Positions 1 to 55,728 of a DNA stretch of 55,728 nt are shown piece after piece. The DNA is from Ruminococcus sp. Its GTDB lineage: Bacteria; Bacillota; Clostridia; Oscillospirales; Ruminococcaceae. A program made the translations under genes and the position numbers. The stretch spans positions 1-55,728 of the forward strand of contig JAJQGV010000145.1 of assembly GCA_021200215.1 (NCBI GenBank), written 5' to 3'. The notes beneath the pieces are model-generated. The model did not search any database. It saw only the letters and a list, made by a program, of their open reading frames with translations, and was not told where the DNA came from. Numbering within the stretch: the first letter of the stretch is position 1; every line of letters starts with the position of its first letter.

Positions 1-139
1 GTATTAGTATACAATACTATTTTATCATTATAATTAATCGATTGCAAGTAATTATTTCGATTTTAACCAAAATGAAATATTTTTTAATACAAATGACTAT
101 TATGATATTAAAAAGAGAAGTATTTTTGTTTAAAGTTAC

Positions 140-175
140 TAAAAAACACTCCAAAGGGTTATAACTTTGGAGTGT
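140..175 (-). terminator. Rho-independent terminator downstream of the ferredoxin gene
   Basis: 11-bp stem ACACTCCAAAG/CTTTGGAGTGT (146-156 / 165-175) with an 8-nt loop, followed on the minus strand by T6. Confidence 0.75.
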
Positions 176-239
176 AAAAACATAATTGTCGTTTCAATTC
201 ACACGTTACCACTTAAATATAGACAAAATGCCTACAAAG

Positions 240-410
240 TTAGTCCTCAGATGGAGCACCTACTGGACAGACACCTGCACAAGCACCACAAGAGATACAA
301 GTATCAGCATCTATAACGTACTTGCCATCGCCTTCACTAATAGCACTTACTGGACAACCCTCAGCACAAGCACCACATGAAATGCAATCATCAGAAATTT
401 TGTATGCCAT
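240..410 (-). CDS. 2x[4Fe-4S] clostridial-type ferredoxin (56 aa)
   Basis: Two CxxCxxCxxxCP motifs (CISCGACAEGCP, CISCGACAGVCP). ATG at 410 lies 8 nt after GGAGG, so the 440 start in the ORF track looks like an upstream extension. Confidence 0.9.
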   Translation of the reverse strand: MAYKISDDCISCGACAEGCPVSAISEGDGKYVIDADTCISCGACAGVCPVGAPSED

Positions 411-602
411 AAAAAATACACCTCCGATTATTTTACCCATGATTATACTTCTAAACGTACATCATGTTCTCGTATAAATACAGTATAATATGTAAACTAC
501 CCATTACCTAAAGTCAATAGTGACATAGGTGCTTATAATATTGAACTAGGGCAGTTTCTACCTTATACTTATCTTGTATTATCAACTTTAGTTGATGTCA
601 TC

Positions 603-631
603 ATTATATCATAAAAAAATAGACTTGTCAA
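603..631 (-). promoter_or_regulatory. Sigma-A type promoter (TTGACA-17-TATAAT with TG extension) facing the ferredoxin gene
   Basis: Minus strand reads TTGACAagtctatttttttaTGaTATAAT. It implies a ~185-nt leader before the ferredoxin ATG. Confidence 0.55.
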
Positions 632-680
632 TAACTTTTTTGTTTTTTCATCAACCTTAAAGACAATAACACTATGATAT

Positions 681-706
681 AAAATTACACGCCCACATGG
701 GGCGTG
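681..706 (-). terminator. Terminator hairpin after the serpin gene
   Basis: Stem CACGCCC/GGGCGTG (688-694 / 700-706) with a 5-nt loop and a T-rich tail on the minus strand. Confidence 0.6.
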
Positions 707-734
707 ATTATGTATAATAATAGTGATATGGTAT

Positions 735-2168
735 CTACTCAGTATCTTGAGAATCTATACTGTTTACTACACCCATAAATACTGGAAGTTCTGTATCAGT
801 ATCTACTATAGCATAGATAAATGGTCTATTTAGATATACGTTGTAGTACTGTATACCCTCTGGCACACAACAACACTCGTTCGTAATAACCGTTACTGCA
901 GCTGCCTTTGTACCATTTCTATCCACTTGGATATATGCTTTCTGTATAACTTTACTAATATACATCTCAATATTCTTAGTAAGCATACCAGAAAAGTCTG
1001 CACTGTAATTAAATGCGGAATTAATACCCATATCCTGTAGAGTATCATTTAGTAAATAGTCACTCTTAATAGTAAACTCTGGAATAGATACATTTAATTC
1101 CATATTTTCAGTTACTTGATTGTTATACAAGTACGCAAAACTTTCACCATCTAAGTTTGATAGATACTCTTCTACAGATATATCACTATTAGGTAGAATA
1201 CCCATAAAGGCATACTTTCCACCATCGTAGTACTTCAAGAAACCTTGAGCGTTGTCATCGCTTAGATATACATCTTCTTGAGAATATAGCATAGCTACCT
1301 CTTGTTGTTCACCCTTAGAGTTAGTAAAGATGCCATTTTCATTGATACTATATTCATCGTACTCTTGTTCCCACTTACCTTCAAAACAGATAGCATTTAT
1401 TAAGTACATTATAGTCTGTTCGCTAGGAACATCATCAAGCACTTTATCAATCATGCCATCTGTGTGTTCATCGACCCAGTTATTAACGTCAGATACCAAT
1501 ATACTATCAAAAGGTTGCTGATAAATCTCCGATTTGAAGTACTTTTCACTATAGTTTTGGAAGTCTTCATTCAAACCGAAGTCATCACTTTCTCTAACCC
1601 AAATAGAGTTAGCTATCTTGCAAACATCGGTATCGGTCTGGTTTATTAGGTACGATATGTTGTTGTTAAACTCCTCTGTAGATACATCTTTGTAGAGGAC
1701 GTCCTTAAGCTCCTTTTGAGTAATGCCTTTAGCACCGTTGACAGTCATACCAAGAGCAAAGTATAGCGACTGTGGAGATAGTATTGCATTCTCATCTTCC
1801 TCTACTTGACGCTTTAAGAAGTCTATAGAGAAATCCAATATGTTGGCTTTCATATCTTGGTTGAGTGTATCAACCTCGGTAACTTCAGTCATAACTTGGG
1901 TATCGCTACTATTAGGCTCATTAAAGATTTCTTTCTTTAGTGACATTAGGTCAGTATAATCTACATCACCATCTTGATTATAGTCATACTTTGAAGCGTA
2001 TTGCTCTCCACTAAGAATATAATTCTTTAAGTTGATAACATCAATTATAGATGGTATATCCTCTTGTGATGAGTTACCTATAGTATCATCTGCATTGATG
2101 TTAATAGTGCCTACAGTAGCCATGAGTGTACTTAAAGCTAAAATCATAGCTAACTTTCTTTTTAACAT
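735..2168 (-). CDS. Secreted serpin (serine protease inhibitor) with an N-terminal dockerin-like Ca-binding repeat
   Basis: Signal peptide MLKRKLAMILALSTLMATV. Dockerin-like DYNQDGDVDYTDLMSLKKEI. Serpin body (LSPQSLYFALGMTVNGAKG, NAICFEGKWEQEY), hinge GTKAAAVT and NRPFIYAIV. The ATG at 2168 is preferred over the TTG at 2189. Confidence 0.85.
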   Translation of the reverse strand: MLKRKLAMILALSTLMATVGTININADDTIGNSSQEDIPSIIDVINLKNYILSGEQYASKYDYNQDGDVDYTDLMSLKKEIFNEPNSSDTQVMTEVTEVDTLNQDMKANILDFSIDFLKRQVEEDENAILSPQSLYFALGMTVNGAKGITQKELKDVLYKDVSTEEFNNNISYLINQTDTDVCKIANSIWVRESDDFGLNEDFQNYSEKYFKSEIYQQPFDSILVSDVNNWVDEHTDGMIDKVLDDVPSEQTIMYLINAICFEGKWEQEYDEYSINENGIFTNSKGEQQEVAMLYSQEDVYLSDDNAQGFLKYYDGGKYAFMGILPNSDISVEEYLSNLDGESFAYLYNNQVTENMELNVSIPEFTIKSDYLLNDTLQDMGINSAFNYSADFSGMLTKNIEMYISKVIQKAYIQVDRNGTKAAAVTVITNECCCVPEGIQYYNVYLNRPFIYAIVDTDTELPVFMGVVNSIDSQDTE

Positions 2169-2314
2169 AGAAATATCAAATCCTTTCAATTTAGGTTAGG
2201 TTTATGTGTTTGTAATAATATAACTCTTTAGCTGGGCAAAATGTTACACTATATTTGAAAATTTTTTAAAGTTTGTTAAATGTATCTAAATATATATTAT
2301 AAAATATTCCAATA

Positions 2315-2333
2315 TTAGTGCATATTGCACTAA
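2315..2333. promoter_or_regulatory. 19-bp palindrome TTAGTGCA-TAT-TGCACTAA upstream of the serpin gene (candidate operator)
   Basis: Perfect 8-bp inverted arms ~130-150 bp upstream of the serpin start. Confidence 0.3.
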
Positions 2334-2412
2334 GCACTTTAAAAGTACAGAATGTATTATATTTGCATCTAAAATTTATAGGGTTCGCAATAACGTGAAC
2401 CCTTTTTTAGTA

Positions 2413-2634
2413 TCATTTAGTATAGGAAATAATATCTTTAAACTTTAGATATTTTTTCAATAGTATTTTTTCAGTTTGAGAATTTTCGCCGTTGGGGATA
2501 ATTATTCTTTCTAAGCTTTCACAACCATAAAAAGCCCTCCTACCAATTTCAGTAACACTATCTGAGATAGTTACAACCGTATCATTTCCAGTGTATTTTT
2601 TTAGTACACCATTTTCAATTTGGAAATCACCCAT
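2413..2634 (-). pseudogene. Truncated BspA-type leucine-rich-repeat surface protein fragment (73 aa)
   Basis: FQIENGVLKKYTGNDTVVTISDSVTEIGRRAFYGCESLERIIIP is a typical N-terminus plus first LRR of large surface proteins. The ORF ends after one repeat. Confidence 0.4.
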
Positions 2635-2820
2635 AATTTAAAATTCTTTCATTATTTTTTTTATCTCTATGCCGTATGTACAACTACTTTTTATTATATC
2701 ATAAGAGGAAAATTTTTCAAGATGGATTTTAATAAGAGAATATCTTTGTGACTTTTTTAGTATATTAAAAGATGCTTAGAAAAACTATTACACTCGTTGA
2801 AATTTTACCTAATATTGCTA

Positions 2821-2849
2821 TTGACTTTTTATCTAATCTGTGATATAAT
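2821..2849 (+). promoter_or_regulatory. Promoter of tRNA-Pro (TTGACT-17-TATAAT, extended -10 TG)
   Basis: TTGACT 2821-2826 and TGaTATAAT 2841-2849, 14 nt upstream of the tRNA 5' end. Confidence 0.7.
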
Positions 2850-2862
2850 CTATTTTACAATT

Positions 2863-2935
2863 CTGGGTGTGGCGCAGGTGGTAGCGTGCTACCTTGGGGT
2901 GGTAGAGGCCGTGGGTTCAAGTCCCGCCACTCAGA
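2863..2935 (+). tRNA. tRNA-Pro (anticodon GGG), CCA not encoded
   Basis: Hand-folded cloverleaf. Acceptor CTGGGTG/CACTCAG (one G:U), D stem GCGC/GCGT, anticodon stem CTACC/GGTAG with loop TTGGGGT (G37), T arm GTGGG-TTCAAGT-CCCGC, discriminator A. Confidence 0.9.
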
Positions 2936-3031
2936 TATTTTAATCAATTTCAGCAATCTATCCTCTGCTTTTAAAGTAGGGGATAAATTACGTCTATAAT
3001 ATTGACAAAATATGTATTAAATACTAATACT

Positions 3032-3132
3032 ATGAAGTTTCATAAACCATCTTGCCGAGATGTTGAAAAGATATCTCAAGAGATGATGTAATCGCACAAG
3101 GTTATGACCCATGTGGGCATTGTAACCCTTAA
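3032..3132 (+). pseudogene. Frameshifted remnant of a small Cys-rich (Ada-like Zn-binding type) domain
   Basis: Frame 1 gives MKFHKPSCRDVEKISQEMM*. The next frame continues DDVIAQGYDPCGHCNP*. Together these resemble the FHxPxC...GYxPCxxCxP module, interrupted. Confidence 0.3.
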
Positions 3133-3172
3133 TTGATATATACTGTTTGCGTGAGTTGAAACAATCAAAGTA

Positions 3173-3204
3173 AAAGAGGTTTATCTTAATGGATAAACCT
3201 CTTT
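3173..3204. terminator. Strong bidirectional hairpin, likely terminator of the dnaK operon (minus) and of the tRNA-side transcript (plus)
   Basis: 13-bp stem AAAGAGGTTTATC/GATAAACCTCTTT with a 6-nt loop and T/A-rich flanks. Confidence 0.7.
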
Positions 3205-3313
3205 ATATATGTTATAATATCACAATAGTTATTATATGTTGTTACTCGATAATTTCACAAAGTGCTAAATACATACTCAGTATACGTGGATTAACTAGCA
3301 GGAAATACTAATC

Positions 3314-3347
3314 TTTTTTCAATCCTTACTGCTGTTAAGTTTCCTTT
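3314..3347 (-). repeat. Mini-copy of the structured repeat family (ends only), directly behind the dnaJ stop
   Basis: Minus strand reads AAAAAGGAAACTTAACAGCAGTAAGGATTGAAAAAAG. It matches the AAAAGGAAACTTAACGGCAGT and GGATTGAAA segments of the copies at 6793-6970 and 33851-34022. Confidence 0.6.
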
Positions 3348-4529
3348 TTAACCGAGTGTATTAAACTTATCCTTTAAATCGTCCATGAAGTTTTTAATCT
3401 TATTAGAGAAGTTACTTCTCTTAGCGTAGTTATTTTCACTTATAGAATTATCAAACTCTTTTAATAATTCTTTCTGTTTCTTAGTTAGATTCTTAGGTAC
3501 TTCGACATTTACGATAACGTATTGGTCACCCCTATCGGAACGATTTATCTTTTGAACGCCTTTACCTTTTAACCTAAACTTAGTGCCGTTTTGAGTACCT
3601 TCAGCGATGTTATACTTAACATTACCATCTATAGTTGGAACGGTTAGTTCTGCACCAAATACTGCTTGAGCGAAGGTAATAGGCATCTCACAATAGATAT
3701 CATATCTATCACGTTGGAATATACTGCTATTCTTAACATTTACAGTTACTAATAGGTCACCATTTCTACCACCATTCACACCTGCTGAACCTTTACCATT
3801 TACTCTTAAGGTTTGACCATCATCTATACCAGCAGGGATATCTACAGTTATAGTACAACTATTTCTAACCCTACCCGAACCGTTACACTTTGGACATGGA
3901 TTGGTTATAATCTTACCCTTACCATTACACTTACTACAAGTTTTCATGGTAGATATATTTCCAAAGGCAGTACGTTGAGTAACTCTAATACTACCAGAAC
4001 CATTACATTCATAACAAGTTTCTGTTACACCATTGGTAGAACCAGAACCATTACATTCAGAACAAGTTTCAACACGTTGAATCTTAATATCCTTTTTAAT
4101 ACCTTTACAAGCTTCCATAAATTCAATGCTGGTAGTAACGTTTATATCTTGACCTTTTCGTGGAGCGGTTGCATTTCTACTAGAACTACCACCGAATCCA
4201 CTATTAAAACTACCAAAGCCACCACCAAAGATGTTTTCAAATATGTCACCCATGTCACCGAATGGATTTCCTCCAGAATAGCCACCACCTTGATAGTTAG
4301 GGTCTACACCTGCATGACCAAATTGGTCATATCTAGCCTTTTTAGAACTGTCAGAAAGTACTTCATAAGCCTCATTAACCTCTTTAAACTTTTCAGCACA
4401 ATCCTTATCATCGGGGTGTAGGTCGGGGTGATACTGTCTTGCCAACTTTCTATATGCTTTTTTTATCTCATCTTCAGAAGCGGTTTTAGGAACACCTAAC
4501 ACTTCATAATAATCTCTTTTTTCAGCCAT
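3348..4529 (-). CDS. dnaJ: Molecular chaperone DnaJ
   Basis: J domain with HPD (YHPDLHPDD), G/F-rich linker, four CxxCxGxG zinc-finger repeats. Confidence 0.97.
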
Positions 4530-4571
4530 AATGAACCCTCACTAACTTTTTGAATTAATAAAATATATCTT

Positions 4572-4605
4572 AAAACGGGCGGAATATAAAAAGACTATCC
4601 GCCCG
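4572..4605 (-). terminator. Hairpin plus T-tract between dnaK and dnaJ (attenuating terminator)
   Basis: Stem CGGGCGG/CCGCCCG (4576-4582 / 4599-4605), followed on the minus strand by TTTT. Confidence 0.6.
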
Positions 4606-4631
4606 ACTGATTATTTAAAGTTTATAGTCAA

Positions 4632-6473
4632 CTACTTTTCCTCAGTAAAATCAGCGTCGATAACGTCATCATCGTTGTTACTGTTAGAAGAAGTATCTTC
4701 TTGTTGATAAGCACCTTGAGTTGCATCACCTTGTGGTGCAGACTGTTGATATACCTTAGTTGCGATATCGTTCATAAGCTTTTGAAGTTCATCATACTTA
4801 GCCTTAATATCGTCAGTATTATCAGTCTTAACAGCCTCTTTTAAAGCGTTACACTTTTCTAATATAGGAGCTTTTTCACTTTCAGAAACCTTATCACCGA
4901 AGTCATTAAGAGCTTTTTCAACTTGCATTACTAAACTTTCTGCATTGTTCTTAATATCTACAGCTTCACGAGCCTTCTTATCCTGTTCTGCGAACTGTTC
5001 AGCCTCTTTAACTGCCTTATCTATATCATCTTTAGACATATTTGTAGATGCAGTAATAGTAATGTTCTGTTCTCTACCCGTACCTAAATCCTTAGCAGAT
5101 ACGTGTACGATACCGTTTTGGTCGATATCGAAAGTAACTTCAATCTGTGGAATACCTCTAGGAGCAGGAGCAATACCATCAAGCTTAAACATACCTAGTG
5201 ATTTATTATCCTTAGCGAACTCACGCTCACCTTGTAGTACGTTAATTTCAACGGCTGGTTGATTATCGGCAGCGGTTGAGAATATCTGTGACTTTTTAGT
5301 AGGGATAGTGGTATTTCTTTCAATGATTTTAGTACAAACACCACCCATAGTTTCAAGACCTAGTGAAAGTGGAGTAACATCTAATAGTAATAGACCGTCC
5401 TTAACATCACCGCCTATGATACCACCTTGATATGCAGCACCTAAAGCTACACACTCATCTGGGTTGATTCCCTTAAATGGTTCTTTACCCATTTTTTGCT
5501 TAACGGCATCGTAGACTGCTGGAATTCTTGAAGAACCACCAACCATTAGAACCTTGTTTAAATCGCTTGGCTTTAGACCGCTATCTCTTAATGCTTGGTC
5601 TACAGGCCCCATAGTAGCTTGAACTAGGTCAGCAGTTAGACTATCGAACTTAGCCTTGGTTAGAGTAATATCCATATGCTTTGGACCAGTAGCATCAGCC
5701 GTAATGAATGGTAGATTAATATTAGAAGTTGGTGTAGATGAAAGTTCTATCTTAGATTTTTCAGCGGCCTCTTTTAGACGTTGCATAGCCATCTTATCCT
5801 TAGTTAGGTCAATGCCATCAGAAGATTTAAATTCAGATACTAACCAATCGATGATTCTTTGGTCAAAGTCGTCACCACCTAGACGGTTGTTACCAGCAGT
5901 AGCAAGAACTTCAGTTACACCGTCGCCCATCTCAATAATAGATACGTCGAAAGTACCACCGCCAAGGTCATATACCATAATCTTTTGGTCTTCTTCCTTG
6001 TCGATACCATATGATAATGCTGCTGCAGTAGGTTCATTTATAATTCTCTTAACGTTAAGACCCGCAATTTGACCTGCGTCCTTAGTAGCTTGACGTTGAG
6101 CATCTGTAAAGTATGCAGGAACTGTAATTACTGCTTCTGTAACCTTTTCACCAAGATATGCTTCTGCATCAGCCTTTAATTTTTGAAGTATCATAGCAGA
6201 AATCTCTTGTGGAGTGTACTTCTTACCATCTATATCTACTTTGTAATCTGAACCCATATGACGCTTAATAGATATAACTGTCTTATCTGGGTTAGTTATG
6301 GCCTGACGCTTTGCTACTTGACCGACCAATCTTTCACCGTTCTTTGAAAAAGCAACTACAGATGGTGTAGTTCTAGAACCTTCAGCGTTAGCAATAACTA
6401 CTGGATTTCCACCTTCCATTACTGCTACACATGAATTTGTTGTACCTAAGTCAATACCAATAATCTTTGACAT
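4632..6473 (-). CDS. dnaK: Molecular chaperone DnaK (Hsp70)
   Basis: [32 protein letters not shown] signatures; 613 aa. Confidence 0.98.
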
Positions 6474-6547
6474 AAAAATACTTCCTTTCGATAAATAAGA
6501 TTTCCGTACTTTACGGATATATATTTTTTTTAATTATTAGTTAATAA

Positions 6548-6661
6548 TTAATTTTTAGATACCACTATAAGCGATAAAATAGAAATTGTTAATACACAAG
6601 TTATTTCATCGCTGTATTTATCAATAAAATTTCTAACCTTACCTTTACGATTTTTATTCAT
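6548..6661 (-). CDS. Candidate 37-aa small membrane peptide between grpE and dnaK
   Basis: ATG 5 nt after AAAGGTGA. MNKNRKGKVRNFIDKYSDEITCVLTISILSLIVVSKN has a basic N-terminus and one hydrophobic helix. It is below the ORF-track cutoff and has no homology evidence. Confidence 0.3.
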   Translation of the reverse strand: MNKNRKGKVRNFIDKYSDEITCVLTISILSLIVVSKN

Positions 6662-6792
6662 AGAATCACCTTTTTTTCAAGGAGGAGGCGAATATAAGTA
6701 ATTAACAATTAATAATTATTAATTAATAGTTAGCACTCATACTCGCCCACAATTTATTAAGAGGTTGAGTTATAGTTATCTAACGTTTTTTA

Positions 6793-6970
6793 TTTCAATC
6801 CACGCTCGGTATATTATCGGAGTGCGATGTACGTACATTGATACGCATAAATTGACCTCGTATCAGTAGGGGATACCAATTTTTCTCCGCCCACCACTGC
6901 CGTTAAGTTTCCTTTTAGCAATTCATCTCGCCACTTGTACTGTTGAAGTGGGGGAATTCTTGCTGAAATT
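6793..6970 (-). repeat. Unclassified structured intergenic repeat (candidate ncRNA / 3'UTR element), copy behind grpE
   Basis: Reverse complement aligns over ~175 nt with 33851-34022. Differences lie in hairpin tips or are pairing-preserving. No ORF. Confidence 0.75.
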
Positions 6971-6978
6971 ATTTAAAC

Positions 6979-7572
6979 CTATTGAACAACTTGCACCATA
7001 GCTGGACGAATAAGTCTTTCACCGAGCATATAGCCTTTTTGAAACACATTACACACGGTATCACTTTCATACTTATCGTTTTCGCACTGTTGAATAGCAT
7101 GGTGTATGTTTGGGTCAAAAGGTTTACCAAGAGCATCTATCTCTTTAACACCCATTTTATCTAAAATAGCCATAAAGTTCTTAAAAATCATCTCCATACC
7201 AGATTTATAATTTTCATCAGAACATTCTTGAGTTAATGCACGTTCAAAGTTATCTATAACGGGCAATATCTGTTTAACGCACTCAGAAATGGCATTGTTA
7301 TACGCCTCAGTCTTTTCTTTTGTAGTTCTGTTTCTGTAATTTTGGAACTCTGCATACAATCTAAGGTACTTATCTTTTTCTTCTTGAAGTTCCTTAGTAA
7401 GGGCATCTAAATCACTATTAGACTTATCACCTTGAGCCTCATCATTACAAGATGCTTGACTTTCTTGTTCTACACTAGAATCAATATCTTCTTGATTAGT
7501 ATCTACCGATGCATTATTTTCTATCTTTTCATCATCAGTAGAGTTGTTAATATCCTTTTCTTCAGTTGCCAT
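6979..7572 (-). CDS. grpE: Nucleotide exchange factor GrpE
   Basis: YLRLYAEFQNYRNR motif and a GrpE C-terminal beta domain. The ATG at 7572 lies ~9 nt after AAAGGAAG and overlaps the hrcA end. Confidence 0.93.
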   Translation of the reverse strand: MATEEKDINNSTDDEKIENNASVDTNQEDIDSSVEQESQASCNDEAQGDKSNSDLDALTKELQEEKDKYLRLYAEFQNYRNRTTKEKTEAYNNAISECVKQILPVIDNFERALTQECSDENYKSGMEMIFKNFMAILDKMGVKEIDALGKPFDPNIHHAIQQCENDKYESDTVCNVFQKGYMLGERLIRPAMVQVVQ

Positions 7573-8611
7573 CGGAACCATCTTCCTTTCTCGCATCAGC
7601 GTCTTGGTCTGTAATCATATCAGTAATCTTTTGACTAAAATATTCTATATAAGGAATAATACGAGCATAGTTTAAACGCATAGGACCTATTATTCCAAGA
7701 GAACCAGCAGTTTTAGAGCCTTTCTTATAGTGTGACATAATCATACTAGAGTTACTAATAATAAAATCATCACTACTTTCCTGACCGAACTTAATCTGTA
7801 TACCACTAAAGGCATCATCAAGCATAGCAGAGAATCTATTCTTATTTTCAAGGAAGTTTACAATATCCATCTTATCGAAATCTTTACACGCTAAAAGATT
7901 TTTTTCACCTTGAACGGTATACTCATCATGGCGTAAATCTTTTGACATTTCATATATACCTTGAACTAAAGGGGTTAAGGTCATCATGTAAGTTCCAAGA
8001 GCAGTTACTAGCTGTTCCATTTTCTCATCGGATAGATTTTCAATGACTTCACCCTGTAGATTTTCTTGTATATACTTTGAAAAGAACTCCATCTGTTCAT
8101 TGGTCAAGTCAAACTCTAAACGACAGACTCTATTTTTAATAGTTCCATTAGAGGTTATAAGTAGAATAACGTACAATCTCTTACCAGTAGGAATAATCTC
8201 TACCTTAGATATTACTGAAAACTTAGGAGCAGAGTTAGCAACTACCACTGCACATTGAGTAAGTTCTGCAAGAGTCTGAGTTGCATACTCTATTATAGAA
8301 TCTTCAGTAAGGGTTTCTTGTTCTTCTAATGACTTATCTAACCGAGTTCTTTCTTCTACAGTTAATTCTTGAACCGTCATAAGCTTATCAATATACAATC
8401 TAAAACCACTATAGGTAGGAACTCTACCCGCCGAGGTGTGTGGTTGAATTAAATAGCCTAACTGTTCCAGTGTTGCCATATCATTTCTAACTGTGGCAGA
8501 TGACACCTTAATATCGGGGTGGTTTGAGATAACCTTTGACCCTACAGGCTCACCAGTCTTAATATACTCATCTACTACTATTGCAAGGATTTTCAACTTT
8601 CTATCGTCCAA
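7562..8611 (-). CDS. hrcA: Heat-inducible transcription repressor HrcA
   Basis: N-terminal winged helix (ILAIVVDEYIKTGEPVGSK...SSATVRNDMATLEQLGYL), operon context and an upstream CIRCE. TTG start after GGAGGTG. Confidence 0.95.
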   Translation of the reverse strand: MDDRKLKILAIVVDEYIKTGEPVGSKVISNHPDIKVSSATVRNDMATLEQLGYLIQPHTSAGRVPTYSGFRLYIDKLMTVQELTVEERTRLDKSLEEQETLTEDSIIEYATQTLAELTQCAVVVANSAPKFSVISKVEIIPTGKRLYVILLITSNGTIKNRVCRLEFDLTNEQMEFFSKYIQENLQGEVIENLSDEKMEQLVTALGTYMMTLTPLVQGIYEMSKDLRHDEYTVQGEKNLLACKDFDKMDIVNFLENKNRFSAMLDDAFSGIQIKFGQESSDDFIISNSSMIMSHYKKGSKTAGSLGIIGPMRLNYARIIPYIEYFSQKITDMITDQDADARKEDGSDGN

Positions 8612-8655
8612 GAACTTTCACCTCCGAATGTACTAGCAGTGAATGTAGTAGTCTG

Positions 8656-8682
8656 TTAGCACTCTTTCTCCTTGAGTGCTAA
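8656..8682 (-). promoter_or_regulatory. CIRCE operator (HrcA binding site)
   Basis: Perfect TTAGCACTC-N9-GAGTGCTAA 45 bp upstream of hrcA. Confidence 0.95.
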
Positions 8683-8911
8683 TTGCATTTTATCACTATT
8701 GTGAGCAAATGTCAATAGATTTAATTATATTTGTATACATTCACATATTTTTCAATATATTTAGCTTTATATTGTGGATATTGACAATATAGTCTATGAA
8801 CATAAAATATTATACGCTAAAACTCAACACTATATACAAAGACAAGATAGCAGAAATGTCTGCTTTCTAACGATTAATATTTTTTAATCCAAAAGATAGT
8901 TAGGAAAGACG

Positions 8912-8940
8912 TTGACAAAAACATCTAAATATGATATACT
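8912..8940 (+). promoter_or_regulatory. Promoter of the GntR/ABC operon (TTGACA-17-TATACT, TG-extended)
   Basis: TTGACA 8912-8917 and TATACT 8935-8940. Confidence 0.65.
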
Positions 8941-8967
8941 AATTGTACTAGAATATGTAGTACAATT
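8941..8967 (+). promoter_or_regulatory. Candidate YtrA/GntR operator: 10-bp inverted repeat AATTGTACTA-N7-TAGTACAATT
   Basis: Perfect palindrome immediately after the -10 and before the RBS of the GntR gene. Confidence 0.6.
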
Positions 8968-8990
8968 TCCCTTTGAAAGGAGGTTTCTCT

Positions 8991-9347
8991 ATGTTTGATA
9001 TTGATTTAATGAGCCGTACGCCTATATATGAACAACTATATAACAAGATTGTTGAACTAATAATTAAAGGGGTATTAACCGAAAATTCTCAACTACCTAG
9101 CATTAGAGCCTTAGCTAAAGAGTTAGGAGTTAATCCTAACACTGTAGTAAAGGCATATAATCAGCTTGAGAACGATGGCATAATATACTCATTAACTGGT
9201 CGAGGTAGCTTTATTGCTAGGGTAACTGACAGTACTATAAAAAGGAGTATGTTCGCTCAATTTGATGAGTGCGTCCTTAAGGCTATACAGACAGGTATAT
9301 CTAAAAATGAACTTATTGAAAGGATTAACAAGGTGGAAATATCATGA
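8991..9347 (+). CDS. GntR-family (YtrA-subfamily, short) transcriptional regulator
   Basis: PIYEQLYNKIVELIIKGVL...LPSIRALAKELGVNPNTVVKAYNQLENDGIIYS winged HTH. ATG at 8991 follows AAAGGAGG. Confidence 0.9.
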   Translation: MFDIDLMSRTPIYEQLYNKIVELIIKGVLTENSQLPSIRALAKELGVNPNTVVKAYNQLENDGIIYSLTGRGSFIARVTDSTIKRSMFAQFDECVLKAIQTGISKNELIERINKVEIS

Positions 9348-10264
9348 TTGAACTTATCAACACTTCAAAAAACTTTGATAGTTTCAAAGTCTTAGATAGT
9401 ATTAACTTAACCATTCCTAAGGGTGTGACTTTCGGTCTACTTGGCTCTAATGGTGCAGGAAAATCTACCATATTAAGATTACTCTGTGGAATATACAAGG
9501 CAGATGGTGGTAGCGTCACCATAGATGGTGAATCTATATTCAATAATCCTAAAGTTAAGGAAAAGGTTTTCTTTATTAACGATGAAACTATTCAGTTCGC
9601 TAACTTTACCCTTAAAGAGTTAAAAAACTTCTATAAGGGATTCTATCCTAACTTTTCAGAAGAACTCTTTGAAAAACTTCGCAAGACTATAAACTTGCCA
9701 CTAGATAAAAAAACTAATGCCTTTTCTAAGGGTATGAAACGTCAAGCTATAGTTATAATTGCTTTAGCTTGTCAAACTGAATATCTGCTACTAGATGAGG
9801 CTTTCGATGGTTTAGACCCTACTATGCGTATAATAGTTAAACGTATGCTCGTTGATGCTATGCTCGACCGTGAACTTACTACCATAATATCTTCACACAA
9901 CCTAAAAGAGATTAATGAGGTATGCGACAGCGTAGCTTTACTCCATCAAGGTAAGATTGTATTCAATCGTGACCTAGATAGTGTTAAGTCTAACATACAT
10001 AAGGTTCAAGTAGTATTCCCTCAAATCAATGAGAATCTACCCCAAAGCTATACCGAAAAGGAATTTCCTAACTTGGATATACTCCACTTTGAACAGAATC
10101 AAAGCGTGTACCATATAATTATCCGTGGTAATGAGGAAGAGATTAGAGAAAAGTTTAAATCTAAGAAGCCTCTAGTGTTAGATATCATTCCACTTTCACT
10201 AGAAGAAATATTTATTTATGAAATGGAGGTTCTAGGTTATGATTTCAAAGGAATTGACAACTAA
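9344..10264 (+). CDS. ABC transporter ATP-binding protein
   Basis: Walker A GSNGAGKST, signature-like FSKGMKRQ, Walker B LLLDEAFDGLD. ATGA overlap with the GntR stop. Confidence 0.93.
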   Translation: MIELINTSKNFDSFKVLDSINLTIPKGVTFGLLGSNGAGKSTILRLLCGIYKADGGSVTIDGESIFNNPKVKEKVFFINDETIQFANFTLKELKNFYKGFYPNFSEELFEKLRKTINLPLDKKTNAFSKGMKRQAIVIIALACQTEYLLLDEAFDGLDPTMRIIVKRMLVDAMLDRELTTIISSHNLKEINEVCDSVALLHQGKIVFNRDLDSVKSNIHKVQVVFPQINENLPQSYTEKEFPNLDILHFEQNQSVYHIIIRGNEEEIREKFKSKKPLVLDIIPLSLEEIFIYEMEVLGYDFKGIDN

Positions 10265-12857
10265 TAGTAATACGTCTGTTAGTAAGAAGATTAATTTTCA
10301 TACTGCATTTTGGTCAAACTTTTTCATGAACATTAGAAAACTCAAAAAGATTCTAATAGTTATGTGTGTTCTGCACATTTTAGGTTTACCGCTACTTATG
10401 ATATCTGGTATAGCCAGCGAAATTGATGATAGTGGTTATTCTATGTATGGATTTATACCTTTATCAATGTGCTGTTTAGCAATAGCCCTAATTATGGGAT
10501 TTATAATAGCTTTAAACTCTTTTGACTACCTTTACAAAAAAACTAAGGTAGATATGATTTACTCCCTACCTTTGACCATTAAACAACGTTTCTTAAGCGA
10601 TTACTTTTCTGGACTATGTTCTTACATAATACCTTATATAGCAAGTGTAATACTAACGTTTATAATACATGGTTTAGCGTATTTCGGAATTAACTCTTGG
10701 GAAGAATTTACCAAAGAAGAACATTTTACATATTATATGATACAGCTTTGCATATGTGGTCTGCTAGTAATGATTATGTTCTATACTCTAACGGTATTGG
10801 TTACTAGTTGTTGTGGTTCAATGTTTGAATCCATTGCTTATAATTTATTAGTGAACTGTCTAATACCTGGTGTCATTGCAATATTCTTTGCGATATTCTT
10901 TAGTGGTCTATATGGCATATCGATAGATGATTATATACTTAAATACATCTCTAATAGTAGTCCACTAGGTACAATTATAGGCATAACTGAAACTATTGAC
11001 GGGGAAATATCCCAATTGATTAGATTGTATATATTAACCTTAGTTACAGATGTTATATACTTCTTTATTGCATACTTTCTATACAGTAAGCGTAAAGCTG
11101 AAGATGTATCTAAGCCTTTTGTATTTAAAGCATTCTACTATATTACCATGACTGCTATAACGTTTATAATAATAGCCCTTATGGTGAATAGTGATACCGA
11201 TTATATAGCTCCTTTGATGTTCCTAAGTGCTATAGTATATTTCATCTGTGAAACCATTGCTAATCGTGGATTTAAAAAGTTCGGTTGGAGCGTTCTAAGA
11301 TATATAGTAACCGTTTTTGGCGTGATAGTACTATGCTTAATATTAAATGGTACTAACGGATTCGGTATAGAAAGCAGAATCCCTTCTGCATTAAACGTTA
11401 AGAGCGTTACCATAGACTATGGTGGAGTATATCAAAATTATTCAAGCGACGTAACTTTCAAAGATAGAGAATCCATTGAAACCGTTATAAACTTTCATAA
11501 AGATGCAGTAGAGAATAGATTTAACTCTTACCTACCTGATGAAGATGCTGATATATATCAACAGTATGGCATATTACAAAATTACATCTATTACAGTGAT
11601 TACTACCAATACGTTCACATAACCTATAATACTAGGCTTGGTGGCAAGATATCCAGAGAGTATAAAGTATCGTTTGAACAATATATGATGTTAAAAGATT
11701 TAAGTTTAAATGAATCATATATTGAACAGTGTGCTTCTGATTTCCTAAGTGACTTACTAAGTAACTACACCACCTATCGATTTAGTTACTATAATATTGT
11801 TGAGCAAGATACTTCTATGGGAGATTACAACATAAGTGTAAGTTCTAAGATACAAGTAAACAGCAAAGAGTATGACCATCTAACGTACTCGCAGATTATG
11901 GAACTGGCTGAATGTTACAAAAAAGATTTAGAAAATCGTACTATGGACGATATTTTAACACCTACCGATACTTATTGTTATCTCAATAGTTACATTATAT
12001 TGAGTTCTTATGAGAATACCATCAAGTTTTTAACCGAAAATAATTTGACTCCTCCTACTATAGAAACTGAACTACTAACCTATACTTCATATGATTACAG
12101 CTATTACGGAGATTGTATACTATACGCCCCTGATGATATCACTTGTGTAGGTGGTGACTACTATACATCTATAGATGCTTATAAGGCTACTTATGGAAGG
12201 TATCTAACAGTAAGTATTTCCTTTTTACCACTCTTAGAGGTTGCTCAACCTTGCTATGTAACCACTGACGAATGCTATATTCTAAGCTTTAACGGAGATA
12301 TGTTTGTAATACCTAAAGAATATTCTAACATAGCTAAAGAATACTATGACATAGCTAAAGAATACGATAATGATAATGATAATGACTACCTATTTCAAAG
12401 TACTGCGAATAGGTATGAGTATAATTATCTAACTTGTTACCTAAATACACATGATATCTGGAAAGAACACTTTACTAAAACCTATGATACCTACAAAGAT
12501 TTTGTAGAAAACTTACTATATGGTTATGTAGACATCTTTACAGATGGAGAGTATGAGGGAACTATCAATGCAGAAGATTTCAATACTCTACAAGAATATT
12601 ATAATGTATATTGGACTATCTACTATGATGACTATCTTCAAACTGATTGGAATAATTGGGGTAATAGAAAATATTCTAACTACGATGATTTCGTTTGGTA
12701 CATCTTAATGTACACATTTAACAATTCTAGTGATACTATTCTTTTTAACGATGATATCGAAACATCTAACGATAGTACAGAATCTACTACTACTTTCAAT
12801 GAAGAAAGTTCTAAAATTGATAGTAAACCTATTGACGAAAATCTAAGTAACATTTAA
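10239..12857 (+). CDS. Polytopic membrane protein (~9 TM) fused to a ~490-aa Tyr/Asp/Asn-rich extracytoplasmic region; putative permease partner of the ABC ATPase
   Basis: Hydrophobic segments through ~aa 380, then a hydrophilic Y/D/N-rich tail with no domain I recognise. Translationally coupled to the ATPase gene. Confidence 0.7.
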   Translation: MISKELTTNSNTSVSKKINFHTAFWSNFFMNIRKLKKILIVMCVLHILGLPLLMISGIASEIDDSGYSMYGFIPLSMCCLAIALIMGFIIALNSFDYLYKKTKVDMIYSLPLTIKQRFLSDYFSGLCSYIIPYIASVILTFIIHGLAYFGINSWEEFTKEEHFTYYMIQLCICGLLVMIMFYTLTVLVTSCCGSMFESIAYNLLVNCLIPGVIAIFFAIFFSGLYGISIDDYILKYISNSSPLGTIIGITETIDGEISQLIRLYILTLVTDVIYFFIAYFLYSKRKAEDVSKPFVFKAFYYITMTAITFIIIALMVNSDTDYIAPLMFLSAIVYFICETIANRGFKKFGWSVLRYIVTVFGVIVLCLILNGTNGFGIESRIPSALNVKSVTIDYGGVYQNYSSDVTFKDRESIETVINFHKDAVENRFNSYLPDEDADIYQQYGILQNYIYYSDYYQYVHITYNTRLGGKISREYKVSFEQYMMLKDLSLNESYIEQCASDFLSDLLSNYTTYRFSYYNIVEQDTSMGDYNISVSSKIQVNSKEYDHLTYSQIMELAECYKKDLENRTMDDILTPTDTYCYLNSYIILSSYENTIKFLTENNLTPPTIETELLTYTSYDYSYYGDCILYAPDDITCVGGDYYTSIDAYKATYGRYLTVSISFLPLLEVAQPCYVTTDECYILSFNGDMFVIPKEYSNIAKEYYDIAKEYDNDNDNDYLFQSTANRYEYNYLTCYLNTHDIWKEHFTKTYDTYKDFVENLLYGYVDIFTDGEYEGTINAEDFNTLQEYYNVYWTIYYDDYLQTDWNNWGNRKYSNYDDFVWYILMYTFNNSSDTILFNDDIETSNDSTESTTTFNEESSKIDSKPIDENLSNI

Positions 12858-12920
12858 AATATATATATGGAATATCTACTATAGCGTTCCAAACATATAT
12901 ATATTAAGGAGATACAAAAC

Positions 12921-13736
12921 ATGAGTACAAAAAGAAAGAAAGTAAAACTTAGAACCGATAGAATACTTGTATTAGTCATTATGTTGGCTATATTAGTACT
13001 ATTGATAGTTTTAATCGCTAAGGGAGTATCTAGTAAGAATGGACAATCTCAAACGGTTGGTGGAGATATACAAGATATCTCAAGTACTACTACTGAAGTT
13101 ACCTCCCAAGATACTCTAAGTACTACACAAGATGTTACAGAAACTTCGCAAGTTAATCACACTATAGAAGTAATCGACGGTTGCACCTATATAGATGGTA
13201 TATTGATAATCAATAAATCTTATAGTGTTCCAGCAGAATATCAAGGTTACAATGGTGGTTTAGATGATACTAAACCTACTCCACCACAAGGACTATTTCC
13301 AGAGGTTATTGAAAGTTTTAATCAAATGCAAGAAGATGCTCTAAACGAGGGTTTAGACATATACATAGCATCGGGATATCGTTCTTACTACTATCAATTG
13401 AAAGTATATAACAGTTACTGCGAAACAGATTCTCCCGAAATAGTAGATACGTACTCAGCTAGAGCAGGTCATTCTGAACATCAATCAGGATACGCTTTCG
13501 ACCTAAACTCTATAGATGACAGCTTTGCCGATACCCTAGAGGGTCAATGGGTCGCTGAAAACTGCTATAAGTACGGATTTATAATCCGTTTTCCAGAGGG
13601 TAAAGAGGATATTACAGGATATCAATATGAATCTTGGCACTTGCGTTATGTGGGCGTAGATGTTGCTACATACATCTATGAAAATAACCTCTGCTTAGAA
13701 GAGTATCTTGGAGTGGATTCTGTATATGCTGATTAA
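12921..13736 (+). CDS. Membrane-anchored VanY-type (peptidase M15B) D-alanyl-D-alanine carboxypeptidase
   Basis: N-terminal TM anchor, SGYRSYYYQ, HSEHQSGYAFD and ESWHLRYVG zinc-ligand motifs. Confidence 0.85.
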   Translation: MSTKRKKVKLRTDRILVLVIMLAILVLLIVLIAKGVSSKNGQSQTVGGDIQDISSTTTEVTSQDTLSTTQDVTETSQVNHTIEVIDGCTYIDGILIINKSYSVPAEYQGYNGGLDDTKPTPPQGLFPEVIESFNQMQEDALNEGLDIYIASGYRSYYYQLKVYNSYCETDSPEIVDTYSARAGHSEHQSGYAFDLNSIDDSFADTLEGQWVAENCYKYGFIIRFPEGKEDITGYQYESWHLRYVGVDVATYIYENNLCLEEYLGVDSVYAD

Positions 13737-13812
13737 TTGTATTATTGACAACGCTCTATTTTACTGTTATAATTATCTATGTAATTAAAATTATTATTTA
13801 GTGGTGAATTAT

Positions 13813-14874
13813 ATGAGTACAACCGTAAAAAAGAAAAACAGTAAGAGTAAAAAATCTCACTTAAGAGTGGATAGAATATTTTTCTGCATATTCTTATTAG
13901 CTATAATACTTGCTCTTACAATATACTTACTCAGCTATAGGAATAATACTTCAATAAATATAGACGTATACGAAAATTTCCAAAACATTAGAGCAACCAT
14001 GTTATGTGAAACCATAGAGGAAACTCCTAAAGAAGATAATACTATCAGTTTAGACTATCAAGAAAACCTCTTAAACGATGTTACTGCCGATGATATATCT
14101 GCACAGTTTGTATACGTATTAGATAAGACTAATAATCAAATACTCTTCGATAAAGATTCTACTAAGATGTGCTATCCTGCAAGTACTACTAAGATATTAA
14201 CATCTATAGTAGCTATTGAAAACATAAGCTTAGATGCCGTCTTTACCGTTGGAAATGAAATAAACTTCGTTGAGAGTGGTTCTAGTTTAGCGTATTTGGT
14301 GCAAGGTGAACAGATAACTCTTAAAGATTTACTATATGGTTTAATGTTACCATCTGGTAATGATGCAGGTTATACCATTGCTGTAAACGTAGCTAGAATC
14401 TTAACGGGTAATTCAGTATTGACAGAAAGTGAGGCAGTCGATTACTTTGTAAATCTAATGAACGAAAAGGCTCAAGAGATTGGTATGCTTAATAGTCACT
14501 TTGAAGTTCCAGATGGATATCATAATAAGAATCACTACGTTACCGCTCAAGATATGATGCGACTATTAATATATGCTGAAAACTTCGATATATTAAAACA
14601 GATTACATCTACACAGAGTTATGATATTACATCTATAAGCGGTGAAGAACACTCTTGGATTAATACTAATAAACTATTAGACCAAGATAGTTCTTACTTC
14701 TATGAAGGTGTAGATGGCTTTAAGACAGGTTTCCATGATGATGCGGGTAATTGCTTAATAGTTACTGCTAACATAGATAATCGTGAAGTGTATATGGTTA
14801 TCATGAAGAGTGAAACTGACGATACTAGGTATCAAGATGCTACTTTATTATTAGATAGTATATATAACTACTAA
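13813..14874 (+). CDS. Serine-type D-Ala-D-Ala carboxypeptidase (peptidase S11, PBP5/DacB-like)
   Basis: SxxK (ASTTKILT), SxN (PSGNDA), KTG (GFKTGF), N-terminal TM anchor. ATG at 13813 follows GGTGA. Confidence 0.88.
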   Translation: MSTTVKKKNSKSKKSHLRVDRIFFCIFLLAIILALTIYLLSYRNNTSINIDVYENFQNIRATMLCETIEETPKEDNTISLDYQENLLNDVTADDISAQFVYVLDKTNNQILFDKDSTKMCYPASTTKILTSIVAIENISLDAVFTVGNEINFVESGSSLAYLVQGEQITLKDLLYGLMLPSGNDAGYTIAVNVARILTGNSVLTESEAVDYFVNLMNEKAQEIGMLNSHFEVPDGYHNKNHYVTAQDMMRLLIYAENFDILKQITSTQSYDITSISGEEHSWINTNKLLDQDSSYFYEGVDGFKTGFHDDAGNCLIVTANIDNREVYMVIMKSETDDTRYQDATLLLDSIYNY

Positions 14875-14893
14875 TTACATAACAATTTAATAT

Positions 14894-14937
14894 AAAACAT
14901 GGATTGATTTTTCTAATTAAGAATCAATCCATGTTTT
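14894..14937. terminator. Bidirectional terminator between the dacB-like gene and serS
   Basis: 16-bp stem AAAACATGGATTGATT/AATCAATCCATGTTTT with A/T runs on both sides. Confidence 0.8.
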
Positions 14938-14946
14938 ATATATATA

Positions 14947-16236
14947 TTACTTAATAATATCCGTACCCATGTATGGAACTAACGCTTCTGGAACTGTAAT
15001 AGAACCATCTGCATTTTGATAGTTCTCTAATATAGCGGCAACGGTTCTACCCACTGCAACACCTGAGCCATTTAGTGTATGCACAAACTGAGCCTTATCC
15101 TTAGGAGTAGCCTTATACTTAATGTTTGCACGTCTTGCTTGATAGTCTACAAAGTTAGAACAGCTTGAAATCTCAACGTACCTACCATAAGATGGCATCC
15201 AAACCTCAATATCGTAAGTCTTAGCAGATGAGAAACCTATATCACCTGTAGATAATGCTACTACTCTGTAAGGTAATCCCAAACCTTGTAGAACTCTTTC
15301 GGCATCATTGGTTAGCTTTTCGAGTTCATCCCAAGAGGTTTCAGGGGTAGTAAACTTAACTAACTCAACCTTATTAAACTGATGTTGTCTAATGAGTCCA
15401 CGAGTATCACGACCAGCAGAACCAGCCTCGGAACGGAAACAAGCTGAGTATGCACAATAGCACAAAGGAAGTTGCTCACCCTTAAGGATATCATCACGAT
15501 ACATATTAGTTACTGGAACTTCAGCGGTTGGTATTAGGAAATAGTCATTTCCAACGTTATCTTCAGAAGATACTAACTTATAGGCTTGGTCTTCAAACTT
15601 AGGCAGTTGACCAGTACCCGTCATAGATGCTCTATTTACCATAAAAGGTGGTAGAATCTCGGTATATCCGTGTTCTGTATGAGTGTTCAAGAAGTAACTA
15701 ATTATACTTCTTTCAAGCCTAGCACCTAAACCCTTATAAAAGTGGAATCTAGCACCAGTTACCTTACTAGCAGTATCTGGGTCTAAGATACCTAACTTAG
15801 CACCTAAATCCCAATGTCCTTTAGGTTCATAATCGAACTTAGTAGGCTCACCGAACCTTCTAACCTCTATGTTTTCGGAATCGTCTTTGCCTATAGGAGT
15901 AGTTTCAGATGGAACGTTTGGAACACTTAATAATAGTTCTCGCTGTTTAGATTCAAGGTCTTTAATCTTAACATCTTGAATCTTAATCTTTTCAGCGATA
16001 GTTTTCATCTCAGCCATAATAGATGTAGTATCCTCGCCGTTCTTTTTCATCTGTGGAATCTGTTTAGATACCTTGTTCTGTTCAGCCTTTAAGCTGTCTG
16101 TTTCTGTAGAAATTTGTCTTCTTTGTTCATCAATGGCAAGAATGTCATCAATGTATTGGTCATAGTTGGCATTTCTAGTCTGTAATGCCTTTTTAATCTG
16201 TTCAGGATTTTCTCTAATCTTTTTAATGTCGAGCAT
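14947..16236 (-). CDS. serS: Seryl-tRNA synthetase
   Basis: N-terminal coiled-coil arm, class II motifs ([39 protein letters not shown]). Confidence 0.97.
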
Positions 16237-16307
16237 TTTAATTCCTCCAAAATATTATATATAATGTGAATCATTCACAATTATTGGCATTTTCGGTTAT
16301 TAGCAGC

Positions 16308-16590
16308 TTTGCAAGTGCTTGTCAAGTAGATAATTCCACTTAAAAAGCTCGTATATATGTAGTTTATCGATGATGTATGCTTGCTTGTCAACTAGTTGAC
16401 AAGCAGATTTTAAACTCTTACTTGTCAAGTGAAGTTATTACTTGTCAAGCAGTCAACCCACATAGATATGTGGTATAGTAATTAATAGATTTAATATCTT
16501 ATTCCTACTTGCAAAGTAGGTTTAAAGGCAGATTATCCACTTGTCAAGTACTTTGCAATCAACTACTTGTCAAGCTGATTGCAAAGCTGA
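16308..16590. repeat. Array of CTTGTCAAG / CTTGCAAAG palindromic 9-mers downstream of parB (left array)
   Basis: CTTGTCAAG at 16318, 16421, 16441, 16540 and 16566. 20-bp perfect palindrome CTTGTCAACTAGTTGACAAG at 16384-16403. CTTGCAAAG-type at 16308, 16507, 16551 and 16578. 16-bp palindrome CCACATAGATATGTGG at ~16458. Confidence 0.8.
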
Positions 16591-17348
16591 TTAACCAACG
16601 ATTTTAAGTCATCTTTGCCATAGAACTCTAATGTTATAGTACCTTTCTTATCTGAACCATCTATCTTGATTGGTCTATTTAAGATATCTTTTAAAGAGAG
16701 TTCAGTTTCTATATAGTATGTATCACGTTTCTTAAAAGTATCATCTTTGCAAGTAGATTTTAACCTCTTAACCCTATACTCCAACTGTTTAACCGATAAC
16801 TCTTCTTGTACGGTCTGCCTTGCCAAACTTTCTTGATACTTTTCTTCTACTGAAAGTATCTGTTTAGCATGAGCAACCGATAGCTTTCCATCTTCAACCA
16901 TAGATTTAACAGAACTAGGTAATTTTAAAAGTCTAACTATGTTGGCAATACTAGAACGTGAACGTCCAGTAGACTTTGAAATCTCTTCTTGAGTCAGATT
17001 AAACTCTTCTTTAAGACGCACAAAGCCTAAAGCCTCTTCAATTGGAGTTAAACTCTGCCTTTGAAGATTCTCACTAAACGATATCTTAAAAGCATCTAAG
17101 TCAGAAATATTATCCTTAATGATGGCAGGAATCTCACGTAATTGTGCAATTCGTGAGGCTCTCCAGCGTCGTTCACCTGCAATAATTTTATAGAATCCAT
17201 TTGGCATGGGCTTTACTATTATTGGCTCTATTACTCCATACTGCGATATAGAATCCGCTAAGTCATACAATGATTGCTCATTGAAATGTTTTCTTGGCTG
17301 ATTTCGGTCGGGTTCTATTTGAGATATCCTTAAGATTACAGTTTCCAT
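16563..17348 (-). CDS. parB: Chromosome partitioning protein ParB/Spo0J
   Basis: IAGERRWRA CTP-binding box, ENLQRQSLTPIEEA, and HTH LTQEEISKSTGRSRSSIANIVRLL. Confidence 0.93.
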   Translation of the reverse strand: METVILRISQIEPDRNQPRKHFNEQSLYDLADSISQYGVIEPIIVKPMPNGFYKIIAGERRWRASRIAQLREIPAIIKDNISDLDAFKISFSENLQRQSLTPIEEALGFVRLKEEFNLTQEEISKSTGRSRSSIANIVRLLKLPSSVKSMVEDGKLSVAHAKQILSVEEKYQESLARQTVQEELSVKQLEYRVKRLKSTCKDDTFKKRDTYYIETELSLKDILNRPIKIDGSDKKGTITLEFYGKDDLKSLVNQLCNQLDK

Positions 17349-17519
17349 GATAGTTTTACCCTTTCAACTTAATTCTAACCTATTATATCATAAATATGTG
17401 TGTTTGTAAAGATTCTAAACTAAATAATTTCTCAGTTTCTAAAAGATATTTCAATGTAAAAAATTTTGTAAAGTGGGGTTTTTTTGGCTCTTTTAAAATT
17501 GTACTAAAAACAGTACCAA

Positions 17520-17925
17520 AAAAGTTTTCCACATTGAGTGGGGGAATTTTGACTTTCCACAGAAGTTTTCAACATTTCCACTTGCAAAGCACTTGTCAAG
17601 CAATAAAACCGCATATCTATGTGGTTTAATATGTTGAAAGTTTTCCACTTGCAAACCTAGTATTCAAGTAGGTTTGCAAGTTGCAACCAGTTGACAAGCA
17701 CTTGTCAAGCTATTTGCAAGTGGAAAACTTCTTAAATTTTAGTTTTCAACACTATTTTGTTGAAAACTTGTGGAAAACTTTTAATTTTCACCCGAAAAGC
17801 ACATATTTTCGAAGTTTTAAATGTTGAAAAGTTTTCAACACTCTTACTTGACAAGCAAATTTTTTCGTCAAATTGCACAAAAGTTTTCAACAGTTTAAAA
17901 GTTTTCAACATCTTTCCACACCAAA
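17520..17925. promoter_or_regulatory. Second DnaA-box cluster mixed with GTTTTCAACA and CTTGTCAAG motifs, in the noc-parB spacer
   Basis: TTTTCCACA 17525, CTTTCCACA 17553, ATTTCCACT 17574, TTTTCCACT 17641, AGTGGAAAA 17719, TGTGGAAAA 17769, CTTTCCACA 17912. At least 7 (G)TTTTCAACA-type copies. CTTGTCAAG at 17592, 17701 and 17847. Confidence 0.75.
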
Positions 17926-18061
17926 AATTGGATATTTGGAATATTTTGTTATCGAAAAAGTACCCTGTAAACTTACGCATATTTTTACATTCGTCAATAT
18001 GCACAAAAGCCACTAGATTAGTATACTATCGATGTACTTTTATTCATACTGTAAAACATAC

Positions 18062-18100
18062 AAAAAATCGAGTGATACATTAATATCTACTCGATTTTTT
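18062..18100. terminator. Bidirectional terminator after noc
   Basis: AAAAAATCGAGT-loop-ACTCGATTTTTT, a 12-bp stem including A6/T6. Confidence 0.75.
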
Positions 18101-18121
18101 GTAGTATTTTTATAGCTAATT

Positions 18122-18931
18122 TTAGCCTTTAAAAGGTATTCTAACCCTATATTCTATATAGTCATCGCATTGATATTTGGAACTATTTGCCTTAATTCCA
18201 GCTGATTGCATATTCTCAATGGCTCTAGTTATGGTATTCATAAAGAATCTAACATCAGAAAATGACTTGGTGCGTCGTCTACTGGCACTCTTTAGATTAT
18301 TTTCTTCTATGTACTCAAGTACTGCCTTTTCAGTTTTTTCGACGTTTAAACGTTCCTTAACAACCTTATTAATTATGTTTAGTCTATCCTCTGGTGCAGA
18401 TAGTTTTAACAACGCTCTTGCGTGTCTTTCAGTCAATCCAAACTTGACTATAACCATGCGTTCTTCTTCAGTAAGCTTAAGTAATCTAAGCTTGTTTGCA
18501 ATGGTGCTTTGAGCCTTACCTAACTTTAAAGCAGTATCTTCTTGAGTTAATCCATAGCTTTTAATAAGTTTATCTATGGCTATAGCCTCATCGAAAAAGG
18601 ATAAATCTTTGTGCTGAATGTTCTCCACTAGGTTTAATATTGCACTATTTTTGCTATTTATTTCTAAAATAATGCAAGGTACAAAATCCAATCCTGCAAC
18701 TTTAGATGCTCTTAATCTTCTTTCACCCGCAATAACTTCGTAACCGTCATCAACTTTTCTAACGGTCAAGGGCTGTAAAATACCGTTTTGACGAATACTA
18801 TCAGCTAGTGCTGAAATATCTATATAATCGAACTCAGTTCTAGCCTGTTCACTATTAGGGTGAACCTCATCAATAGGAATCTGTACAACCTTTCCTATCT
18901 GTTTCTCTTTTAGATTTAAAAATGCTGTCAT
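18122..18931 (-). CDS. noc: Noc-like ParB paralogue (nucleoid occlusion protein)
   Basis: IAGERRLRA box, HTH LTQEDTALKLGKAQSTIANKLRLL, Noc-type C-terminus (DVRFFMNTITRAIENMQSAGIKA...YRVRIP), position directly after rsmG. Confidence 0.8.
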   Translation of the reverse strand: MTAFLNLKEKQIGKVVQIPIDEVHPNSEQARTEFDYIDISALADSIRQNGILQPLTVRKVDDGYEVIAGERRLRASKVAGLDFVPCIILEINSKNSAILNLVENIQHKDLSFFDEAIAIDKLIKSYGLTQEDTALKLGKAQSTIANKLRLLKLTEEERMVIVKFGLTERHARALLKLSAPEDRLNIINKVVKERLNVEKTEKAVLEYIEENNLKSASRRRTKSFSDVRFFMNTITRAIENMQSAGIKANSSKYQCDDYIEYRVRIPFKG

Positions 18932-19185
18932 AATAAAACAGCTCCTTTCTTCAGTTTTATATTAGCTTGTACTCTTGTACGATAGTTAAATTATACAATA
19001 TTTAGGAAATTTTTTCCATAATAAAATTTCTACAAAATTCCCTATATTTCCACATATTTCGACATTATATGAGCAATTTAAAATATTTCCATTCTATTTC
19101 CTTAGCAAAATAGGTCTAACCTTGCGATATATTTTTTCATAAATTCGGAAATTTTATCAATTTTAAAACTTTAAGGCATAAAAAT

Positions 19186-19211
19186 ATCGGATAGTTAGAA
19201 AACTATCCGAT
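19186..19211 (-). terminator. Terminator hairpin after rsmG
   Basis: Stem ATCGGATAGTT/AACTATCCGAT with a 4-nt loop. Confidence 0.65.
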
Positions 19212-19220
19212 TGATTGGCT

Positions 19221-19922
19221 CTATAACGGTTTAGACTTTATCTTTCCACTAATTCTAGGATACTTTTTAGGAGTATTACATACCTTTTCAATTACAACGA
19301 TACGCCTATTATCTTCTGGTGGAATAGTATAATTAATATCGTTTATTATCTTTGCACCTAGTATTTTAATAGCATTGTTAGAAGAGTTTATATCTTCTGA
19401 TAAGCCTTTCATGGCTATAAATGAACCCCCAACTTTAACGAACGGGATACAATATTCACTTAAAACTTGCAAGTTTGCAACGGCTCTAGCAGTAGCAAAA
19501 TCAAATTTTTCACGATAACAAACATCTTTGCCAAAATCCTCAGCACGTCCATGAATGCACTCTGCATCGATATTTAACCTACTGCAAAGGCTTTCAAGAA
19601 AGACTATTCGTTTATTTAGACTATCTAATAGAGTAAGTTTAATATCTGGACGATAGAGTTTCATAGGTATCGATGGAAACCCTGCACCCGTACCGACATC
19701 TATTAAGGTTGAATTTAGTGGAATATCCACATATATTAGCGGTATTAGACTATCTAAAAAGTGCTTAATGTATATCTCTCTATGCTCTGTGATTGCCGTT
19801 AGATTCACCTTTTTATTATATTCTACTAGATATTCTGCATAGATTTCTAACTTACTATATAGTTCTTCAGTAATATCTAAATTATAGTATGAACCTATCT
19901 TTTTGAACTCTTTAAAATTCAT
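19221..19922 (-). CDS. rsmG: 16S rRNA (guanine527-N7)-methyltransferase RsmG (GidB)
   Basis: SAM motif LIDVGTGAGFPSIP and conserved gene order after mnmG. Confidence 0.93.
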   Translation of the reverse strand: MNFKEFKKIGSYYNLDITEELYSKLEIYAEYLVEYNKKVNLTAITEHREIYIKHFLDSLIPLIYVDIPLNSTLIDVGTGAGFPSIPMKLYRPDIKLTLLDSLNKRIVFLESLCSRLNIDAECIHGRAEDFGKDVCYREKFDFATARAVANLQVLSEYCIPFVKVGGSFIAMKGLSEDINSSNNAIKILGAKIINDINYTIPPEDNRRIVVIEKVCNTPKKYPRISGKIKSKPL

Positions 19923-19931
19923 ATTAACCCC

Positions 19932-21806
19932 CTAGGTGTTATTCTGTTGCAAATATATTACCAATACTGAAATATCAGCAGGGGATACTCCACTAATCCT
20001 TGAGGCTTGTCCTATACTTATAGGTTTAATCTTATTAAGTTTTTCTATAGCCTCTAAGCGTAATCCCTTAATTTGAGAGTAGTCTAAATCTTTAGATAGT
20101 GGCTTACTTTCTAACTTTCTCATCTGTTCAACTAGAGCAAGTTGTTTAGTAATATATCCATCATACTCAATTTGAATCTCTGCTTGTTCCCAAACCTCTC
20201 TAGGCAAGTCTGGACGAGTTACATCAAAGGTTTTAAGCTTTTCATATGAAAGTTGTGGTCTTCGAATTAAATCAGCCATCTTGCAGCCACTAGACATTGG
20301 AGCAGTACCATTTTCGATTAAAAACTCATTTAACTCCTTAGATGGTGCTACATTTAGTTTTAATAATCTTTCCTTTTCAGATTTAACCATAGCTAACTTT
20401 TCTTGAAGTCTATCGTAGCGTTCTTTTGAATTTAAACCAATTTTATAGCCTATTGGAATTAATCTCTCATCGGCATTATCTTGGCGTAATATGAGCCTAT
20501 ATTCGCTCCTAGATGTCATCATTCTGTAAGGGTCTTGACAACCTTTAGTTACAAGGTCATCTATAAGCGTACCTATATAAGAACTCGCTCTATCTAAGAT
20601 TAACTGCTCCTTACCTTGAACGCCCAAACTTGCATTGATACCTGCAACCAATCCTTGAGCCGCCGCCTCTTCATAGCCTGAACTTCCATTGAACTGACCC
20701 GCACCATACAAACCTTTAAGTTGTTTAAACTCAAGAGTTGGTAACATCTCAGTAGGGTCACAGCAATCGTATTCTATAGCATAGGCAGGACGCATAATCT
20801 CAACGTTTTCTAAGCCTTTGATAGTCCTTAAGAAAGCAAGTTGAACATCTTCTGGCAATGATGATGACATTCCTTGCAGATAATATTCATCGGTATCTAA
20901 GCCCATAGGCTCAATAAATAGTTGATGCCTAGGTTTATCGCTAAAACGGACTATCTTATCCTCGATAGATGGACAATATCTAGGTCCAACACCTTGAATC
21001 TTTCCCGAATATAACGGCGAACGGTGTAGATTATCCAAAATAACCTTGTGAGTATCTGCATTAGTATAGGATACATAACAACTTACTTGATTCTTCATCT
21101 TAGATTGGTCAGTTTCAAAAGAGAATGGTACAATGTAATCATCACCATCTTGACGTTCTAAAATATCAAAGTTGATACTTCTTCTATGTACCCTGCAAGG
21201 CGTACCCGTCTTAAATCTTCGTATGGTGATACCGTTCTTCTTTAAACTCTCAGATAACAAATTTGCTGGATTAGTATTATCTGGGCCACTTTCATAGTTA
21301 CGCTCGCCAACATGGATTTTACCCTTTAAGTACGTTCCAGTAGCTATTACTACAGCTTTAACTCTGTACATAGCACCTAACTTAGTAACTACTCCAGTAA
21401 CCTTGCCGTTTTCGGCTAATATTTCCGATATTTCAGCCTGTTTTATATCCAAATTTTCTTGCATTTCGCATAGATGTTTCATATAGTTATGATACTTAAC
21501 TCTATCGGCTTGAACCCTTAAACTATGCACCGCTGGGCCTTTTCCACGGTTTAACATTCTTGATTGTATAAAACACTCATCAGCACCTTTGCCCATAACT
21601 CCACCTAGAGCATCAATCTCTCTAACTAGATGTCCTTTAGCAGTACCTCCAATAGATGGATTGCATGGCATATTTGAAATTTGGTCTAATGATATGGTAA
21701 ACATTACAGTCTTACAACCCAATCTAGCAGATGCTATACTTGCTTCAACACCTGCATGACCTCCACCTATTATGGCGACGTCATAAGAACCCATTTCATA
21801 ATTCAT
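19932..21806 (-). CDS. mnmG: tRNA uridine 5-carboxymethylaminomethyl modification enzyme MnmG (GidA)
   Basis: FAD motif [29 protein letters not shown] at 21806 follows AAGAGGTG. Confidence 0.97.
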
Positions 21807-21826
21807 AAAAAGCACCTCTTAAAAAT

Positions 21827-23185
21827 CTATTTACCCACGCAGAAACGAGAGAATATCTCATTAACTACAGTTTCTGATACGCTTTCGCCTGTAAGCTCTA
21901 GCAGATAGCTCAAAGCCTCATCAAAATCGATGGTAATAGCATCAAGATTTAATCCCATTTCAAGCCCATGAATACAATTTTTTAACGCATCTATGCTATT
22001 ATCTATACAATTTTTTTGACGTTCATTAGCCAAAAGTCCGCTATCTATGTCGATATTCTCAAGTAAGAACATTTCGTTTAGAGTATTAGTTAAGAAGTCT
22101 AAACCTATTAAATTCTTAGCAGATACCTCAATAGCATACTTAAAACGTTGTTGAATAGTATCAAATATGCCATCTATAGCAATATCTGTCTTGTTTACTA
22201 CTGCTATGGTATTCTTATCCTTAACCGATTGAATCAAATCAAAGTCGTTACTATCTAGGGGAGTAGAGCCATCGAACATGGCTATGATTAAATCTGCCTC
22301 ATCAAGACGCTTTTTAGCGATATCTACGCCCATCTTTTCCACAATATCAGAAGTATCTCTAATACCTGCGGTATCGGATAGTCTTAAAGTTAAATCACCT
22401 ATCTTGACGGTTTCCTCAATAACATCTCTAGTAGTACCAGCGATATCGGTAACTATACTTCTTTCAAAACCACTTAAACAGTTCATTAGAGTTGATTTTC
22501 CAACGTTAGGCTTTCCAACTATTACCGTATTTATTCCCTCTCGGATAATGCGTCCATCATCGTAACTAAAAGAAATATTTTCTAAAGTACTTAATATCTT
22601 TTTCGTTTGTGATAGTACTTCCATAGGGTTTACCATAGGTACATCATCTTCGGGATAGTCTGCCCATGCAGATAAATCACCTAATATTGAAGTAATCTGT
22701 TTAGATATTTCTTTTACTTTCTTAAAGTTAGCACCCTCTCTAAGTGAGTTAGCATACTTTAATTGGCTTTTTCCATCTGCTGAGATTATGTTAATAACGT
22801 TTTCTGCTTGGTTTAAATCCATCTTACCGTTTAAGAATGCTCTCTTTGTAAACTCACCTGCTTCAGCTAGACGTACACCCTTAGATAAAATTAATCTTAA
22901 AATCTGCTTAGTTACAAACTTTCCACCATGACATGAGATTTCTACAACATCTTCACCAGTATAGCTCTTTGGACTTTTAAACACTGATAATACTACATCA
23001 TCAATAAGTTGGTTATTATCATCATAGATTTTACCATACGCACAAGTATAACCCTCCATATTAACAGGTTTTTTAACACCTTTAAAGATGCTATTCGCTA
23101 CGGATATTGCACTTTCACCCGATATTCTTATTACTGAAATTCCCCCAATAGCATTAGGCGTGGCAATTGCACTAATAGTTGACAT
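21827..23185 (-). CDS. mnmE: tRNA modification GTPase MnmE (TrmE)
   Basis: G1 GKPNVGKST, G3 DTAGIR, NKTD, C-terminal FCVGK. ATG at 23185 follows AGAGGTGA. Confidence 0.97.
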   Translation of the reverse strand: MSTISAIATPNAIGGISVIRISGESAISVANSIFKGVKKPVNMEGYTCAYGKIYDDNNQLIDDVVLSVFKSPKSYTGEDVVEISCHGGKFVTKQILRLILSKGVRLAEAGEFTKRAFLNGKMDLNQAENVINIISADGKSQLKYANSLREGANFKKVKEISKQITSILGDLSAWADYPEDDVPMVNPMEVLSQTKKILSTLENISFSYDDGRIIREGINTVIVGKPNVGKSTLMNCLSGFERSIVTDIAGTTRDVIEETVKIGDLTLRLSDTAGIRDTSDIVEKMGVDIAKKRLDEADLIIAMFDGSTPLDSNDFDLIQSVKDKNTIAVVNKTDIAIDGIFDTIQQRFKYAIEVSAKNLIGLDFLTNTLNEMFLLENIDIDSGLLANERQKNCIDNSIDALKNCIHGLEMGLNLDAITIDFDEALSYLLELTGESVSETVVNEIFSRFCVGK

Positions 23186-23210
23186 TTTAATATTCACCTC
23201 TACAAATTAA

Positions 23211-23235
23211 GCGGATAGTTAAGTTAGCTATCCGC
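23211..23235 (-). terminator. Hairpin between jag and mnmE
   Basis: Stem GCGGATAG/CTATCCGC with a 9-nt loop. Confidence 0.5.
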
Positions 23236-23259
23236 CTTTGATAATATTTAATCTACTAA

Positions 23260-24345
23260 CTAAATCTCAATCTTACCATAAAGACCCTCTTTAAGATTAT
23301 CCTCTGGCTTAGGCTTGCGATAATCCTTTTCAAAAGAAGTCTTTAAATCAAGTGAACGTGGTTGATAGTTCTTCTTCTTACCATTGTTATTTCCATGATA
23401 TTTATTATTATTTCCACCACGCTTACCACGGTTATTATATCCGCCTTTACGATGGTTATTGTTACTATACTTCTTAGGGTTCTTACTGGAAATGATAACC
23501 TTACGAAAAGGCTCTTCTCCTACTGAACGTGATGTAACTCCATCAATCTCAGAGATTGTAGAGTGGATAATTCTTCTTTCATATGGGTTCATAGGCTCTA
23601 ATGATTGTGAACGTCCAGTCCTTAGAACGTTCTTAGAAACTTTCTTAGCTAACTCTTGAAGTATAACCTTTCTCTTAGCTCTATAGCCACAACTATCAAG
23701 AGTGATTCTGTAATAGCTTTTTTCACCCTTATTGCATATCATAGCGGATAGATACTGTAAGGCATCTAAAGTTTCTCCACGCTTACCTATTATAGTTCCT
23801 GTACCATCACCCTTAAAGTCAATGATAGCACCATTTTCAGTCTGTATAATCTCACTAGAAGTATCGATTTCCATCTTTTCTAGTATAGATGCCACATATC
23901 GTTGAGCCATCTTAGCTTTCTCTAAAATCTCTTCTGGAGTAGGAACGTTTTTAGACTCAACATCTGAACTAGTATTCTCAACTAAAGGAGTTGTACTTTG
24001 AACTTCTATATCTTTAACATCTTGAACAGATTGAACTTCTTCTACAGGAACGACATCTTCAACGATAGTTTCAGAAACTGCTTCCTCTTGTTGAACGATA
24101 ACAGAATCTTCTGTAAGTGTAGAAGTTTCCACAACGGTTTCAACAGTTTCAACAGTTTCAACAGTTTCAACCGATTCAGCATTATAAGTAGCTCTAACCT
24201 TATAATCACCTTTCAATCTACCAAATAGAGTCTTTTTAGGCTCTTCAATAACTTCAAAGTTTATTAAATCTTGCGATACTCCAAAACTTTGTACTGCTAA
24301 CTCTTTAACCTCGTCAAGAGTCTTAGCGGAAAATACTTCCATCAT
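23260..24345 (-). CDS. jag: Jag/KhpB-type RNA-binding protein (Jag_N, KH, R3H) with an expanded acidic linker and a basic G/N/K-rich tail
   Basis: KH-like GDGTGTIIGKRGETLDALQYL, R3H region LEPMNPYERRIIHSTI, position after yidC. Confidence 0.9.
   Translation of the reverse strand: MMEVFSAKTLDEVKELAVQSFGVSQDLINFEVIEEPKKTLFGRLKGDYKVRATYNAESVETVETVETVETVVETSTLTEDSVIVQQEEAVSETIVEDVVPVEEVQSVQDVKDIEVQSTTPLVENTSSDVESKNVPTPEEILEKAKMAQRYVASILEKMEIDTSSEIIQTENGAIIDFKGDGTGTIIGKRGETLDALQYLSAMICNKGEKSYYRITLDSCGYRAKRKVILQELAKKVSKNVLRTGRSQSLEPMNPYERRIIHSTISEIDGVTSRSVGEEPFRKVIISSKNPKKYSNNNHRKGGYNNRGKRGGNNNKYHGNNNGKKKNYQPRSLDLKTSFEKDYRKPKPEDNLKEGLYGKIEI
24125..24172. repeat. Intragenic GTTTCCACA plus 4x tandem GTTTCAACA (encodes (VET)4 in Jag)
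   Basis: AGAAGTTTCCACAacgGTTTCAACAGTTTCAACAGTTTCAACAGTTTCAACc. The first 13 nt are identical to the oriC segment at 28481-28493. Confidence 0.85.
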
Positions 24346-24368
24346 AATAAAAATCCCCTTTCTTTTTG

Positions 24369-25499
24369 TTAATCATCTGTATATTCGTCACCATACTTTT
24401 CAGCCATACGCTTTCTAGCCTCTTTAATAATCTGCTTATTAAGTTCATTCTGTTCAGAACGAGATAGTTTTTCTTTTTGGTCATATGTTTGATATGTCTT
24501 AGACTTACCATCTCCACTTCCATTTGCCTCGTTCATAGCTTTCTGTTGTTCAACCAACTTATCCATAAACGATTGCTTATTGTTCCTTCTATTACTTTGT
24601 ACCTTTTCACGTTCTTTTTCTAAAACCTTTAAAGAACGTTCTTCGTTAAAATAGTTATTTAAGAATATGGACTGTACCAAAGAGAATAATGAAGATATTG
24701 CCCAATAGAATCCTACACCAGCAGGGAAACTATAAGCTATCCAAATAGAGAATATAGGCATAATATATAACATTGCATTCATACTACCCATAGATTGTGA
24801 CATTTCAGGATTCTTCTGTTTCTGTTTGTGCTGGGTATATATGGTAAGTATTAATTGAAATACACCCGATAGTATAGGTATTAGTAGCAAACATACCGAT
24901 TGAACATTCCACACATCTGGGTGTATGGTTGGTGTTTGACCTAAATCTAGCAAACCAAATAGAGTGTTATTAAAGTTTCCAACTGCCTCAACTAAATCTT
25001 GTGGAAAAAGTTCTGGATTAGTCTTTATATAACTTAATATTGAAAGTTCTGGACGTGATTCAAAGTTACTTGGTGCTTTAATACCACTAGTAGTAAAGTA
25101 TTCGGATAGAATATCCATAGCAGTTTGAATAGTATCACTGCTAAGCCTTAATATGTGTGTTAAGGGTCTATACACTACATCTAATATGCCATATATTATT
25201 GGAAGTTGTATTAGCAATGGCAAACAACTAGCCATTGGATTTATTCCCGCCTCAGAGTATAACTTCATCTGTTCTTCTTGGAACTTCTGTTGATTATTAG
25301 CATAACGCTTTTTTAACTTTTCAAGCTGTGGTGCTAGTGCCTGTTGTTTAACCATACCCTTTTGTTGCTTAAAGTATATAGGGAATAACAAGAGTTTTAC
25401 TAACACGGTAAAAATAATCAAAGCAAGACCATAGTCTTTAACCAACAAGTATATGCCATACATTATGAAACCTAATGGATAGCCTAATATTTTACTCAA
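24369..25499 (-). CDS. yidC: Membrane protein insertase YidC/SpoIIIJ
   Basis: 60-kDa inner-membrane insertase core (MKLYSEAGINPMASCLPLLIQLPI), basic C-terminal tail. TTG start after GGAGG. Confidence 0.93.
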   Translation of the reverse strand: MSKILGYPLGFIMYGIYLLVKDYGLALIIFTVLVKLLLFPIYFKQQKGMVKQQALAPQLEKLKKRYANNQQKFQEEQMKLYSEAGINPMASCLPLLIQLPIIYGILDVVYRPLTHILRLSSDTIQTAMDILSEYFTTSGIKAPSNFESRPELSILSYIKTNPELFPQDLVEAVGNFNNTLFGLLDLGQTPTIHPDVWNVQSVCLLLIPILSGVFQLILTIYTQHKQKQKNPEMSQSMGSMNAMLYIMPIFSIWIAYSFPAGVGFYWAISSLFSLVQSIFLNNYFNEERSLKVLEKEREKVQSNRRNNKQSFMDKLVEQQKAMNEANGSGDGKSKTYQTYDQKEKLSRSEQNELNKQIIKEARKRMAEKYGDEYTDD

Positions 25500-25568
25500 A
25501 ACAATTCCTCCAATTCTCTTTATGTTCTACATATATATTAAAAAACATCACTATATCGATATTTTAAA

Positions 25569-25847
25569 CTACTTAATATTGGCACTCTTACGAGTCTTTA
25601 AGAGATAAAGTTCAAACCTATGTGGAACGTAATCCACACCACCATTAGAGAAAGGATTACACCTTAAGATTCTCCAAATGGCTAATATAGAACCTCTAAC
25701 GATACCAAAACGTTCTATCGACGTAATAGCGTAACTAGAACAGGTTGGATAGTATTTACACACTGGAGGTATCAATGGAGATATAAACCTTTTATATAAC
25801 CTAATTGGCAATATAAAGATTCCTTTTAATAGATTAGTTATTAGCAT
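25569..25847 (-). CDS. yidD: Membrane protein insertion efficiency factor YidD
   Basis: [23 protein letters not shown]...[13 protein letters not shown]. Confidence 0.92.
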
Positions 25848-26184
25848 CTTTCACAAAATCCTTTATGATACAATCTTTAAGGAACTTACTAACATCAGTA
25901 GATTTAACTTTACCATTCCCAGTACAACCACGGGCAACTATAACAAAGTCATAACCTATGGGAAAGTTTAGCTCATTTTCACGGTAGGCTTGTCTAATTA
26001 TGCGTTTTGCTCTATTACGATGCACTGCATTACCGACCTTCTTACCAGCAGTTATACCTAACCTATTGTATGGTAAACCATTCTTCTTATAGTATATTAC
26101 TGCCACCTTTGAAACAATGTACTTGCCCTTTTTATAGAGAGTTAGAAAATCCCTATTATCATTTAATATCCTAGTGTAAAGCAT
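25834..26184 (-). CDS. rnpA: Ribonuclease P protein component
   Basis: Basic RnpA pattern ([16 protein letters not shown]...[18 protein letters not shown]). The ATG at 26184 is preferred to the 26220 ORF-track start. Confidence 0.9.
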
Positions 26185-26369
26185 AGGATTTCCGTCCCTT
26201 TCATAAAAATTAGATATCATTAGATATTATAACACGTATTTTTCTTTAGGTCAAGAAAAATATAAAAACCATTGAATATAATATATATTTAAACTCACAA
26301 ACATTAAAACATGATTAAAGTGGATATATGTACACACATAACAGTTAATATATACTTAATTTTAAACTG

Positions 26370-26406
26370 AAATAGACCGCATTCATAAAGAATAAGCGGT
26401 CTATTT
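26370..26406 (-). terminator. Hairpin between rpmH and rnpA
   Basis: Stem AAATAGACCGC/GCGGTCTATTT with a 15-nt loop. Confidence 0.5.
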
Positions 26407-26483
26407 ACAGAAAAAAAGGAAGTATATATGTTGATATATTGAAAAACCAACACATACGAGCAATAATAAAAAACTAATAAACA

Positions 26484-26618
26484 TTAGTGAGTTAATTTAG
26501 CTCTACCCTTAGCACGTCTACGAGCTAAAACCTTCTTACCGTTAGTAGTAGACATTCTCTTACGAAAACCGTGTTCTTTCTTTCTGTGAATCTTCTTAGG
26601 TTGATAAGTTCTCTTCAT
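26484..26618 (-). CDS. rpmH: 50S ribosomal protein L34 (44 aa; below the ORF-track cutoff)
   Basis: Hand translation [44 protein letters not shown], with GGAGG RBS. Confidence 0.95.
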
Positions 26619-26938
26619 GATTAAAACCCTCCTTATTAAAATTTTATTGTGTGAATCACCCATCGTCTAAAACCAATGGGATTGCAGTTGACATCATTAC
26701 AATAGTTACTTTAGGGCATAATACCCCTGCAATAATACAGTATACCTTAAAGTATGCCATTCTGTCAAGTAGTTTCTAAGAAAAATTTTGAAAAATTCAA
26801 TATATTTTTTCTTAGGAGTCAAATTAAGGCTTTCAAATGTTTTTTTATGTACAAGTTGCACAAACGTTTATATGGTATATATATTGCACCAAAAAACGCT
26901 TTTTTGTGCCTTGACAACTTAATATTTACCTTAAACAC

Positions 26939-26967
26939 TTGCTTTATTTCTTATTTTATGGTATAAT
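26939..26967 (+). promoter_or_regulatory. Candidate dnaA promoter (TTGCTT-17-TATAAT, TG-extended)
   Basis: TTGCTT 26939-26944 and TGgTATAAT 26959-26967. Confidence 0.5.
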
Positions 26968-26980
26968 ATTATAGTAAGAA

Positions 26981-26998
26981 ATGCGAAAATTTTCGCAT
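26981..26998 (+). promoter_or_regulatory. Perfect 18-nt palindrome ATGCGAAAATTTTCGCAT in the dnaA leader
   Basis: Lies between the putative -10 and the dnaA RBS. Confidence 0.4.
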
Positions 26999-27024
26999 AG
27001 AATTTTTATGGGGAGGCTATAATT

Positions 27025-28377
27025 TTGAATTCTTTTGAAGAAGTGTTCGACTGCGTAAAAAAATACTGTCTTACTTCTGGCAAGATAATAGAATCGGCTT
27101 ATAACATTTGGATAGAACCTATTAGTGCCGTAGAACTAAATGGGAGCAAAGCTATACTATTCGTTCAATCAGATTTTCAAAAAGGCATTATACTACAAAA
27201 TTTTGAAAGCATACTTAAAGATGGTTTCGAAGCAACCCTTGGTTTTGCCGTCGATATTGAAATATTGACTGAAGAAAATATGAATGAACCACCAGAAAAT
27301 CTTGCAAATTCAGAAAACTATACTACTATGCAAGATATCTCGGAAAATGAAGAGTATGACTACACCTTCGATACGTTCATAGTAGGTCGTTCTAATGAGT
27401 TTGCCTATGCCGCTTGTACAGCAGTAGCTAAAGATAATAACGGCTCTACTTATAACCCACTATTTATACATGGCCCATCAGGATTGGGTAAGACACATCT
27501 AATGAACGCTATTTCTAATGAGATGAAAAAGAACAATCCAAACTTAAATATAATATACGTTACTGGCGAAACTTTCGCTAATGAACTTATAGATGCCATT
27601 CGAATGAAACGTGATACCACCATATTCCATGAAAAATACCGAAACGCCGATGTTCTACTAGTAGACGATATTCAGTTCATTGCGGGTCGTGAAAGTACTC
27701 AAGAAGAGTTCTTTCATACCTTTAACGAACTCTACAAAGAGGGCAAACAGATAGTACTTACCTCAGATAAGCCACCTAAAGATATTAAAACCCTTGAAGA
27801 ACGCATAAGAACTAGGTTTGAATCTGGTTTGATAGCTGATGTATCTACACCAGATTTTGAAACTAGAATGGCAATAATTCGTCGAAAGGCTGAGGCTTTG
27901 AACATAAATATTCCTGACGATGTATGCGAATTCATAGCTAACAGATTAAAAACTAACATACGTCAACTAGAGGGAGCTGTTAAAAAGATGACAGCTCTAC
28001 GCCACTTTGCTGGTAATACCCCCACTATGGCAACTGCTCAAAGTGTAATACGTGACATTTTAAACGATGACCAACCAGTACCCATTACCGTTGAAAAGAT
28101 TATATCTGATGTTGCCGAAATATACAACGTAACCGTAGAAGATATTAAGTCTAACAAGCGTTCTTCACAAATATCCTTAGCAAGAAAAGTAGCTATATAT
28201 GTAGTAAGAGAGATAACTCAAATGTCTTTAGTTTCCATAGGTCATGAGTTTGGAAATAGAGACCATTCCACCATAGTATACTCTATCAATAGCATAGAAG
28301 CGTCCATAAAAAAGGACAAAAATCTTAAGCAGATTGTAGACGATTGTATAAAAAATATCAAAAATTGTGCAACTTGA
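27025..28377 (+). CDS. dnaA: Chromosomal replication initiator DnaA
   Basis: AAA+ Walker A GPSGLGKTH, Walker B LLVDDIQF, domain IV DHSTIVYS. TTG start 8 nt after GGGAGG. Confidence 0.97.
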   Translation: MNSFEEVFDCVKKYCLTSGKIIESAYNIWIEPISAVELNGSKAILFVQSDFQKGIILQNFESILKDGFEATLGFAVDIEILTEENMNEPPENLANSENYTTMQDISENEEYDYTFDTFIVGRSNEFAYAACTAVAKDNNGSTYNPLFIHGPSGLGKTHLMNAISNEMKKNNPNLNIIYVTGETFANELIDAIRMKRDTTIFHEKYRNADVLLVDDIQFIAGRESTQEEFFHTFNELYKEGKQIVLTSDKPPKDIKTLEERIRTRFESGLIADVSTPDFETRMAIIRRKAEALNINIPDDVCEFIANRLKTNIRQLEGAVKKMTALRHFAGNTPTMATAQSVIRDILNDDQPVPITVEKIISDVAEIYNVTVEDIKSNKRSSQISLARKVAIYVVREITQMSLVSIGHEFGNRDHSTIVYSINSIEASIKKDKNLKQIVDDCIKNIKNCAT

Positions 28378-28419
28378 CGAAAGCACTAATTTTTATACAA
28401 TTTTGATGTTTCAAAACCA

Positions 28420-28900
28420 CTTTTCAACAGGTTTTCCACAAAAAATGTTGAAAGTTGAAAGTAATCTATCCACATGGTTTAGAAGTTTCCACACCACTTT
28501 CAACATTTCAACATCTTTCAACATTGCATTTTTCCACACAATGTTTAAACTGTGGAAAACCTGTTGAAAGATTGTTGATAAGTTGAAAGTTTTCCACATT
28601 TTTTTCAACAATCTTTCAACATCGATTCAACATTTCAACATTGCAAAAAGTTTTCAACTTTTCAACAAGTTTTCAACATTGCCGTTGTGGAAAACTTTGC
28701 TTTTCAAACGACGTACCTACGGCTTTCCAAAAGTTTTCCACAGTTTCAACACCCCCTACTACTACTATCTTTAACTAATATCATATCTATATGTACTTAT
28801 ACTTTATGGTATTATAGAAATTATGGAATTTTCTTCCATCGAATGTATTTTTATTTTTGGCTAAAAAAAAATTTTGGGAATCTAAAAAAAAAAAAAATCT
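28420..28900. other. oriC: oriC (dnaA-dnaN spacer): 8 DnaA boxes, ~16 TTTCAACA-type degenerate boxes, AT-rich unwinding candidate with A8 and A14 tracts
   Basis: TTTTCCACA/TGTGGAAAA at 28432, 28530, 28551, 28590, 28686 and 28734. CTATCCACA at 28466, GTTTCCACA at 28485. A14 at 28884-28897. Confidence 0.85.
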
Positions 28901-28997
28901 AGGGACTTAATTAATATCAATAACTAACGGATATCAAAAAAGGAATCCTAAAGAAAGCCTAAAGGTTAAATCTAAAATTAAGGAGTATATAAGCATT

Positions 28998-30125
28998 ATG
29001 AATTTTAACTGTAACAAATTGGAACTATCTGAAGCCATAACTAATGTTTCAAAAGCAGTTCCATCAAAATCATCTATACCACAACTTGAAGGAATAAAAA
29101 TTTCTTTAACAGATAACAACCTAACACTAACAGGTTATAATTTAGAATTGGGTATAACTACCACAGTAAACGTAACCAACAATGATAACTCTAGTGGGGA
29201 ATATATAATCAACGCTAGACTATTTGCTGAAATGGTTAAAAAGATGCCATCTGATATTATAAACATAGACATAAACAAAGATGGTGATATGAAAGCCCAT
29301 CTAAAGGCATCTAATACTAATTGCAAGATAGCTGTGCTATCTGCTAAAGACTATCCTAATTTTCCTGATACTTCCATGGGTGAAAATGTATCTATACCAC
29401 AACAAGCTTTAAAAAATATGATACATCAAACCATATATGCTGTATCAGTTAATGATATTAAACCAATACTTACTGGTGAACTATTCGATATATCCAATGG
29501 AGAGTTTAATCTTGTGGCTATAGACGGTAAAAGATTAGCTATTAGACATGAAAATATATCTTGCATGGATAACTTTAAGTTCGTAGTGCCATCTAAGACC
29601 TTAGAAGAAGTATCTAAAATACTGAAAGACGATGCAAAAGCTACCGATTGCAAAATAGTAAACACATCTAGCCACATAATGTTCCAAGTGGATAAGTATA
29701 CAATAGTTTCCAGATTACTTGAGGGAGAATTCCATGATTACAAGAAAACTATCCCTACTCAGTTTGATACGGAAGTAATCATAAAGGTTAAAGACTTAAC
29801 CGATTGCTTAGAAAGATGCTCACTACTAATCAACGAAAAAAATAGAGCTCCTATTAAACTAAACTTCAAAGACGATACACTAAAGATATTTTGTGAAACA
29901 CCTCTAGGCAACATAGACGAAGAGATTCACATAGATATGACAGGTAAACCTTTGCTTATAGGTCTAAACAATAGATTCCTCTTAGATTCCCTTAGAGCAT
30001 CTGATTGCGACCAAGTCAAACTCTTAATGAACTCTCCAATAAGACCTATGACCATAGTTCCAATGCAATCAAATAGCTTTACTTTCTTGTTAATGCCTAT
30101 ACAACTGAAAGATAATCAACTCTAA
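28998..30125 (+). CDS. dnaN: DNA polymerase III beta sliding clamp
   Basis: 375 aa, three-domain clamp pattern (LLEGEFHDYKKTIP), position after dnaA. Confidence 0.96.
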   Translation: MNFNCNKLELSEAITNVSKAVPSKSSIPQLEGIKISLTDNNLTLTGYNLELGITTTVNVTNNDNSSGEYIINARLFAEMVKKMPSDIINIDINKDGDMKAHLKASNTNCKIAVLSAKDYPNFPDTSMGENVSIPQQALKNMIHQTIYAVSVNDIKPILTGELFDISNGEFNLVAIDGKRLAIRHENISCMDNFKFVVPSKTLEEVSKILKDDAKATDCKIVNTSSHIMFQVDKYTIVSRLLEGEFHDYKKTIPTQFDTEVIIKVKDLTDCLERCSLLINEKNRAPIKLNFKDDTLKIFCETPLGNIDEEIHIDMTGKPLLIGLNNRFLLDSLRASDCDQVKLLMNSPIRPMTIVPMQSNSFTFLLMPIQLKDNQL

Positions 30126-30274
30126 GGCGGTTATAAGCCCGTATACAAGATTTTAAAAAGTTACTAGTGAAAAGTATAGGCAAATTTTAAAATCCCGTAT
30201 TCAGGCTGTAGAGTGCCTTAGAATCGATTTGTAAAGTTTACCAAATATATCTTATAGAAAGGATTGTGCATCTT

Positions 30275-30487
30275 ATGGAAAGCATGGAAGTTCAAATAAC
30301 TACAGAGTATATCAAACTAGACCAATTACTAAAGTTTGCTGGTCTTACTGATACTGGTGGACTAGCTAAAGAGATTATTCAAGAAGGATTAGTTAAAGTC
30401 AACGGTGAAGTTTGTACTATGAGAGGTAAAAAGATTCATAAGGGAGATGTAGTATCCGTTGAAACTTACCAAGTAACGGTTAAATAA
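30275..30487 (+). CDS. yaaA: S4-domain RNA-binding protein YaaA/RlbA
   Basis: [33 protein letters not shown]...[11 protein letters not shown]. Sits in the dnaN-recF spacer as in Bacillus. Confidence 0.88.
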
Positions 30488-31617
30488 TGTTTATTGAAAG
30501 TTTTTCTGTAAATGATTTTAGAAACCTAAACAATGTGACTATTCAACCCGATAGACACTTAAATATAATCACTGGCAACAATGCACAAGGTAAAACCAAC
30601 CTTATAGAGGCTATATATATATTCACTGGTTGTAAGAGTTTTAGAAACTCTAAGGAAAGTGAATACATTAACCTAAAAAAACAATCTGCTGAGGTTGAAA
30701 TTATGTTTAATAACAGTCAACGTTCACAGAAGATTCACTGCAACCTATCCCGTAGTAGGGGTAAAGAGAAATGTTTTAGCTTAAACGGTGTGGATTTAAA
30801 AGGTTCATCTGCACTGTTTGAACAGTTTAAATGCATAGTATTCATGCCAGATGATATTGAACTTATAAAAGGCTCACCTGAAAAACGTAGAAGTTTTATA
30901 GACCTATGTTACTGTCAAATACAGCCTTCTGCCTTAAATAAACTTCGTAGACTTGAGTTGATAACTGCACATAGAAATGCGTTGTTAAAGTCTATATCTA
31001 TTGGCAGAGATGTTTCTAGTAGTCTTGTACCTTGGAACGTTCAATTAGCTGAAGTTGGTTCATATATCTCATATATGCGTTATAAATACACTTGTATGTT
31101 ATCGAAAAAGGCTACTCAACTGTACTATGAGATTTCAGGTAACTCTGAAAGCCTAAGTGTAGAGTATCAATCTAACATATTCAATGAAGATGATTTTAAA
31201 AATGGTTTCAACAAGGGACTTGCTAAGAAGTATTTAGATGCACTGAACAAACGTACTAATGAGGATATTAAGGCTGGTTATACACTTAGCGGAACTCCTA
31301 GGGACGACATTATATTTAAAATAGATGGACTAAATATAAAGCCATTTGGTTCTCAAGGTCAAAAAAAGAGTACTGCCATAGTTATGAAGTTGGCTCAAGC
31401 AGATATATACTCTAAAAAGACCAATGAAACCCCTATAGTTCTATTAGACGATGTTATGGGCGAATTAGATGCTCAAAGACAGAAATATGTATGTTCAATA
31501 CTAGGTGATACTCAAGTATTTGTTACCGTGTGCAATGAAGAGTTATTTATAAAACACTCAGATGCTAAAGTTTTTATGGTAAACAATGGAAAGGTATCAC
31601 AGAAAGGAAGTTTTTAA
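30487..31617 (+). CDS. recF: DNA replication and repair protein RecF
   Basis: Walker A GNNAQGKTN, signature-like GSQGQKKS, Walker B VLLDDVMGELD. Confidence 0.95.
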   Translation: MFIESFSVNDFRNLNNVTIQPDRHLNIITGNNAQGKTNLIEAIYIFTGCKSFRNSKESEYINLKKQSAEVEIMFNNSQRSQKIHCNLSRSRGKEKCFSLNGVDLKGSSALFEQFKCIVFMPDDIELIKGSPEKRRSFIDLCYCQIQPSALNKLRRLELITAHRNALLKSISIGRDVSSSLVPWNVQLAEVGSYISYMRYKYTCMLSKKATQLYYEISGNSESLSVEYQSNIFNEDDFKNGFNKGLAKKYLDALNKRTNEDIKAGYTLSGTPRDDIIFKIDGLNIKPFGSQGQKKSTAIVMKLAQADIYSKKTNETPIVLLDDVMGELDAQRQKYVCSILGDTQVFVTVCNEELFIKHSDAKVFMVNNGKVSQKGSF

Positions 31618-31623
31618 CGCCCT

Positions 31624-33848
<2,225 letters not shown>

Positions 33849-33850
33849 CT

Positions 33851-34022
33851 AATTTTAGCAAGAATTCTCCCACTGTAAGTAGTGAGATGAATTGCTAAAA
33901 GGAAACTTAACGGCAGTGGTGGGCGGAGAGAAATTGGTATCCCCTACTGACACGAGGTCAATTCATGCGTACCCAATGTACGCATATCGTACTCCGATAA
34001 TATACCGAGCGTGGATTGAAAC
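33851..34022 (+). repeat. Unclassified structured intergenic repeat (candidate ncRNA / 3'UTR element), copy behind gyrB
   Basis: Starts 3 nt after the gyrB TAA. Reverse-complement match at 6793-6970. Hand-folded stems TTTTAGCAA/TTGCTAAAA, CAGTGG(T)GGG/CCCCTACTG and ATGCGTAC/GTACGCAT. Confidence 0.75.
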
Positions 34023-34082
34023 ATAGTTATGTTGTGTGTTTTACACTAAAATATTTAATCTATTAAAAGGAGATTTTTGATT

Positions 34083-34637
34083 ATGGAAAAGGTTAATTTT
34101 CAAAATGCTAAACCTATATTACAGAAAGAATATTCTATTCCACCTCATATGTATGACAGTGCTTTTAAGGATTATCAACGTAAATTTGTCTATCCAACCA
34201 ACTATATTATATCGGCAGTAGTTGCAATCATTGCAATAATAGATATAGTTATGGTTGCAACTGGTAAGTCACCAGCTTTGATAGTTCTAGCCGTACTGTG
34301 TGTAGCAGTAATAGTAGCCGTATGGTTACATACTTCTAGTGTTAGAAAGAAGTTCGTTCAAAATATCGCTAAGGTAAAAGATGAACGTCAGACTGCACAG
34401 TTCTTCGATGATGGTATAATAGTTACTATAATTCCAAAGGGAAGTACCAATGGTGAACAGATAGTTATAGATTTCTCCAAAGATAATGTAAAACTCTTAG
34501 ATAAAAACTATTACTTTATAGCGTATATAGTAAAGTCACATTTTTGCATTATTCCAAAGAAAGTTTTTGACGCTGCTGAGGAAACTACGTTATCAAAGAC
34601 TTTTCAAAAAAAGTTGGGTAGTAACTATATAAAATAA
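34083..34637 (+). CDS. Small two-TM membrane protein (YcxB-like) inserted between gyrB and gyrA
   Basis: Two adjacent hydrophobic helices (IISAVVAIIAIIDIVMVA, ALIVLAVLCVAVIVAVWL) followed by a soluble beta-rich tail. AAGGAG RBS. Confidence 0.6.
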   Translation: MEKVNFQNAKPILQKEYSIPPHMYDSAFKDYQRKFVYPTNYIISAVVAIIAIIDIVMVATGKSPALIVLAVLCVAVIVAVWLHTSSVRKKFVQNIAKVKDERQTAQFFDDGIIVTIIPKGSTNGEQIVIDFSKDNVKLLDKNYYFIAYIVKSHFCIIPKKVFDAAEETTLSKTFQKKLGSNYIK

Positions 34638-34752
34638 TGTTAATATGTTAAATCTGTATAGAAAATATTTATTATATTGTAGCAATTAAATGTTGATATG
34701 CTTATAATATATCAGTTAGCTATGGATATATTTTATATATATCCATGCAAAG

Positions 34753-37329
34753 TTGAAAGGTGTGTGTATAATCTTGTACGATAAAGACAAAGCTAATATT
34801 CTCCATGTCGATATTGAAAAAGAGATGCGAAAGTCTTTCTTAGAGTATTCAATGTCAGTAATAGTATCACGTGCGTTGCCAGACGTTAGAGATGGTCTAA
34901 AACCTGTTCACAGAAGAATATTATATACTCTACATGAAAATGGATTGACTCCTGAAAAACCATATCGTAAGTGTGCCGATACCGTCGGTGCTGTTCTAGG
35001 TAGATATCACCCACATGGCGATAGTTCCGTATATGATGCTTTAGTACGTTTGGCTCAAACGTTCTCACTTAGATACCCTTTAGTAGATGGTCATGGAAAC
35101 TTCGGTTCTGTAGATGGTGACCCACCAGCAGCGTATCGTTATACCGAGGCTAAGATGTCTAAGATAGCCGTTGAGATGCTTACAGATATCAATAAGGATA
35201 CTGTAGACTATCAATCTAACTATGATGATAGATTGAAAGAACCTGTGGTTTTACCATCACGTTTTCCAAACCTACTAGTAAATGGTTCTGTGGGAATAGC
35301 TGTAGGTATGGCTACTAATATACCACCTCATAACCTAGGCGAAGTTATAGATGGCATAGATATGCTTATTAAAAATCCCGATTGCAATTACGATGACTTA
35401 ATGGAAGTTATTCAAGGGCCAGACTTTCCTACAGGTGGTATTATTATGGGTAGGGCAGGAATACGTTCTGCTTATGCTACTGGTAAGGGTAAGATTATCC
35501 TTAGAGCAAAGACTCACTTTGAAGAGGTTAAGGGTAGAAACTGCATAATAGTTACAGAGATTCCTTACATGGTAAACAAGGCTAGATTGGTTGAACATAT
35601 CTCTAACTTAGTTAAGGACAAGAAGATTGAAGGTATTCATTACGTTCGTGATGAATCTGATAGGAATGGTATGCGTATAGTTATAGAACTAAAAAAAGAT
35701 GCTATACCTAACATAGTCTTAAATAAGCTATTCTCCTATACTCAACTTCAAGATACTGTTGGCGTTATTATGTTAGCGTTGGTGGATAATCAACCTAAAG
35801 TTTTGAACCTTAAAGAGATGCTTGTACACTATCTAAACTTCCAAAAAGATGTTATTAAAAGACGTACCATATTTGACCTGAATAAGGCTGAAGAACGTTC
35901 ACATATTTTGCAAGGTTTTGTGTTGGCTACCGACTATATAGATGAGGTTATATCTATCTTAAGAGGTTCAAAGAACATTCCAGAAGGTAAGGCTAACTTA
36001 ATAGAACGCTTTAAGGATATTGATATGGCTAAACTTATCGATAGAGCCGACTTACCTTGCGAACATACTATTGGACTCTCAGAAGTTCAAGCAGATGCCA
36101 TTATTCAAATGAAGTTTGGTCAGTTGACTGGTCTTGAGCGTGATAAGATTATCAATGAGTTGGTAGGTCTATACGAAAAGATTGCTGACTTTAAGGATAT
36201 CTTAGCTAATGATAGCAGAGTATGCCAAATTATTAGCGATGAACTCGCTAACATTAGAAAGAAGTTCAACGATGAAAGACATACCTCTATTGAAAATGTG
36301 GACGGTGAAGTGGATATCGAGGACTTAATTCCCGTTGAAGATTGCGTTATAACCTATACCAACATAGGATATATTAAACGTATGCCTGTAGATACCTATA
36401 AGACTCAAAGGCGTGGTGGTAAGGGTGTATCAGGTATGAAACAACGTGATGAGGATTTTGTAAATGAAATGTTTATAGCATCTACTCATGATAATGTGCT
36501 ATTCATATCGGATAAAGGTATTATGTATAAGTTGAAAGGTTATGAAATACCAGAGGGTTCTAAAAATTCCAGAGGTATTAACTATATAAATCTACTACCA
36601 CTTTCCGAAAATGAAAAGATATCTGCTATGATTAAGACCGAAAACTTCGACAAGGACAAGTATGTAGTAATAGCTACCAAGAACGGTAAGATTAAACGTA
36701 CTAGTCTATCCGATTATCGTAACGTTAGAAAGAATGGTTTAATTGCCATCTCCTTAGATGATGGTGACCAAATCACTGGAGTACGTTTAACTAATGGTAA
36801 CAATGAACTTTTATTAGCTACCAAGTTGGGAAGAATTATCCGAATAGATGAAAATGATGTTCGTGTTACATCAAGATACAGTCATGGAGTTAAAGCTATT
36901 ACTTTACGTAATGGTGATGAGGTTGTATCTATGGCTCGTGTGCGTGAGAATGCTACTGTTTTAACTATCACTGACAAAGGTCTTGGTAGGAGAAGTGCTC
37001 TTGACCTATATAAATCTCAAAGTCGTGGTGGCTTAGGAATTATAAACTATAAAACTTCTGAGAGTAGAGGTTATGTATGTGGTATTAAGGTAGTCGATGA
37101 AACTGACGATATCATAATGATTTCTACAGATGGTATTATCATTCGTATTAAGGCTAGTGATTTACGTCTTATGGGCAGAACTGCTGGTGGTGTTAAGGTT
37201 ATGCGTTTATCCTCTGATGATAGCAGGGTAGTAACATTTACTCGTGCTGAACATGATGATGAAATTGAAATCGATGCTGTAGATGATACTATATTAGAAG
37301 ATGATATCACTGAAGATATACAAGAGTAA
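34753..37329 (+). CDS. gyrA: DNA gyrase subunit A
   Basis: [21 protein letters not shown], active-site AAYRYTE, C-terminal beta-pinwheel repeats, acidic tail. Start uncertain: TTG 34753, GTG 34762 or TTG 34774. Confidence 0.97.
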
Positions 37330-37341
37330 AGATATATTAGA

Positions 37342-37371
37342 ATACGGAACATCTAAAACGATGTTCCGTAT
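37342..37371 (+). terminator. gyrA terminator hairpin
   Basis: 12-bp stem ATACGGAACATC/GATGTTCCGTAT with a 6-nt loop. Confidence 0.7.
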
Positions 37372-37565
37372 AACATATCAAGATGTAAAATGCGTAACTC
37401 AATAGTGATATCAAAGTGTCTAATTTCAATGTAAATATTGTTATTAAAGAGCTGTATCCATGTCCCATTTTAGCTGATAAGTTTTGCAATCCATTTAGTT
37501 GGTTTATGCCACTTGAATAGTTTGAATCTTTTAGGGCAATAATAGTCTTAAAAGGTGGTGATTTT

Positions 37566-38009
37566 ATGGCTACTATTACTCCACAAGAATATAGTCGAAT
37601 GAGTGACAACGCTTCACCGAAATCCAATGTAGTCTTAGATACTCTTAAAGCTTTCTTAATAGGTGGTGCTATATGTTTAATAGGTCAAATTATATTAAAT
37701 ATCTATCAAGGTATGGGCTTAGATAAAGAAGCTAGTTCTTCTTGGACTTCTATAACTTTAGTGTTGATATCTGCCATACTTACTGGATTTGGTATCTATG
37801 AAAAGGTTGCTAAGCATGGTGGTGCTGGTACGCTAGTTCCTATTACTGGATTCGCTAATGCAGTAGTATCATGTGCTATAGAGAATAGGTCTGAGGGTTT
37901 AGTGTTAGGTGTCGGTGCTAAGATATTTACTATTGCAGGGCCAGTTATACTATATGGTACTGTGGCATCTGTGATATATGGTATAGTATATTGGTTTATG
38001 TCATCGTAG
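37566..38009 (+). CDS. spoVAC: Stage V sporulation protein AC (SpoVAC) homologue, isolated
   Basis: LIGGAICLIGQ...GGAGTLVPITGFANAVV...GPVILYG are characteristic SpoVAC/SpoVAEB family motifs. There is no adjacent spoVAD/spoVAE. Confidence 0.8.
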   Translation: MATITPQEYSRMSDNASPKSNVVLDTLKAFLIGGAICLIGQIILNIYQGMGLDKEASSSWTSITLVLISAILTGFGIYEKVAKHGGAGTLVPITGFANAVVSCAIENRSEGLVLGVGAKIFTIAGPVILYGTVASVIYGIVYWFMSS

Positions 38010-38039
38010 ACTTATTATATAATATAATATTACAAAGAT

Positions 38040-38078
38040 ATCGGAAGTGTACTTAATGTTACACTTCCGATATTTTTA
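38040..38078. terminator. Convergent terminator shared by spoVAC and the GH74-like gene
   Basis: 12-bp stem ATCGGAAGTGTA/TACACTTCCGAT, then ATTTTTA. Confidence 0.8.
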
Positions 38079-38092
38079 TGCAGTCTATTAGA

Positions 38093-40996
38093 TTAGAACT
38101 CATCAATTAAACCTAATAGATACTTTTTAAGGCTTAGTAAATCATTGCTTTTAACATCGCCGTCAGTAGTTACATCAGCGTTTTTCAAAGCCTGTTCTGA
38201 AAGTTCATCAAGACCTAATAGATACTTTTTCAAGAGTAATAGGTCATTACTCTTAATGTCACCATCGCAGTTCACATCGCCTAATAGAGTATTATCAATG
38301 TCACCATCATTAGAGGTTGTAGTACTGCTTGAATCGTCGTTATCTATAGTGGTTATAGTGGTATCTATAGTAGTTATTGTAGTAGTATCGCCTTGTTTGG
38401 TTAAAGATATTACTTCTTCAGTAATACCATCGAACTCTACAATTACGGAGTCATCTACTTCAAGGGTATCATAGTATTGAATACTATCCAAATTTATAGA
38501 TATTTCGGTATCATCTTCTAGTTTAACTATAATATCGTTGCCTTTAACTTCTGTTACTGTACCGTTCATAGTGTAATTTTCTTTAGTAGTAGTGGTAGTA
38601 GTAGTATCACTAGCGGTAGTAGTTGTTGTAGTGGTAGTTTGTGTAGGATTAGGAACTACATCTGTTAGTTGACTATATATTATACCAGTACCTACAGTAC
38701 TCATGTAGAAAGTTCCGTATGTGTTCATATCGCCAACTATGAAGTTGCCGTTACCAGTACCACCATAAGAATGGGCATCATCATTAACCCTAAACCAAGT
38801 TTCACCAGCATCAGTAGAGGCATATATGCCTTCTGCATCAGATTCGGTAGGTCTGCCCCATATGTATAGCGTATTAGGTGAGTCTTCATCTTTAGGAGCA
38901 CCATAGCCAACGGTCTTGCAGTAGTATACGTTTAGACTCTCAATATTTTGACCTTGATTCGTAACACGATATAATCCATACCAGCCACCAGCTAAGATTA
39001 AATCATCTTCACCTAGATAGGCTATTCTAGTAGCAGCGTCGCAACCATCATATTGACAGATGTCTATAGCAGATGAGAAAGTCGTACCGTAATCAGTACT
39101 TACATAAAGTCTATATGGTGTAGATGCGTTTGGAGTATAAGGGTCATTATAGTAGCCATAAGCATATACCAAAGATGGATTTTCTAAGTCTACAAAAGTA
39201 TAAGGTACACATTCATAGTATACTCCATTTATACCACAACTAGTCCAAGTTGCTCCAAAGTCGTCAGTATAGGAAACTCCACCAGAAACTGCATGGAATA
39301 TTCTATAAGTTCCGTCTTCAAGTTGTGTGATGGCAGCCTTACCGCCTTCACCACCAGAGCTTTCCATTTCAGTCCAAGTTTCACCAGCGTCCATAGAGTA
39401 GTATGCAGGTTCTTGATGTTCCGAGAATCTAACCATAACATCAGGATTAGATGGGCAGTAGGCTATTGCACTTGTAGAGCCTATGTTTGGAGTATATTGC
39501 TTACTTTCAGTAGGTGAGTAATGTATAAATCCATCATAGTCACCTATTGCTGAGTATACGTTTCCGCCTTTAACACTAACCATATCTAAGGCAACGACTT
39601 CTTCAATACCATCTGCATGGAAGTAGTATTGAGGACACTCTGCCCAAATATCGTCACAAGTAAAGATACCATTACCAGAAGTTACCCAAACTTTATCGGG
39701 GTCACGAGGGTCTATAACCATACAACCAGTCCAGTGGATAGCTTTACCTTCTACCCATGATACTCCACCATCTTGTAAGTAATCTGCTTGTAATGGGCCA
39801 CCCCAACCATCTTCATTACCAGGGGCTAATTGTTTCCAAGTTTTACCGCCATCTTCTGACCTAAATGTAATATCACCCCAAGCTACGCTGTCAGTTTCCC
39901 AGTCATCTTCGTGCCATAGTTGAGAGTACCATAATCCGCAAGTAGTGGCAACCAATTTATTAGAATCGTTAGGGTCACTATATACTGCACCGAATGAATT
40001 TGTTGTAGGTGATATGTTATCTACTGAACCATCTTCTATGTTGTAACGATAACAACCACCATCGCCACTGAATGATAAAGCACCCGCATATGATATTAAT
40101 AGGTTGCCGTCAGCGTCAAGATTAAATCTTGATGGATATGTATCGGTAGGTAGGTCATCACTTAGTGGTTCAAAGGTTTCTCCGTTATCTTCTGATACAT
40201 ATACACTAGGTTTTCCTTGAACTGATACTCCTACGAATAGTTTACCATCAGAAATTGCTAAAGATGATACTCCATTAGTAGAGTTGTATGCCGTACCATC
40301 GGCATCTACTATGCTTACCATGTTGTCAGTCCATGTAGGCCAGTTGGTAGTACCAGTGAATAGATTTAAATCATCAAAGCCCTCCACAAGTTCCCAAGTT
40401 TCACCACCATCAGTAGATTTTATTAAGCCGTTAGTTCTACCGCCACAGTATATAGTATCAGGATTTTCAGAGTCTATGACTAATCTTTCGCCAAAGTGAC
40501 GACCGTCACCATTACCCATTACTTGAATTAAGCTAGTAACATCGGTAGAGGTAAACGTCTTACCGCCGTCAGTGGTTTTGTATACAGCTGTACGAGCATC
40601 ACTAAAGTAAGCACAGCCACAAAGGAAGTATACAGTATCATCATCATTAGGGTCAATAGCTATAGCCTCTACACTTAGCATACCTCTATCAGCCTCTGAG
40701 ATAAAAGCAAATAGCTGTTCCCATTCTTCAGTATCATAGTTGTATTTGTAAGCACCGCCTACATCGGTACGAGCATACATGACGTCTTGACCTGTAACTA
40801 TACCAGATACAAAACCACCTCCAGTAATCTCTATACCTCCCCATTCACGAGTGCCTTCTTCTGTTTCCACATACTGAGAGTATGCTTCTACTTGATTATC
40901 TTGTGTTATACTACTAAAGTCCGCACATATGAAAGCAGTAAATGCTATGGTTATAGATACTGCTAATGCTGATATCTTTAAAAATCTTTTAGACAT
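38093..40996 (-). CDS. Secreted BNR/Asp-box double-propeller glycoside hydrolase (GH74 xyloglucanase-like) with Thr-rich linkers, a small beta domain and a C-terminal type-I dockerin
   Basis: Eight SxDxGxTW/F Asp-boxes (STDGGKTF, STDGGETW, SEDNGETF, SEDGGKTW, SMDAGETW, TDDFGATW, STDYGTTF, STDAGETW). Dockerin DVNCDGDIKSNDLLLLKKYLLG...DVTTDGDVKSNDLLSLKKYLLG. ATG at 40996 follows AAAGGTGA. Confidence 0.75.
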   Translation of the reverse strand: MSKRFLKISALAVSITIAFTAFICADFSSITQDNQVEAYSQYVETEEGTREWGGIEITGGGFVSGIVTGQDVMYARTDVGGAYKYNYDTEEWEQLFAFISEADRGMLSVEAIAIDPNDDDTVYFLCGCAYFSDARTAVYKTTDGGKTFTSTDVTSLIQVMGNGDGRHFGERLVIDSENPDTIYCGGRTNGLIKSTDGGETWELVEGFDDLNLFTGTTNWPTWTDNMVSIVDADGTAYNSTNGVSSLAISDGKLFVGVSVQGKPSVYVSEDNGETFEPLSDDLPTDTYPSRFNLDADGNLLISYAGALSFSGDGGCYRYNIEDGSVDNISPTTNSFGAVYSDPNDSNKLVATTCGLWYSQLWHEDDWETDSVAWGDITFRSEDGGKTWKQLAPGNEDGWGGPLQADYLQDGGVSWVEGKAIHWTGCMVIDPRDPDKVWVTSGNGIFTCDDIWAECPQYYFHADGIEEVVALDMVSVKGGNVYSAIGDYDGFIHYSPTESKQYTPNIGSTSAIAYCPSNPDVMVRFSEHQEPAYYSMDAGETWTEMESSGGEGGKAAITQLEDGTYRIFHAVSGGVSYTDDFGATWTSCGINGVYYECVPYTFVDLENPSLVYAYGYYNDPYTPNASTPYRLYVSTDYGTTFSSAIDICQYDGCDAATRIAYLGEDDLILAGGWYGLYRVTNQGQNIESLNVYYCKTVGYGAPKDEDSPNTLYIWGRPTESDAEGIYASTDAGETWFRVNDDAHSYGGTGNGNFIVGDMNTYGTFYMSTVGTGIIYSQLTDVVPNPTQTTTTTTTTASDTTTTTTTKENYTMNGTVTEVKGNDIIVKLEDDTEISINLDSIQYYDTLEVDDSVIVEFDGITEEVISLTKQGDTTTITTIDTTITTIDNDDSSSTTTSNDGDIDNTLLGDVNCDGDIKSNDLLLLKKYLLGLDELSEQALKNADVTTDGDVKSNDLLSLKKYLLGLIDEF

Positions 40997-41167
40997 AATA
41001 TTCACCTTTCCTAAATTTTTTTATATATACTCATATTGTACCATAAGTAATATTTTTTGTCTATAATGTTTTTGAATGTTTTTATGGAATATATTTTGTG
41101 CAATATGTCAATATTATGACATATTATGGGCGTGTTAAATGTCATTTAATTTTTAAGTCAAAAAAGA

Positions 41168-41200
41168 TAACGCTTTAGATGTATTATATCTAAAGCGTTA
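41168..41200 (-). terminator. Terminator after the 98-aa hypothetical gene
   Basis: 13-bp stem TAACGCTTTAGAT/ATCTAAAGCGTTA. Confidence 0.7.
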
Positions 41201-41219
41201 CTTAATATCATATTTTAGA

Positions 41220-41516
41220 CTATTCTTTGCGTTTAAGCCAAGCCACAGCTAAGTCTAATGCCTCGTATAGACTATCTCTTTCGCCACTTCTAATTATAGC
41301 TTTCATGATGTCTAAATTTTCGTTCGTGGAAACCTTGTACACCATAATCTTATCAGCTATATTAATACCGTTAATACTCTGTTTGTGAAGGATTTGCATT
41401 CTAACGAAATAATCATCTGACATATTTCCAAAGTATAGTTCATCTTGTTTTCTAACTAAAGGATATCCCTTGTATGTAAGGAATGAATCCTTATTATTAT
41501 TTTCATTTGAGTTCAT
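41220..41516 (-). CDS. Hypothetical cytoplasmic protein (98 aa)
   Basis: Intact ORF with its own terminator. No motif that I recognise. Confidence 0.5.
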   Translation of the reverse strand: MNSNENNNKDSFLTYKGYPLVRKQDELYFGNMSDDYFVRMQILHKQSINGINIADKIMVYKVSTNENLDIMKAIIRSGERDSLYEALDLAVAWLKRKE

Positions 41517-41681
41517 AAATATGCAACCGCCTTTCAATCATTTATATTTAGTAAGATACATATTTAATTATAACACAAATTTGGTTTTTTGGCAATACGC
41601 ACAAATGAATTTTATATTGAGGATATTTTTTATAGACATTTTTAGTAATTTTATTCATTAATATGCCCTTTAATGACACTG

Positions 41682-43145
41682 TTACCAGTTAGTAACAAAA
41701 TCATCAGAGCCATTTATATTCTCTATGTTTGGTAGTAGAGCATTATCTAAAAAGCTAGAACGACAAGCAAAACTAGGTACACCATTATGAACTATTACAC
41801 ATTTTCTATCGCTTATACGATAGAACTCAACTACATCTGGTTCACCACCCGATTGTAAGTTTATGGTTACTGTAACTTCGGGTTCACCTGATACTTCATC
41901 TAGGTATAACTCTTCTGCAGGAGCTTTAATTAATGCTTGATAGAAGCTCTTATACCTGTTTAAATCGAAGTCATTACCATTTAACTTGATAGTATAGTCA
42001 TCTGCATCACCTTCGCCCTCAAACTTTAGAGTTGTATCATTAGTTTCAATAGTCATATCACTAATATCATAGATGTACGTTCCAAACACTATTTGAGATG
42101 TTATATCCATAGGTTTTAGCGTGAGCCAAGGTATAGAACCTTCACTGAATGAGAATAGTATATCAATGCCATCAAAGTAGCCAAGGTATGATGTGTAAGT
42201 AGTACTTTCATCGGCAGATGATGTATAGGCATTGCCTAAAGTTAATGTGTAAGTATTGCCATCATCACATACCATAGTTACCGTACAAGTAGGGTCATTA
42301 ATACCTGCAACTTCTAAATCATCTTCGGTAGGTGATAGCTTAATGATACTATCTGCAGTTAAGCCAAACATTCCATGAGTTATCTCTTCTGAATTTTCAA
42401 CGTTTAAGTATGCATATACTGGAGATGTCATAATATGCGATGCAGAAGTTCCACCAACATAGTCTTCATCATCTGTACGATGGTCATATGTTAGTACTAT
42501 ATCATAGTCTAAGTCAGAACGTTCAACGGTTAAACTTTCGACGATTGGATATTCATCATCATCTGGAGTCGATAGACATATTCTTGATATAAAGTAGTTT
42601 CTATTCTTAGTAAACACATACAATGGGTTACTACTAACTGTATATACGTCATCATCATCTGCAAGTTTAAGATATACACCCTCTACTGGACTGTTGTCAC
42701 CTATCAATAAGGTTTCCGAAGTATCGTCATCGAAGTATACGGTTACTTCTGCGGTGGGATTATCTAAGCCGTACTGTTCCAAGTCTGTAGAGTCTTCTTC
42801 AATGAACTCTAAGGCACTTAAACTAGAGCAATTGTTGGCTATGGTAGATACTATGGAGTTATTTAAATCATAGTCTTCAATGCCTTCAATATTGTAAGTA
42901 GCATCAGTATCATCAGTAGCCTCAGCGGTTCTGTATAGTACATATCCACCTTCTTCATTGGTTACTTCTACACGATTAACCTCATTGCTATCGTGTTCAT
43001 AGAATACATGACTTTCTTCTGCGATTAAGTTATCTTCATCTAAGGTATCATCGGACTTATCAGTGAGTTTTAAAGCTATGAATCCGCCCACAAGAACGAC
43101 TAAGCATATACTACCTCCGATTATTCCCTTTACGGTTTTATTCAT
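41682..43145 (-). CDS. DUF4340-like membrane-anchored extracytoplasmic protein
   Basis: N-terminal TM anchor, acidic beta-rich ectodomain, and the usual position downstream of a GldG-like gene. Confidence 0.6.
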   Translation of the reverse strand: MNKTVKGIIGGSICLVVLVGGFIALKLTDKSDDTLDEDNLIAEESHVFYEHDSNEVNRVEVTNEEGGYVLYRTAEATDDTDATYNIEGIEDYDLNNSIVSTIANNCSSLSALEFIEEDSTDLEQYGLDNPTAEVTVYFDDDTSETLLIGDNSPVEGVYLKLADDDDVYTVSSNPLYVFTKNRNYFISRICLSTPDDDEYPIVESLTVERSDLDYDIVLTYDHRTDDEDYVGGTSASHIMTSPVYAYLNVENSEEITHGMFGLTADSIIKLSPTEDDLEVAGINDPTCTVTMVCDDGNTYTLTLGNAYTSSADESTTYTSYLGYFDGIDILFSFSEGSIPWLTLKPMDITSQIVFGTYIYDISDMTIETNDTTLKFEGEGDADDYTIKLNGNDFDLNRYKSFYQALIKAPAEELYLDEVSGEPEVTVTINLQSGGEPDVVEFYRISDRKCVIVHNGVPSFACRSSFLDNALLPNIENINGSDDFVTNW

Positions 43146-43179
43146 CTATTAATAACCTCCACAACACATATAAATTAAT

Positions 43180-44877
43180 CTACTTGTTTCTGCGTCTAAT
43201 GTATACTACCACGCCTATGGCTACTATTACTAGAGGTATTACAAACATTACTACAGTTCTAATGGCTAATATTTGAGTATCATCTATACTAATAGTGGAT
43301 ATAGATAGGCTCTTAGGTACTATAGTAATTCCAGAAGATTTACCAGTCATTTTATTTATAGCGTTTAGTATAAATTCACCATTGTTATAGGAAGTATCTG
43401 AGGTAATGTAGATATCTGTCATAAATGCAGAACCCATTACCATTACGTTACTAGTTATCTTTTCATTATCTTCATTGAATACATACTTAGAACCCATAGC
43501 CATTACGTTCTGTAATCCTGTAACTGCAGTAGATATATCAAAGTCATCAGTAGCATCTCTAGGTATTAAAGCTGATGTGTTGGAAGTAGTCATAATTACA
43601 GAGGTTTCTCTATCGCCATTAGTTTCCCATAGAATCTCAATAGGACGTGGTAGAGGCACTGCTATAGGTAGGGTTGTGTCGGATACTAGGTCGGCATAAT
43701 CATCATTAGCTATAACACCTATAGATGACCTAATAGTATATCCTAAACCGTATACACTAACGTTTTGACTAGCAGATGTATTAGTTTCAGCAATATAGCT
43801 ATCACCTATGGCTAAACCCCATTCTTCAAGAAATTCATCTATGTTAGAAGTTGTGTTTTGGTCATAGTTTGCCATGTATAGTACATTCTTTCCTAAGTTT
43901 CCATCGTTGTATAGGTAGTCACTAATCTTATCTATAACTGGAGTTGAGAAGTCATTTAGTGGCGATAGTATTAATAGTAGGTCGGTGCTTTCAATGTCCA
44001 AGTCATCGGTTAGTAGGTCAACCTCTTCTAAATCGTAACCGTTACTACTCAACATATTTAGTAACGATTGTGCAGATGCATATACGGAAGTAGGCATATC
44101 GGTAGATACTAATACAGCTTTCTTAGGGTTAGCATCGGTTACGTACATAACAGCAGATGTTAGTTCTTGCTCAGCATTAGATTGTGAAACGGTAGTATTT
44201 CCATAGCTATCGGTAGATGTTGTAAATAGACTACTTAAGCTTAGTACCTTAATTCTATCGCTATCATCTTCAGATAAAGCCTCTCTAAATACTACAATGT
44301 CACCTTCTGTTAAGTCGCCCTTATAGACTTCATTAAACCTAGTTACTACGCTAGGATTCTTATTCATATCTACGAAACTAACGGAAATCTTATCACTGTA
44401 TAGAGCATACTTCTTAATGACCTCAGATGCTTGTTTAAAGTAGATAGCATTGTTTTCAAAGGCACTTTCATCGGCTAAGACGGTAATTTCAATCTCATCT
44501 TCAATACTTACAAGATAGTCTATAGTATCTTGAGATATTGTATATATGTCGTTATCGGTCAAGTCCATAGTTAGGTCGAACCTTTCGGTTACATCTTGCA
44601 CGATTAGGTTTACAGCTACTACTATGGCTACTATTATCAAAGTGAATACAGTAGCTAGAGTTCCATACTTTAACTTTTTAGTATTGAACTTTTTTTTCTC
44701 TTTTTTAGGTTTATCTTTCTTTTCTTTTTTAGGCTTTTTATTCTTCTTATGCTTATTAGTCATGTCATCATTTACTTCATTAGTGGAGTTTTCTGTAGAA
44801 ACATCTTTGGTATTTTCAATGTTTTCAGGAGTTTCTTTTACAGAATTCTCATGTAAATCCTTATTATCTTTGTTCAT
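43180..44877 (-). CDS. GldG-like ABC-transporter auxiliary protein
   Basis: Lys-rich N-terminus, TM anchors at both ends, large ectodomain. Follows an ABC-2 permease. ATG at 44877 follows GGAGG. Confidence 0.6.
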   Translation of the reverse strand: MNKDNKDLHENSVKETPENIENTKDVSTENSTNEVNDDMTNKHKKNKKPKKEKKDKPKKEKKKFNTKKLKYGTLATVFTLIIVAIVVAVNLIVQDVTERFDLTMDLTDNDIYTISQDTIDYLVSIEDEIEITVLADESAFENNAIYFKQASEVIKKYALYSDKISVSFVDMNKNPSVVTRFNEVYKGDLTEGDIVVFREALSEDDSDRIKVLSLSSLFTTSTDSYGNTTVSQSNAEQELTSAVMYVTDANPKKAVLVSTDMPTSVYASAQSLLNMLSSNGYDLEEVDLLTDDLDIESTDLLLILSPLNDFSTPVIDKISDYLYNDGNLGKNVLYMANYDQNTTSNIDEFLEEWGLAIGDSYIAETNTSASQNVSVYGLGYTIRSSIGVIANDDYADLVSDTTLPIAVPLPRPIEILWETNGDRETSVIMTTSNTSALIPRDATDDFDISTAVTGLQNVMAMGSKYVFNEDNEKITSNVMVMGSAFMTDIYITSDTSYNNGEFILNAINKMTGKSSGITIVPKSLSISTISIDDTQILAIRTVVMFVIPLVIVAIGVVVYIRRRNK

Positions 44878-44900
44878 GTTAAAAATCCTCCATAAAAATA

Positions 44901-45605
44901 TTAGCTCCAACGACGTTTTTCAAATACTCTAACGGTGAAAAAGTTGAATAGAACTATAACACTGATATAGAATAATACACTAGATAGGTCGAATATACCT
45001 TGAGTAAACTCATAATATCTAGTATAGAACGATAGTTTGATTAGTAACGTACTAAGCCATTCCCATGAAACTATAGAAGATACACTATCTAGTAAGTATA
45101 AAATTAGTAGTGCAAACATTCCAGCAATAGCTGCTACTATCTGATTTTCTGTAAGTGCCGATACTAACATGGATACCGATATGAATGCTCCTCCTAAAAG
45201 TAACAGTGCTAAACAGTTTGAAAGTACCATAGTCCATGAAACTGTACCAAAGAATGCTAATATTAATGCGTATACAAGAAATATTGCAATACCTAGTGTA
45301 TATAACGTTAATGCCGATAGATATTTTGCTATTACTATCTCTCCTAAACTTACTGGAGCAGTCAACAGCCCTTGTTCTGTCTTTTGTTTCTTTTCTTCAC
45401 TCATTAAACGCATGGTCAATATTGGTATTAAGAACAGTATTACCATAAACATTGATGAGAATACAGCAGACATATCTGTAGTAGATGAGTATAGACATCC
45501 CATACTAAAGAAAAATGCAGAAAAGAAGTAGAATACTGCTAAGAATATATAAGCTATCGCTGAAGAAAAGAATGCTCCTATTTCACGTCTATATATAGCA
45601 CCCAT
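44901..45605 (-). CDS. ABC-2 type transporter permease
   Basis: Six hydrophobic segments, 234 aa, start overlapping the ATPase stop. Confidence 0.8.
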   Translation of the reverse strand: MGAIYRREIGAFFSSAIAYIFLAVFYFFSAFFFSMGCLYSSTTDMSAVFSSMFMVILFLIPILTMRLMSEEKKQKTEQGLLTAPVSLGEIVIAKYLSALTLYTLGIAIFLVYALILAFFGTVSWTMVLSNCLALLLLGGAFISVSMLVSALTENQIVAAIAGMFALLILYLLDSVSSIVSWEWLSTLLIKLSFYTRYYEFTQGIFDLSSVLFYISVIVLFNFFTVRVFEKRRWS

Positions 45606-46582
45606 TAGTTAGTACCTCCAATTTTATTGTCTTTGTTATTTATAACGTTTTCTCCCATAGTAATCTTTAAGAAGATGTCCTCCAACGTCATCTCATTATT
45701 TTTCATCATTAGAATATTATAATGGTTATCTTGACACACTTTGTTAATATCATATCGAATATCTTTTCCTTCTTTTGCTTCAATCTCAAACTCCCAGATA
45801 TTTTCTTCACGCATCATATCTGCCTTTACTGATATTACTCCTTCGATATCTCTTAAAGCCTTTATAATATCTTTTTTACCTGCACCATCTATACGCATGA
45901 TTAATCTATGGTCACCAGAGATAGTCTTAGATAGGTTGTCAATAGTATCTTCTGCGGATACTTTACCTTTATTTATGATAATAACTCTATCACAAACTGC
46001 TTGTATCTCCGATAGTATGTGAGATGATAGTATTACAGTATGTTTCTTACCCAACTTTCTAATTAAAGTTCTAATTTCAATAATCTGTTTAGGGTCTAAA
46101 CCTACAGTAGGCTCGTCCAATATCAATACGGGTGGATTTCCTATCAATGCTTGAGCTAAACCTACTCTCTGTTTATAGCCTTTGGATAGGTTTTTAATAA
46201 GTCTATCATAAACATCTGTAATCTTCACTAGTTCGCATACATCTTTAAGATGTGCTTTCCTTGGTAGCTTACACTTTTTTAAGTCATATACAAAGTTTAG
46301 ATAGTCTTTAACGGTCATATCAATGTATAGTGGTGGCATTTCTGGAAGATATCCTATATTTTTCTTAGCCTTTAAAGGCTCTTCAAATATATCCACACCG
46401 TTAATTATTGCACTACCCGATGTTGATGAAATATATCCTGTTAATATGTTCATAGTGGTGGATTTTCCTGCACCATTTGGCCCTAAAAATCCTAGTATTT
46501 CGCCATCTTCAACGGTAAAAGATATCCCGTTTATGGCATTTTTGTCACCGTAACTTTTGGTTAGGTCTTTTACTTCTATCAT
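45605..46582 (-). CDS. ABC transporter ATP-binding protein
   Basis: Walker A GPNGAGKST, signature LSKGYKQR, Walker B LILDEPTVGLD. ATG at 46582 follows AGGAGGGA. Confidence 0.93.
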   Translation of the reverse strand: MIEVKDLTKSYGDKNAINGISFTVEDGEILGFLGPNGAGKSTTMNILTGYISSTSGSAIINGVDIFEEPLKAKKNIGYLPEMPPLYIDMTVKDYLNFVYDLKKCKLPRKAHLKDVCELVKITDVYDRLIKNLSKGYKQRVGLAQALIGNPPVLILDEPTVGLDPKQIIEIRTLIRKLGKKHTVILSSHILSEIQAVCDRVIIINKGKVSAEDTIDNLSKTISGDHRLIMRIDGAGKKDIIKALRDIEGVISVKADMMREENIWEFEIEAKEGKDIRYDINKVCQDNHYNILMMKNNEMTLEDIFLKITMGENVINNKDNKIGGTN

Positions 46583-46686
46583 TAAAAAAAATTCCCTCCT
46601 ATATTGAGTATAATACAATACTTTATATTATATTTTTACTTTGTGAAATTTTCATGTTAAGAGTGTATCTTGAATATGAAATTTGA

Positions 46687-47556
46687 CTATTTTAAACACG
46701 TTTCAATGTCATTGTGTATCGCTCGTTTTAGTTCATCTATGGATTTAAACATCTTTTCTGGACGAATATAACCCTTTAAAGATACTTTTATAGTCCTATC
46801 GTAAAGATTTCCATTGAACCCTATAATATGAGTTTCAGCTATTGGAGTGTTATCTTTAGATACAGTAGGTTTTACTCCTACGTTAGTAATAGATGGATAA
46901 CTTTGTCCATCTATTAGAGTGCTAGAGGAGTAAACTCCAAACTTTGGAACTATTTGTCTATTACCGAACCTTTGATTTATAGTAGGAAAGTTAATAGTTC
47001 TGCCAATCTTATTTCCATGTACTACTGGTTTGTTTATAAAGTAATTACGACCTAAAAGTTGGTTGGCTGTCTGTATATCCCCGTTACATATTAACTCTCT
47101 TATCTTACTAGATGATACTAAACTATTCTCAAATAGAATAGGCTCTACTACTTCAACATTAAATCCGTACTTAGAGCCAAAGTTTTGTAGGTCGGTTGTG
47201 TTACAAGATGCTCCTTTACCGAATCGGAATTTTCTACCGCATACTACCATTTTAGCGTTCATTTGAGTATGTAGTATATCTTTAGCAAAGTCTTGACCGC
47301 TCATATTATGTACTTCGTTGAAGTTAGGGCAAACTATACTATCTACACCCATAGTGTTGAGTATATCTAGCTTAGACCTATTGTCTATTATGTAGTTTAA
47401 TCTTTTGCCATGCTTAAACTCCATATCTTCAACCGAAAACGTAAATACAGCAGTTTTTAATCCAAACTTGTTATGCGATAATGCTCGATTTATTACATAT
47501 TGATGTCCTAAATGTACGCCATCGAAGATGCCTAAAGCTATACAATAACTATCCAT
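46687..47556 (-). CDS. ribF: Bifunctional riboflavin kinase / FMN adenylyltransferase
   Basis: GIFDGVHLGHQ nucleotidyltransferase motif and C-terminal riboflavin kinase (GRTINFPTIN, HIIGFNGNLY). Confidence 0.93.
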   Translation of the reverse strand: MDSYCIALGIFDGVHLGHQYVINRALSHNKFGLKTAVFTFSVEDMEFKHGKRLNYIIDNRSKLDILNTMGVDSIVCPNFNEVHNMSGQDFAKDILHTQMNAKMVVCGRKFRFGKGASCNTTDLQNFGSKYGFNVEVVEPILFENSLVSSSKIRELICNGDIQTANQLLGRNYFINKPVVHGNKIGRTINFPTINQRFGNRQIVPKFGVYSSSTLIDGQSYPSITNVGVKPTVSKDNTPIAETHIIGFNGNLYDRTIKVSLKGYIRPEKMFKSIDELKRAIHNDIETCLK

Positions 47557-47579
47557 CTTAAGATTAACACCACCTTTTT

Positions 47580-48473
47580 TTAAAAGTTCTTTCCTATGCG
47601 TAAAATTCTTTCTGTGTAGTCCAACTTAGCAGTACCTATAAATGTATTATCATAAGAGTATACTGTACATTCTGTGATATTTTCTTCTAAAGTCAACTCA
47701 CTTAATGGAAGTTTAACTCCGTTTCTATAAGCTTTCGTTTGAGTTTCCGTTAGATGTATCTGTGGTAGGTGTTCAAAGATTCTCTCAGTTGGAACTATTA
47801 AATCATCGATATTCCCATTAGATATTGCACTTTCTACATCTTCAAATGAGTAACATTCGTTTATATTAAATCCACTTGCAGAAGTTCTAATTAATGATGT
47901 CATATATGCACCAACATTTAAACTCTCTCCAATATCGTTGATTATCGTTCTAACGTACGTACCTTTACCACATGATATCTCTAACGTTCCCATCTGTGAT
48001 ACTTCATCATATGATGTTAGTTTAATACCGTATATAGTAACCTTTCTAGGTGGTCTATCTATTACTATATTTTTTCTAGCAAGTTCATATAATCTTTTGC
48101 CACCTATCGATACTGCTGAGTACATTGGTGGTATCTGGTCTATTTCACCGATAAAGTTTTTAAATACCTCTTGAATGTTATTCGTGGAAACGTTCTTATG
48201 TGGATATTGTTTTATAACCTTGCCCGTACTATCTTGAGTATCTGTAGTAGAGCCGAATTTGAAACCCGCTACGTAGATTTTATCATCGTTAGGTAGAATA
48301 TCACAACACTTAGTGGCAGTACCTACGAATACTGGAAGTACTCCAGTAGCCATAGGGTCAAGAGTTCCTGAGTGTCCTAAACGTTTCATCTTTAATATTC
48401 CTCTAAGTTTTGCAATAACATCGAAAGATGTGAACCCTTGAGGTTTATTCATGCATAATATACCATCTTTCAT
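47580..48473 (-). CDS. truB: tRNA pseudouridine(55) synthase TruB
   Basis: GILCMNKPQGFTSFDV and the catalytic GHSGTLDPMATGVL. Confidence 0.95.
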   Translation of the reverse strand: MKDGILCMNKPQGFTSFDVIAKLRGILKMKRLGHSGTLDPMATGVLPVFVGTATKCCDILPNDDKIYVAGFKFGSTTDTQDSTGKVIKQYPHKNVSTNNIQEVFKNFIGEIDQIPPMYSAVSIGGKRLYELARKNIVIDRPPRKVTIYGIKLTSYDEVSQMGTLEISCGKGTYVRTIINDIGESLNVGAYMTSLIRTSASGFNINECYSFEDVESAISNGNIDDLIVPTERIFEHLPQIHLTETQTKAYRNGVKLPLSELTLEENITECTVYSYDNTFIGTAKLDYTERILRIGKNF

Positions 48474-49435
48474 TGGTTAAGTTCCTCGGATATAGTGTCT
48501 ACTAACATCTTAATAATGTTTTTTGCAGGAGTATTTTCTATCTTACAGCCACCAGCTTTGATATGTCCTCCTCCACCAAACTTTTGGCAAACCTTAGATA
48601 CATTTACTTCATTGACTGAACGCAAAGATATCTTAAAGGTATCTTTCTTTATCTCTTTCATGGTAATGCCCACTTCTACACCTTCAGTCTGTGTAGATAG
48701 TCCAGTTAAGCCTTCGAAATCATCTAGTGACATATTTAGTCGAGTAATCATTTCGTTGGTTATACATAGTACCGATACTTGTCCATCTAGGTAATATGTT
48801 ATGTTATCTAAAGCTTCACGTTCTGCCTTTATTCGTGCTAGACTTTTAACGTCGAACATTAAACGATTAATCTCGGCATAGTTTATGCTTGGAAATGTAG
48901 ACATTATTTCACTTGTAATCCAATGAGTTTCTGCATTACAATTGCTGAATTTAAAACAACCAGTATCTGTAGCTATACCAGTGTATAGACACTTTGCTAT
49001 AATTTCAGTGAGTTTAATTCCCATAGTTTTAAGTAGTTTATACATAACCTCGCAATTTGCTGATGAGTTTGGCGATACTAACAAGTACTTAGAATACTCT
49101 ACATTAGATATATGATGGTCTATACATAGATACACTTTATCTCCATAGGGTTCTTTTAAATCACCTAATAGTTTAGCGTCTGCTACATCGGTAGATACTA
49201 TATAGTCTGGTGTAAAGTCTGTATCTTTATATCCATCGGTGATGTAACTATACTTTTTATGAAAAGTATCACTGCATAGAACCTTAGCTTTTTTGCCCAT
49301 ATCGGTTAGGGCGTAGTATAATGCAAATCCCGAACCGATAGTATCTCCATCGGGGCTTTGATGTGTTAAAATATACACATTATCCATCTTTTTAATCATT
49401 TCAGCGGTAGAAATGTAATCTAAATATATTGACAT
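48470..49435 (-). CDS. nrnA: DHH/DHHA1 phosphoesterase (NrnA-like oligoribonuclease/pAp phosphatase)
   Basis: HQSPDGDTIGS, CIDHH, GGGHIKAGG. Confidence 0.85.
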   Translation of the reverse strand: MSIYLDYISTAEMIKKMDNVYILTHQSPDGDTIGSGFALYYALTDMGKKAKVLCSDTFHKKYSYITDGYKDTDFTPDYIVSTDVADAKLLGDLKEPYGDKVYLCIDHHISNVEYSKYLLVSPNSSANCEVMYKLLKTMGIKLTEIIAKCLYTGIATDTGCFKFSNCNAETHWITSEIMSTFPSINYAEINRLMFDVKSLARIKAEREALDNITYYLDGQVSVLCITNEMITRLNMSLDDFEGLTGLSTQTEGVEVGITMKEIKKDTFKISLRSVNEVNVSKVCQKFGGGGHIKAGGCKIENTPAKNIIKMLVDTISEELNQ

Positions 49436-49467
49436 ATTTTAATCTTCCTTTATATATTTTATTATGT

Positions 49468-49494
49468 ATGTAACGCTTTTATAGAGCGTTACAT
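49468..49494 (-). terminator. Hairpin between rbfA and nrnA
   Basis: 10-bp stem ATGTAACGCT/AGCGTTACAT with a 7-nt loop. Confidence 0.55.
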
Positions 49495-49507
49495 AGTTTA
49501 ATATGCT

Positions 49508-49894
49508 TTAGTCATCTAATAGTGTATTATCTTCGGTAGTATCTGTGGTATTCTGTGGGACTACCTTTCTAATGACCTCATTTATCTGACTAGAGCGTTC
49601 AATACTATCATCTGCTATAAACTTTAGGTCAGGACACTTTCGCATCTTTAGACGTGCAAATAGTTCTCTCTTAATATATCCACTTGCGGACTGTAAACCT
49701 ACTACCGATTGCTTAGTAGTTTCCATTCCATAGAAACTAGATACATATATCTTGCAATGTGATAAATCCTTAGATAGGTCGCACTTTACTATAGAAAGCA
49801 TATCTGAAATGCGAGGGTCTTTCAACTCTCTAAAGATTGCGGTAAGTTCTCTATTTATATCTTCTTCAAATCTATTAGATTTAAAACTTGCCAT
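49508..49894 (-). CDS. rbfA: Ribosome-binding factor A
   Basis: RISDMLSIVKCDLSKDLSHCKIYVS and KCPDLKF patterns. ATG at 49894 follows GGAGG. Confidence 0.92.
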   Translation of the reverse strand: MASFKSNRFEEDINRELTAIFRELKDPRISDMLSIVKCDLSKDLSHCKIYVSSFYGMETTKQSVVGLQSASGYIKRELFARLKMRKCPDLKFIADDSIERSSQINEVIRKVVPQNTTDTTEDNTLLDD

Positions 49895-49974
49895 AAAAAA
49901 ATCCTCCATATATTCCACGGGCAGATATTGTTTATAATCTACCCGTTAAACTTCTTTAATATTATTTTGTTATG

Positions 49975-52593
49975 TTAATCTTCTCTGTACTCTTCCATAA
50001 CGAAAGCCTCTAGTATATCGCCCTCTTTGATGTCATTAAACTTAGTTAAGCCAATACCACATTCAAAGCCACTAGCCACTTCCTTAGCGTCATCTTTAAA
50101 ACGTTTTAGGCTGTCAATCTTATCCTCGCATATTACTATACCATCACGAACCACACGAATTTCAGCGTTTCTTGAAATCTTACCATCGAGGACGTAAGAA
50201 CCTGCAATCTGACCAACGTTAGATATTTTAAATACGTTACGAACTTCGGCTCTACCGAGTTGAACCTCTCTAAACTTAGGAGCAAGCATACCTTTCATAG
50301 CGGTAGTAATTTCGTCTATAGCGTCATATATAATTCTATATAGTCGAATATCCACACCATCACGTTCTGCACTTTCTGATGCTACAGGGTCTGGACGAAC
50401 GTTGAATCCTACTATTATTGCGTTAGATACTGATGCTAACATGACATCACTTTCATTGACAGCACCTACCGCACCGTGTATAACTTTAACCCTAACTTCA
50501 TCGTTGGATATCTTTTCAAGAGATTGCTTAACTGCCTCAACTGAACCTTGAACGTCTGCTTTTACTATTATTGGTAGTTCTTTAATCTCACCTTGTTCAA
50601 TCTGACTAAATAGATTGTCAAGGGTAACCTTTTGATAAGCTTTAAACTGTTCTTGTTTAGCCTCATGTTTACGTTGCTCAACTAGTTCACGAGCGAGTTT
50701 TTCATCTTCTACTGCGTTGAAAGTATCGCCAGCAGATGGAACTTCAGCAAGACCAGTAATCTCAACAGGTACAGATGGCCCAGCACTTTGTACTACCTTT
50801 CCTTTATCGTTAGTCATAACTCTAACTTTGCCTACAGATGTACCTGCTATAATAACATCACCTTGTTTAAGAGTACCGTTCTGTACTAATACTGTAGCTA
50901 CTGGGCCTCTGCCTTTATCAAGTTTTGCCTCAATGACCGTACCCTTAGCTAACCTATTAGGATTTGCTTTTAATTCCTTAACTTCTGCTACTAACAAGAT
51001 GTTCTCTAGTAACTCTTCAATGCCTTCACCAGTCTTTGCAGATACTGGTATGCATATAGTATCGCCACCCCAATCTTCGCAGACTATACCATGCTCTGTG
51101 AGTTCTTGTTTAACCTTTTCAGGATTAGCACCTTCTTTATCAATCTTATTCATAGCTACTATTAGAGTAACTCCAGCTGCCTTTGCGTGATTTATAGACT
51201 CTACGGTCTGTGGCATGATACCATCATCACTAGCCACAACTAATATAGCAATATCTGTAATGTTTGCACCTCTAGCCCTCATAGATGTAAATGCCTCATG
51301 TCCAGGGGTATCTAAGAAGGTTATATCCTTATCTTGATACCTAACTTGGTATGCTCCTATGTGTTGAGTAATACCACCAGCTTCAGAATCTGTTACGTGA
51401 GCATTTCTAATTCTATCGAGTATAGACGTTTTACCGTGGTCAACGTGTCCCATAACTACTACTACAGGACAACGTTCTTCTACGTTTTGGTCATCATCAT
51501 CACTATCATCGATTAGCCTTTCTTCTATGGTTATAATGACCTCTTTTTCAACCTTAGCGTTGAACTCTTCAGCTACTAAAGAGGCGGTATCAAAGTCTAT
51601 AGTTTCGTTGATACTTGCCATTACACCTAAGCCCATCAACTTCTTAATAACGTCGGATACTGTTACTTTTAGACGTGTAGCTAGTTCACTAACAACTATC
51701 TCATCTGGGATTAAAACTTTTAGTTGTTGCTTTCTTGCTCTTTCAAGTTCTAAGCGACGTAGCTTTTCAGTTTCGGTTTCTTTCTTAGATGAGTACTTCT
51801 GCTTATTTTTCTGTGCAGATTTTTGAGAAATCTTCTGTTTTTTAGTGTAGTTATCTTTTTGACGGTTAGCAGGAGCAATCTGTTCATAGCGTTCGTTGTA
51901 CTTATCTAAGTCGATGTAGCTTGTGCTACTACGAGTATCTACAGTACGAGTATTTGGTCTACTCTCTGTGGATACGTTAGATGACATACTTACGTTTAAC
52001 TTAGTCTTTTCACCTCTAGTATGTTGCCTATGAGATGGTGTGTTACTCTTAACGTTGTTTGCCTTAGTATCTCCCTTAGCAGATAGTTCTTGTGGTCTTT
52101 TACTAGTATTCATCTTAGATGTTGCTTGAGTCTGCTGTCTTTGATTACTATTATTACCGTTGTTACTATTACTAGTACCATTACCTTTCTTCTTAAAGTT
52201 TTGATTATTATTACTGTTGTTAATAGGCTTCTTCTTTGGTACTTCATTTGACCTATTAAAATCTTTTTTGGATTGTTCTCTCTTAGGAGCATTCGCTCTT
52301 GGATTGTTTGAACTTTCCGCAGGTTGAGATATATTCCTCTTATTGTTGTTATTACTACTTTTCGTAATATCGCCCTCTTTACTATTTCTTGATGCTAAGT
52401 AACTATCAAATGAAACTACTTGATTGTTCTGCGTTAGATGTTCAAGAACTATGTTTATTTCCTCTTCGGATACCGCAGAGGAAGGTTTCTTCCTTACAGT
52501 ACTATTTCCGTATTTAGCAATTACGTCAATTATTTTATTGTTGTCTAAGTTTAAATCTTTAGCCAGGTCTAATACTTTTATCTTTTTTTGCAT
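49975..52593 (-). CDS. infB: Translation initiation factor IF-2
   Basis: GTPase [18 protein letters not shown]. Long low-complexity N/S/K-rich N-terminal region. Confidence 0.98.
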
Positions 52594-52645
52594 ATAAAAA
52601 ACCCCTCCTGTTTTAATTTAATATGGAATGTATGGCTACATACTA

Positions 52646-52966
52646 CTAACTTTCAGTGGTTAATCTTTCAAAAGATTTTCCAAATCCATCATCACATATA
52701 GCTATTATTCCTGCATTTACATTGATGCACCTATATACATCATCGATGGTTAATGACATACTTAAAACTTTAACCTTATTACTGAAGTTTTCTTTATTAA
52801 GCAAGTAGTTAAGTTCTTTAAGAGTCTTTGCCGACACGTTCGATGCCGTTAGTATATACTTAGCCTCTTTACTCCTTACGGCATCTATAGATACATCGAA
52901 TCCCGTAACTAACCTACCTGCTCTACGGCATATAGTTAAAAGATTAACTATCTTTTGTGAGTTCAT
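52646..52966 (-). CDS. ylxQ: L7Ae-family RNA-binding protein YlxQ
   Basis: LLTICRRAGRLVTG pattern and conserved position between ylxR and infB. Confidence 0.85.
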   Translation of the reverse strand: MNSQKIVNLLTICRRAGRLVTGFDVSIDAVRSKEAKYILTASNVSAKTLKELNYLLNKENFSNKVKVLSMSLTIDDVYRCINVNAGIIAICDDGFGKSFERLTTES

Positions 52967-53216
52967 TCTTCATTACCTCATAAACCTCTGTGGGAATTTG
53001 ACAAGAGAATACTTTTTCAATACGTCTATTCTTTTGTGCTTTGGCAAGACATTCTAACTTAGGGCATATGTAAGCCCCTCTACCTGATTTTTTACCAGTC
53101 TTATCTAAGGAAATATTACCCTCGGCAGACTTAACTATTCTAATAAGTTCACGTTTAGGGAAACTTTCTCCACAACCGCAACACATTCTAATAGGAAGTT
53201 TCTTCTGTTTAGCCAT
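52944..53216 (-). CDS. ylxR: YlxR/RnpM (DUF448) RNA-binding protein
   Basis: PIRMCCGC...KRELIRIV...GRGAYIC. Confidence 0.9.
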   Translation of the reverse strand: MAKQKKLPIRMCCGCGESFPKRELIRIVKSAEGNISLDKTGKKSGRGAYICPKLECLAKAQKNRRIEKVFSCQIPTEVYEVMKNELTKDS

Positions 53217-53222
53217 AGTAGA

Positions 53223-54995
53223 TTAATCTTCTTTCTTCTTTTTATGTTCAGCATTAACTGAAGTATGTTTCTTATCAGCTTTAATATCTATCTTGCACTT
53301 AGTTAGATTAGCTGCTAAACGAGCATTCTGTCCCTTATTACCTATAGCTAATGATATTTGGTCTTCTGGAACGGTAACTCTGCATATGGTCTGTTCTTTG
53401 GTCTTGCCAGTTTTCTTATCGATAACGGTTTCAGTATCCATATTTACACTAGTTATTTTAGCTGGAGATAGTGCATTTGCTACGAATGTAGTTATATCTG
53501 GACTATAGTTTACTATATCGATATTTTCTCTAAAGCCTAGTTCTTTGCATACTGCACTTATTCTGCTGTTATCCACACCTATACAAGCACCTATGGCATC
53601 TACGTGCTTGTTGTTAGATACTACTGCTATCTTAGTACGAGAACCTGCTTCACGAGCAATCTCTTTAATCTCTACAGTACCATCTTGAATTTCAGGAACG
53701 TTTTCTTCAAATAGTTTCCTTATGAAGTCCCAGTGTGTACGAGAAATCTTAACGTAAGGGTTAGACTTATCCTTGTTTACTATCTCAAGTACGTATACCT
53801 TAACCGATTGACCCTCTTCAAACACTTCACCAGGAATCTGTTCATTCTTGTATAGGGTTACTTCGCTACCGTTATACGATAGTACTACGTTGTAATCATC
53901 GCTGATGTACTTTTTATTATCGCTTTTGCGTTGAGATTGTTCTATTCTTACTACTGTACCAGTTATACAACAGTGTTCAAGATATTCAAACCTTTCAATG
54001 AGCCTTTCCTTAAGAATCTTCTTAATTTCACCTCTAAGCGATTGCTTAGCTTGGTTTACTGCGGTTCTACCTAGCTTAGATACGTTTAACTTAACTGGGA
54101 AGAATACTGGATTTTCATCATCGCCACAGACTATAGTATTAAGATTTCCTCTAGCTCTGTTAAGTTCGTTAGCCCTCTTAACGTCTATTATGGTAAAATC
54201 TCCCCATGATTTTTCACCGTTTAGGTCTACAACCTCTTTTTCTAAAAATACATCGAACGTTTTTTCAGATATATTTATCTGTATAATAACATGATTCTTC
54301 ATATACTCTTCATAGGCACTTTCATTTTTAAAGTATACGGCTCTGTTTTTAACATCATGTTCGTAGTATTTTTTAACCGTTTTAAATATAGCATCTTTAA
54401 CCTTTTCTATGATAACATCATCAGAGATATTTATCTCAGATTTTAAAACTTCCATAGAGTCAAAGAGTTCACTTAGAATCTTGTTGTCTATCTTTACATT
54501 AGGTTCTTCGTCTATGCTGTAAGTAGTGAATCTTACACTAGCATTTTGGCGAGAGTTCTTAAGAGAGTTAATACCATTGCTAACCATATTCTTTATAGCT
54601 TGTTGCATTAGGTTTAAGGCATCATTTTCAATAGGGGATAGGTCAAACTCTACTTTGCAGTAGTTAGGCTCATCTTCTGTACCACATTGAACTTCTGGGT
54701 CTATCTTTCTAGCTTGATTAATATCTATAACGGTAAAGTCCCAAGGTTCATCGCCTTGTAGGTCTATAACCTCTTTTTCGATGTATGCTAAGACTATCTT
54801 ATTATCTCTGTCGACCTCTACTGTAACGTGATTATCTAAGTACTCATCATATTCATCTTTGAACTTAGCGTATATATTAGGGTTTTCAGCAGTACTTTCA
54901 AAGTAATCCTTAATAGCCTTAGTTACATTCTTTGAGATTACTTCGTCTGAAATTTTAATAGGGAGAGTCTTTATCCCTTGAAATAGATTGTTCAT
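53223..54995 (-). CDS. nusA: Transcription termination/antitermination factor NusA with a tandemly duplicated N-terminal domain (590 aa)
   Basis: C-terminal half has S1 (ITGTVVRIE...), KH1 (AREAGSRTKIAVVS...DAIGACIGVDNSRI) and KH2 (LAIGNKGQNARLA). The N-terminal ~335 aa form two homologous NusA-NTD-like units. Confidence 0.9.
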   Translation of the reverse strand: MNNLFQGIKTLPIKISDEVISKNVTKAIKDYFESTAENPNIYAKFKDEYDEYLDNHVTVEVDRDNKIVLAYIEKEVIDLQGDEPWDFTVIDINQARKIDPEVQCGTEDEPNYCKVEFDLSPIENDALNLMQQAIKNMVSNGINSLKNSRQNASVRFTTYSIDEEPNVKIDNKILSELFDSMEVLKSEINISDDVIIEKVKDAIFKTVKKYYEHDVKNRAVYFKNESAYEEYMKNHVIIQINISEKTFDVFLEKEVVDLNGEKSWGDFTIIDVKRANELNRARGNLNTIVCGDDENPVFFPVKLNVSKLGRTAVNQAKQSLRGEIKKILKERLIERFEYLEHCCITGTVVRIEQSQRKSDNKKYISDDYNVVLSYNGSEVTLYKNEQIPGEVFEEGQSVKVYVLEIVNKDKSNPYVKISRTHWDFIRKLFEENVPEIQDGTVEIKEIAREAGSRTKIAVVSNNKHVDAIGACIGVDNSRISAVCKELGFRENIDIVNYSPDITTFVANALSPAKITSVNMDTETVIDKKTGKTKEQTICRVTVPEDQISLAIGNKGQNARLAANLTKCKIDIKADKKHTSVNAEHKKKKED

Positions 54996-55060
54996 TTTTT
55001 TAATATCACCTTAGTATAGTTGTTTTAGGTGACTACTCCTTTCACATATAATATTAATGA

Positions 55061-55537
55061 CTAAAAGTCATACTCCTCATGGATTTTAACACTAGATACG
55101 TCTACTAGATTTATTATAGCCTCTGTATCTTCAGATGCTATGGTTATAGTATCTTTAGTAAAGTTAGTAAGTTGACCTATGAACACTTTGCCTAAAGTGT
55201 TGGGTCTAATGAAAGTTACCTCTACATCTTCGCCTACACATTGTTCAAAGTGATGTTCTTTAGTTAGGCTTCTACCTAGACCCGCAGAACCTACCTCAAA
55301 GAAGTATCTCTGTTTGATGGGGTCTACCTCATCTAGTTTATCGTTTAAAGGTCTGCTCAGATTTTCACAATCTTCAATACATATACCTTCTGGTTTATCG
55401 ATAAATACTCTAAGATACCATTCAGCACCTTCTTTCTCGAAACAGACGTCCCAAATTGATAGACCTAAGTTATTAGCAAGTGGCAAAGCTAGGTCATAGA
55501 CGATTCTTTCAGTATTACCATACTTTTTTATTTTCAT
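55061..55537 (-). CDS. rimP: Ribosome maturation factor RimP
   Basis: WYLRVFIDKPEGI...FEVGSAGLGRSL pattern and position upstream of nusA. Confidence 0.92.
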   Translation of the reverse strand: MKIKKYGNTERIVYDLALPLANNLGLSIWDVCFEKEGAEWYLRVFIDKPEGICIEDCENLSRPLNDKLDEVDPIKQRYFFEVGSAGLGRSLTKEHHFEQCVGEDVEVTFIRPNTLGKVFIGQLTNFTKDTITIASEDTEAIINLVDVSSVKIHEEYDF

Positions 55538-55562
55538 AAGAAAAATCCTCCGTATACAAACG

Positions 55563-55586
55563 AAAGACAGGTTTTATCCTGTCTTT
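55563..55586 (-). terminator. Terminator of the gene upstream of rimP (outside the window)
   Basis: Stem AAAGACAGG/CCTGTCTTT with a 6-nt loop. Confidence 0.55.
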
Positions 55587-55728
55587 GCTGAAACTATAAG
55601 TAAATTACAATTAATATTATACCACACTGTATTAGAAATTTCAAGGGGTTTAATTAATTTTTTGATAATTTTAAAGAAAGTTACCAAAAAAATAATTTTC
55701 TGAAAGCTGTACATATATGAATAAATAT

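Follow-up and report, generated by a model that had tools for sequence, protein, structure and literature searches.

Phased 9-bp repeats either side of parB are confined to the origin region of an uncultured Acutalibacteraceae genome and probably serve a membrane tether

Introduction

Why is parB of an uncultured Acutalibacteraceae ('Ruminococcus sp.') genome bracketed by arrays of short near-palindromic repeats, and which protein would bind them? The arrays lie in a contig of 55,728 nucleotides, referred to here as the window. It belongs to a metagenome assembly of 1.89 Mb in 164 contigs (G000; 34.5% GC, 92.75% complete). The initial annotation offered two options: the repeats could be a non-canonical centromere or loading array for one of two encoded ParB-family proteins, or they could be bound by some other DNA-binding protein of the origin region. 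The latter option gained support from the confinement of the arrays to the origin region, a matching operator and a motif that changes with lineage. The ParB and Noc option fared poorly.

Work on origin-membrane anchors (RacA, RocS and, since 2026, RicO) has been limited to Bacilli; Clostridial relatives are listed without known sites. The present case predicts, from sequence alone, a protein, its cis sites and a site layout in which phased 9-mers occupy few loci on both sides of oriC and parB. A DNA-binding tether distinct from ParB and Noc is the probable means by which this uncultured gut Clostridium attaches its origin to the membrane.

Results

Two homologous arrays bracket parB

The genes flanking the arrays are serS, parB, a noc-like gene and rsmG; parA is absent. 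The relevant features of the window are as follows.

14947–16236, minus strand: serS, downstream of array A.
16307–16586: array A, in the gap that separates the parB stop from the serS start; position conserved in G003, G011 and G005.
16563–17348, minus strand: parB (261 aa), lacking the N-terminal ParA-contact peptide; specificity positions R-I-K-A.
17525–17910: DnaA-box cluster of nine TTWTCMACA boxes, filling the usual parA/soj slot.
17581–17728: array B, in the noc-parB spacer; homologous to array A and conserved in G003, G011 and G005.
17847–17855, minus strand: isolated CTTGTCAAG site inside the DnaA-box cluster.
18122–18931, minus strand: noc-like gene (269 aa); specificity residues Q-K-K-R.

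The arrays are made up of these elements.

Array A, units: CTTTGCAAG at 16307; CTTGTCAAG at 16318, 16421, 16441, 16540 and 16566; CTTTGCAA at 16551; TTGCAAAG at 16579.
Array A, palindrome and hairpin: 20-bp palindrome at 16384–16403; hairpin CCTACTTGCAAAGTAGG at 16504–16520.
Array A, 16458–16473: 16-bp near-palindrome CCACATAGATATGTGG; related copies in the G011, G003 and G005 arrays.
Array B, units: CTTGCAAAG at 17581; CTTGTCAAG at 17592 and 17701; TTGACAAG at 17691; TTTGCAAG at 17713.
Array B, hairpin: CTTGCAAACCTA...TAGGTTTGCAAG at 17648–17680.

The 9-mer CTTGTCAAG occurs eight times in the 55.7-kb window, where 0.42 copies are expected. All eight fall within 16318–17855 and none is found elsewhere in the window. 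The related 9-mers CTTGCAAAG and CTTTGCAAG together account for four copies (0.34 expected). The five CTTGTCAAG copies of array A are positioned as initially annotated, and the 20-bp element is indeed a perfect palindrome. The final two sites of array A do overlap parB, and encode the C-terminus of its product (...NQLCNQLDK*). The proposal that two homologous modules lie either side of parB was also upheld, since the local alignment score of arrays A and B was 53, compared with 17.1 +/- 2.4 for shuffled sequences. Two details required correction. The 16-bp element CCACATAGATATGTGG had been described as a palindrome and is an imperfect one, with 7-bp arms around a central GA. The supposed copy upstream of dnaA (at ~26754; annotated at ~26763) is a partial match, TGTCAAG, with no array.

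The partner of CCACATAGATATGTGG in array B is CCGCATATCTATGTGG, at 17609–17624. Further copies of CCACATAGATATGTGG, with identical flanks, sit at three contig ends of the same assembly (C30:26965, C104:2961 and C158:18), and probably represent one assembly junction upstream of trkA. We considered CCACATAGATATGTGG as a parS analogue and rejected it; the two array copies and the three contig-end copies are its only occurrences in G000. In G011 (L063), the array module 3' of parB has been amplified to at least four tandem copies of ~130 bp, which include CCACATAGATATGTGG and an extra CTTTAAAG motif.

The noc-parB spacer (773 bp; 17349–18121) is non-coding and contains the DnaA-box cluster. The same cluster is present in G003, at 71 kb. 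We discounted a degraded parA here; the spacer ORFs have no Pfam match and the spacer is occupied by DnaA boxes. Array B is flanked by composite DnaA-box/motif sites (TTTCCA-CTTGCAAAG and TTTGCAAG-TGGAAAAC) that are kept in four species. The main DnaA-box cluster lies between dnaA and dnaN, and no DnaA boxes were found upstream of dnaA itself. The predicted parB promoter is at 17382–17410 on the minus strand. Array B sits 170–310 bp upstream of this promoter and does not overlap it. An Rfam scan of 15800–18400 detected no T-box leader or other RNA family; the sole match, to rivX (E = 0.46), was put down to chance.

The arrays occur at few loci, all in the origin region

We scored the unit 9-mers CTTGWCAAG, CTTGCAAAG and CTTTGCAAG across the genome, and defined a cluster as at least two motifs within 120 bp. 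The whole genome has 36 copies of CTTGTCAAG. In the assembled sequence all clusters fall on four contigs, C120 (the window), C164, C99 and C137, at about five loci. The arrays are thus not peculiar to parB. Those outside the window are listed below.

C164:975–1100: cluster at the fabD 3' end, upstream of aroE.
C164:2554–2712: cluster at the aroK 3' end, upstream of an amidohydrolase gene.
C99:7770–8133: cluster at the promoter of a gene for a 285-aa protein.
C137:395–575: cluster inside a metallophosphoesterase gene.

The initial annotation had cautioned that the 9-mer might simply be common throughout the genome. This was not so: 38 of the 82 instances of four 9-mers fall within the 8.7% of the genome made up by contigs syntenic to the origin contig of G003 (binomial p = 3e-19). 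The short repeats flanking parB are thus genuine, and arrays of them are restricted to the neighbourhood of the origin. Spacings between units within clusters are 11, 12, 22, 33 and 44 bp. The ~11-bp spacing suggests phasing with the DNA helix.

The four cluster contigs map onto a single 163.7-kb contig of the closest relative, G003. In that contig the arrays are at 24, 71–72.5, 104–106 and 154 kb, dnaA is at 60.7–62.0 kb and the oriC DnaA-box cluster is at ~60 kb. The outermost arrays of G003 therefore lie 36 kb from oriC in one direction and 94 kb in the other, a span of about 130 kb. Arrays are at the same loci in G003, G011 and G005, whose ParB proteins are 80, 72 and 67% identical to that of G000. 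Among these genomes the order and arrangement of units drifts, whereas the unit sequence is unchanged. Pairs of CTTGTCAAG within 40 bp were found only in the same-genus genomes G003, G011 and G009; the pair in G009 is probably due to chance.

Some units are part of coding sequences. They supply the last codons and TAG stop of fabD and aroK (C164:1030–1064 and 2554–2577) and of parB (16563–16590). In the C137 metallophosphoesterase gene the units are translated in frame (C137:395–575), and this is conserved in G003.

ParB and Noc are unlikely to bind the arrays

Canonical parS (TGTTNCACGTGAAACA) and the Noc site NBS (ATTTCCCGGGAAAT) had been reported missing from the window. We confirmed this and found neither sequence in the whole G000 genome; fuzzy searches returned background numbers. 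With up to one mismatch, parS matched a single non-palindromic site, inside a gene on C67. An unbiased scan of 10–16-bp palindromes gave no parS-like over-represented candidate. At the same stringency, NBS had no match in G000 and none or one per genome in 13 sampled genomes of the family. Eight genomes were sampled from the order's other families, and five of them had between 1 and 10 sites each. Relatives with parA carry the parS sequence TGTTCCACGTGGAACA. In the subclade characterised by CTTGWCAAG arrays, canonical parS is missing and no parA adjoins parB. The best ParA-like match in G000 is 37% identical and is on C160. As a side finding, the array subclade has lost both parA and canonical parS, and a near-complete absence of Noc sites extends to the family as sampled.

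The ParB of this subclade lacks the ParA-contact peptide, and at specificity positions 179, 184 and 201 it has I, K and A, compared to mostly S, S and G in the genus outgroup. Residue R173 and the overall helix-turn-helix are retained. The initial annotation had suggested that the recognition residues of ParB be compared. The outcome spoke against a ParB-array pairing: the residues are identical in G006, G004 and G008, while the array motif of G006 is different. Furthermore, G008 has parA, canonical parS and arrays of another motif together. The Noc recognition segment (GKAQSTIANKLRLLKL...TERHAR) is identical in eight genomes with differing array motifs. The specificity residues QKKR, at positions as defined previously (PMC7383237), are likewise unchanged. 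Because recognition residues stay constant while motifs change, and because G008 has both parS and arrays, ParB and Noc are unlikely binders.

A 285-aa winged-helix protein is the candidate binder

The gene for the 285-aa protein lies outside the window, beside recA, at C99:7210–8067 on the minus strand. By synteny this is ~94 kb from oriC. The protein belongs to a small, unannotated family. In G000, G003 and G011 the promoter of the gene reads TTGACAAG-N-CTTTGCAAG-TATAAT, followed by CTTGACAAG-ca-CTTGCAAAG in the 5' UTR. In G005 the −35 element is a plain TTGACA, followed by CTTTGCAAG-TATAAT and then about eight downstream units. Judged by this layout, the array units over the promoter look like an autoregulatory operator.

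Residues 1–66 were modelled as a winged helix of beta-alpha-alpha-beta-beta-alpha topology (pLDDT 78). The best fold match in the PDB was the RacA-DNA complex (5I44; TM 0.66). Further matches were to MerR-family proteins and to the DNA-binding domain of pSK1 Par (8CSH; TM 0.59/0.70; 27% identity over 51 residues). For this 66-residue domain the Foldseek E-values were weak (0.03–0.09), with a reported probability of ~1. In the full-length model the winged helix is followed by a single helix (residues 62–268; pLDDT >90), a disordered stretch and a short C-terminal helix (276–279). The ~200-residue helix matched generic coiled-coil and SMC profiles, and in the model is likely to be a coiled coil.

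The C-terminal tail follows the pattern K-G-hydrophobic-hydrophobic-x-x-hydrophobic-F-G-K. Its variants include SLIEKLFGSK, GLLERIFGKK, GFLKKIFGK and GIFKRWFKK, and it is kept across divergent members even where the middle of the protein diverges. The hydrophobic moment of the tail is ~0.5, similar to that of the MinD membrane-targeting sequence. The tail is thus a predicted amphipathic membrane-targeting helix of the MinD/RocS type.

Profile searches placed the protein in no named group. Pfam returned only below-threshold matches to HTH_17 and MerR, plus coiled-coil noise, and there was no match to a named NCBIfam family. Searches of the PDB, which includes RacA and Par, with phmmer and hmmsearch found neither of the two. 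The family has a conserved Q-rich segment (QELTQNQQILMKQQQ), at most a putative counterpart of DUF536; DUF536 (PF04394) had no match at E <= 10 in 16 family members.

The array motif changes with the lineage of the protein

Genus members with about 48% ParB identity encode divergent orthologues of the 285-aa protein. In G007, G008 and G004 the promoter of the orthologous gene contains GGTTGGTAAC. This motif occurs 19, 14 and 15 times in G007, G008 and G004, respectively, compared with 0–6 times for a control pattern, and most copies are in few clusters. The clusters include some in the dnaA promoter region, in the spoVAD-spoVAE spacer and on contigs with parB or noc. The G007 orthologue would be predicted to prefer arrays of GGTTGGTAACC. 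In G006 the motif is GTTKGCAACC, with 22 copies (none for the control), of which 16 are on the noc/parB contig. Both outgroup motifs are at background level in G000 and, in G004, G006, G007 and G008, likewise cluster near the origin. In the interval between rnpA and dnaA, the lineage-specific outgroup arrays extend over the −35 region of the dnaA promoter (G007, L100:1898–1960; G008, L103:2017–2080).

A phage-borne homologue, P0018 (192 aa; L104:2612–3190, on a metagenome contig), shares its recognition helix with the G000 protein and has an amphipathic tail. Its gene has a phage replication gene on one side and a gene for a cI-like repressor on the other. A phased array of TTGCAA, TTGACAA and CTTTGCAAG lies within its own coding sequence.

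Two observations temper the association. In the P0013 branch, which is 55% identical and has nearly the same DNA-binding domain, the gene's own promoter has no motif. This counts against the motif being universal in the family's own promoters. In addition, G006 and G007 have almost identical DNA-binding domains and motifs that differ at the central base. For this reason, covariation rests on two clearly separate motif classes and the phage case.

Discussion

A model for the arrays and their binder

We consider it likely that the 285-aa protein binds the arrays. That the arrays are anchoring sites, similar to ricS and ram, for an origin-to-membrane tether of the RacA/RicO/RocS/Par kind is the explanation we favour, with reasonable rather than strong confidence. 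The argument starts from the enrichment of the motif, its restriction to the origin region, its presence at the same loci in four species, its change with lineage and the fold and architecture of the protein. From these we infer array binding, membrane attachment and a role for the protein in segregation or organisation of the chromosome.

In the model, oligomers of the 285-aa protein would bind the 9-bp units CTTGWCAAG, CTTGCAAAG and CTTTGCAAG, which a ~11-bp phase would place on one face of the helix. Binding would occur at about five loci, within 36 kb of oriC on one side and 94 kb on the other, with two of these bracketing parB. The C-terminal tails would then hold the origin domain at the membrane, as do RicO/ricS in Staphylococcus aureus, RacA/ram in Bacillus subtilis and RocS in Streptococcus pneumoniae. 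The same sites, over the promoter of the gene, would permit autoregulation.

Some results sit less easily with a tether. At the sequence level nothing connects the protein to RocS, RicO or RacA, and the fold matches have weak E-values. The P0013 promoter lacks the motif, and the G006 and G007 motifs differ in spite of near-identical domains. Since the assemblies are fragmented metagenomes, the confinement of the arrays refers to the assembled part, which is 92.75% complete for G000. Finally, several arrays are just upstream of aroE, the amidohydrolase gene or serS, where plain regulation is conceivable.

Alternative explanations

The protein might bind the arrays solely as a transcription factor, repressing itself and tuning parB, serS, aroE-aroK and the amidohydrolase gene with no anchoring. 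We regard this as unlikely, though worth taking seriously. Sites overlap the −35 element, spacer and 5' UTR of its own promoter, outgroup sites overlap the dnaA promoter and arrays precede aroE, the amidohydrolase gene and serS. Yet a ~200-residue helix and a conserved MinD-like tail are unlike a simple repressor, and every locus is within about 130 kb around oriC. Moreover, some arrays are within coding sequence (C137, C99) or at the 3' ends of genes, and array B is clear of the predicted parB promoter. We give little credence to the arrays being a non-canonical parS that loads the divergent ParB encoded between them. It is true that parS often flanks parB or overlaps its 3' end, as the arrays do, and that they are near the origin. 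The loss of parA and palindromic parS from the array subclade, when parA-bearing relatives keep TGTTCCACGTGGAACA, would fit too, as would a ParB with no ParA-contact peptide and altered residues at 179, 184 and 201. But in sister lineages the array motif follows the promoter of the winged-helix gene and not ParB. The ParB recognition residues shared by G006, G004 and G008, the coexistence of parA, parS and arrays in G008, and the retention of R173 and the ParB helix-turn-helix all point the same way, and 9-bp units at an 11-bp phase are unlike the 16-bp parS.

It is similarly improbable that some other origin-region factor binds the arrays, or that they modulate DnaA at the box cluster, so that the winged-helix gene is merely a target. 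The composite DnaA-box/motif sites conserved in four species would suit such a role, and the pairing of array and protein is predicted from sequence patterns. Against this, close lineages differ in their motif, and a conserved factor such as Spo0A or DnaA is thereby ruled out; Spo0A boxes were rejected as candidates on the same ground, although G000 has Spo0A. The simplest interpretation is that the adjacent DNA-binding gene regulates itself, and the phage homologue has an array within its own coding sequence. Selfish short repeats of the REP/MITE/BIME type, with no host function, are a very doubtful explanation. The arrays are mosaics of short palindromic units, some units extend or sit within ORFs (the parB, fabD and aroK tails; C137) and G011 has tandem 130-bp copies. 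However, selfish elements would hardly account for about five loci, all near oriC and in the same places in four species, for units strictly kept while their arrangement drifts or for a motif built into a conserved promoter. Reading the sequences by eye, rather than by formal scan, brought neither terminal repeats nor target-site duplications to notice. Least probable of all is the Noc-like protein, for which we see hardly any case. Its gene adjoins the arrays, and with no NBS in the genome it has no known target in G000. Even so, its recognition segment and QKKR residues are the same in eight genomes with differing motifs, and NBS is absent or single in the 13 sampled family genomes whatever the array type. 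Noc sites are normally spread over the chromosome and not confined to the origin.

Comparison with known systems

The anchoring model can be set against RicO of S. aureus. RicO binds ricS at nine positions near the origin, including one upstream of ricO itself, and an amphipathic helix at its C-terminus anchors the origin; the study places RicO alongside RocS and RacA and reports relatives in Clostridia (bioRxiv 10.64898/2026.03.06.710092). Both systems have few specific sites confined near the origin, with one upstream of the protein's own gene, and both hosts have ParB without ParA. The sites differ: ricS is a single 18-bp motif, neither repeated nor palindromic, at nine intergenic positions over about 700 kb, whereas G000 has arrays of 3–10 near-palindromic 9-mers, in 11-bp phase, at about five loci in 130 kb, some of them intragenic. 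RicO has no detectable sequence similarity to the 285-aa protein, for which array binding is a prediction; links to RicO and RocS were judged by profile searches (Pfam, NCBIfam).

RacA of B. subtilis provides the best fold match for the DNA-binding domain (5I44), and has a coiled coil, as is predicted for the 285-aa protein. RacA also has centromere-like sites around the origin, some inside coding sequence, and the G000 host has Spo0A. Conversely, RacA has no amphipathic helix and anchors via DivIVA, it is specific to sporulation, and ram, which has 25 sites spread across about 600 kb, is a GC-rich palindrome of 14 bp. RocS of S. pneumoniae combines a MerR-type winged helix, a coiled coil and a MinD-like C-terminal anchor, features that are predicted by modelling in the 285-aa protein, and both hosts lack ParA. 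The winged helix of RocS resembles those of RacA and Par (PMC11500499), and RocS and Par share a MinD-like tail and DUF536 (PMC11500499, PMC13042908). The DUF536 of RocS, with its three conserved glutamines, has no match in the 285-aa family, and RocS is thought to bind DNA by topology and not by sequence.

The arrays also recall the ParB-parS and Noc-NBS systems, in which specific sites, in the origin region or chromosome-wide, organise DNA, and the arrays flank parB. The motif, unit length and phasing differ, and the motif does not co-vary with ParB or Noc. What the G000 system shares with known anchors is predicted architecture, origin restriction and a site at its own gene; it departs from them in using phased arrays of 9-mers instead of single 14- or 18-bp sites.

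A wider scenario is speculative. In this Acutalibacteraceae subclade, a single-protein Par-like anchor may have replaced ParABS in handling the origin, with the parA slot taken over by anchor arrays and DnaA boxes. Tethering, ParB and DnaA titration or initiation control would then be physically coupled. The ancestry of the anchor could be shared with phage or plasmid partition proteins that carry an intragenic centromere, and its motif would turn over fast between sister species. Apart from this scenario, the predicted specificity variants of sister species would amount to a natural swap experiment, the loss of ParA and parS is linked to array gain at the parB locus, and putative anchor sites beside a DnaA-box cluster lead to testable ideas on the coupling of segregation and initiation in gut anaerobes.

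The fourth relevant system is Par of plasmid pSK1, whose DNA-binding domain (8CSH) matches that of the 285-aa protein in fold, with 27% identity over 51 residues. The centromere of pSK1 Par consists of short repeats upstream of its own gene and is also autoregulatory. Par differs in being plasmid-borne and in having DUF536, whereas the G000 system is chromosomal and has several loci. The phage homologue P0018 resembles Par in adjoining a replication gene, and has an array within its coding sequence; it may represent a partition module of one protein whose centromere is intragenic.

Follow-up and report, generated by a model that had tools for sequence, protein, structure and literature searches.

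A structured repeat behind gyrB and grpE in a Ruminococcus contig is most likely a non-autonomous IS200/IS605 element

Palindrome-associated transposable elements (PATEs) are non-autonomous derivatives of IS200/IS605 elements and are also found in haloarchaea. REP/BIME sequences, which are associated with RAYT transposases, owe their mobility to an IS200-like HUH enzyme and are able to influence the stability of mRNA. For IS200/IS605 elements of Firmicutes, the target motifs (TAMs) TTTAT and TTCAT and the TEM TTCAC were described in Geobacillus, where the TnpB-type element ISGst2 uses TTTAT and TTCAC (PMC10055086). The PATEs found there are gene-less, have left and right ends (LE and RE) common to TnpB and IscB elements and often carry omega RNAs used in trans (PMC10055086). 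A TAM of TTTAA has been reported for TnpB relatives of Firmicutes (bioRxiv 10.1101/2023.11.30.569447).

The stretch of DNA analysed here (the window, 55,728 nt of a Ruminococcus sp. contig with a G + C content of 34%) contains two full copies of a structured repeat, which is a previously uncatalogued and very abundant repeat of human-gut Clostridia without an Rfam family. We conclude that it is most likely a non-autonomous IS200/IS605 element (PATE) of the single-strand 'peel-and-paste' kind and not a regulatory RNA of gyrB or grpE. Like the PATEs of Geobacillus stearothermophilus (ISGst, PMC10055086), it has no protein gene, carries subterminal hairpins at both ends, inserts 3' of a TT-rich pentanucleotide without duplication and is present in many copies per genome. 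The ends of both are common to TnpB/IscB elements, which in the window element applies to the left end, and both are presumed to be mobilised in trans. The window element differs from PATEs in its right end and its helices P2-P3-P4, which match no protein-coding relative found, in its strong enrichment directly behind stop codons, in its occurrence in gut Lachnospiraceae/Oscillospiraceae and in its absence from Rfam. Whereas the LE and RE hairpins of IS608 are alike, those of the window element are unlike each other. REP/BIME are likewise short structured extragenic repeats at gene 3' ends and in operons; however, they are 20-40 nt long, begin with a GTAG head and are found mainly in Proteobacteria, while the window element has about 177 nt, distinct left and right ends and a pentanucleotide target. 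Solo modules of 37 nt are the only REP-like forms of the window family.

Copies in the window and their exact ends

The features referred to in the following are listed by position in the window, strand and identity. R1 denotes a covariance model built from 28 family members.

27025-28377, + strand: dnaA; dnaN and recF are also on the + strand
31932-33848, + strand: gyrB; stop codon TAA at 33846-33848, C-terminus read as ..NLDI and stop
33844-33848, + strand: TAM (target motif) TTTAA of copy A; host sequence, includes the gyrB stop codon TAA
33849-34024, + strand: copy A of the element, 176 nt, between gyrB and ORF184; R1 188.1 bits, E 2e-45
33853-33900, + strand: P1, left-end (LE) hairpin TTTTAGCAAGAATTCTCCCACT..AGTGAGATGAATTGCTAAAA, covarying
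33914-33949, + strand: P2, CAGTGGTGGG/CCCCTACTG, with a nearly invariant 17-nt loop CGGAGAGAAATTGGTAT
33965-33985, + strand: P3, hairpin of variable sequence, here ATGCGTAC-CCAAT-GTACGCAT
33988-34024, + strand: right-end (RE) module; P4 stem CGT/GCG, long loop, then tail TGGATTGAAAC+AT
34083-34637, + strand: ORF184 (184 aa); gyrA is also on the + strand, giving the row gyrB-ORF184-gyrA
6973-6977, - strand: TAM TTTAA of copy B, one base past the grpE stop codon TAG
6790-6972, - strand: copy B of the element, 183 nt, in the row hrcA-grpE-dnaK-dnaJ; R1 177.3 bits, E 1e-42
Row hrcA-grpE-dnaK-dnaJ, - strand: grpE ends at 6979 (TAG 6979-6981), dnaK 4632-6473, dnaJ 3348-4529
3241-3347, - strand: decayed, P1-less copy that begins directly behind the dnaJ stop codon (3348-3350); tail GTGGATTGAA lost
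3001-3162, + strand: possible relic, weak, downstream of a tRNA gene (2863-2935); end ..GCGTGAGTTGAAAC followed by AA

An earlier note, made from the letters of the window, had described two structured copies behind gyrB and grpE, each in sense orientation to its upstream gene. Alignment, core-repeat counts and R1 scores confirm both. Two core stretches, 17-18 nt long, are each found exactly two times in the window, compared to an expectation of 0.00-0.02, and in a scan of the window with R1 the copies reached 188 and 177 bits, while the next match scored 25.7 bits. Copies A and B are nearly identical inside the element, from TTTAA to ..GATTGAAA, and their mean column identity is 87% over an aligned stretch of 230 nt that includes the diverged flanks. 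Copy B lies 318 nt upstream of dnaK, counting from ..GAAAT. In two other assemblies the gyrB locus is also filled, in one of them with an 8-nt indel in the tip of P1.

The next-best R1 match is the decayed copy behind dnaJ (E 8e-5 over the whole window, 9e-7 locally), whose alignment AAAGGAAACTTAAC.GCAGT... corresponds to J1/2-P2-P3-P4. The possible relic near the tRNA gene scored 14.2 bits (E 0.06 over the whole window), with matching parts restricted to the 3' tail and fragments.

The exact ends were obtained from an empty/filled allele pair. A search of IMG/VR with the flank-join pattern of the filled allele, a phage contig (L129) reading ..TTTTAA, then TCCTAG...GAGTTGAAACAA, then TTATGAAAGG.., yielded empty alleles in three phage-like contigs (L466, L468 and L469), in which ..ATTAAATTTTAA is joined directly to TTATGAAAGG... 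The insertion in L129 is 177 nt long and lies exactly 3' of TTTAA without target duplication and with an ambiguity of only 1 nt; the element closes two bases past ..TTGAAAC. Transferred from this pair to copies A and B, the ends leave the location given in the earlier note unchanged, whereas start and end are shifted slightly, since the element begins right after TTTAA.

Among 75 non-redundant insertions, the left flank consists of T in 72, T in 70, T or C in 44 and 26, A in 73 and A in 71 cases, while the flank further upstream of TT[T/C]AA is unconserved. The third base of the motif varies even inside one subfamily (TTCAAC and TTTAAC), as expected because the motif is target DNA. The tail ..TTGAAAC is invariant in these 75 insertions and the next two bases are A in 72 and 69 of them. 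P1 starts 4-20 nt from the left end and P4 is followed by a tail of 13-15 nt, both on the top strand. Terminal inverted repeats are absent (TCCTAG../CTAATT.. at the left versus ..TTGAAACAA at the right), and on the sense strand of copies A and B no ORF, no terminator and no sigma-70-like promoter was found, which bears out what had been claimed for ORFs, inverted repeats and terminators.

The gyrB-ORF184 spacer of a related species, with 73% identity in ORF184, measures 80 nt and lacks the element in every contig read. A search for empty sites via identical GyrB, ORF184 and DnaK returned only filled sites or contigs broken at the element, and a flank-join search among the collected loci gave no empty site.

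Integron attC sites combine an inverse core RYYYAAC with a core GTTRRRY as inverted partners and accompany gene cassettes. As an identity of the element, attC was rejected: TTTAAC at the left is not matched by a GTTAAA at the right, where the end reads ..TTGAAACAA, and the flanks are the core genes gyrB, grpE and dnaJ.

At gathering thresholds, the Rfam search of the whole window returned tRNA only. With E ≤ 10, both copies gave matches at chance level, the best being CRISPR-DR9 (E 3.5, last 45 nt). A known Rfam cis-regulatory RNA, ribozyme or sRNA was rejected, as no covariance model matched either copy above chance level, in agreement with the earlier failure to recognise a riboswitch or ribozyme core.

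Secondary structure

The structure was examined with 102 full-length matches (89 distinct), which were aligned and in which pairs were counted on a hand-set structure. Paired cells amounted to 90%, compared to 36-42% with partners slid, and 263 cells with changes on both sides were counted versus 93 in shuffles. Helices proposed from the two window copies, namely the basal and apical stem (P1), CAGTGG..CCCCTACTG (P2) and the ATGCGTAC hairpin (P3), all show covariation across the 89 distinct family members, so that the expectation of covariation in a larger alignment is supported. The long-range pairing GAATTG/CAATTC, suggested at the same time, is not conserved, its outer pairs being broken in 75-90% of members.

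In P1, exchanges between GC and AU occur in 30 of the 89 sequences and between CG and UA in 10. P2 is paired in 97.7% of cells, with double changes at 4 pairs, and its loop is kept even among sequences picked by the 3' end alone. Changes on both sides are present at 6 of the 7 pairs of P3 across the family. The three base pairs of P4 covary as well (CGC/GCG, CAG/CTG, CGG/CCG and TGC/GCA). Outside the helices, conservation without pairing is seen in the 17-nt P2 loop, J1/2 and J2/3. The P2 loop halves CGGAG and TCGGTA are complementary to the P4 loop halves CTCCG and TACCGA, and 99% of the cells of these helices pair; the changes, however, are one-sided and limited to GC and GU, and part of the invariance was imposed by the search patterns, which is why we regard both pseudoknots as candidates only. 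A helix between J2/3 and the 3' tail was also considered and is not conserved.

G:U pairs outnumber A:C pairs by 58:8 in P2, by 53:2 in the first candidate pseudoknot and by 19:5 in P4, and the folding strand is therefore the strand with TTTAA on its 5' side. This asymmetry also excludes a mini-HEARO on the opposite strand. Folding of single sequences did not tell the strands apart (z = -2.1 versus -2.8).

IS200/IS605 relatives, transposase search and family

Protein-coding relatives were found by a scan for left ends without P2 downstream. In the locus obtained (L128), TTTAAC and a near-identical P1 are followed by an opposite-strand iscB (Pfam RRXRR 2.9e-61, HNH) and a HEARO RNA of 112 bits, and the right end (..GGTTATTGAC) is formed by a hairpin and about 10 nt behind it that end in TTGAC. 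The TAM is the same as in the window element and the LE hairpin ..AGCAAGAA.TCCCCCACC..GGTGGTGGGATGAATTGC is nearly identical. The window element differs from such IscB/HEARO elements in having no iscB and in carrying its structure on the TAM strand, the strand opposite to that of iscB and HEARO in those elements. The HEARO/IscB omega RNA (RF02033) was rejected as an identity of the repeat, since neither copy gave a match at E ≤ 10 in the same search that yielded 112 bits in L128.

The left-end design is shared by 80 IscB loci, with TTTAAC, TTTAT or TTCAT as TAM, and an identical IscB element was observed at two different TTTAAC sites. TnpB elements (370-398 aa, ..RDHNAAINIL; L352, L357 and L427) have the same TAM TTTAA(C) and P1 on their coding strand, and their right ends read ..GTCGGAGTAGTTCAC or ..TAGTTCAC. 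The LE hairpin design and the GGGATGAATTGC motif are common to the window element and to the IscB and TnpB IS200/IS605 elements, of which R1 matches the left ends alone (17-43 bits). At the right end, the window element shares only the design with them, a hairpin and a short tail, while the sequence differs (..GGATTGAAACAA compared to ..TAGTTCAC of the TnpB elements). Like the window element, TnpB elements carry an RNA-like structured region against the right end on the top strand, with the flank in the guide position. In contrast to them, the window element has no tnpB in cis, and its similarity to the TnpB omega-RNA regions is limited to a short stretch, AACGCAGTAGTGGTT versus AACGGCAGTGGTGG.

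Because the TTTAA target, the clean ends and the left-end homology to IscB and TnpB elements match the published biology of IS200/IS605, we file the element as a PATE. This assignment, which the sequences make very probable, rests on insertion at the TAM without duplication, on the hairpins, on polymorphism in multiple copies and on LE homology. Against it stands that the protein-coding relatives share the left end only, the P2-P4 right half being present in none of them. A Y1 (HUH) TnpA made elsewhere in the genome would, presumably in trans, excise the element and paste it as single-stranded DNA; it would recognise both hairpins and cleave behind TTTAA as well as behind ..AACAA.

The window contains no tnpA, and beside about 170 copies (about 2 Mb of flanks) neither a TnpA nor a TnpB gene carrying these ends was detected. 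Three IS200-type tnpA genes are present in these flanks at kilobases from the copies, and the ends of the one inspected (L250) are unrelated. A TnpB motif scan gave no match in the window or in the loci up to L266, the ORFs preceding about 40 copies encode housekeeping functions, and no tnpB remnant was found upstream of a copy without P1 (L127).

The lack of a cognate TnpA in the window and the flanks of the copies would also fit a different machinery, such as site-specific recombination at a short core common to both junctions, with the IS200/IS605-like left end as part of a chimera. The left junction TTYAAC and the right end ..TTGAAACAA indeed place AAC(AA) at both ends in many copies. We consider this extremely improbable: apart from the 1-nt ambiguity, no core is duplicated or shared at the empty site, the bases past the left AAC differ by subfamily, and the left end is common to bona fide IscB/TnpB IS200/IS605 elements at the same TAM.

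The family comprises more than 100 full copies from Lachnospiraceae/Oscillospiraceae genomes and human-gut metagenomes. An exact search of species-representative genomes with the 3' 17-mer detected at least about 45 true relatives, several per genome, with Diplocloster, Hungatella, Enterocloster, Blautia, Robinsoniella, Lactonifactor and MAGs as carriers among the matches listed. A search of metagenomes with the P2 loop added 120 further loci, mainly from the human gut. Few copies occur in IMG/VR, the plasmids in PLSDB gave no match, and in INPHARED only six unannotated gut contigs matched, each with plain copies. Copies inside one genome are near-identical and their insertion is polymorphic; at one ABC-F gene, the flank-join search showed the element with left flanks of three different kinds. 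Deletion derivatives and decayed relics are common, and the 37-nt solo modules are present behind TTTAA in Diplocloster.

Short-read contigs with identical GyrB or DnaK stop or begin in the element, as expected for a multi-copy repeat. Core-gene operons (gyrB-gyrA, hrcA-grpE-dnaK-dnaJ) are interrupted by the element, short-read assemblies break at these positions, and its annotation removes a source of false 'novel ncRNA' calls.

Docking behind stop codons and the right-hand module

Gene context was counted for 74 non-redundant insertions, with unoccupied TT[T/C]AAC sites outside ORFs of the same loci as control. Insertion and nearest upstream gene share the strand in 56/67 cases, compared to 111/238 for unoccupied sites (Fisher test, p = 3e-8), and insertion and nearest downstream gene do so in 46/64; antisense copies account for 16% with respect to the upstream and 28% with respect to the downstream gene. 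A same-strand stop codon lies within 9 nt of 21/67 insertions, but of only 7/238 unoccupied sites (p = 3e-10), and in 11 insertions TTTAA itself supplies the upstream stop codon, TAA. The enrichment also holds with TT[TC]AA and TT[TC]AACAA as control motifs. Many insertions are located in operon spacers that measured only 20-60 nt before the insertion. Docking at stop codons in sense orientation, as claimed from the two window copies, is thus statistically real across the family. Since orientation and position are non-random and a target-site duplication is absent, the repeat is no plain MITE, yet it is a transposon.

As the target contains TAA, a gene ending in NTT-TAA would offer a site whose use leaves the ORF intact. 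The element illustrates cleanly how docking of elements on gene ends results from a transposon target with an embedded stop codon (TTTAA). The enrichment at stop codons (31% versus 3%) nevertheless exceeds what the target motif alone explains, which is a further point against the PATE assignment. The motif accounts for the mechanism of docking, and the remainder reflects either tolerance or retention of transcribed copies. Copies in short, transcribed spacers between same-sense genes of an operon may be preferentially kept, either because an element without a terminator is tolerated where it disrupts no promoter or terminator, or because the element needs read-through to express an RNA.

Most genes of Firmicutes are co-oriented with replication. 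The window copies flip their orientation across dnaA (27025-28377), each lying on the strand expected for the lagging-strand template, an observation that is confounded with gene orientation. The sense bias of 80% is what a preference for the lagging-strand template would give in Firmicutes and is here inseparable from gene co-orientation.

The same counts could be read in favour of an intercistronic or 3'UTR RNA that benefits the host in a REP/BIME-like manner, by shielding mRNA from 3' exonucleases or by tuning operon expression. We consider such a function unlikely, and equally so its corollary that selection retains the sense copies behind stop codons while mobility serves as delivery only. 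The sense orientation to the upstream gene (56/67 versus 111/238), the proximity to same-strand stop codons (21/67 versus 7/238) and the coincidence of folded and sense strand are in line with it, as are the read-through expected from the lack of a terminator and the conservation of the entire 175 nt, ends and inside, with covarying stems across subfamilies. However, the copies within a genome are near-identical and polymorphic in insertion, as in a selfish repeat, 16% and 28% of them are antisense to the upstream and downstream gene, respectively, deletion derivatives and decayed relics are common, and a sense bias of 80% would also result from a lagging-strand-template preference. A dedicated 3'UTR or sRNA module of gyrB and grpE in particular, one of the two readings offered in the earlier note, is unsupported because the spacer of the relative is empty, copies lie behind unrelated genes and 16% are antisense; the other reading, a structured MITE-like element that targets gene ends, was essentially right.

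Within the PATE-like element, the conserved right-hand 110 nt (P2 with its 17-nt loop, P3 and P4) exceed the needs of TnpA ends. As a real but minority possibility, by analogy, this module might be an omega-RNA-like guide-RNA scaffold for a TnpB-type nuclease acting in trans, with the guide taken from the right flank. The module abuts the right end on the top strand, as TnpB omega RNAs do, and both its position and the candidate pseudoknot fit. On the other side of the comparison, no copy has a tnpB beside it, no omega RNA of Rfam matches, and the candidate pseudoknots show no double changes. If true, the copies would form a compact natural set of orphan guides and could help to identify TnpA/TnpB partners in unculturable gut bacteria.

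It is improbable, though conceivable, that the right-hand 110 nt with the ..GTGGATTGAAACAA tail represent an undescribed class of stand-alone guide scaffold, present dozens of times per genome with a different guide from the flank in each copy, expressed solely by read-through from operons of the host and served by a nuclease in trans. Such expression would explain the sense copies behind stop codons. As type I-C crRNAs have the very sequence of the tail in their 5' handle region, the partner could then even be a CRISPR effector instead of TnpB; if true, this would link IS200/IS605 right ends to class 1 CRISPR repeats.

CRISPR-inhibiting solitary repeat units have been described, as have regulators that resemble crRNAs (PMC10651486; bioRxiv 10.1101/2024.12.27.630466). 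The right-end module, carried along by the transposon, might mimic a type I-C-like CRISPR repeat that Cas5c/Cascade binds or cuts, acting as a decoy (Racr-like) or as a crRNA-like RNA with the flank as 'spacer'. Type I-C repeats such as GTCGCGTCCTCACGGGCGCGTGGATTGAAAC (PMC8406640) and the module GTCGCACTC..GAGCGTGGATTGAAAC agree in their first 5 and last 14 nt, and the module also resembles the 37-nt array repeat GTCGCTCGGCAAATCATTGCCGAGCGTGGATTGAAAC; the stem base CGC/GCG is found at the same place as in these repeats, solo modules of 37 nt exist, and CRISPR-DR9 gave a weak Rfam match (E 3.5). The likeness to type I-C repeats and Racr, namely the start GTCGC, the 14-nt end GCGTGGATTGAAAC and the CGC/GCG stem base, is confined to some subfamilies, whereas the module differs in not being part of arrays, in its much larger loop (12-20 nt compared to 4-5 nt) and in the variable handle of the main gut subfamily. 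This commonest gut subfamily ends in ..CTGTGAGTTGAAAC, so that the I-C 'handle' GGATTGAAAC is unconserved. Moreover, no array with repeats ending in ..TTGAAA[C/T] lies near any copy, the lone array found beside a copy (L224) consisting of unrelated repeats, and a hairpin with a tail of about 10 nt is also the plain right-end design of IS200/IS605. Mimicry of this kind is therefore rated as highly unlikely. An identity as CRISPR repeat or solitary repeat unit was rejected, as the carrier loci contain no matching array and the handle varies (GGATTG/GAGTTG/GAATTG). In a literature string search for the 3' tail, the only papers that matched were on type I-C CRISPR.

Remnants and truncated members of the family

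Two decayed relics of the element, a gene-less repeat of ~177 nt, were observed facing each other between dnaJ and a tRNA gene of the window:

3241-3347, minus strand: relic directly behind the dnaJ stop codon, without the left-end helix P1 and without the 3' tail
3001-3162, plus strand: possible, weakly matching relic of which only ..GCGTGAGTTGAAAC, then AA, and fragments remain

Shortened members were also found at other loci. Solo right-end modules of 37 nt (GTCGTATTCTGTGAAATTACCGAGCGTGGATTGAAAC), which resemble a CRISPR repeat or a REP in both size and shape, lie directly 3' of TTTAA at several distinct sites, namely in Diplocloster hominis (L001, L017, L045, L054, L092) and in Blautia schinkii (L021). 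Internal-deletion derivatives of the element occur in L014, L077, L002, L097 (its second copy, with the end at 1001, minus strand) and L156/L208, and their breakpoints fall within short direct repeats of the element, e.g. TCCCCCACTTC, AGGTGG and AATTGCC. The right flank of the copy at L160:6932-7107 (minus strand) features a tandem duplication of the last 13 nt (..ATTGAAAC AGCGTGGATTGAAA..).

The gyrB and dnaK sites

Among strains with identical GyrB, the apical loop of P1 differs by an indel of 8 nt (L113:4636-4822 versus window 33844-34022; CTCCCACTTCAACAGCGTAAG versus CTCCCACTGTAAG), the longer form being similar to that of copy B, the copy behind grpE. A closer relative, in which the 184-aa ORF184 between gyrB and gyrA is 78% identical, carries a different gyrB-ORF184 spacer of 199 nt (L266:1301-1500). 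This spacer begins with TTTAA followed by T, contains GATTTTAGTAAATAAGTATTC and CCTATTGACAT, and may be a heavily decayed copy of the element.

Copy B is separated from dnaK by an AT-rich spacer of ~318 nt (window 6474-6789, minus strand) with the following features:

within 6474-6789, minus strand: half CIRCE-like site GAGTGCTAA
near 6660: start of a short ORF with RBS-like GGTGATTCTATG
6592-6564: promoter-like site
6503-6517: terminator-like hairpin

Such a spacer is unusual inside an hrcA-grpE-dnaK operon.

Neighbouring genes and possible relatives

In L173, L186, L187, L209, L231 and L144, the element is located immediately upstream of one and the same ABC-F ATPase gene (~650 aa) and its right flank is AACAGAAAAGGTATAAAACATGAG. 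Across different gut samples, this pair of gene and element has three unrelated left flanks, which suggests recombination at the element or joint movement of the element and the gene.

An IS605-like unit adjoins the IscB-carrying element in L128 (4947-6963, minus strand). This unit carries a P1-like left end of its own (GCGAAAACCCACACGC..GTGTGGGATGAAAGC) and encodes a Y1 TnpA (Pfam 6e-37) and a 542-aa ORF; the latter features a RuvC-like GADIGT motif, yielded no Pfam match and is possibly a divergent TnpB/Cas12-like protein. A 335-aa ORF in a viral contig of 209 kb (L127 7003-8010, minus strand) looks like a putative Rpn/PD-(D/E)XK-type transposase and lies ~250 nt downstream of an element copy lacking P1. 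A brief likeness was also observed between the omega-RNA region of two TnpB elements (CAACGCAGTAGTGGTTGAAGCAGGAAG; L427, L357), ~50 nt before their right ends, and the element's P2 with J1/2, the stretch joining P1 and P2 (AACGGCAGTGGTGGGCGGAGAGAAATCGG). This similarity could be coincidental or could reflect shared ancestry.
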